From the NCBI RefSeq assembly GCF_004010195.1, contig NW_025214734.1, forward strand, positions 1 through 50,000: 50,000 nucleotides of DNA. The letters are read 5' to 3'. Shown in pieces: positions 1-50,000 of this stretch. A program made the translations under genes and the position numbers. The stretch is from Chiloscyllium plagiosum (lineage: Eukaryota). The notes beneath the pieces are model-generated. The model saw only the letters and a list, made by a program, of their open reading frames with translations, did no database searches and was not told where the DNA came from. The number at the start of each line of letters is the position of its first letter. Within the stretch, counting starts at the first letter, position 1.

Positions 1-699
1 GACTAGAACCTTGTCTCACCACTCCACACATCACCCAAGAAAGGCAGCATTGCATATAACAGCATGTTGTCAAATATTTACTGTGCAATCTGACAGGAAA
101 GCTGCCCACGTGCAGCCTTTAAGGTCTTGGATTGTGGCATGCAGGTGAAACTTTGACTATTGCTGCTTCACACAGACTTACAATGATTAACTTGTAATAA
201 CAATGCATGGTGAAGATTATATATGGCCAGGATTAGTATTCAACATAGATGGCCACTGCATGGGATTCACAGGCAGAATTGTGTGATTACAAGTGTCTTT
301 ATTCTGTTCTAAATGCCTGTTTAGAGCAACTGCCCCTTGAAGGGCTTCACATCACTTGCAAGTGGAAGCAAATTGTAGAAATAGAAAAACATACCTTACC
401 CAATCCTGGTATGTTGTTAGCCATCAAACACTTCCATTATCTATTTGTGATTCAGATGGGGTCTGAAGGCAACAGACAATGTTCTTTGCAGGCTCAGCCT
501 TTCAATCGAGGTGACCTCACACAACGTACATGTTTCTTTCTGCCTTACACTTCCTGTCAACCCCATTAGTTCATCATCCATACAATCCCACACTTTTATT
601 TCAGTCTTCATCTTCCCACTGCACCCCTCAGCCCTAAAACTACAGCTTAGTTCTACAATCATTATTCATTAATCTCCCATTGAGGCAAGGGTAGTGATG

Positions 700-1240
700 A
701 CTGTTGTTGACCCCCCCATATCCTGTGACTACCAGCATTCAATGATCTCCAACCCTTATATGTTGAGTTGTCCCCTTCATTACTATTGCCCCTTTGCATC
801 CCAGCAAGCTGGTCCCACAATTGACTGCCCAACTTGCCCTCCATTGTTATGGCCCCTCAAAATCCCCCCTTGACTCTCAATTTCCAGATCTACTAACTGG
901 AGAGTGACCATGGGCCACTCCTCCAACCAAATTGGAAGGACAATCCAGACCAATGACTGACTAGACACCTGACTCATCTCTATGCAGATTTGCAGCTGTT
1001 TTACTGCAGCTCCCTGGGCTGGTCACACTGGAATTGTGAGACTGTTAGTGACTCAACTCCCTAGACTGTAATGCTATGGAGCAACTGACTCTGAATACCC
1101 CAACTGATCATATCCAAACTTCTGGGGTGAGATTGGACAATGCTTTTCACTGACTGTGGTGACCCTCCCTGCCTGACAACAGAACCTTCACCACCTTCAA
1201 ACAGACTTGACTGAGGACTACTTTCCTTAGACTTGGAGAC
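700..1240 (+). mobile_element. Highly decayed non-LTR retrotransposon RT fragment
   Basis: GPLL-coding (912-923) and LYAD-coding (978-989) remnants in RT motif order, then a GVRLD-like segment. Boundaries are approximate. Confidence 0.4.
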
Positions 1241-1628
1241 ATGTCTATTTGTTTGAAGCACATTCATTTTTATTCCAAATAAATTGCTGGCACATGGTAC
1301 AGATATGATGTTAAAGTAGCATGATGCCAATCAGAAAATTGTCCACCCCTTGACAGATAAGATGACAAGCTGCCTGGCTTTGTGTCTGCACTAAAAGGCA
1401 AGCCACAAACACAGATATCATGAGGCTGTAAATTCTGAATGGGGTGACAATGTACAAAAAAAAAGGCAAAACAAAGATGCTGTGATCATCCAGGTAGGTG
1501 CAAAGTGGCCTGGCAGCATCACTACAATGTAAGGTGTTGGTGACCGTCAAATTGCAGTTTTGAAGTCGTGAAATTTATTGAGTGAGTCAGAAATGTGCCA
1601 TGCTGATGTGTTGTGGCTGATGTGTTGT

Positions 1629-2302
1629 GGGCGGCACGGTGGCACAGTGGTTAGNNNNNNNNNNNNNNNNNNNNNNNNNNNNNNNNNNNNNNNNNNNNNN
1701 NNNNNNNNNNNNNNNNNNNNNNNNNNNNNNNNNNNNNNNNNNNNNNNNNNNNNNNNNNNNNNNNNNNNNNNNNNNNNNNNNNNNNNNNNNNNNNNNNNNN
1801 NNNNNNNNNNNNNNNNNNNNNNNNNNNNNNNNNNNNNNNNNNNNNNNNNNNNNNNNNNNNNNNNNNNNNNNNNNNNNNNNNNNNNNNNNNNNNNNNNNNN
1901 NNNNNNNNNNNNNNNNNNNNNNNNNNNNNNNNNNNNNNNNNNNNNNNNNNNNNNNNNNNNNNNNNNNNNNNNNNNNNNNNNNNNNNNNNNNNNNNNNNNN
2001 NNNNNNNNNNNNNNNNNNNNNNNNNNNNNNNNNNNNNNNNNNNNNNNNNNNNNNNNNNNNNNNNNNNNNNNNNNNNNNNNNNNNNNNNNNNNNNNNNNNN
2101 NNNNNNNNNNNNNNNNNNNNNNNNNNNNNNNNNNNNNNNNNNNNNNNNNNNNNNNNNNNNNNNNNNNTAGTGTTAGGTAAGGGGTAAATGTAGGGGTATG
2201 GGTGGGTTGCGCTTCGGCGGGTCGGTGTGGACTTGTTGGGCCGAAGGGTCTGTTTCCACACTGTAAAGTAATCTAATCTGTAAAGTAATCTAATCTAATC
2301 TA
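1629..2302 (+). mobile_element. HE1-type tRNA-derived SINE spanning an assembly gap
   Basis: Head gggcggcacggtggcacagtggttag; tail ggccgaagggtctgtttccacactgt followed by (aatct)n. Confidence 0.85.
1655..2167. other. Assembly gap (513 N)
   Basis: Run of N. Confidence 1.
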
Positions 2303-3432
2303 CATGCCAACCTCTATGGACAGCGGATGCAGGTTGTCTCTACCTATAGAGCTTGCCCTAGGTTTCGCAAATGCCTGCTAACCACTGAGCTTGGAGAAGC
2401 TGGATCTGCTAGTTATCATCATTCACTTTCATGATGGGAATTGGCACCACCTAATTTCCCTCTGTTACTTGGAAAAATAGCGACATACAGTCATAAAGTT
2501 ATACAGCATGGAAATAGACCCTTCAGAAAATCTTGTCCATGCGACCAGATATCCCAACCATGCTAGATGTTGAAACCTTGGATGGAAAATTGGAATTTTA
2601 TTACCTTGAGACTGAGAATCTAAGATTTACGTTCTTGTCATATTTTCCCAATTGACTCATCAATTCCCAAATCATTCATGAGCTGGGAACATTCAGCCCC
2701 ATGTGTCTTATCAATGTTTATTTTTTCAAAACAAAACCACTTTTGAGAAGTTTGTATTATGACAATTCCTCACTATTAACTCATTCGATCAGATCCTAAA
2801 TACAAGATGGATTAAAATGTCTAATCACTTCCATCTGCCGTGATTCACAGACTTTAAAAGCTCAAACAGCATCGCAAAATTAGGAAATTATAATATTTAT
2901 CTAATGTTTCATGTCACATTGATTTCAAATAAGATAATCTTTAAGGTGTATTTTTTCCAGGAACAATTGAAGGAGACAACTTCAGTGTTGCTTACGGGAT
3001 TGACTTGCTGATAATTTTTAAATCTGATAATCAATACTCGATCTGTGTCCACTATGAAAATATGGTTTACCAAAACTAGTTCTGAAAACAGATGCAATCT
3101 TCTTCCAAATAACCAACAGACCAAAAGAAAGACAATGCACACTGAGGGTAAATTAGAACTGAATTTATCAAAGTGGGTGTAAAAATGCAAATTTTCTTTG
3201 ATAACTGCAACTCATGACAGCAGGATATGAGATAGGTATTTGAGTATTATGATTCTCTGAAAACATAAGCTACCACAGCTACAAGTGATTATCATTAAAA
3301 TTAAATCAAATTCTGGAATCTAAAGAAATAATTAAAAGCCCATGTTCTCTTTAATCATTTTGGTGTTTGGGTGTAAGAGACAGTGAATAAAGTAAGACAA
3401 AAGCCAAGATTGGATTTAGACCAATCATAAAT

Positions 3433-3707
3433 GGGTGGCACGGTGGCTCAGTGGTTAGCACTGATGCCTCACAGCATCAGGGTCCCAGGTTTGATTCCAG
3501 CCTCCGGCGGTTCTCCCAGTGTCTGCATGGGTTTCCTCCGGGTGCTCCGGTTTCCTCCTACAGTCCAAAGATGTCAGGTGGATTGGCCATGCTAAATTGC
3601 CCGCAGTGTTAGGTGCATTAGTCAGAGGGAAATGGGTCTGGGTGGGTTACCCTTCAGAGGGTTGGTGTGGACTGGTTGGGCCTGTTTCCACACTGTAGAG
3701 AATCTAA
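3433..3707 (+). mobile_element. HE1-type SINE (internally deleted)
   Basis: A-box tggctcagtgg, B-box-like gtttgattcc, V-SINE core gggtttcctccgggtgctccggtttcctc, aatct tail. Confidence 0.9.
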
Positions 3708-4254
3708 ACACTAAAGAAGATACTGATCGATATGCTAAATAAGAAGAAATTCAAAAAGACAAGCAGACATTAAGAAAGATGATAAAAGAAAGCTAAAGGA
3801 GAGTTAGACTAAAGAGGATACAAGACAGTAGTAGTGGCACAAGTGGAAGTTTAAATGCAAGAGAAAACTTCATTTTGGAATCTCATAGTATTTGGATCAG
3901 AATTCTCGTAACCATTAACATGAAACAGAGGAAAAAAGGTGTCACATGAACAACAAATAAACAATTGACCGTTAAAAGGAATCTCTGAAATTAGAATTTC
4001 AATACCTTTACTTCACATGAACAGAGAGATGGAATCGGATTTTTACAGAAAATGCAACTTCAAAATGCAGGAAAATTATTTCAGGAGAAAAGAAATTGTG
4101 TTTTCTTTTACAAATATTTTCAGGATGGGAAATCAGTCAGGAAAGCACCGAAACATTGACAGATTAAATTTTTAGCGACCAAAGAGGCTGAGATAGATGC
4201 AGAATCAGGAAGTGTTATTGAGAGGGAAGCAGCTAGTCTTTGTAACTGATACAA

Positions 4255-5285
4255 AATATAGGAACAGGAGTTAGTCATTGAGCCCCTTAAGTCTGGTCCA
4301 CCATTTAATGAAATCATGGCTGATCTATTGCCTAGGAGAAAGTGAGGACTGCAGATCAGAGCTGAAAATGTGTTGCTGGAAAAGCGCAGCAGGTCAGGCA
4401 GCATCCAAGGAGCAGGAGAATCGATGTTTCGGGCATAAGCCCTTTTTCAGGGCTTCCTGAAGGAGGGCTTATGCCCGAAACGTCGATTCTCCTGTTCCTT
4501 TGATGCTGCCTGACCTGCTGCGCTTTTCCAGCAACACATTTTCAGCTCTGATCTATGGCCTAACACTATACACCTGCTTGAAGCCCATATCCCTTAATAT
4601 CTTTGCTTAACAAAACATTATTACTCCCAGATTTAAAATTAACAACTGATCCACATACACTGTCATTTGTGAAGGAGAGCTCCAAATATATACTGCACTT
4701 TGTTTGTAGAAATGCTTCTTAATATCTCTCATGAACAGAGTGACCCGCATTCTCAGGCTATTCCACCTAGTCTAGAATTCCCAACCAGCGGAAATGGTTT
4801 ATCTTTATTTACCCTGTCTTTTCCGGTTAGTTTCTTGAAGGCTTTGATCAAATCATCTCTTAAACATTTAAATTCTAAAGAAAACAGGCCTAATTTGAAT
4901 AATCTCTCATCATAACTTAACCTGTGAGGTCCTCATGTCATTCTTGTAAACCTACATTGTAGTCCCTCCAAGATCAATATATCCTTCCTAAGATGTGATG
5001 CTCAGGTCTGCTCACAGTACTTCATTTGGGGTCTCACCAGAGTTTTGCATAACTTCTGAATCCCTGTTACTACAGTCAGCTTGATATAAAGGTCCGCATT
5101 CCATTAGCTTTCTTGATTATTTTCTGCACCTATTTGTGACATTTTAAAGATCCATGCGCCTGAACCCTGAAGTCTCTTTGGACATCCATTGTATAACTTC
5201 ATAATATCTAGGAAGTACCCTGATCTAATCTTTTTTTATCCAACTGGATAACCTCGCTTGCATTGATCTCCATCTGCATCAGTTT
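4255..5285 (-). mobile_element. CR1-type LINE 3' fragment, interrupted by a Penelope-derived hairpin
   Basis: Similar to the other CR1 3' ends in the window (39495-40395, 47497-48032). Confidence 0.75.
4335..4554. mobile_element. Penelope-derived palindromic short element
   Basis: ~90-bp inverted arms; TSD ctgatctat(t/g)gccta at 4320-4334 and 4548-4562; arms match the terminal repeat of the GIY-YIG-bearing element at 10394-10932. Confidence 0.85.
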
Positions 5286-6287
5286 TGCCATAGGTCAGAA
5301 ACAGGTCAGAAGCTTAGTTCGCAGTCAAACAGGACACTGAGATTAGCTCAAGGTAATTGCCTGTGAGATGAGACAGATTGAGGATAAGGAAATGGAATTG
5401 ACATCAACAGTGGAGTTTGACACAGGGGATCGAAGACAATAACTTTGATTTCACTAACGTTTAGCTGAAGAAGATTATAATTCATCCAAGTTAGACAGGT
5501 AACCTGATAACATGGAGATAAAGGACCATAAAGAGTTCGTGCATAGAACTCTTTAGCACCACGAACGCAGAAACTGATCCCAACTCTCTGAATGATGGTC
5601 GCTATGGAACAACATATATATACAGAGGATGTGATCAAGGGTTGATATTTGAGGGATTCTGGAACAATCTACTGTACACGTGCAGCTGAATACTAGAACA
5701 ATCAAGTTTAATCTTGCTTCAACAAATAAAAAACAGTGCTGACCAGCAATTCAACATTTACAGAGCTGGCCCACACTCATCTTTTTCAATAGCAAGAAAC
5801 TCTCATGGTCAAAATGAATAGTCACGAAGATACTTTGAAAGTAACTGTATATATGTATGCTCCAAGGTGTGAAGTTATTTTCAAATCTTAATTTGTGTAT
5901 AAGGCTAATCAAAAGTCATGTCCGCAGTTATCCAATGTTAATTCAACAAGAAGGTTTGGATGACACCATTCTTCATTTATCTTGTTTTGGCTGTAGTATA
6001 ACTGGATGAAAAGTTCTTGAGGCAAAAACTTGCTGCATTTCATCTTAAAATATGATAGGTCTGAAGTTAGCTAGTGTAGTAATGGATTCATTAGCTTAAT
6101 TTGCAATTGTATGAGAAATGTGAATAATAATGAAAATGATTAGTTTAACAAGTACATTAAACAGACGTTAAGCCAGACATACAATTATTGTATGTGAGTT
6201 ACAGAGGAGTAAATAATAACGGCCATGCTTCAAGAACTGCACTACAGAAATTCGAAGTTAATTATTCATACCAATCCAGAGCCAATG

Positions 6288-6293
6288 TTTATT
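6288..6293 (-). terminator. Candidate polyadenylation signal (AATAAA) of SUSD3
   Basis: AATAAA on the minus strand about 225 nt after the stop codon, followed by T/GT-rich sequence. Confidence 0.45.
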
Positions 6294-6517
6294 CATGATC
6301 TTCAAACAGATATGTGAGTTCCTTGAAATGGCTGATTGTCATTGGTGAACATTGTTTTCTTTGAACGTAAACATTTCCTCAATAAAATTTAAATAAAATC
6401 AAGTCTGCTGATATGTTAATCATTGTCATAAGGCACATGTCACTTCCAAGTATTTATGTTCTGTACCCATGTCTGCTCAGTTACCATTATATTGACAGGT
6501 ATTCAGCGATTCCTGTG

Positions 6518-6743
6518 TCAAGGATGATATCTTGGAATATAGTGAGCAGATTTATGTTGGGATTGATGAGATTTGTCAGTTTCAACAATGTGCCTGTCAG
6601 TAAGTGGATCCAATAAAATCACTGACTCAGTGAATTCGTATTTTCTAGAAACCTGTGGATTCAATGGTTGAAAAGATTTCTGGGGTCCATTTTGCCTGCA
6701 ATCTGCTGTGATTTCAAAGTCATTTGTGATCTTCTCTTGGCAC
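6518..6743 (-). CDS. SUSD3: SUSD3 terminal coding exon (CQEKITNDFE...HYIPRYHP*)
   Basis: Acceptor ttttattttattgactgcag|G, phase 2 matching the upstream exon; 226 nt to the TGA (part of ORF 6518..6787). Confidence 0.85.
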
Positions 6744-7231
6744 CTGCAGTCAATAAAATAAAAGCTAACAGTATTCACAGCAATCAAATCATTCTCAAAT
6801 CACAGCTATAAAATCATTATCAAAAAAACATTTTCTTTGATGTTCAAACATAATTCATCACTTTTACTTTCCAAAACCATTGTTCATGGATGAGCTTGGT
6901 GCATTCCCAATGCAAGTAGCCAATATAACCAAACCTGATCTTGTCCTCACCTGATGTAGATCTAAATAGGATGCCCTATAAGCCTGTTGGCTTAAATTCT
7001 GCCTGATATTTGTTCAATTATTGCAAGTGATAGAACAAATGTATAGTACCATAAACTTCACCCTGACCTTAAGGATGAAACTCAGGAACAGCAATGATCT
7101 AAACTAGAATCAGACTATTTAAATGGCTTTGTACCACACACTATACTATATGCCATTGCGTAAGCTTTGAAATTCTTTTTCAAAGTAAATAGGATTCAAA
7201 TTGTTACACTCAGTAATATTATTGCTCAAAG

Positions 7232-7795
7232 CAGGAGGTGGTAGCATAGGAATAATGACAGAACTCCAGGCTAATGTTCTGATGAAAAGAAAAATGCTGG
7301 AGAAACTCAGCAGGCCTGGCAGCAAGTATGGGGAGTAAACAGAGCTAGTGTTTCAAGTCCAGTGACCTTTCTTTAGACTGGACACTGGTCACTGGACTCA
7401 AAGCATTAATTCTTGTTTTCTCTTCAGAGTTTCTCCAACTATTTCTGTTTGTTTCAGATCTCCAACATCCACAGTTCTTTGTTTTCTTTTCATGTTCTTA
7501 GGGCGTGGTTTTGAATGACGGATGGTAAAATTTAGATTCAATATAATTCTAGAATTAAAAGCTGGCCAAATGGCAACAAAGTAATCAGTTGATTATTGTA
7601 AAAATCTGTATGGTTTACTAATATCCTTTAGGAAAGGAAATCTACCATCTTTATCTGGTCTGAGTTACACGTGACTCTAGATCCATAGCAACGTATCTGA
7701 CACTTAACTACTCACCAAGTAATTAGGGATGGGCAATAAATGCTGGCCCAACCAGCAACACCCTCATCCCAAAATCAAGTATTTTAAAAAAAAAG
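7232..7795 (+). mobile_element. tRNA-derived SINE (SacSINE-like) with a nested Penelope-derived hairpin at ~7281-7492
   Basis: SINE tail ttagggatgggcaataaatgctggcc; the nested inverted repeat is flanked by an atgttct duplication. Confidence 0.7.
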
Positions 7796-8269
7796 TTTAA
7801 TTCAGCTTGATTTATTCCCTTAGGCATTTAGTTTTGTCTTTTCACTGTAAGATCACTAAACTGGTGAGAATAATTCGCAGGAGGTCACAGGCATCTCCTG
7901 TTCACTGCACACCACTTTTGTTCCTCTCTCGCACCGGTTTTTGATGCTTTCCATCCATTTAGTCCTTTTTCAACTCGGCTTATTCTTCTTTGATGATCCA
8001 TCTTTGCACCTTACCAACACCAAACTCTTGCCTGCTTTTGCCCATGGTCATATTTTCTCAATTTCCATCTCCTCTCTTCAGCTAAAAGCCCATGATGAGC
8101 TGGGAATCTGATTCACCTGTGAGCAACTTAATTGGTTCTTTGCACTTCCCAGTTGACTGCAAATAACTCTTCACCAGAGCCTTATTTCAACAGTTGCAAA
8201 CCTCTTCCTGACAGCTCTTGCACCCATTCAATGCAATATTCTACTTTCTCTAATGTTAATTCAGATGAG

Positions 8270-10990
8270 CTTCAGGCAATTGGCAACCTTGTTTTGAGTT
8301 CAGTGTCTCTGTCCCATCAATGCCAGCAATTGAAATACATCTATCTTCACAATGGTTGTGGACTGAATTGTCACACTGGTCTCACCATAAATTCTCATTA
8401 GGTATATCGTATTTTTGTTGATGCTCCACTGTCAGTACAGACTTGACTTGCTCAGCTCTTCAGCCACTACATCCATCACTGGCCATCAAAGAAGTGTCAT
8501 CAGCATTCCTGTTGCTCTAGAGTTGTGACTATCAATAGTCATTCCAAGATGTTCTGGGACAGCAGAGCTGACTTCTTTTGTGAGTTTTTCTCCTGAGAAG
8601 TAGTGGTGAAAGAAGGTGTCCTTGTCTAACACCTTTGCCAAACTGAATGGCTCTGTCTGTCTGGTCACCTGATATACACACCACACATTATCCATTTGTA
8701 AAGTTTTTGAATGAGCCAGATTAAGTGATGTTGTATTTAAAATTCCCACAGGGTTTACCACGTGGCGCCTTTGCATCATCTGCTAAGTGAACTCAGATTT
8801 TCTTCTCGTGTTGTTTTTTTTCACATGCTTTCCAATTATGTTGTCCAGCACTTGAATGGCATCTGATATCCCTTTGCCTATGGTGAAACACAACTTTTCC
8901 TCAGTTATTTCTTGTGTGTTGATGTCTGAGAGCCTTTGATCATTTCAAGCAGCATTTTTGTGACATTATCATCAAGCTCATTGTTGTAAATATGGATACT
9001 CTCAGCTACCTTCACCTTTTGACAATATTACCAGCTTAGAAACTAGCCAATTATTTGGTCAAATGTCATGTCTCCATTTCAGTTCCATGATTTATTTTGT
9101 GGCTCTGACAGCAGTCACAGCTCTAGGTCTTCAGGTGTTCAGTAAGTATACCATCAAGGACTGTTGCTTTGCTAATGTCCAGCTTCTGAATTGCATGTTC
9201 ATCTTCACAAATCTGGCTTCTGGTTCCAGCTCTCCCCAAGTTACAGTCTGTATAACATGCATATGGACCATATAACTGGGTGCAGTATTGATGCCACTAT
9301 TGCTTTACTTAATTAACTTCAGATTATATTCCCGTTCAACCTGCTTTTGCATCTTGCCAGCAGTTATGCTTCTTTGACAAAGTTGTGAAACATTCTGCAT
9401 ACTTCTTTCAGTTGTCCTTATGATCTTCATCTTCTGCAGTCTGCACCCTTTCTTTTAGCCCAATCCTTTTGACTGTTCTGCAAGTATGTTTATTTTTTGC
9501 AGAGCTCTTTGTAAGGCACTCTTTGATGGTCCCTCTGCCTTGTCTATCTGCTACTTTCTATCAGTTTCAAGCATTGCGCTGTTATCTGGGGTTTCTTGGG
9601 CACATTATATTCAACACAGCTTTTATGGCAGCTAAGCATCTTTCTCAAGCTAGTACCTTTTTCCTAGGTGAAACCATCTTTCATTCTGAGTATTGTTCAA
9701 ACATACTGGAGTTCTTAGGGAATCAATCTATCTGTCAATTGGGAGAGTTTCTCTATGCATCTTTCTGTCTCCACCACATGGGTCTAACATTGGCCCAATA
9801 CCAGCTTATGGCCAGACCCATAATTTGCTCTAGCTAGACTTTAATATTTTCCCCACTATAACTACATTCACCCAGGCCAAAGCCTGACTTCCAATTTTCA
9901 CATCAAGTCCCTCATTATAGTCAATCTCTCACATTTAGAGATGGTGTTTGACGTTTCTTTGAAAAATCGCATATAGCTCCTCAACAGCATCATCAAGGGT
10001 TTCTGCAGTTGGTGTCTGTACTTGGTGAAGTTCACCACCCTCAATGTGCATCACAACCATGCTGCTATGAACTAGCTCTACACATGAAAACGCTTAGTGT
10101 TAGAGGCATTTGAAATCAAATACCATATTTAGCACCAACCCCAGCAGAGTTGTACAGATCTACCTTCCACAATGTTTAGTTGTCCTAAACCGGATTGTCC
10201 AGTGACAGAAATGCCAGTACATCAATTTTGTGTCTTTTGTATTCAATCCAATACTGCTGTAAGCTGGCCAGTTTGGGAGTCTGTTATCATCTTCTAGGTT
10301 CCTGTGTTCAGGAGTCTGTCACTGCCCAAGTTGGCTTGACATCGACTGTTAGAGTCTATCCTCCTTTCAGGGTTTATTGCATACCAGATAAGAGTCAAGA
10401 TTAGAGTGGTACTGGAAAAGCAGAGCATGTCAGGCAGCATCCGAGGAGCAGGAAAATCGATGTTTCGTGCAGGAGCCCTTCATCAGGAATGAGGCTAAAA
10501 ACCTCGTGGGTGGAGAGATAAATGGGATGGGTGGGGCTGTGGAGAAGGAAGTTGAGAGTGTAATAGGTGGATGGAGGAAAGGGTAAAGCTGATAGGTCGG
10601 AGAGGAGGTTGGAGTGGATAGGTGGGAAGGAAGATTGACAGGTGGGACAGATCATGAGCACGGTACTGAGCTGGAAGTTTGGAACTGGGGAAAAGGTGGG
10701 GGAGGGGAGGTGAGGAAACTTGTGAAGTCCACATTGATGCCCTGGGGTTGAAGGATTCCGAGGTGGAAGATGAGGCACTCTTCCTCCAGGCGTCGGGTGG
10801 TGAGGGAGTGGCGGTGGAGGCGGCCCAGGACCTGCATGTTCTCAGCAGAGTGGAAGGGGGAGTTGAAATGTTTGGCCACGAGGTCGTGGGGTTTATTGAT
10901 GCGAGTGTCCCAGAGATGTTCCCTTACTTTCACATACCAGATAAGACCCTTCCACAGTCATATTTAGGGTTCCATTAACCTGGGGTTAGT
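8270..10990 (-). mobile_element. Decayed RTE-clade LINE (endonuclease + RT)
   Basis: Minus strand encodes GVRQGHLLSPLL (8598-8633), an ADDTSLMA motif (~8483-8506), DTELKTRLPIA (~8278-8310) and an endonuclease-start-like KLASLQQYWIEYKRHKIDVLA (~10210-10275). Many stops. Confidence 0.75.
10394..10932 (-). mobile_element. 5'-truncated Penelope-like element (GIY-YIG C-terminus + terminal repeat) inserted in the RTE
   Basis: ORF 10652..10933 REHLWDTR...VAKHFNSPFHS...RRLEEECLIFHLGILQPQGINVDF is typical of the PLE GIY-YIG C-terminus; perfect 14-bp TSD cataccagataaga (10380-10393 and 10933-10946). Confidence 0.9.
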
Positions 10991-11759
10991 AGTCAGTCAA
11001 AACACACTAGAGATTTTTTTTAACCTCGTACTTCTCTTTCATAAAGAGGCAAATGCTTAGTTTGATATCATCACTCTGAACCAAATATTGCCAACTGAAA
11101 ATGTCTAACAGGCCAGGATCTTGCTGTACTGCTTACCATACCATGGACATGTGCTCCAGCACCTTCACTACCAGAGTAATCAGTTAGCCAGTGCCAGAGG
11201 CTCTTGAGGGCTCGGTGGCCCAGCACCTGTCAGGGCAGATGGCCACTGACACTTGGTGCTTAGCCCTTAACACATGCAGTGCAAATTTAAAATTTATTAA
11301 AATGCAAGAAGTTAAGCAAAGATGATTGTGCAATTTTTCACACTGAACAATAGTCCTTCATTGGATTGATGGTTTGACTGATTGCATACTCATTTCTGGT
11401 CAAAAACACCAGATCACCAGGAGAATAGGGCACGTGCAGAGCTCGTGCTGTGGCAGTAAAGTCCAGGAAGTGTTTGTTAAAACAAATGCATTGCACATTA
11501 TACTGGTAAATAAACAGTGCTTGTGCAAGTTGCATATGTGAAGTACTTAAACCCTATACTAATTTCAAATGACAAAACCAAAAATGCATCCTCTCCACCG
11601 ATCTCTAACTGACCACTAAAGTGACCACAGAAATACGTATCCAGGGATCTTTTATTTTCATTGATCCATTTCCAACTTGGTTATGCATTATGACAAATTT
11701 GTTGACCCCTCCTCCCTCACACCTCCAACCATTATCATTACTGTCTACAGACTAATGAC

Positions 11760-12711
11760 AATGGTAATCAGGGCAAAGCTCTACAGACTGGAGTCATGTC
11801 TTTGTATGAAAGGAAAAGAGTTGTAGTTGTTTGTTACCCAATTATTTCAGCATCAGGACATCATCTGGATAGTATCCTAGGCATCTTAAGGTGCATTATC
11901 AATTACCTTCCATTTTTCAAAAGGCAGAATTGAGATGTTTGGTGGTGACTACGTAGTATTCAGAACTATTTGCAACTCCTCAGATATTGAAACAGAACTT
12001 GACTGCATGCTGCAAGATCTGGGAAACATTCAGGTTTAGGCAGAATAGTATCAAGTAATGTTCACACCACTAGCATGTCAGGCAAAGACAAAGACAATCT
12101 CCTCTGACTAATACTTGTTGATTTTCAATGGAATTAACAAGCTGAATCCCCCACTATAAACATTCTGAGAGATCACCATTGATCAGAAACTCAGTAAACC
12201 AGCAATATATCCTCAACATTGTACCAACAAGAGCAGGTCAAAAGCTGGGAATTCTGTGGTGAATTACCCACCTTCTGACCCTCCTGGCCTGTCCTCCATC
12301 TACAAGGTGCATGTCAGAGGTGTGATGGAATACTCTCCAGTTGTCTGGAAAAGTGTAATTCCAACAACACATAACAATTAGAACAAGCGACCCACAATTG
12401 ACAGCATAAACATTAAACATTCACTCCCTTTATCTTCTGCACACAACGGCAATAATGTGCATCATCTATAGGATGCATTCCAGCAACTAACCAAGCCTCC
12501 TTCAACTGGACCTCACAAATCTATATCACCTAGAAGGAAATTAGCATCTGATACATGGGAACACCACTACCTGCAAGTTCCTTTGCAAGTCACATATACA
12601 GGTTGACTTTGAACTACAACACGATCTTCATCATCACTGGTCAAAGTTATGGAACTGTGCTCATGGATTATTGTGATTCAAGAAGGTGGCTCACAATCAT
12701 CTTCTCAAGGG
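11760..12711 (+). mobile_element. CR1-group LINE 3' fragment (tail resumes at 13428-13480)
   Basis: Decayed RT C-terminal region similar to 36395-37610; the tail ...cttctcaaggg|ctattaggaatgggca is split by an LTR. Confidence 0.7.
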
Positions 12712-13427
12712 TGTTACAGCACAGGGTAAACCCTCCTGCTTAATTTAAAACCAGCAACACAGAAAACATTTATCCTGTGCAGTAATCTGTCAAAATTCGA
12801 GTGGCCAAGAACTATTCAAAGTAAAAATGAACAACTTTATTTCTTAAAGTATAACAGAGAATAGTTAACTAGCAGCTACGCATAAGTCCTTACTCAAACC
12901 TATCTTTTACCTTCCCTTCTATAATACTAGTCCGATAAAACTCCAAATTAAGATTTATAAAACAACACTTCTTATCTCAAAACCAAGCAGCTTTCAGTTC
13001 TTCTATTTGGAGCTTCCTGTGTCATTTTCTTCTTCTTAGGAATTTCTGTGTCACAGGTTACTGATCGAAAAGGTATCTTTTAAGAGAACTATTTTTTTAA
13101 GCAGTCTGTTTACATGCTGGGCTTGGCAGTTCTCTTCCCAACTGTTTAATTTTCCTTGAACTCACACCCCAAAGCATCGAATTGTGTCATTGGCTTTTAA
13201 GACTGTCAATATACTCAATTAAAACTTGACTGGAAATTGTTTTTTTTCAGGGAACAATTTAAACTAATTGGCCAAATGTGAATCTGTTTTTTTTTGTCAT
13301 TTCCAGGCAACCTGCTACTCCAGTAGCTGGAGCACGTGTTATATTGTGCCTTATTGAGAACACTTGCTGCTGTCACTGCCAGCTTTTAACTCTCATAAAG
13401 GTATAGTACACCCACATTTTCAAAACA
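12712..13427. mobile_element. Solo LTR (716 bp)
   Basis: TGTT...AACA termini, 4-bp TSD AGGG on both sides, interrupts a LINE tail. Confidence 0.8.
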
Positions 13428-14484
13428 AGGGCTATTAGGAATGGGCATTACTTATCAACAAAACTCACATCCCACAAAGAAACTGACAATAAATTGCTTC
13501 ATACTATTTTGACCAAGATAGAATTCTACATTTCTCTGAAGATAACCAAGTACAGGAGTAATTAAAGTGATCTTTCTTGTGATGTTATACAGCAGTCATT
13601 GACATCATTCTTAGGCTTGAATGGAATAGCTTGACTCCTTTTTTGGAAAAATATTCTTTTGTTGCAAACACTTGGACTTGACCTTTGAGCTAGCTCTCTA
13701 TTCAAGGACGAAGGCAGTAAAAAAAAAAATCTGTGTGTCAACAGGAGATTTGGCATACCACACTGCCACAAACTCTTTCGGACCAGCAGGAACAGCTAGC
13801 AGTAGCTACTTTTAAACCTGATTTTGCTGTGACCATCAAGGAAGAATTCAATAAGTGACCCATCATATCTGAAATCATTTAACTTCTATCACAATTCCTT
13901 ATAAGTATCTCACTTTTACACAGTAATCTATTTAATTGCTTATCAAACTCCCTGACTGAGCAAAGCTCCACAGCACAGGGCTTTCTATTTTGCAGCTAAG
14001 ATGACAGTTCACTTCAACTGTGTTTTTACTCTATTGCTTCTGGAAAACCCAGAAAATATAGAAGGTAGCAGGGAATGATTATAAACATCTGTATGCATTC
14101 TTTTGCAGTAGCGGAATGGTGTTTGATACACTTTACTCTCTATTCAAGAAAAGCACTGATGCATATTTCTCAAGAATTCCATTTGGCTTATTATCCTCCA
14201 GGAGGTGGTAGTTTTGTAATAAGACATCAATTGAAACCACCTCACTGTCTAGTAAAGATCATTGAAAAAGGAATAAGAATTTTTAATTCCTTCTCACGTG
14301 ACCAACGTTGGATGGTCAAAGCTTCTTGTAGGCCAATTTCATTCACATCAAGCAATAAACTCAACAATTGAACTAACAGGGACTTCTATTTGACTGTAAG
14401 TTGAAGAAAGGCATATATTCTTAAAGTAATGTTGCTTTTACATTCAACAACTTCTTTGGCAATCACAGATAGAAAAACAAATAC

Positions 14485-14646
14485 CTGGAAAATCTGATAT
14501 TCTCCAAACCATCCACTCCTAATTCTGTTGTTAATGTACTAGCCCAGAGTTTATTGTTGTTATTGTTTCTGCCTTTGTGTCCATGGAAAAAGTCTCTTGA
14601 CCCTTCCATTACATCACATTCAATCTGGTACCAGGTTTGCAATTGT
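14485..14646 (-). CDS. SUSD3: SUSD3 cytoplasmic exon: QLQTWYQIECDVMEGSRDFFHGHKGRNNNNNKLWASTLTTELGVDGLENIRFS(R)
   Basis: Acceptor aatatttttcag|, donor CAG|gtattt, 162 nt, phase 2 to 2, in frame with both neighbours. WYQ and KGRNNNNN segments resemble non-mammalian SUSD3 tails. Confidence 0.92.
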
Positions 14647-15279
14647 CTGAAAAATATTACAGAACATATTCAAAATAATGTTTCAAACAAAATTATATGT
14701 TTCCCCCAAACAACCTGCAAATTTATTTGGTTTTTGACCTCTCCCCTGATCACTACAAATTTGGGTGGGAAATGAGAATTTGAAGAAGGCATGCGAAATA
14801 AAGTCAAGTGGAGCAGGAGATCTTTTCCAGTCCATCAGTTTCTAAATTTGTAGATTGTCGATATTTCGTCCATATTTTTGAAAGCTTATCTTTTGCACTT
14901 GCAAATAATTTTGTGCCATTAAAGAATGTGAGGAAGGCTCAGTTGTGCAACCAAATAATAAAAAGGATTCAGAGATTTTTTTTGTCTTGACTCATACTTT
15001 CCTGAAGGAAAGTGCATGAAATTTCACCTTTTAGAACCTGACTCAAGTTAGACACATAGGGAAGAGAGTAGACCACTCAGCCATTCTAGATCACTGCTGA
15101 TCATCTACCACAAAGCTAATTTTCTGCACTATTCCCGTATATGTTGGTAACTCACTCTGTGGGAAGCCAAACCCAACAGTAAGTCAATGTGGTTTCATCA
15201 CAAGACATTATTTAAATGTCTAAACTGAAGCAAGAATCTTTTGAATAAATATGTAATATCTCCAGTCTAGGCTGAATTA

Positions 15280-16280
15280 GTTGACCTCCTTTGATGTAAC
15301 AATGGACACAGTGAAAGCAGACCAGAGAAGGTTGACTAAACTGATCCTGGGTTAGGAGGGCATTTTTTTTAATGAGAAAAGATTTAGTAAGTTTGTTGAA
15401 GTTTAGAAGAATGAGAGGAGACTGTAGTGATTGTAACAAAGTCAGCCGGTGGACCTCAGAATATGAGATCCCTGATTGGACCAAATTAACCGCCCCAATT
15501 AGGGAGCCCTGGCTGACAGATTTAAAACAGTGTTTCTATTTTGATTTAATTCCCAGTGCCCCCTCCTTCACTTTTCTCACATAAGCATTGCCTTTATCGG
15601 GCTTTGATTGTTATTGGCTCCATGGGTGTTTGTCCTCGCAGCAGAAATATTGAATCAAATTTTATTGAATAAGACACAATGGTGTCTTCACTGAGTCCAT
15701 GCACTGAGTCACACACATGTGTGAAAAAAAAAATAAACAGAGGTGTCAGAGGTTCGTTTCACTCTTAGAGCTGGCTCTGAGGAAGCTGGATCAGTGTCAA
15801 GGGCTGTCCATGTGTAAACAAAGGGTGACTTGGTGATGGGATACCGCCCTCTGTGGAGTTATTTCAAAAGTGAATATGAAGGCAAATGAGATGTTATTGT
15901 TTATTGAAGAGGGAATGTGAAGAGGTTATCTCACCTTATATTTCAGATGTGAAGAGGTTACCTCACCTTATGGGAGACTAGGGTCAAAGGGCATAATCTC
16001 AGAGTAAATGATAGCCCTTTTAATACAGAAATCAAGGAAAAATTTCTTCTCTCAGAGTTGTGAATCTGGAATTCTTTACCACAGAGGGCTGTTAAAACTG
16101 GGTCATTAATTATATTCAAAGCTGAGACACATTTTTAATCAGTAAAAGAATCAAGAAGTATGGGGATAAGGCAGGGAAATTAAGTTGAAGATTATCAGAT
16201 CAGCATTATTTCAGTCGAATGACAGTGCAGACTCAATGGGTTGAATGGACTACTTCTGTTCCTATGTCTTATTGCTTAAT
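15280..16280 (+). mobile_element. CR1 3' fragments flanking a solo LTR
   Basis: gagtt-gtgaatctggaattct and gaatggactacttctgttcctatgtctta CR1 3'-end motifs. Confidence 0.65.
15423..15866 (+). mobile_element. Solo LTR (same family as 45446-45672) carrying a ~200-bp insert
   Basis: TGTAGTGATT...TTATTTCA termini; shares agggagccctggctgacagat with the copy at 45 kb. Confidence 0.7.
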
Positions 16281-16493
16281 GGAAGTATTGTTATTAATGT
16301 CAACACTGGGTTATGAAGCTGAATGTGGGAAGGGTTCCTGCTGCTGGTGGCTATCCAATGAGCACTACTTTTAAGTGGGCATGATCAAGCTTGATTTTGG
16401 TTCTTCCTACAGTCAGCCAGACTGCCCTCACTCATTGTCTAAGCTCATGCTGAGGTCACCTGTCTAATGGTCCAGAATCACATGGCACAAACA

Positions 16494-16812
16494 GGGCAGC
16501 ATGGTGGCTCAGTGGTACCCAGGTTCGATTCCACCCTTGGACAACTGTCTGTGTGGAGATTGCACATTCTTCCTATGTCTGCGTTCGTTTCCTCTGTATG
16601 CTCTAGTTTACTCCCACAGTCCAAAGATGTGCAGGCTGGTAGATTGGCCATGCTAAATTGCCCACAGTGTGCATGCTAGCTGGAGAAGCCATGTGAAATG
16701 CAGAGTTACAGGGATGTGGTTGGGTGTTGGGTCTGGGTGGGATGCTCTTTGGAGGGTCATTATGGGTTCAATGAGTGAAATTTCTACACCAAATGGATTC
16801 TGTTATTCTAAC
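16494..16812 (+). mobile_element. HE1-type SINE (older copy)
   Basis: gggcagcatggtggctcagtgg head; ctcccacagtccaaagatgtgcagg core. Confidence 0.85.
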
Positions 16813-16896
16813 AGATGAAATGGGAGAAATTCACAACAGGGAAACTATAATCCTTACAACATCACAGTTAATGAATTGTTCATCAATACACCCTTA

Positions 16897-17067
<171 letters not shown>

Positions 17068-19254
17068 CTACTTAGTTACCTTCCATAAAATTCCAATTTA
17101 TTTTTAAGGTAGAAAACAAAATACAAACCATTAAAGGATGACGCACTTCTATTTCTTTGCTGAGAGTTCTGGAAAATACCTCACAATTTAAAATGGCGAA
17201 CATTAAAGTAAGAATTTTGCAAGATGAATGGAAGGCAATTGGGGAAGAACTCAATAAATAAATAATTTCCTTGTACCATATATATGTATAAAGATGAGAG
17301 ACACTAACAAATTGTAATAAAGCAATTGTGTGAATGCTTGTGGTTGAAAGTCCAGTTCATAGCAGATAACAATTTCAGAAGTGAAACACAGCTCAGATAA
17401 AAACATGCCATGAAGACAAACAGGATATGGGTCTGACTGAAATAACATAAGGAAGCACATCAGCTCACAATGACCAATGATTATACTAACTTCTGCTATC
17501 GGTCTCTAAGGAAACAGAGCAGGATAGTGCAATTCAGAGTATTTTACCATTGGAAATTTGCATTTTCCACTTTTAAAATGTTGTCCAATTTCTCTCCATA
17601 TGCTTGAGGTAAGTATTGTATTTTTAGCATTAGTACAATTGAATTCTGTTCCAGTTATTGCTCAAGTCTGATATTTTGATCTTTTAATCGGCTTTTTTCA
17701 TAAGATTTATATTAATCTTTGAAAATGCCTGTCTATCAATTAGCATAATTTTGGCATCCAATGTAATTTTGCTGTTCTCCAAATAACATGCTCAGTCATG
17801 TACAGGTGAACATGTAGATCAGACCTATAGACTGGAAAGACTTAAACGATGTCCAAAAGTGGTCCAGATGAAGAATTTACAATTGAACCCCTTCAAAATA
17901 ATGTTTGAAACTGCATGTATCTGTCAGCACCATCTTTATTAAACACATCATGAGCAAGAATAATGGAAAGTGCAACTTTTGCAATCAGATTTTTCCTTTC
18001 AAAAAATAAGGATCTTTAAACTAGCTCCATGTTTTGTTATCTTCTGAAGTCTGCACCTGTTGATTCTGAGGCAGTTTTAACAGACGATCTTAAAGAAGAG
18101 GCTTGATAACCGAAGGCAGAATCTCACAGCATAGGAGCAGGCTATGCAGAGGTAGACATGGAGATGGATGTTGTTAGCTCCCATGTGGATTATGCCAACA
18201 CTGGACAGCATGTTGATCATTAAGACACCATATATAACACCAGCAAGGAAGTATGACCCACCACTAGTTAAACAAAAAACATTGTGATGTAATAAACTAC
18301 AGAACCCAGTTCTACATTTGGATCTTGCTACTCAGTGATAACTAAATTAAAGATTATAGGGTTAAGGCAGGAAAGTGGTTTTGAGGTACAAGTCCATCAA
18401 TGATCTTATCGAATTTCAGATCAGGCTTGGGCAGCTGCTTAGCTATCTCTTGTTCCTATTTATGCTCTTACATGAAGTGAAGAGTTATTGAACGACTCAA
18501 GATACTATAAGGATGGTCTGTCTGCTGCTCTCAGAAAGCCCAGCTCCACACATTTAAGAACATATTTATGTACATGCATGAGAGGTGCCAATGGCTTTCC
18601 AAGAGGATTGTGCCAGGCACACTTCAGAAATACCATTTAAAAAACGTGATGAAATAGCATCAGCCTCAATAAAATTACAAGAACTGACTTTATATTGAGG
18701 GCTTGTGAGAATACTATCAGAGTCAAATTGGCATTTGTCATCATAGGATTTAATATATTTGGGAGCAGTAAACATTTTTAATAAGACAAAATAAGATTTT
18801 CATTGGAACTTCTGTTCAGCAAATTACACCATTTTTTCATCCACAATTCTCAGGGTTCAGGTGAATTTATTACACGAAGGAAGTCACTGAACTGAACATC
18901 ATGAGATGAACAAACAAACGTTAATTTAAAATGTACAAGAGTACATCAGAAAATCATCTCTGTAGCCACGCAGGGCAGATAGTAAAGAGTCACACTAGAT
19001 TTGAACCACTGACTGTTTTTCTCTCTCCACAGATCAACCAGACCTGCTCAGATGCCCCAGCACTTTCTGCTGTTATTTCAGATTTCCAGGACCCACAGAA
19101 TGTGACTTTTAATGCAGTTAACACGACGGTGTTAATAACACAAAAGGTTAATCATCAGCACAATATATTTTCTGATGTAATAATGGCATCTATTAAACGT
19201 AGCTTCTGGCCAAAACTCTACACTGTGAATCCTAAGACAGATGTTATGGTGATA

Positions 19255-20468
19255 TGAAAAGTCCTATAACAAAGGAGGTGGTACGGGAACTAACAAGAGA
19301 GAAATATTTACTTGACCTTTTCCTCACCAATAGATCTTTCACTTAAGTAACTGTCCATAGCAATGATAGGAGTGACCACCACACAGTTCTTGCAGGGACC
19401 AAGTTCCATTATCATACTGAGGAAATCCTCCATTGTACTGTGTGGCATTGTTATGATGCTAAATGGGATAAATTTTAAACAGTTCTGCACCTCAAAATTG
19501 GGCACCCATGAGGCATTGGTGGCCATCAGCAGAATTGTACTCAACAACAAATTGTAATTTCATGGCTCGACACATCTCCCACTCTACCATTATCAATAAG
19601 CTAAGTAATCAACTCTTGTTCAATGGTGCTGAACTGGGGAAGACACAACCAGGTCATGCCAGAAGCAACATGCAATGAATAAAGATAAGTGATCCCATAA
19701 CCAACAGATCAGATACAATCTGTGCAGTCCTGCTAAATCCATCATGAATGGTGGTGGATGATTAAACAACTCACAAATGTTCAGATCCTCAATCTTAGGG
19801 GAGCCCAGCACATCAGTGTCCAATGATCAAGCTGAGACATTTGCAATAATCTTTATTGAGAAGTACCAAGTGAATGCTTCATCTTGACCTCTCCAAAATG
19901 TCCCTCACATTGTAGATGCCAGTCCTCATCCAATTCAATTCATTCCACATAATATCAAGAAATGGCTGGTGGCACCAAAGACTGCAAAGGCTTTGGAATC
20001 TGTGAACATTCCAGCAGTACTGAATAGTGCTGAAGATGTGATCTGGAATTAGCTGTGTCCCAAGCCAAACTGTTCCATTACAGATACAACATCAGCATAC
20101 ACCCAACAATATGGAAAATTGTCCATCTTTGTCCTGTCCACTAAAAGCAGATTAAATCCAGTCCTTATAATTATGTCCCAGCAAGCTACTCTTGATCATC
20201 AAGCAAGTGTCAGACAGTGTCATCAACAAGTCTATCTAGTGGCACTTAGCAATAATCTACATTCTTCCGGGTTCTTCCAGGACAACTCAGCTCACAATCT
20301 CATTACAACCTTGTTCCAAACATAGCCAAAAGAGCTCAACCCAAGAAGTGAAGTGAAAATGAGTGCCCTTGACATCAATGTAGCATTTAATAACATGTCA
20401 TCAATGAGTCTTAGCAAAACTGGAGTCATGGGAATAAGGGAGAACATGCTCTGTCAGTTGCAGACTTA
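19255..20468 (+). mobile_element. CR1-group LINE internal fragment (endonuclease C-terminus to RT)
   Basis: TREKYLLDLFLTN- and RSDHHTVL-like endonuclease remnants; ALDINVAF RT-motif remnant near 20365. Confidence 0.75.
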
Positions 20469-20478
20469 TTAACTTTAC

Positions 20479-20635
20479 TTCCATGATTCTTCACTGCAGT
20501 CTGCACTGTCTGTGTAATAGTTCCATCGTCATCAATTGGTATTTGGAGGAACACAGAAATTTAATTGGTGTCACTGCACTGGTTCATTTCCCTGCTTATA
20601 CACAAAAGCTGACGAAATAGCAGCAGAGTATTGGC
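20479..20635 (-). pseudogene. SUSD3: Decayed remnant of the SUSD3 sushi (CCP) exon 2
   Basis: AAG|GC CAA TAC (G-Q-Y where G-Q-C is expected). With two 1-nt gaps it reads GN(G)TSAVTPIKFLCSSKYQL(x)DDGTIT, versus human [27 protein letters not shown] (from memory). 157 nt long, in-frame TGA, CxW segment missing. Position and strand are as expected. Confidence 0.6.
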
Positions 20636-22811
20636 CTTGTGGTCACAAGAGATATGCATAAACTAAGTATCTCTCCCAAATTACTTGAAACTGAAATACT
20701 GTTAACGTAGCTTAGAAAAATCTATGAAATCAGAGGTTATTCCAAAAGCCATTCACCAAAATGACTAGGGCTGTATCAACAATACATTACACTCCCAGAG
20801 ATTCCAATGGTCCTCCCCAAACAGAATAACCAGAATCATCACCTTACCCATTGTTCTCTCAACACCTTACCCCATGGAGACACTTCTGATCTGTACTGGC
20901 AATAGTGGGCAAATATTCTCATTAGTTTCCATGATCTTTCAGGGTAAAGTCTAAAAATTAATTTTTCAAGCTTTATGAATTATGTCACTTCAGTAACTTC
21001 TATAGCTTTGTTTTTCTAACAGGCTTTCAGGTTCTTGATTAATTTCACCCTTTGACCATAGTCTTTACACATTTCCTTTTTCCTCTATCAAAATTACTTC
21101 ATTAATTTATCATTTTTAACTATGGAATAGCATCAAACTCAAAACATTAACTGTTATGTTCTCTAACAGGCCCTCCTACCATTTACAGTAAAATTTCCAA
21201 GTTCCAACAAATGCTGTTTTAGTTAACACAAGTGAAATATGATCTACTAGCATTGAAAAGATTAATATTGGCTGTGAAAATCTGTTAAACTGCAATGCCT
21301 TTATTAATATATGCAACTGAGGCATGACTTGGAGATTTCTTGCAGTGTCTTGATTAACAATTATCCCTCAAAAGAGCTTAAAAAAGCAGATAATCAGTAA
21401 TTTATTTTAGATTGATCCTTGGAGCACTGATGTACAGAAATAAGTTGCAACGTTTCTTACAGGAATGACTGCACTGAAAGGTTTTAAAAGGGTTCATGTA
21501 GAACATTGTGGTAATGGAACTCACCATAATTTTGCAATTTCCTTTTATTCTCCATCGACAGTCTGCTAATAAAAGCACTTTACATTGTGAAAGGTAAATG
21601 CCACATTTAGAATTCAGTATTTTTCTCACCATTTTCTGTTCTAGCATATGCCTCTATTGCACCATATTTCAAATGGTTAAGTTGGTCTCAAAGCTGTTTT
21701 CTAACCAGATGCTGGGAAGCTCAAGTTATAACTCCTTCTTGATCATGACTGTGTGAAAGATTTTTCATCTGTTGCCCATTTCTTCTTGATCGCCCACCAC
21801 AATTTTGAATTCATTCAACAGTACAGGGAGATAGAAACACAGAAATGCATACCTCATTTTACTACTAAACTTAAAAGAGAATCCTTTTGTTCACCTTTTC
21901 ATTTCTTTTCCTTGCTATGCCTTCAACATACTTTAACAAGTAAGCTTCAATATGCAATATACATTTCCATAATGTCTAACAACATTACTGGGCATCAGCC
22001 CAGCAGGGACTAAGATCTAACAGAATGAAGTACATATAAAAAGCATCACATTGCAGATATTCAAGATCTGAAATGAAAATGCTAGAAATAGCAATGTCAG
22101 GCAGGATTTATGGGTAAAGAAATAGAGTTAATGTTTCGAGTCTTTTTTTACATCAGAATTAGATTATATGAGATAAGCAATGATTTTTCTGTTCATTTGT
22201 GCCTTCCCTGGTGAAATTGTTTCATTCCTGTACAACATTCCATAGCCCAGGTACAGAAAACTTAAAATAACAAAACAGAATAACATATTGAATTTGTCTT
22301 TGCACTGGGCTAATTGGATTGAAACAGTCAAGGTAACCTCATGCTAACTTCAGGAAGACCGTGTCAGCAGGCTAAAGAAAGCTAGTGGTAATCATCATAA
22401 GAAACACTGATGTTGGAAAGGTAACAAATCCATCAAAATGATAGGTAAGTCTCGAGGAACTGGGCTTGTAACACATACAAGGCAAGCCTCATTTAGATAG
22501 AAATCTGATTGATCTCATAAATCTACTTGTAGACCTTCTATGGTCTGTGAACCTTTGCTTAAAAACTGGCCACATAAGAACGAAAAAAATCTGGAGATCC
22601 AAAATCAATACCTCAAACATGTAAATGTATTAAACTGACCTTGGAGTAAAGTCACACGTAATTAAGATATTTTTGCAAATGATTATGTTCAATTAAATAA
22701 AAGACTAAATAATTAAGACTTAATTCAAATGAAATGAAACAATGTAATCCAACTAATTAATACTGCAACTTGTTTAATAGATCAAGTTTGATTATTCATA
22801 AAGATCGAAAG

Positions 22812-22975
22812 ATGGGCAGGTCAGGTGAATTGGCCATGCTAAAATGCTCATAGTGTTAGGTACATTAGTCAGAGGGAAATGGGTCTGGGTGGGTTACTCT
22901 TTGGAGGATTGGTGTGGACTGGTTGGGCTGAAGGGCCTGTTTCCACACTGTGGAGAATCTAATCTAATCTAATTT
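22812..22975 (+). mobile_element. HE1-type SINE 3' half
   Basis: ggtcaggtgaattggccatgctaa...ggcctgtttccacactg followed by (aatct)n. Confidence 0.85.
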
Positions 22976-23119
22976 AAAATACATACTTCCTGAAAAATTA
23001 GACTCAATTACCACTATTCCTGATTTCTCAGATTTTTGGTGAATTATTGAATGAACTTTTATTGACACAACCTAGTGAAGCTATGAGTAAAAGTTTGGAA
23101 ATAGTCAACAGCTAAAACG

Positions 23120-23460
23120 GCATCAACAGGAGTGAAGTAGATAAATTAAGAATTGTAGCAGGATTTAAACAAATAGAGAGGCAGGAAATGGGGAGTGGAG
23201 GGAACAAGGCCAAAAGGAAGGGTCTGTGAAATGACAAAAGGCAGGAGAGATTAAATGACAAAATGTATGGCAACGACACAAGGAAAGAAACTAAAAATGG
23301 GTCTTGAGGAGGTGTAAATAGAAACAATATATCAGCAGCAGCTGCTGGCTTTGGAAAAATGGGGGCACAGGCTGCAAACTGAAATTGTTGAAATCAATAT
23401 TGAATGTGGAAGGTTAGGAATTGTCTAATCAAAAGATCAGAAGGTTTTCCTTCAGTTTCT
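23120..23460 (-). mobile_element. Degenerate Penelope-like 3' fragment
   Basis: Minus strand PSTFNIDFNNF resembles the PLE C-terminus (cf. PQGINVDFTSF at 10.7 kb), followed by a pyrimidine-rich UTR. Confidence 0.55.
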
Positions 23461-25869
23461 GCTGACCATAGTTCATGTGTGTAACAATTTCCATCCTATT
23501 TCCACAATGTAAATTCTGCTGTGATATATAAATGGATAGATGTGAGTGAGATTTAAGTGGGATTGATTGTACACACTCAAACAATTCTTTGGGGACTGGA
23601 TTATGTAAATATTTAAAGAGTAGGTAATCCACTATGTTGAAAACTGGAGGATAAACAAATTAGCACAGAATAGAAGATCTCCATCTTCATTTTTGTCTGT
23701 CTAATTAATACTACATTGTGCAGTAAATTGCAATCCTAATGAGACTCCAGCAACACAACATTCAAATTAAGTACAACTGCTCCAATCAAATTCATTCAAA
23801 ATCAAGTTCAAGTAGATACATTTTCACAACTGGAATTCTGATCAGTTGTATTATTGTTTATTTAACTGTACATTTTGCATGAAATTTACCAGTGCAGAAA
23901 TAGTCAATTTGGTCCAAATGTGGTGTCTATGCTCCACTTAAACTGCCCTCAATATAAACATCAATTATGCTTTCCCTTACATACCAATCTAGATTTCACT
24001 TAATTACATTTTCTTTGCCACCCTTTTGGCGATAGCCGAGGTCATGCTAATGGTCTAATAATCAATCACTTGTCAGGGTTAGTTTATTTAACCCTGGGTT
24101 AGTTTATTTAAACAGTGAAACATATTACAAGTTATGAAACAGACATTAAAGCAAATCAACTGACATGTGTGTGCAGGTTGCCAAACACAAAGAAGTGTAG
24201 CAATCAGGCAGAATCACAACATTGTATACACCTCACACAAGGAATACTTCAAGATCAATTCTCATAAAGGCTTGTATACATAAAACATCCAGAACATTAA
24301 TTAAATACACAGGTTTTCCAAAGATCAGAAATGTTGCAACTTAAGTCAGTTGCTTTGAATTCTAGGTCCACTGCATAAGGTATATTTACTTCAGGCCACA
24401 GCATTGAAGAGCAATAGTCAATAACTGCACAAGTGGATGTTCATCACTCTGCCACCCAGAAGTGAACACCATTTGCTGCAAGGAAAGTAAGTAACCCACC
24501 TAACAGTGCAACTTCTCAATATCAGGTTGGATAAATTCTAGAACCTTGTTAACTGCCAGCACGTATAAACCGACAGGTTACCTTCTAATGATATTAATTT
24601 TGTCAACTATATAATGTGTCCAATAAAAATTAAGCACATTAATTTATATTAATCTATTAATCTATATTTATTGATCTAGACAACTTGACAATCTGTAGAC
24701 CAGTTAAAGAGGAGTTAGTGGTACAACAGGAGACTTTATTTGGTGATTGATCATAACTATTATTTTTAAACAAAAAGCACTTAGTATTACCAACCATAAG
24801 CGATTACTGTATGACTTATTTGTCAGAGTCATTCAGCTCAGAAACAGACCCTTCGATCCAACCAGTCCATGCCGAACATAATCCCAATCTAAACTAGTCT
24901 CACCTGCTTGTTCCTGGCCGGTAACCCTTGTCTTCTTCTTTGACAGCTTGTTACAAAATTGTTAAATAATTCACACATTAGCAATGAATATTCTAAATGG
25001 AAGTTTTTCAGGGAAGTATAAGTACAATCTAAGCTAAGTGGCACTGGCCAGGTTTGCAAGTCAATTAAGAATACTATTCACTTCTGAGTTTGGGTTGGAT
25101 GGTAAACTGGAGACTATACCTAAGTAAGAATTTTTGATGAAGGGATGAATGATTTGCCCGGATATTCCATCCTGGTTCTCTCACTCTACATTTTCTTGGG
25201 TGAACAATATTTGGCAGTGCTCTTTCTCTCCCTAATTATTTCTACCCATTTTATTACGTCCATACTCTCGGTACCTGGGACCTTGACTGATTTCATTCTG
25301 TACAAAACCACTTGCTTCAAGTGTCAAGATGCTGCTTTTTATTAATCTTCCATTTCACTGGCATTCATCCAGCTCTGCCAGTTATTTAGGTAATTCCATA
25401 CTAAAGGAATTTTCTCTACATCCAGTCCAAACTCTTTCTGAATTGACCAATGGTTTCTGTCCCTTCTTTATTTCACTTCTCCTCTATCTGCAACCGTGTT
25501 GCTCATGTGTATTACAGACTATGATCCATTATATTTAAAGTTTTACTGTTTGAACTTCATTTTCCATTTCTGTGCTACTTTGAAATGTCCCCAACTACTG
25601 TGCAAGGCTGTTTACTTCAGCTTGAGCAAAATTCAGGTAGGCTTCTACAATTCCTGTCAAAATAAACTGAAGAATTGGTTTTGTGATCTATTATGTCATT
25701 CATTCAACAGTATTCACAAAAGAAAGTTTTAAGCACTTTATAGTTAAATACGTCTGTCTGACACTGCTACCAGGCACCAAGAATAAACTCTGGAATCATC
25801 AGCTGTCAACACACGAGGACTGTACCAATGCCAAACACGACTACGTATCAACTGGCAATGACAGATCAT

Positions 25870-27670
25870 AAAAAATACAAGATTTCAAGAAAAAGAAGCA
25901 GGAGTAGACCATTTGGCATCTTGAACCTGTTCTTCAATTTAATACAATGACTTATCATTGGCTTTAACTCCATTTTTCCATTCATATCCCTTGATTTCCT
26001 AAGACAGCAAAAATCTGCTTAAAATATATTCAACAACAGAGCATCCACAACTATCTAGAATTCCAAAGATTTATTACCTCTACAGTGAAGAAATTTCTCA
26101 TTTCAGTTCTAAATGATCTGTTCCTTATCCCGGGAATATGCCCTTCCCCCTACTTAGCATCTGTGTTCTAGACAGCCTAGTGAGGGAAAAGCATTGTCCA
26201 TTATCTCCCCTGTCAAGGCCTTTCTGAATCTTTCCTGATGAAGTGCTTATGCTTGAAAGGTCAATTCTCCTGCTCCTCAGATTCTGCCTGACTTGCTATG
26301 CTTTTCCAGTGCCACACTATCGACTCTGATCTCCAGCACCTGCAGTCCTCACTTTCTCCTCCTTTCTGAATCTTATATGTTTGAATGAGATCACCTCTTA
26401 ATATCCTAAATTCCAGAGAATATAGGTTTATTTTAGACTACCTTGTATATAGGACAATTCTTATCACAGGAAATACATCTGGTGAACATTTGTTGCATTA
26501 CCTCCAGTTTAATTATATCTTTTCCTTAATACGGAGACCAATTCTGTACTCTAGCTATGGTCTCACCAAAACCCTGTCTTTCTACAACTGTAAAAGGTCA
26601 GGATGTCATTTGCCTTTCTAACTGCTAGTTGTAGCTGTATGTTAATTTTCTGAACAGCTATACTCTTCTTTCGGCCAAAGTGAATAACCTCATACTTAGC
26701 CACATTATGTTCCATCTGACAACTTGTTGTTGCCTCACATTTTCCTCTTTATTTCACTGGATGTGGGCATCACTGGCTAGGCCAGCATGTATTGTCTATC
26801 TGGAGAGGCAACGGCCTAGTGGTATTATTGTTAATCCAGAGACAGAGGTGATGTTCTGGTGGCCTGGGTTCAAATCCTTCCATGGTGGAACCTGAATTCA
26901 ACAAGCATCTGGAATTAAGAGTCTAATTATGACCATGAATTCATTAGGGATGGGCAATAAATGCTGTCTTAGCTAGTGATGCCCTCATCATAAGAATGAT
27001 TTTTTAAAAATTCTTAATGGCCCAGAGGATAGTTAAGAATGAACCACATTGTTGAAGGTCTGGAGTCACGCATAAGCTAGACCAGGGAAGGATGACAGAT
27101 TTTTTCCTTAAAGGACATTACAGTAAATGAATCAGATGGGTTTTTCCAACAATTAGCAATGGTCAATCAGTAGACTCTCAATTTTAATTGAATTCAAATT
27201 CTGCCTTGGTGAGATGTTTCTTCACAGCATTACCTGGGCATCTGGATTAATAGTCTTGCGATAATACTACTAGACCATTGCACCCCCTGATTTGAACTCA
27301 TTTGCCTGGAACATCACCCTAAGCCTGTGGAATATTCAATACATTACCACAATGCCACCACCTCCCCAACCTATTTACATCCGTTTGCAGCTTCCATGTC
27401 TCCTCCTCATAGTTTACCTTCCCACCTAGCTTTATATCACCAGAAACCATAGGCATATTGCTCTAAGTCTCTTGATATAAGCCATTAAAATAAATTGTAA
27501 ATAGCTAAAGCCTTAGCACTGATCCTTGCAACACCCTGCTAGTCACTGCCTGTCAACTTGAAAAAAATGTCCCATTTATCTTTACTTTCTATTTTCAGTC
27601 CATTAATCAAGCTTCTACCAATGGTAATATTTACCCCAAACTCCATAGCTCGTATTTTGTGTATTACCTT
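25870..27670 (-). mobile_element. CR1 3' fragment with nested Penelope-derived element (26233-26360) and SINEs (26745-27370)
   Basis: CR1 tail motifs on both sides; the PLE-derived insert has a 14-bp TSD cctttctgaatctt (26219-26232 and 26361-26374); a plus-strand SINE (~26800-27010) lies inside a minus-strand SINE. Confidence 0.75.
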
Positions 27671-29657
27671 TAATTTTATTGAAAATATCACAATGCATCA
27701 ATAACCTAAGAATGATACCTTGATTGCATTGCTAAATAATTTATTAGTCCACTTCAAACAAATTGCTCAAGGATCCTCACATGCCATTTTTAATGAGATC
27801 ATTTTTGCCAAACTGCAAACAGCAGAACTGAACAGTCATACTGAAGGCTTGATGCTTGCCAGGCTGGTCAACAACTCAAATTAATCAGAAATATTACTAT
27901 TTTAAAGTAATTTGACCAACATGTCACAAATAGAAACACACAGTCTTCTGTCATTTCTGAGCCCACTTTAATCATACTGTATATGTAAAATTGATCATCA
28001 GTAACTTACATGAGCACCATGCCATGTACAACATATATTTTGAGCAAGGAATAAAAATATGAAATAGCAGTAAGAATTTGGGCTATTTCATACATTTGAA
28101 AAACCAAATTTTAATAAACTATCAATTAGAAATTCATCAAAATGGTCCAATATTCCAAATTTTACCAAAATGCACCTACACACTGCTGAGCACAATATTT
28201 TCGTTTCTAACAAATGGATCAATTAAGGTATTTAGAGATAGAGATAAAACCATCTATTCAAGCATCTGCATTAAGCAAGAACTCTTATGTCGATTCCCAG
28301 CAGACAAAAATAAACCAAGTGGTCTGGAACTGAACGAAGACCTAACGTATACTGCTGAGTTTTATCATTGTGTCTGGGTCAAAGTTCGTAAGGATAATCA
28401 AGTTTTAAAGCCTGGATACACTCTGCTGGTTTGGGATTCCAATGCATCAATTTTAAAACTGATCACTTTTAAATGCAAGAAACTGAAGTGAAGATCTTAG
28501 TTCTGTATATTTGCATGAAGTATCTGTTTCAAAACAAAATATCGTTACTATACAATATCCTCCACACTGCCTTTCCAACACAAGGGAGTGTATGATATCT
28601 CAACTGATTTCTCTCTTTCTGTGTTAAATTGCCTAATCTGGGAAAATAATCGTCAGGAAGCAATTACTCCACTGAGTCAAACTCAGAATGAAGTTGTTCA
28701 AAGAGACGATATAGTATTGCTATGGCATTTGCATTTTAATAAAAATCAGACGGAAGAGACGCCAATCTGCATGGTTTTAAAACAGTTTACTTCTCTGAAG
28801 GAAAATAAAGCGTTCAAAATCATTGAACTTAAACTATCATATATCATGCTTTACTCATATCCCCGCTTATCCTTCACAAAATTCCAAAGTCTCCAGCAAA
28901 ACAGCTCAGAGACTATTGCCATGAGAAAGGAGCTAGCGGGTCGCACGAAGGTGTGGAATGTGGAGAAGAAGTCGCTGTTCTTTCTCCAGTTGACAGTCCG
29001 AGGAGCAGCATCTGCAGCCTTACTCCATCTGATCAGGAGGGGGCGCTCAGCATACTGCCCCCCTGCCATGCTATCCCCAAGCAGTGTCACCCAATTATCC
29101 CTCAACTGGACACACCGATAACGCACTAATTTTATTGCTGTTCCTCTCTTTTTTTAAAACAAAAATTCCAATTAACTAACTTGACCAACAGTTTGCAGCA
29201 AAATATGTATTTTTCAGAATCCACGTGGCCTTTAAAAAGAAAACAATAAGTCCCCTGTACGATTTAATTGGTTTAAAAAGTTAAACTCGGATTGACAAAG
29301 CAGGCAGAAGGGTGTGTATGAAATGGGAAATTTAAAGACCCCTTAAAATGCTCTTAAATGACAATGAGGTAAATGGGAATGAGTGAGAATTACTGGTCTG
29401 CACTGGCTGCTGGATTGAGTAATTCACCCGATGACAGTGGGTAAAATCATTTGCTGCAGGATGTGTGTACCAGAAGATTTAAGGGACCACATTTCTATCT
29501 CAGCTAACGCTGTGGAAATACACCGGCTCCAGGCAGGTATTTGCAATGGCGTCTAAACGGAAAGCATGCGATAAAAATGCAGCACCATCAGCAAACACAG
29601 TCGCATATCTCTGTATTCAGACAATTCAAAAATGCAAACCCCACAATCCCCCCTCAC

Positions 29658-29742
29658 CTTTATGATTCTGGACGCTGTTCGCATCTTCTGAGAAAACCCC
29701 TATCACTGAGTTATTAAAGGACGATTCAGTAATGGTTTGCAT
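29658..29742 (-). CDS. SUSD3: SUSD3 coding exon 1 (MQTITESSFNNSVIGVFSEDANSVQNHK + G, phase 1)
   Basis: ATG at 29742, 85 nt open, ends AAAG|GTGAGG (strong donor, phase 1). Lies in the only CpG-enriched part of the window. Length and the N-x-x-G| ending resemble vertebrate SUSD3 first exons as I recall them. Confidence 0.8.
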
Positions 29743-30056
29743 ATCCGAACTTATTAAAAAACTGTCTCAATTACTCCCTGTATTAGTTTTAAGATGAATC
29801 ACTTTTCTGTCTCTTGTAGCCGAAACCTGAGGCTGGTCCTTTTTTTCTTGAGCTTTCAAAGTCTGTTCCTTAACGAGTCCAGTCCTGGAGACGATTAAGG
29901 ATCCCCCCTCGCGGTGTTTCTTCGCGATCTTACAGGGACACTTTTGATCCCAGTCGGCCCATGTATGCCCGTTTTCTACAATCACTAATCCAAGAAAGTC
30001 GAACCGTTAGGTCAAGTCAGTGAGCAATCCCAAAAGTTGCGTGACAGCCGTTATAC

Positions 30057-30072
30057 CACACACACACACACA
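30057..30072. repeat. (CA)n microsatellite
   Basis: cacacacacacacaca. Confidence 0.9.
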
Positions 30073-30974
30073 ATATCGTAAGCATCACTTCCTCGTTAAT
30101 CTCAGCCTATGAGCTGTGGTTTCACTATGAAGCAATGTTTTACTTTCTGCAGACAGCCTGCTCTCTCGCTTGCATCGTTTTGGAAAAAAAAATCCACTCC
30201 ATAGGAGGATTGGCAACAAGGATGCTTTCTGTCAAATTACACCGGCTCTGAAAAATGGCCACGTGCCTAATCCTGCGCTGATGCTTTACAATAGAAAGGG
30301 CCTGGCGAAGACACAGCACTTCTTAAAACCAAAAAAAAAACTCACAACGCTGAGAGATACGATCGATGAAGTTTACCGTTTCTTGCAGCAGACCTCATCA
30401 CCAAATCCTTACAGTAAACATTTTAATGAAGGATTCATCCTCAGCCTAAAACTCACGAATGAAATTCTAAATGCCCTGCCATTATATACACTCTCTGTTT
30501 GAAGCTGAATTGGTACTAGACCATTTGTGAGGCTGGTGTTGAACTGAAAATGCACCATTTAGGCCAATTTCTGCAAGCTGTAACCAAATGCTATCAATTC
30601 TGAGACAGTGTTGTTTGGTGCTCCCATTTTGTGCTTGCATCATGCATTTACTTTATACCATAACATAACAGAAAAATTATGATCAACTTAAAATGATGAG
30701 GATTCAACTTTTTTAAAAACTTGGATGTAATGTTAACATTGTGTGGGTGTGTTAGCAGTACTGCTTCAGCCGCTGAGGTGCACCAAGGTGGTTTAAAGAG
30801 CTGTGTCAGACAGAATGACAATTGCCAGGGGGAAACAGTACCACATGCTCTCAATTAGTGAAAATAGCCAAAGTGAAGGATCATTTTGAATTTGGAACAA
30901 TGTGCATTATTATCAAGTACCTGGTGCTATTGAATGGACTTACATTACCATCAGGGTAATGCAGGACCAGATTT

Positions 30975-31190
30975 TGTTAAGAGTGGTTCATATGTGGAAT
31001 GAACTTCCAGAGGAAGTGATGGATGTGGGTAAAGCTACAATGTTTAAAAGACAATTCGATAAGTACATGAATAAGAAATCTATGGAGGGATATGAGCCAA
31101 GGTGGGACTAGTACTGTTTGGAATTATGGTAAGCAGTGTCTGGTTGGACCAAAGAGTCTATTTCCATGCTGTATGACTTTATGACTCTCT
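30975..31190 (+). mobile_element. CR1 LINE 3' end
   Basis: Encodes RVVHMWNELPEEV...FKRQFDKYM; tail tttccatgctgtatgactttatgact. Confidence 0.85.
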
Positions 31191-31379
31191 GACACTAAGA
31201 AGTTCCATTCATTCAATGCCCAGCTATGTTTTATCATACTGAAGCAGAATTCAACTTTTCCACCATGGCAGGCACATGACTACTTGGGAACAAATGCTAA
31301 CCAAGCTAACATGCCTTTAAAATGCCACACCACCAGTAATTCCGATGTAAAGTTCATCCATGCCCCCTGGATAGGTCTA

Positions 31380-31890
31380 TTCCATCGTACTCTTGATTGT
31401 CTCCCACTTACCACCCTCTGTATCCATGAGGTCATCCAAAACATTATTGCTTGTGTCTTAACTCAGAGTAAGTCTGACGCTCCTGTCACCACTTCTTGCT
31501 GACCTATTTTGGCTCCCAGTCAACCAAAGCACTGACTTGAAAATTCTCATTTTCAAATCCCTGCATAGCCGTAACTGTCTCTATTTCTACTATTTCCTCC
31601 AATTTCACAGCCTTTAAAGGTACCTACATTCTAATTCTAACTTGTTGTGCCTTCCCAATCATTATTGCAGCACTATTTGATTGCCAAACCTTTGGTTGCC
31701 TAGGCCCCAAACTCCGAAATTCCCTCTTCATGTCTCTCCAATTAGCTTTTATCCTTAAAAACACTTGGCAAAAAGCTATTCATTTGGAAAAGTTTGTCCA
31801 TCTGAATATCTTCTATATACTCTGTGTTATATAATGCGCCTGTGAAGCACCTTGCAATGTTTTATTATTACATTCAAGATTCTGTATAAA
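31380..31890 (+). mobile_element. L2 LINE 3' fragment
   Basis: VIQNIIACVLT...PVT and LFWLPV-like L2 C-terminal motifs; tail tgtgaagcacctt...tataaatataagttgt. Confidence 0.7.
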
Positions 31891-33516
31891 TATAAGTTGT
31901 GGTTGTGGAGCCATGTCATTAAGTGGAAGATCATTAAACTCACTGTTGGATTCATATCTAAAATGGCTGAGGTGGCCTCGGTAGGTCCAGGGTTTTGCTG
32001 CAATATGCATGAGAATCTTGCATATGACTGAGACCTACCAACCAGAGAGAATAGCAGCTCTCTATTTTGCCTCATGCAGTTTTCCTTTTTCATGACTGGA
32101 TACCAGATTTCAGAATCCCTATCCTTTCCAGAGTCAGCAAATGGATGTTAACTTATGTTTATCTCTTTTATGTGCTGGCCTGGCCTGGCACCAGTCCCTG
32201 ATAATTTACCTGTGTACTCAGAGGCTCCTCTACCTTACTATCTATCCATCTGAGATTCCAATCTCCAGCCTGTTGCCTGAGAGGTTTGTAATATGTGTGT
32301 GACAGTACATCTTGTGTAGGGTGTGGGGGGGGGTGGGGGGCTGGGTTGGGGCTGGGGGTTGGAATGTCAGCTACAGGGTATCTTCTTTAGATGTAAATTC
32401 TTCCTATTAAGAAGGATGTAAAGAGAGGAACAAGTGTTAACAGGCAATGAGAGCCTGCATATTCACATACAAAGGCTTGAAATACTGCACTGATTGAAGC
32501 TTTAAAGCTGACAGTTGTTACAGCTGAGTCTGAAGGAATTCACTGTTGTTCTAGTCCCACTATTCCACAGAACACAACATAAGTTAAAAATGTTTTCTCA
32601 ATTACCAAAATGTTTTCTCAATGACCAAAATAGCTTATCTGTTTAAAGTTTTAAATATAAAAGATCTATTAGCTAAGTTTCTTAACAAATGCAAGTAGCG
32701 GAAAATTATGAAAACCAAAACTTACAGTTGTCAGTGAAGATGCAAAAGTGGTTAAATTGCACAGTAATCTCAAAGAGTAATTGCTTATCTTCTAAGTATC
32801 CTCAAATCACAAACAAACACACACACATTCTTCAGGAAAAGAGAAAAAACAAACCGACATCAGCAGAAATTGACTTTCTGAAATAAACATTTTGGCTAAT
32901 GGCTATTCTTGAAGGCAAAGTTTAGCATGTTCCAAAGTCTATCATTATGATGTCCTGGCATGTGTAGTCAAATCATGAATCGCACACCCACACTTGTCTC
33001 CAAAGTCTTGCAGTTGTAGATTACTCAGGATCTACAACTTGGAGAAGTTTCTACAATCACTCATTCAGAAAAACAAATAGGTTTCATTTTGAACTGAGAA
33101 CTCTTTTCTGAAATGGGAGAGATCAGCCGAACAGCCATTCCTAGAGGAATTTTTGTCTTCCAACTAATTGTGGATACCAAAGCATTCTTTCCAAACCAAT
33201 CACTGTTCAAACAGCCCAAGCAGGGATTGACAGCAAAGCAAGCAGTTATTACCAGTCAAATGATTTTTAGGAAGCCTTGTTAAGAAAAATCTCCAATTTC
33301 CATAATGAATGTTTAACAAATTCTTTCAAAGAAACCATTCCAGGTTTTTCAATAATCTTTGAAATAAATAGTTTTTTTTCACTATCTTCCAAACTTGAAT
33401 CTGCCAACAAATATGAATTATGAATTAACTATGTAAGACAGTGCAACTCATTATGGTTCATAAAGAGGTTTGTTATCCTGCTCAAAGGATTTGGTAATCT
33501 TGTCAACTCCAATGTT

Positions 33517-33837
33517 TTAGATTAGATTCCCTACAGTGTGGAAACAAGCCTTTCGGCCCAACAAGACCACACCGACCCTCTGAACAGCAACCCATCCAGA
33601 CCCATTCCCCTACATTTTATCCCATGCACCTAACACTACAGGCAATTTAGCATGGCCAATTCACCTAACCTGCACATCTTTGGACTGTGGGAGGAAACCG
33701 GAGCACCCGGAGGAAACCCACGCAGACATGGGGAGAATGTGCAAACTCCATACAGATAGTTGCCCGAGGCAGGAATTGAACCAGAGTCCCTGGAGCTGTG
33801 AGGCAGCAGTGCTAACCACTGAGCCACCGTGCTGCCC
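33517..33837 (-). mobile_element. Full-length HE1-type SINE
   Basis: Reverse complement carries the tRNA-like head, V-SINE core and aatct tail. Confidence 0.92.
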
Positions 33838-35179
33838 AAACTCTTTCTCAATCACTTCTTGTGAGTACCATCTAATCCACAAGGCTAATGCTACAGTGAT
33901 TAGTCACCTCTGCAAAATCAGTCTTTCAGGGAGGAACCTGAAACTTTTGAAGCAGAGAAAAGCCAAATACATTCAACATTAGATGTAGGCAAATCCATGA
34001 AGGCAATCTTCCCTTAAAGGATACACTTGTCCTTTTTGTTCGAATTTTTTATTCTTCGATGGGATATGGGTATCACTGGCTAGGCCAGCATATATTACCC
34101 ATCCTCGAGTGCCCTCAAGAAGGTGTTGATGAACCACTTTATACCATTGCCTACATTTACATTTACATAAAGCAGATGTGATCGACCAGACAATCTGCAA
34201 TCATGGAAAGCCCAGATTATTAGGAATACCCATGTCGATTGATTTCAATGCTGTTGCTGACTTTGAACTTCCTGAGCTCCCTAGCTCTTTAATAAATCAT
34301 CCTCCCAGCCTTCTGAAATCTACTCCAGTACAATGCCTTGTTTTAGTTTTACTAAATCTTCCCTTTTCTATTTAGGCTTTACATGTATTCAAATTACTAC
34401 ACTCAATATGGTCACTTACTTTGAAATTAGTAACATTATATATTCACATCAATGATAGCTAAATTTAGCAACATCACTGATTATTCAGCTAACATATTGC
34501 TTGAGCAGAGAGCCCTGCACAAATTTTAGGATTCAATTTATTATAGAGTTTAATTCCTCTGTCTCCCAATCAATATGCGAATGATGAAAATATCCTAGAA
34601 CAGTGATCAATGATTTCTTATTCTTATTAATATCTCCACACTCGAAACTTGTTCCCTAAAAGTTTCAGATTCTGTCCAACTCCATCTCAAGTTCTGAGCT
34701 CAAGTTAATTGTGTTAGTTTTACATAAATGGTGTTTGTCTGAGTTAACATCTGTCACTTGAAGATCCTACATCCCACAGGAGCTAAGCATCATTGTCCCT
34801 TCCTGTGCAGCTATTTTTACTATTACCACAACCACTCGATTCAGTGGTACAAGCTACACATTGGCTTCCAGTTCCTCTGTTTGAATCAAATGCTGCAGCA
34901 GGTCAGAAAGGTCAAACAATTGCACATATAGATCCCCAGATAAAAACACTGAATACCGACAACAGGATCATTTTAAAATCAGCAGACAACTTCCATGCTG
35001 GATAGTTACAAGATTTCAAACACAACTATAACTCTAATGTTCTTTGTGAAGAAAAGCAGGCTGCTGTTGTGTGAGTACAACAGTGATAGCATAGTATTGG
35101 CTGAAAATTGATATACAAATGAAAGTCATGCACCAAATATCACATATCACATCAAAATTCAGGATCAAGATTTCACTTG

Positions 35180-36140
35180 ATGTAAAACATATTTTCTTTG
35201 TTGTTTGTTCATGAGATCTGAGCAAGACATCTATCACACACCCTAAATTGCTAGTGGTGAGTTGCATTCTTGAACAGCACAGTGAGGAGGCAAGTACCAG
35301 GTTTTTGACCTCACAGTAAAGGGGTGGCAGTATCATTTCCAATACAGGATACTGTGTGCCTTGGAGGGAAACCTGTAGGTGGTGGCATTCCCATGTATTT
35401 TCTGCCTTTAACCTTCGAGGTGGTTGAGGTGCCTAGTTTGGAAGGTGCAGTCAGAGGATGCTTGGTGAGTTTGACCATAAGACGGTAAGATGGAGGAAAC
35501 AAACTAGACCATTCAGCCCACCCAATCTGCTCAGCCATTCGGTTGTGGCTAATACATTTCTCAACCTCATTCTCCTGCCTTCTCTCCTTAAACCTTGAAC
35601 ACCGTACTAATCAAGAAACTCAGTCTTAAGTATAATCAATGACTTGGCCTCCACACCCCTCTGTGGCAAAGAATTCCACAGAATCACTACACTTTGGTTA
35701 AAGAAATTCCCCCTTATCTCAGTTCTAAATGGTCATCCCTTGATCTTGAGGCTGTGCCCCTGCTCTTAGTCTCTTCTACTAGTGGAAACATCATCCCGAC
35801 ATCAACTCTATCCAGGCCTCAGTAGCCTGTAAATTTCAAACAGATCCCCCTTATCCTTCTAAACTTCATTGAGTACAGATGCAGGGTTCCTGAACATTCC
35901 TGAAATGACAAGCCCTTCATCCTCAGGTTCATTCTTATCAACTTCCTCTAGATCCTCTCCAGCAATTCTTTCCTTCGACACAGGGCTCAAAACTGCTCAC
36001 AATATGCAAACCTCAGCAGTACATCTCTACTCTTGTTTTTTCTGCTCTTAGTTGTTACACTACATTTTGTGGATTGCTAACACTATGCATCTGTGGTGGT
36101 GGAGGTCATGAATGAAGGGGCAACACAGCATGTCAGTGCG
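35180..36140 (-). mobile_element. LINE tail interrupted by a CR1 3' fragment (~35477-36030)
   Basis: Similar to 43860-44230 and to the other CR1 tails. Confidence 0.65.
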
Positions 36141-36394
36141 AAAGATAAGATTAAGCATTTGCAGCTAGAAGTATTAGTGAATGATTTATCTCAGCCTCTT
36201 CTGAGGTCCCCCAGAATCATAGATGTTAATCTTCAGCCAATTTGATAAATTCCATGTGATATTAAGCGACAGCTGAAGATAACTTGATGACTTGTAAAAA
36301 TTGAAAGAACTGTGGATGCTGTAAATCAGAAACAAAAGCAGAAATCGCTGGAAAAACTCAGCAGGTAAACAGGAAGTTCTGAAAACTAGAGGGG

Positions 36395-37610
36395 TTAAGG
36401 GAGACAAGCCCTGAAGACTTGTGCTCCAGTGCTAGCCATGTCCTTAGCCAGGCTGTCTTAATACACCTATAACACTGGCATTTATCCAGCAGTATGGTAA
36501 ATGGTCCAGGTATGTCCTGTCCACAAAAAAGCAGGAAAATACAATCCAGCCAATTACTGCTTCAATGGTCTACTCTGAAATATCAAAGTGATGCAAAATA
36601 TCACAATTGTGCTATCAAGTCATACTTATGCAATAATAATCTGCTCAATAATACGTAGTTTCAGTTCCATATCACAGCCTTGATCCAAATGTGGATCAAA
36701 TGACTGAATTCGTCAGTTGAGTTGAATGTGGCTGCCTTTGTCATCACCGCATTATTTGGCTGAATGTGGCATGAAAGATTCCGAGCAAGATTGAAGTCAA
36801 TAGGAACTCGAGGAAAACTCTTTGCTGGTTGGAATCATGCTTAGCACATTATCTCATTCAATGACTTCATTGCAAGAGCTCCTCAAGCTGGTATGCTTGG
36901 CTTAAACCTCTAAAATTGAGTCATTGATGATCTTCCATGCATCATAGATCAGAACTGAAGACATTCATTGATGATTGTACATGATTCCAAAGACATCGGG
37001 TTTGATGGATTGGCCGTGCCAAATTGTCCCATACTGTCCAGGGATTTGCAGTTGAGGTGGGTTAGCCATGTTAAATACAGGGTTAGTGGACTAAGATGGG
37101 TGCGTGTGGGTAGAATACTCTTTAGAGGGTTGGTGCAGACTCATTAAGCTGAATGGCCTCTTTCTACTCTCTAGGGATTCAGGTACTGCAGATGTTTGTG
37201 GCCATGTACAGTAAGATGTGGACAACATTAAGTCTTAGGCTGATTGGTAGCAAGTAACATGGATAACGCAGAAGCACTAGACAATGATGATCTCCATCAA
37301 GAGAGAGAATCTAACTAACTTTCCTTAATTTTCAATGGCATTATCTTCACAATCTCCCACCATCAACATCCATTGACCAGAAACTAAACTGAACCAAACA
37401 TGTAAACACTGTGATTACATGAGCAGATCAGTAGCTGGGAAGTTTGGGAAAATAACTCACCTCCTGACTCTCCAAATGCCTACGCACCATCTATAAGGTA
37501 TAACTCAGCCCTTTGATGTAATGCTTTCCATTTATCTGGGTGAGTGTAGCTCCAACAACATAACATCATCCAGGTCAAAGTAGTTTACTTCATTGACCAC
37601 CTATCAAGCA
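36395..37610 (+). mobile_element. CR1-group LINE RT fragment with a nested HE1 3' half (~36982-37182)
   Basis: Similar to 19255-20468 and 11760-12711; FIDD-like motif near 36964. Confidence 0.7.
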
Positions 37611-37639
37611 ATTCTTTGACCTATGCTTGACTGTAGATA

Positions 37640-37733
37640 GGTTCCAGATGAAGGGCTTTTTGCCCGAAACGTCAACTCTCCTGCTCCTCAGATACTGCCT
37701 GACCTGCAGTGCATTTCCAGCACCACACTCTCA
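37640..37733 (+). mobile_element. Penelope-derived short element
   Basis: Matches the PLE terminal repeat; 10-bp TSD actgtagata (37630-37639 and 37734-37743). Confidence 0.8.
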
Positions 37734-37859
37734 ACTGTAGATATTTTAAATTAACCCGACCAAAGATGCTAAAACACATCTCTGGAATTGAACATGGGTC
37801 TCCTGACACAGAGGTAAGGACACTATTACAGTATGGTCTTTCACGTTTGCCTGTGTAAG

Positions 37860-38605
37860 CTTTGCCATCAAACGATCCTAATAAAACCCAAACTGGGCAT
37901 TGGTGAAAAGCTTAATGCTGAGTAAGAGCTGTTTAGTAGTATGGTCAAGTTTATTTTGTTTCATTCACCAATCATTTTGATGATTGGTAATTCATACTGT
38001 GGTGAATTTGACCATTTTCTGGACACAACACAGATGGGCAATTTTCCCCATTGTAAGGTAGATGTCAGCATGTTAAATTATCAGAATAGCTTGCTTGGGG
38101 TTATAGCTCATTCTAGAGTACAAATCTTCAGCACTGCTCCCTGAACATTGTCAGGGATGAAACCCTTTGCTGTATGCAGTGTCTGCAGCTATTTCCTAAT
38201 ATCAAGTGAGATTGAATCAGCTGAGTATAGGATCTGTAACGTGGGAGACCTCAGGAGCAGGCCAGGATGGATCATTCATTTGGCATGTTTGGCTGATGAT
38301 GGTTACAAATGTGTCTGCATTGTTTGGTAGTCCATCATTTAGGACTGGATGCAGAAAGACTGCAGAGCTTTGGTCTGACTTGGTGGTTGTAGGATTGCTC
38401 AGCTCCACCCATGTCTACTGCATTGCATTCATGCAGTCTGGTGCTGTAATTTCATCATTATTAGGATCACTTGGAACCTGTTTTTTAGGCATTGTCCTGG
38501 TGCTGTTCCTGGCATGCACTCCTCATTGAACCAGTGTTAATCTCCTGTCTCAATGGTAATGGTTAAGTGAGCAGTTGACTGGGTATGAAGTTACAAATTG
38601 TGGAT
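37860..38605 (-). mobile_element. CR1-group LINE fragment
   Basis: Reverse-complement similarity to 19560-20220. Confidence 0.65.
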
Positions 38606-39494
38606 GGGCAATAAACTCTGGCCCAGAAAGCAGACTATAACCGCAGATGAGAGAATAATTTTTAAAAAGAATAAGATGGACTAAAATGTTAGTCTCAGGC
38701 AAAGTTCCCCAATGTTTTATTGTTTCAGATAGGAAGTTTCAAATCGTTAAGCGTCCGAGTGAGGAGCACTGAAATGGCTCTCCTTCTTTATTCACCCATC
38801 TCCTCGGTTGGTCATGATTAGGGTAGTTTAAAATGGATCCCTTCCCTTGTGGATATCTTTCTCCCACACTCACATTAATGTTTGTTTTAAACGGAGCTAT
38901 ATTAACCAAGGATTCTTGAATTACAAAAAAGTGAGTTCATTAGTTATTAACTGTGAGAAGAAATAATATTGTAATACTCATACAACACAGATTAGGATTA
39001 AGACGCAAGTCCCAAAATAGATGAACGCTAGACCTAGATATACGGATCAGGTTTTGAATCTTTTGTGAAGATTCATTAGTAGAACATTGCAGTGATTATT
39101 TTGGATGGTACCAATAGCACTGATGTTGGTAGTTGAGCAGTCAGTTTTGAGATTCTTGTTTTGTAAATTGATTGAAATTCTATTGTTCTGGTTGTTTCCA
39201 ATGGCAACCCTCAGAGCAAGAGTGTCTCTTCCTATTTTACTGTATTTAATCACTACTGCAACACTATGATCTTCATAGCACACTAGTTCCCACACTGGCA
39301 TGTTAGGTCACTAATACACACGGGCCAGCAGCTGCATTTAGTCTTTATTCTTTTTGTTGTATATTCCTCAAAAAGTAAAACATAAATATATTTACAGGAG
39401 ATGGTTTCCAGCTGAGAGAGGGTGGGTAGTCAGCCTCTCATTATCTCTTCTGTTTTATTCTTTCTGTTTGAAGTTTCCCTGACTCTCTAATGTG

Positions 39495-40397
39495 ACATAG
39501 AAACAAAGAAAGTAGATACAAGGATAGACATTTGGCCCATTGAGCCCACTCCACATTGAACGTTATCATGGCTGATCCTCTATATCAACATGTACTCCTG
39601 CTCTCTCCACATACCACCACCGCCACCCCCACCTCGACACCTTTAGCATCCACAAATGTATATCTTTCTTAAGTATATTCAGTGACTTGACCTTCACAGT
39701 CTACTGTGGTAAAGAATTCCATGGCTTTACTACCCTCTGAGTGAAGAACTTTCTCCTTGTCCCAGTCTGGAATAGCCTACTGCATATCCTGAGACCATAA
39801 CCCCCTTGTTCTGGAGCCCCCTCACTTTAACAAACAGCATCGCTGCATCCAGTCTGTCTAATCCTGTAAAATATTTATATGCTTCAGTGAGATCCCTTCT
39901 CATATTTCTAAACTCCAGTAAATACAGACCCAGTTGACCCAATGTCTCCTTATACGGTAAACCTGCCATCCCAGAAATCAGTCTGGTAAACACTTGTGGC
40001 ACTGCCTCCATGGCAAGTATATCTTTTCTTACTTAAAGAGACACAAGAGCACACAACACTCCAGATATGATTCCACCTAGCCAGTATACAGCTGCAGTAA
40101 AATTTCTTGCTCCTGTATTCAACCGTCCTGCAATGAAGGCAACATACCATTTGCATTCCTAACTGCACTTGCATGCTTACTATCAGTGACTGGTGCACAA
40201 GGACACACAGGTCCCTTTATATATCAACATTTCCCAATCCATATTCATTTAATGACTCTGCCATTCTGTTTTTCCTACCAAACTAGACAGCTTTACACTT
40301 ATCTATGTTATACGGTATCTATAATTGCTCACTCACTCACCTTCTTGTAACCATCTGGGATGCTCTTTACATCCTCCTCACCACTCACAATCCCAAC
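39495..40397 (-). mobile_element. CR1 LINE 3' fragment
   Basis: ORF 39730..40011 FTRLISGMAGLPYKETLGQLGLYLLEFRNMRRDLTEAYK is the CR1 ORF2 C-terminus. Confidence 0.9.
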
Positions 40398-41064
40398 AAT
40401 GGTGCCCAATGTGATGCTGTTCCATGAGTCCATTTAGGATTCTGACAGGCAATCACGAAATTTACATCTGCCATCATCTTTTGGCTTTAGCAGTCCTCTT
40501 TTAAAAAAGAACAGATGTTGGAATAAAAGATTCAGTATCTCTATAAGTATTTCAGGGTTCTGATCCATCATGATATCATGATACTCAATAATAGTGACCA
40601 TGCAAATTACCTTAGGAACCCATCTGTTTCATTAATGTCCTTCAGGGAAGGAAATCTGCTGTCCTTCCAGAGCCTAACCTGGATGCTCAGCAATATGACT
40701 GATTCTTAATTATCCTTTGAAATCACCTCTGTAATCAAAGTTCCTTTCACAGTAAGGCTCAAATGTATATACAATTACGTAAACTAACAGTATCCTAAAT
40801 ATATTCTCACCAGTTATCTTGCAAATTTAGATTAGGTTGTTTCGCTCGTGAAAAACAGCCCTCAAAATGAATCCTAATATAATAAGCAATCAGACTTGTT
40901 TGTTGAACTTCAGACAAAATGAAAGTCCATTCCCAAAACATAAATTTGATGTTGTCTTCCCATTGCATGTTTTAAAACAAAAGGCTGCTAAGTCATCACC
41001 CAATTGTGTCAGTATGTGGGTTTTTAACCATTTTCTCTTGCTCTCCAGATTAATCTACTTCACA

Positions 41065-41276
41065 GACAAAAATAGAAATTGTTGGAAAAGCTCAGTAGAT
41101 CTGGTAGCATCTATAGAGAGAAATCAGAGTTAATGTTTCAGGTCAAGTGACCTTTCCTCAGAACTGGGTTCACTTGACCCGAAAGGCCAGCTCTGATTTC
41201 TCTCCACGGATGCCAAGTTTTTCCAGCAATTTCTATTTTTGTCTCTGATTTACAGCATCTGCAGTTCTTTCGGTTT
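41065..41276. mobile_element. Penelope-derived hairpin element (second family)
   Basis: Inverted arms; perfect 15-bp TSD ttaatctacttcaca (41050-41064 and 41277-41291). Confidence 0.8.
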
Positions 41277-41353
41277 TTAATCTACTTCACATTTTTATTT
41301 ACTTAAGAAAATCAAAATATAATTGAAAAAAAAAACACACTTCTTGTTATGAA

Positions 41354-41551
41354 GTTAAAAATCACATGACACCAGGTTATAGTCCAACAGGTTTATTTGG
41401 AGGGACTAGCTTTCAAAGTGTTGCTTCTTCATCAGGTGGTTCAAAAGCACTTTGAAAGCTAATGCCTCTAAATAAATCTGGTGAACTATAACCTGGTATT
41501 GTGCGATTCTTAACTTTGTCCACCCCAGTCCAATACCAGTTCCTCCAATTA
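41354..41551. mobile_element. Penelope-derived hairpin element (third family)
   Basis: Inverted arms ccaggttatagtccaacag / ctataacctgg; TSD ttgtta(t/a)gaa; degenerate CTGATGA...GAAAGCTA on the minus strand. Confidence 0.8.
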
Positions 41552-43022
41552 TTGTTAAGAATTTGCTAAAGTCTGCATTGAAAAATATTTTAAAATTTAT
41601 ATTAGAAACACAAATTGCTACATTTGTTTCATTGGATGAATCAATTACGTCTGATCTTTAAAATTGCAGAATATTTATAGCTTTTATCATAGCAAAAGGA
41701 CAATACAGTTCTGAGTAACAATGGGTCCATGAATAAATAAACAATGAACAGTAGTTACAAGTTAGCAACCACTCTGCCATCAAAATAAATTGTGCACTCT
41801 CAAGGTAGGTTATTTCTAATGGTTCAAACAACATTAGTAACATTTACCAGCAAATCTCTCATTGATTTGGAGAATTGAATTTTCAATTGTATATTACTTG
41901 AGATCTTTTGACATTCTTTGCAAATTGAAAATACTCCATTCAGTGTGGTATAGTAGAAGCTATAGTGCAATAAATTTGTACCTATGGAAGTGTTCTCTCA
42001 TGCAATGACATAGTTCTATATTTATAAAGATTATTCAGCTTGTTTCTCTTCAATTTACTGCAATTTCTTCTGTTCACTTACTGCAAAATACTTCACATTA
42101 ACCTTGCATCCTTGTGTCTCTGACAAAAGCTGTCAAACACAAAAAGAATGGTTACTGATGTCTCCGTTGACTACACTATTGCAGATCCTCCCACACTGCC
42201 AGATTTGAAAGGAACAAGACAAACAGTGTGGAATTATTTCTGCATCAATCTTGATGATGAATTCAGCAGAAAAAAAATGTTACTGCCATACAATACAATA
42301 GTGCTAATGAAACGTACTGAATAATGCATAAGATTTTAGGGTCAAACATGATGAAGTACAACTGCAAGCCACATTGAAAGAATTATTTATTAACACTTAT
42401 GACAGTTAAAGCAATTCATATATATCTCAATATTACTCGCATTTTTCTTGAATCTTAATATGTGAAAGTGTAACAATATGAAAGAGAATGTTGAGAAGCT
42501 CTTGCAATGTCTGTCAAAGCATGTCATTGTAAAGAAACACTAGTTTCAGAGGAAAATCTCTGAAAATTTCCTGAAACAAATTTGGTCAGAAAAATGGCCC
42601 TTGGTGTTATTTTAGTCTAAGTGTTACAACAACCTCAGGTGTGGCAGAATATTAATATCCATATGTTTCTGCTTGAGTTGTGCCACTGTTCAATTAGCTT
42701 AATTGAAAAACTGGCATTTCGGTATCTGCCTGGGCATAGGCTCACATTGAATGTCATTAAGTTGTGGCGTTCAGGAGTAGGTATAAACTAAACTCGCCAC
42801 AGATATTTCAGGTTAGTAATTAGTCACTGAAGCACCCTTTTATCACATAATCATTACTGACTGATAATCAACTTCAATCTGTAGGTTTTGAAAAGTTATT
42901 AGTCAACTTCTTTAAAATGTCAGATTTAAAACTCAACAATGCTTCTTTTTGCTTTGTAATCTGTATTTTCAGCCTCTTATCTCAACCTCTTTCCCCCATT
43001 TCGCTTTCTGTACCTAATTTGA

Positions 43023-43208
43023 GGAGAAAGTGAGGTCTGCAGATGCTGGAGATCAAAGTTGAAACTTTATTGCTGGAACAGCACAGCAGGTCAGGCAGCA
43101 TCCAGGGAACAGGAGATTTGACGTTTCGGGCACAGGCCCTTCCTGAAGAAGGGCCTGTGCCCGAAACGTCGAATCTCCTGTTCCCTGGATGCTGCCTGAC
43201 CTGCTGTG
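43023..43208. mobile_element. Young Penelope-derived palindromic element
   Basis: Near-perfect ~60-bp inverted arms; perfect 15-bp TSD ctgtacctaatttga (43008-43022 and 43209-43223). Confidence 0.9.
43140..43173 (+). ncRNA. Minimal type-I hammerhead ribozyme motif (Penelope-type)
   Basis: TTC-CTGAAGA-A-GGGC(CTGT)GCCC-GAAA-CG-TC|GAA: complete core, 4-bp stem II, palindromic ACGT in place of stem III, 3-bp stem I. Confidence 0.75.
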
Positions 43209-43859
43209 CTGTACCTAATTTGACATTTAATTCACCCCCTTTGATTCAACTTGTTCCTCGTTCTTTCCTTGTATTTATTTCCCAACTCTGAAATCTCATT
43301 AGTTATGGGCTTCTCTTTGCTGTATTGTAATCAGTTTGCACTTGCAACAATGTTGATCAGAATTTTACCAAACTCATGATGTTGGAAACTGAATGTGGGG
43401 TGACTAGTAAAGTGGGCTTCTTAACATTATCCCACTAAATATGGGCAGTTGGATCGATCAATGGGGATGGGATAGGTGATTAAAACAGTTATTCATCAAG
43501 TATTTTCCTACTTCCTTTCAACTTTACCAACAGTGCGTGGCATTCACTGAGGCTCACAATCATACTTACTCAAAGTAAGTGATAGTTGATTTAGGAAGAG
43601 AACTAGAGGCTATACTGTGAAGCTGTCTGCAGGCTGAGTGTGGAAGAAGTGACTTTCATGTTTTAAGACAGAGGATCGGGACCAAAGTGAAGTGCAGTTG
43701 ATGAGAAATATTGCCCCAGATCCACAGCAGTTATTGAAGGCAAGACAAGGTTCTTGAGAGGAGAGAGTTTGTGGGGAAGTTAATGTATCATTTATACAGT
43801 TAAATTGTGTTTCCCTTCGGTTCTATGCTATACCATGTCAAATCAATATTGGGAAGAGT

Positions 43860-44310
43860 TTTTTTTTAATTCACTCATGGGTCATAAGGATTGCTGGCTG
43901 GTCAGTGTTTATTGACCATCCCTTCAAAAGATGGTGGTGAGCTGTCTTTTTGAACTGCTAAAGTGCACATGCTGAAAGTAGAGCCACAATGCCCTTAGAG
44001 AGGGAATTTCAGGATTTTGACCCAGTGACAGTAAAGGAATGGTGAGTGACTGGAAGGGGAACTTGCAGGTGGTATGCCCACATATTTGCTGCCCTTGTCC
44101 TTCTAGGTGGAAGCAGTTTGGAAGATGTTGTCAAAGAATCTTTGGCAAATTTCTGCAATGAATCTTGTAGATTGAGCATGCTGTTGCTAATTAACGTTAA
44201 TAGTGGATGGAATGGATGTTTGTGGATTTGCCACAATAATCTCATTGAATGCTGAAGCAGGCTTAAATGCTTAAGTGCCTCCTCCTACTCCAATTTCTTG
44301 AGTTCTTATA
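43860..44310. mobile_element. LINE tail (minus) plus short CR1 tail (plus)
   Basis: Reverse complement of the tail at 12420-12711/13428. Confidence 0.65.
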
Positions 44311-45445
44311 TGTGTGTTTATAAATGGTGCAGCGTGTGAACTTGTGACATTATTGTCTGCCTGTCACCCTTAATTAGCCAGGGTATCCTAAATCTCATAG
44401 AATCCTTCAGAAAATTATGTTGCCCATCAGTGTACACTGTCAACCCAAATATCACCCCAATATCATCTCCTCCATCTATTTGGTAGAAATCAAAGGCTTT
44501 TTGAGCTCGGAATTTGTAAGGACAAGTTTAGTTTATGGAAAACACTGATTGAATCTCTGCTACAGCAAAATATGGCTCATTAATTAACTGTTAAAAATTA
44601 GGTGATCGGATTTAACAATTTTATTATCGACAGAGACAATGCAAACCTGTAAAAGGCTCATAAGTTAAATGAGTACTGTATCGAATTTTGCAGATTAATG
44701 TCACATAATCAAATATTACATTTTTTTCTTTCTGCAGATACTGCCTGACCTTCGGAATGTTTCTGGCATTTTGACATTTGCTTCAAACGTTGCACATCTG
44801 CTTTGTCTTGCCCCTGTTTCTGAGTTCCCTGCTATTCACAGTATTCATCCGTAATGTGGAGAATACTTTATATAACATTGCCAAATCTGTCTGTGGCAGC
44901 AAACCAAGCAGCCAGGTGACATGTGTGAGAGATTTTGCTAATATTGTGAGAGATTTGTATATTCTAACCAGATAAATTCAAATGTGATGATCTGGATTTT
45001 AATGTGATAATTGTGCTATTCCAATGTATGGCTGATTGACAAGGTTACATTTAGTGTAATTCTCTGAAGCATATTGATTCATTAAGCTCACAGAGAATTA
45101 ACAAGATATTTTACCTCAAGAGGCAAGAAAAAAGAGGTTGTACATTGCCTGTAAAATGTGCAGGCTAAAGTGATATTTAAGAGTCTTGATCTTTCTTGTT
45201 ACCACAATTCAGTGAGTAATGTATTTTCTAAATGTTATTTGTAACTCATATATATCGAAAATACAAAATGTTCATTATTGATTAAATTTAAAAAAAACAC
45301 TAATTGTGTTTAGTATTTAAATGCAATTCAACTGTGTAATGTAGCACTTTACAATATAATACTCATTTATCGGAATCCAATGTTTATCTCAGTCACGCAA
45401 CAAGAATGTTGATGGATAAGTGACGAAAATTGCTGAAAAGGCTTC

Positions 45446-45672
45446 TATAGTGATTGGAACCAGGCGGATCTTATTGACTATAAGATCCTTGATTGGGATT
45501 GTTAATCTGGGCCAATCAGGGAGCCCTGGCTGACAGATATGAACAGGACACTCAGATAGTCTCCTGATTTCAAGGACTGACTCCGAACTGGCTGGTCACA
45601 TCCAGAGTACTGTACACATGTAAATAAAGAGTGATTTGGTGACAGAATACTGGCCTCTGTGCTGTTATTTCA
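45446..45672 (+). mobile_element. Short solo LTR (227 bp)
   Basis: T(A)TAGTGATT...TTATTTCA with 5-bp TSD GCTTC on both sides; internal AATAAA; homologous to 15423-15866. Confidence 0.8.
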
Positions 45673-46299
45673 GCTTCCCTCCTATTTTGCCCAGAATCTA
45701 ACAATGGCCATTTTAATTGCAGGGCTAACTCAGGTGGCAAATGCATTCAAAAGGAAGAATAGGTATTTAAGAATTGCATGAAGATAAGGGAGCAACTACA
45801 AAAGAAACGATAGTGATTTTGGTGACCGATTCTATCCCCTTACCTGAAATATAAGAAAAGCTCCTTCAGCATTCTCAAAACTTGTTACCTCTTCAAAATT
45901 AGTTTGTTTGGCCATTGAAAAACAATGGAAACCATGCTTCAGTGTGTCATTGACATTCTGATAATATAAAGTGAGAAACTGTGATGAAAAGAAATTATGA
46001 ATGTCAAAGATGCATAGGTGGTATCACGTGCAGTACCAGCTTCTTGCACAATAATCACAATTTTAAAAATCACAGCCGGAAAGGAATGCAACATTTCATA
46101 AAATTATTTTCCTTAAGTCGAGCATTAGCTGAACTGTCCGATTTTGCACTACAAAAGTGGACAGAGTGCTTGTTGTACCAGCCAAATGTTTGGACAGCCT
46201 GCTCCAGATATTAAAACACCCTGCCGTTTAGTTTCTGAATCTAGTGGCTAAACATTGAACTTATGCAGTTATCTACACTTGGAGCAATTTAAACATAAT

Positions 46300-46963
46300 G
46301 GGCCAGAAATTGTCAACATTTAAGCAGGTCTGACTGCAATCACTAATATTTATATAGGAAAGTGGTGCAGCAGTCTTAGGTGAAGGCCAGATGCACTGTT
46401 CAATGTGAATATCCCAAAGATTGGTGTCTAAGCTGTACTGCTACACTTATTTATTTGCAATAGTGACATCTTGCCCTGAGCCTCCCTTTCTTCACCTTAA
46501 AGGGACCTCCTAAATTTATTAAAATCGCGATCAAATCAGATCTTGTTATACTAGCATGAATATCTTTTTAACAAGCAGTGTCAATGATTGGCAATCAACC
46601 TGACTGGTTCTGAAAGTAACTCTTACAAATTAAATATTTTATTTTGTTATGTTTAAACTTTTCAAGCTGATTTTAAAAGATTACATTTTTCGTACTTTGT
46701 ATGTGAATTTAATCTTTCTTTCCTTTTGTTTTTCTTTCTGTATCAGACCTGACTTTGAATTCATCCCCTTTAATCACACTCCATCTCAGCTCTTGTGTTT
46801 ATTTTCCAATCCTTAGCTCACACTGGTGCTCAATTTATACACTCAGGTCCCTGATACCCTGTCTTTATTAATGCACTATAAGAACTATGAGGTGAAGAGC
46901 AAAGAGATAAATCTAACTAATGGCAGGTGTCGTTCATTGGCCTATTAATGCAAAATCTGGCCT
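46300..46963. mobile_element. Possible old non-autonomous DNA transposon
   Basis: Imperfect terminal inverted match: ataatgggccagaaattg versus caaaatctggcctattat (15/18). Confidence 0.3.
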
Positions 46964-47496
46964 ATTATCATACATTTTCTACATTTGAGAGGCTCATCTA
47001 ATCTGGCCCAATTCAAAATAATTTCTGTTGTGTTTAATTTGATTTACAAGCCTTTCCATAGCACTTCAGCATACTTTCCCTTGTGGTGCTTATTTCCACA
47101 ATATAATCTCTAATGTGCCTAATGGTTTATAATAAGGATAATTTTTTTTCAATCTTGCACAGTTTGGTGTAAATAAAGGTTACTTAGTTCAGAAGAAGAT
47201 GAATAAATTAAAAGTTTTCACAAGATTAATTAAATAAAATTTGATGGCCTTTTCTGGGTTAATGCTAACTTATTAAGAGTAAATATTCTTACCATTTGCA
47301 GTAAAATTGTACTTATTGCTGATAAATTTCATGACGAAGAGGAAAGCTGTATGCTTCTTGATTGAATGGACTGTCCTATGTGAATGAATACCTGTTTAAA
47401 CTGAAAACATTGGGTTTGCTTTAATACCACTGTTTAAGATAGGAAGAGTTCAATGATAACATGTATGCAAAATTCCGCAAAATGGGTATAGTTATA

Positions 47497-48032
47497 AAGT
47501 CATAGAGATGTACAGCACAGACCCTTTGGTCCAACTATCCATTCTGACCAGATATCTTAGATAAATCTAGTCCCATTTGCCAGCATTTGGCCCATATCTC
47601 TCTATACCCTTCCCAATTATCCTATATATACACATCCAGATGCCTTTTAAATGTTGTAATTGTACCAGCCTCCACCACTTCCTCTGGCAGCTTGTTCCAT
47701 ACATGCACCCCCTTTGCATGAAAAAGTTGCCCCTTATGTCCCTTTTAAATTTTTCCCTTATCACCTTAAACTTATGGCCTCTAGTTTTTCACACTCCCAC
47801 CCCATGGAAAAGACTTTGTCTATTTACCCTATCCACATCCCTCATGATTATAAAAACTTCTATAAGGTCACCCCTCGGCCTCCGATGCTTGAGAGAAAAT
47901 AGCCCCAGCCTATTTAGCCTCTCCCTATAGCTCAAACCCTCCAACCCTGGCAGCATTCTCGTAAATCTTTTCTGAACCCTTTCAAATTTGACGACATCAT
48001 TCCTATTGCAGGGACACCAGAATTGCACATAG
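47497..48032 (-). mobile_element. CR1 LINE 3' fragment
   Basis: ORF 47789..48052 YVQFWCP...ERVQKRFTRMLPGLEGLSYRERLNRLGLFSLKHRRPRGDLIEVF. Confidence 0.92.
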
Positions 48033-48555
48033 TTGTTGCAGCAAAGCTTCAATAAATCTTTGATGCAACAATATAACCAATTCTAAGATCCAATGGAAAT
48101 TCCCTGAACATTATTCATACTGTCAATGCACCAATGCATTAAATTTCTAATTATGTCAACTGCACACTTGAACATGACTGGTCAATTGTAATTGTTTTTA
48201 GCTGTACAGTATAGGTTCATGACAATGAGACAATCATTCATTGATCTTTTGCTCTGCATCAATCACAAAAGGTTGTTGGGAAACACAATGAATGTTGTTA
48301 CAAAAGTGTAGATTACTGAGCAATAAAATTATACTGCAAGACCCAATCAGTGAAAACAGATGTATGGCCACAATAGCTGTCTGCTCAGCATTTGTTAGGT
48401 TGCCTTGATTTAAACTATAACTAATGGAGGAGATTCAAGGAGAACTAAACATCATTAACAGAGAAAAAAAACAGAGAGTCATTTGTCTAACTGAAGCTTG
48501 TTTTGAAATTGGATTTTATGATGGATCATTGGGCCCCTTTTGTGTACCATGTATA

Positions 48556-48741
48556 AGGTCAGAAGTCTCATGATTCCAGGTTATAGTCCAACAGGTTTAT
48601 TTGAAATCACAAGCTTCACCTGATGAAGAAGCAGCACTCAAAAAGCTTGTGATTTTAAATACATCTGTTGGACTATAATCTGGTGTCATGTGTCTTCTGA
48701 CCTTGCCCATCCCAGTCCAATATTGGCACCTGCACATCATT
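48556..48741. mobile_element. Penelope-derived hairpin element (third family)
   Basis: Inverted arms, central CTGATGAAG, degenerate TSD (taccatgtata / tgccacgtata). Confidence 0.75.
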
Positions 48742-48769
48742 TGCCACGTATACACTAAGCAAGTCCAAT

Positions 48770-49115
48770 ATTTTTATTCATTCGCAGGATGAGGGCTTAG
48801 GCCAGCATTTATTGCCCATCCCTAATTGCCCAGAGGGCAGTTAAGAGTCAACCACATTGATGTAGGTCTGGAGTGACCAGATAAGGATCAGGTTTACACC
48901 AGGTAAGGATGGAGTTTCCTTCCCTAAAGGGCATTAGTGAATCAAATGGGCTTTTCCAACAATTGACAATGTTATCATGGTCATTATCAGACCTGTAATT
49001 CCAGAATTTTATTGAATTCAAATTCAACCATCTGCCTTGGTGAGGTCCCCAGAACATTATGTGGGTCTCTGGATTAACATTCTAATGATAATATCATTAG
49101 GCCATCTTCTCCCCC
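48770..49115 (-). mobile_element. tRNA-derived SINE (SacSINE-like)
   Basis: ggccagcatttattgcccatccctaattgcc tail; same family as 7232-7795 and 26745-27370. Confidence 0.8.
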
Positions 49116-49229
49116 GTACCATTGGTAGTTTCAGAAAATAGCTAACACTAATAAATTCAATAGACAACTCAATACTCAGTGCTTTCCTTTAGAGTTACCA
49201 CAAATAACTACTTGCCATAACTTTTACAT

Positions 49230-49890
49230 ACAACATTAGGAGCAAGAATAAGTCACACACAGCCTCTTGAGTCTGCTCTGCAATTCAACAACATCATGGC
49301 TGTTCTGATTACTGCATGTTCCTCCTTAATCTCAATGGTCTTGTACTTACTTGCTCATCAATAATTATCTACCGCTGCCTTAAACATACTCAGGACTTTC
49401 ATTCCGTGGACTTATGACAAAACGAGTTCAAAAGACTCAACCAGATGAGAGAAAATGTTTCTCTCATTTCTGTCTAAAATAGGTGAGCCCTGATTTTGAA
49501 ACAGTGACCTCTAGTTCTGGATTGTGACACAAGAAATAAAAATCCTTCCAATATGCACCTGGTCAAGACCCCTCAGGACATTATATGTTTTGACCATGTC
49601 ATCTCCTATTCTTCTGTACTCTATCATATACAAGTCAAACCTGTCTAACCTTTCCTCATTTGATAACCTTCCCTTTTGAAATACTGCTGAGCTAACCTCT
49701 TTTGAACTTCTTCCAATGCACTTACATTTTTCTTTGGTAAGGTGAACAATACTGTACACAGTTCATCAGGTATGGTTTCAGCAATTCCTACTTTTGTATT
49801 TGTTTCCCCCATAACATTATATTAGCTTGTTTAATTACCTACTGTGCCTGATTACAAAGGCTCGCAATTAGTGCACAAGATCACCCAAAT
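49230..49890 (-). mobile_element. Old CR1 3' fragment
   Basis: ORF 49511..49759 LSNEERLDRFDLYMIEYRRIGDDMVKTYNVLRGLD. Confidence 0.8.
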
Positions 49891-50000
49891 CTCAAAATTC
49901 TGCAATCTCTCACAAAGGAGTGCCCATGAGCTGATGGTTTCCATCCATGTGTGTAATTAGAGGTGGGAAAGCACATTGCCCTAACCATAAACTTTCAGAG

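Follow-up and report, generated by a model that had tools for sequence, protein, structure and literature searches.

A decayed sushi exon in intron 1 of the bamboo shark SUSD3 gene, probably dropped once in the ancestor of sharks and rays

Background

A functional sushi domain (CCP, Pfam PF00084) carries four cysteines and a conserved tryptophan in one open reading frame. SUSD3 is a cell-surface sushi protein which, in the portion of PMC11968365 that deals with it, is described as linked to oestrogen, studied mainly in breast cancer and poorly understood. Exon loss as a process is familiar: a passage of 10.1101/009282, citing Alekseyenko 2007, describes loss by mutational disabling or by deletion, and the cassette exons treated in a part of PMC6695735 form the background to it.

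The closest described system is the SUSD3 of other vertebrates, for example that of the chimaera Callorhinchus. The bamboo shark gene has the same N-terminus, transmembrane (TM) exon, cytoplasmic poly-Asn motif and exon phases, whereas the 63-residue sushi domain (PF00084) is represented in it only by a broken intronic remnant. The same architecture is found in the skipped models Gopherus XP_050815170.1 X3, Chelonoidis XP_074929466.1 X3 and Bufo XP_040263406.1 X2, of about 200-204 amino acids, with 36-37 residues and no cysteine before the TM motif. In bony vertebrates, however, the skipped form is one numbered isoform among others, whereas in the bamboo shark it is the only possible product. 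As in known cases of exon loss and pseudoexon remnants, a symmetric exon is gone from a working gene and has left a decayed intronic trace; unlike them, the loss removed the only recognised domain of the gene, apparently throughout the subclass, and its trace can still be aligned although the loss is probably very old.

Among the top-ranked papers of our literature search there was none on SUSD3 in cartilaginous fish; supplementary gene-loss tables of shark genomes could mention the loss. The apparent disappearance of the SUSD3 sushi domain from elasmobranchs seems to be unreported.

The SUSD3 gene of the window

The minus strand of the window (the whole 50,000-nt stretch of Chiloscyllium plagiosum DNA that was analysed) carries the SUSD3 orthologue. 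The TM exon was located by a motif scan and the four SUSD3 exons were placed by tblastn with the best database relative as query (Table 1). Splicing these four exons gives a product of 206 amino acids with no difference from the annotated C. plagiosum protein XP_043542492.1 and with no cysteine before the TM motif. Intron 1 measures 12,612 nt, and exon 1 and the TM exon join in frame across it. As the missing sushi exon is of phase 1-1, skipping it keeps the reading frame.

Table 1. Live exons of SUSD3 and features of the intron 1 remnant (positions in the window)
Feature	Position	Strand	Remarks
SUSD3 coding exon 1	29658..29742	-	85 nt, ends in phase 1, GT donor
Significant core of the decayed SUSD3 sushi exon	20513..20637	-	profile columns 3-44 of 62; 38.5 bits
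Candidate old acceptor AG	20636..20637	-	ties with an ungapped reading, whose expected acceptor at 20647-20646 is lost
In-frame stop TAA, profile column 16	20596..20598	-	four codons before the TGA
In-frame stop TGA, profile column 20	20584..20586	-	Gly at this column is invariant in 34/34 intact SUSD3 exons
1-nt frameshift near column 38, before DDGTIT	20531..20532	-	no gap in the X6 contig 20331-20554
3' tail	20473..20512	-	CxW absent; candidate donors 20479, 20473 and others; all donor paths negative
SUSD3 transmembrane exon	16898..17045	-	148 nt, starts in phase 1; contig of spliced shape in run X19
SUSD3 cytoplasmic exon	14485..14646	-	162 nt
SUSD3 last coding exon	6518..6743	-	runs to the stop

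The TM/juxtamembrane exon is most like SUSD3: among its 112 matches the named ones are either SUSD3 or elasmobranch proteins called 'uncharacterized', and it is 79-88% identical to the tetrapod SUSD3 matches. The relatives from Rhincodon, Amblyraja and Mobula birostris are called SUSD3 in their source annotation. The order of the exons also fits SUSD3, with an N-terminal exon, the phase 1-1 sushi remnant, the 148-nt TM exon and the tail exons. All three TM-exon differences listed for a sequencing run of a related organism (X17) are synonymous, as would suit a gene that is still constrained. The neighbours to be expected of SUSD3 under conserved synteny are FGD3, CARD19 and NINJ1; no neighbouring gene was recognised within the 50 kb, where candidate neighbour exons gave nothing usable.

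Homology of the remnant to the SUSD3 sushi exon

The initial annotation had proposed that a molecular fossil of the sushi exon lies in intron 1 of SUSD3, and the letters that it quoted are indeed present on the minus strand at 20635-20479, flanked by AAG and GTAAAG. The remnant lies on the gene strand, about 3.5 kb upstream of the TM exon, and is single-copy within the window. Sushi-exon segments were cut from 37 SUSD3 proteins, all of which entered the hmmsearch profile; three mis-cut segments were then dropped, leaving 34 in all later profile models. These include a codon-level, frameshift-aware model that allows for neutral decay and for indels of any length.

With plain hmmsearch over six frames the stretch 20613-20524 ranked first (i-E 0.0018, 12.7 bits), the runner-up reaching 1.9 bits. 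The frameshift model gave 38.5 bits at 20637-20513, the next-best place on both strands of the 50 kb scoring 22.0, and this frameshift-aware alignment with a shuffled control, which had been suggested along with the original proposal, upholds it: none of 300 dinucleotide shuffles of intron 1 reached the score (mean 17.8, maximum 25.1; Gumbel p ~2e-7), and the position and strand are the orthologous ones. No column-shuffled profile out of 150 attained the score of the remnant, and as further controls the reversed profile gave 20.5 and the opposite strand 18.8. A profile without Callorhinchus still reached 36.1 bits and Callorhinchus alone 27.5 bits (0/120 shuffles in each case). The proposal had called for a comparison with an intact chondrichthyan exon 2; this could be made in part, the holocephalan Callorhinchus being the only one with such an exon among the proteins found.

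Single SUSD3 exons scored a median of 27.8 against the remnant (n=34), and 900 of 1094 non-SUSD3 sushi domains, taken from 64 other proteins, a median of 12.2 and a maximum of 23.3; none of the 900 reached the SUSD3 median and 10 reached the SUSD3 minimum. By these alignment scores the remnant is of the SUSD3 type and not a generic sushi. The signal is uneven along the exon, since the TSAV...KYQL core (columns 21-37) alone accounts for 26.5 bits and columns 45-62 for none.

At the level of DNA the resemblance is fainter. As an intact comparator we used L001:949-1143, a sushi exon in a metagenome contig from a bony-fish-like SUSD3, which is flanked by AG and GT, is of phase 1-1 and measures 195 nt rather than 189. 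This was the one locus obtained from 150 pattern matches in the metagenome search for relatives. Within the 12.6-kb intron its DNA aligns best at 20665-20469, a weak result that 3 of 300 shuffles equalled or exceeded (p ~0.01). Plain tblastn with single tetrapod SUSD3 proteins gave no significant match at the remnant (E 0.65-3.4), the exact 22-nt core pattern had no match in the metagenome contigs, and no Rfam match was found in intron 1.

Lesions and exon ends

The reading of a decayed exon was right, and the accompanying list of lesions and exon ends was in part wrong. A DGTIT remnant after the loss of one nucleotide is borne out, the DDGTIT piece adding a net 3.5 bits, and no match to the CxW segment was found in the remnant, as had been described. 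The 1-nt gap placed at 'G-A' is not favoured. With 5' and donor paths scored at d=0.3, the path originally drawn, which requires a 9-nt and a 1-nt gap, attains only 4.3-5.0 bits. If the acceptor is kept and followed by a single 10-nt deletion the score rises to 9.9, and a frame with neither gap nor acceptor reaches 8.5. In both of the better paths the 'G-A' codon becomes an in-frame stop (TGA, 20586), and both include a further stop (TAA, 20598) that had been overlooked. The acceptor AG|GC with the first Cys changed to Tyr is plausible, although the 9.9 bits of its path tie with the 8.5 of the ungapped one. As for the 3' end, a donor at 20479 is not supported, since every donor from 20512 to 20441 scores negative and the one originally chosen is outside the top five. 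The profile matches nothing after 20513; the DNA alignment of L001 ends near 20469.

Set against the pattern of a functional sushi domain, the remnant fails: only the second cysteine (Cys31) is kept, Cys2 is changed or absent, and Cys45 and Trp54 are unmatched. If the remnant were spliced in with any of the four candidate boundaries, a stop would be met by codon 45-50. We also observed that the end of exon 1 (29659-29667) and the remnant end as first drawn (20481-20488, minus strand) share an 8-nt word, likely by coincidence.

Independent sequencing runs

The remnant DNA was viewed in this window and in one run of the same species from another study (X6). A contig of X6 over 20331-20554 shows one other letter and no gaps, and a second one over 20550-20800 two other letters, one of them at 20673 and so outside the remnant, again with no gaps. 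As these contigs are gap-free and differ in three letters only, the frameshift and at least one of the stops are real and not assembly errors, in agreement with the original view that the lesions are not sequencing errors.

The depth of X6 contigs is 205 over the TM exon, 9-11 over the remnant and 6.8-11.8 over other unique pieces of the intron; the records of X6 and of X19, a run from another organism, do not name them as RNA, and contig depth says little about expression. X19 yielded a 659-nt contig of depth 94 which matches 16898-17047 exactly, its two extra matched letters fitting the tail of exon 1, and has a depth of 0 over 20552-20800. About 2% of a raw single-cell run (X21) was read, with roughly one read falling on the TM exon and none on the remnant. 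No exon junction reads were seen in the runs examined (X6, X19, X17 and X21, four of 24 listed). The depth of X6, the X19 contig and the annotated protein indicate indirectly that the remnant is excluded from the mature mRNA.

In X17, the third and related organism, a contig over 19938-20800 differs in 19 letters and has 33 extra ones, and the other long contig of this run has a similar density of gaps (60 in 2.2 kb). Should the 33 extra letters lie within the remnant, some of its decay would be recent. As a separate observation, the 3' end of the remnant is short by roughly 15-34 nt, in the region which this X17 contig covers with its 33 extra letters. High-copy repeats lie just downstream of the remnant (18944-19211, 19614-20149 and 20284-20463), with contig depths in the thousands.

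The sushi domain in cartilaginous fish and other vertebrates

The elasmobranch SUSD3 models of all 20 species have 23-36 residues and no cysteine before the TM motif, a pattern of predicted protein models, from which an exon that is seldom used could be missing. We take these species to represent 10 orders, with both shark superorders and four batoid orders; the set holds no Squaliformes or Squatiniformes protein. The three isoforms of Mobula hypostoma all lack the sushi domain. By contrast Callorhinchus milii XP_007901563.1 has 99 residues and four cysteines before the TM motif, with an intact sushi of exactly 63 residues. At E<=0.1 the Pfam Sushi model (PF00084) matched none of 15 elasmobranch proteins, against 5e-8 for Callorhinchus, and it was also matched in paddlefish, lungfish, bowfin, caecilian and turtle (the last just under the cut-off). 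As all the elasmobranch models are without the sushi and the chimaera keeps it, the exon was likely lost once, before the split of sharks and rays.

Two aimed searches for a sushi-bearing elasmobranch SUSD3 found none. The one made with the Callorhinchus sushi gave only Callorhinchus (3/4 candidates), and the other, with HMMER, gave 63 new TM-bearing matches, of which 61 were nearer to bony-vertebrate references and two were low-score ties with a teleost-type sushi. Outside the elasmobranchs a skipped shape was seen in 6 of 222 SUSD3-like proteins, three of them named as numbered isoforms; the other 216, some of which are fragments, did not meet the filter for the skipped form. In Hirundo, SUSD3 models of 204 and 267 amino acids occur in one cluster.

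An N-glycosylation sequon is present in 18 of the 20 elasmobranch species, and a CxxxC motif with a basic cluster after the membrane span in all 20. The product would be a single-pass membrane protein with an outer stub of about 40 residues, working through its conserved membrane and cytoplasmic parts, and by analogy we presume that it may resemble palmitoylated membrane adaptors. One Mobula hypostoma isoform and a Scyliorhinus torazame model are also without the first cytoplasmic exon, which suggests a second skippable exon.

Age of the decay

The decay of the remnant was estimated at 0.2 substitutions per site on 29 shared codons and at 0.25-0.35 on a longer path. In calibration, the Callorhinchus exon, which is intact, already reads 0.1 against a profile built without it, and in simulation a true decay of 0.1 reads as 0.25. 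Because of this bias the true decay could be about 0.1 (~90-170 My), which is younger than the shark-ray split. The whole range of 0.1-0.35, obtained from this one remnant, is compatible with neutral drift.

In the part of PMC13100897 that gives it, the dS between whale and zebra shark is 0.061-0.111 over about 50 My, from which we calculate 0.6-1.1 substitutions per billion years per site. At such rates a decay of 0.2-0.35 corresponds to ~180-580 My, or to 90-580 My with 0.1 included. A dated split given in PMC7677710 puts the holocephalan divergence at 382 Ma, and a remark in PMC13100897 puts the shark-ray ancestor at over 300 My. The estimated age of the decay would be compatible with a loss between these two nodes.

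Origin of the remnant and alternative explanations

We consider it likely that the remnant is a broken SUSD3 sushi exon which was dropped once, in the ancestor of sharks and rays, by the fixation of in-frame skipping, and which then decayed without function. A skipped splice form may already have been present in the jawed-vertebrate ancestor, as suggested by the tortoise, toad and bird models that skip the same exon. In the elasmobranch stem, lesions in the splice sites or in the exon would then have turned skipping into the only option, and the slow substitution rates of sharks would have kept the exon recognisable. A real fossil which died later, or several times, is an unlikely alternative, according to which the exon survives intact, though seldom used, in some lineages and the skipped form dominates elasmobranch RNA, hence the omission of the exon from annotation everywhere. 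The possible decay of only 0.1, the occurrence of skipped models where the exon is retained, as in Hirundo, and the extra letters of the X17 contig speak for such a later death, as does the fact that the elasmobranch case is built on protein models; against it stand the agreement of 20 out of 20 species, the Mobula hypostoma isoforms included, the scarcity of the skipped form outside elasmobranchs and the outcome of the two aimed searches.

It is very unlikely that selection preserved the sequence, dead as coding DNA, for a regulatory role (as an enhancer or splicing element). This would account for the 5' two-thirds being recognisable and the 3' third not, and it would suit both the uneven conservation and a decay estimate that is rather low for a loss as old as the stem; a local alignment, however, by its nature singles out whatever is best preserved, neutral drift at the rates of sharks is consistent with the decay, and intron 1 is without an Rfam match. 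The broader idea that sharks and rays have relied for at least 300 My on a sushi-stripped SUSD3 as a short-stub adaptor, with the dead exon selected as a non-coding element across the subclass, is distinctly improbable. That the remnant is a chance resemblance, an error of assembly or part of another gene's sushi is by now largely refuted and hardly credible. The DNA-level test, the 10 unrelated domains reaching the lowest SUSD3 score and the tblastn values could be cited in its favour; the four nulls (0/300, 0/120, 0/120 and 0/150), the right intron, strand and order, the specificity for SUSD3 and the gap-free independent contigs all oppose it.

The reading of a single loss followed by decay without function would make the absence of the SUSD3 sushi a candidate shared derived character of elasmobranchs, and its main value lies in this clade-wide loss of a domain. 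The loss would also account for shark and ray SUSD3 genes being mostly annotated as 'uncharacterized'. In shark SUSD3 nature has in effect carried out a domain deletion on a surface protein that is poorly understood: as the membrane and cytoplasmic parts are conserved without the sushi, a sushi-independent function is predicted, and the skipped forms of bony vertebrates are expected to have a role as well. Should the loss be as old as the stem, the remnant would be an unusually old dead exon that can still be read, and would provide the slowly evolving genomes of sharks with a clean marker for a neutral clock.

Other observations in the window

On the minus strand, an open 104-nt stretch flanked by AG and GT at 48317-48420, with a hydrophobic end and no Pfam or Atlas match, is probably due to chance. 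Another exon-like open stretch (45844-45978, minus strand), without a Pfam match, has a strong AG|GTAAGG donor. Positions 1655-2167 are an assembly gap of 513 N.
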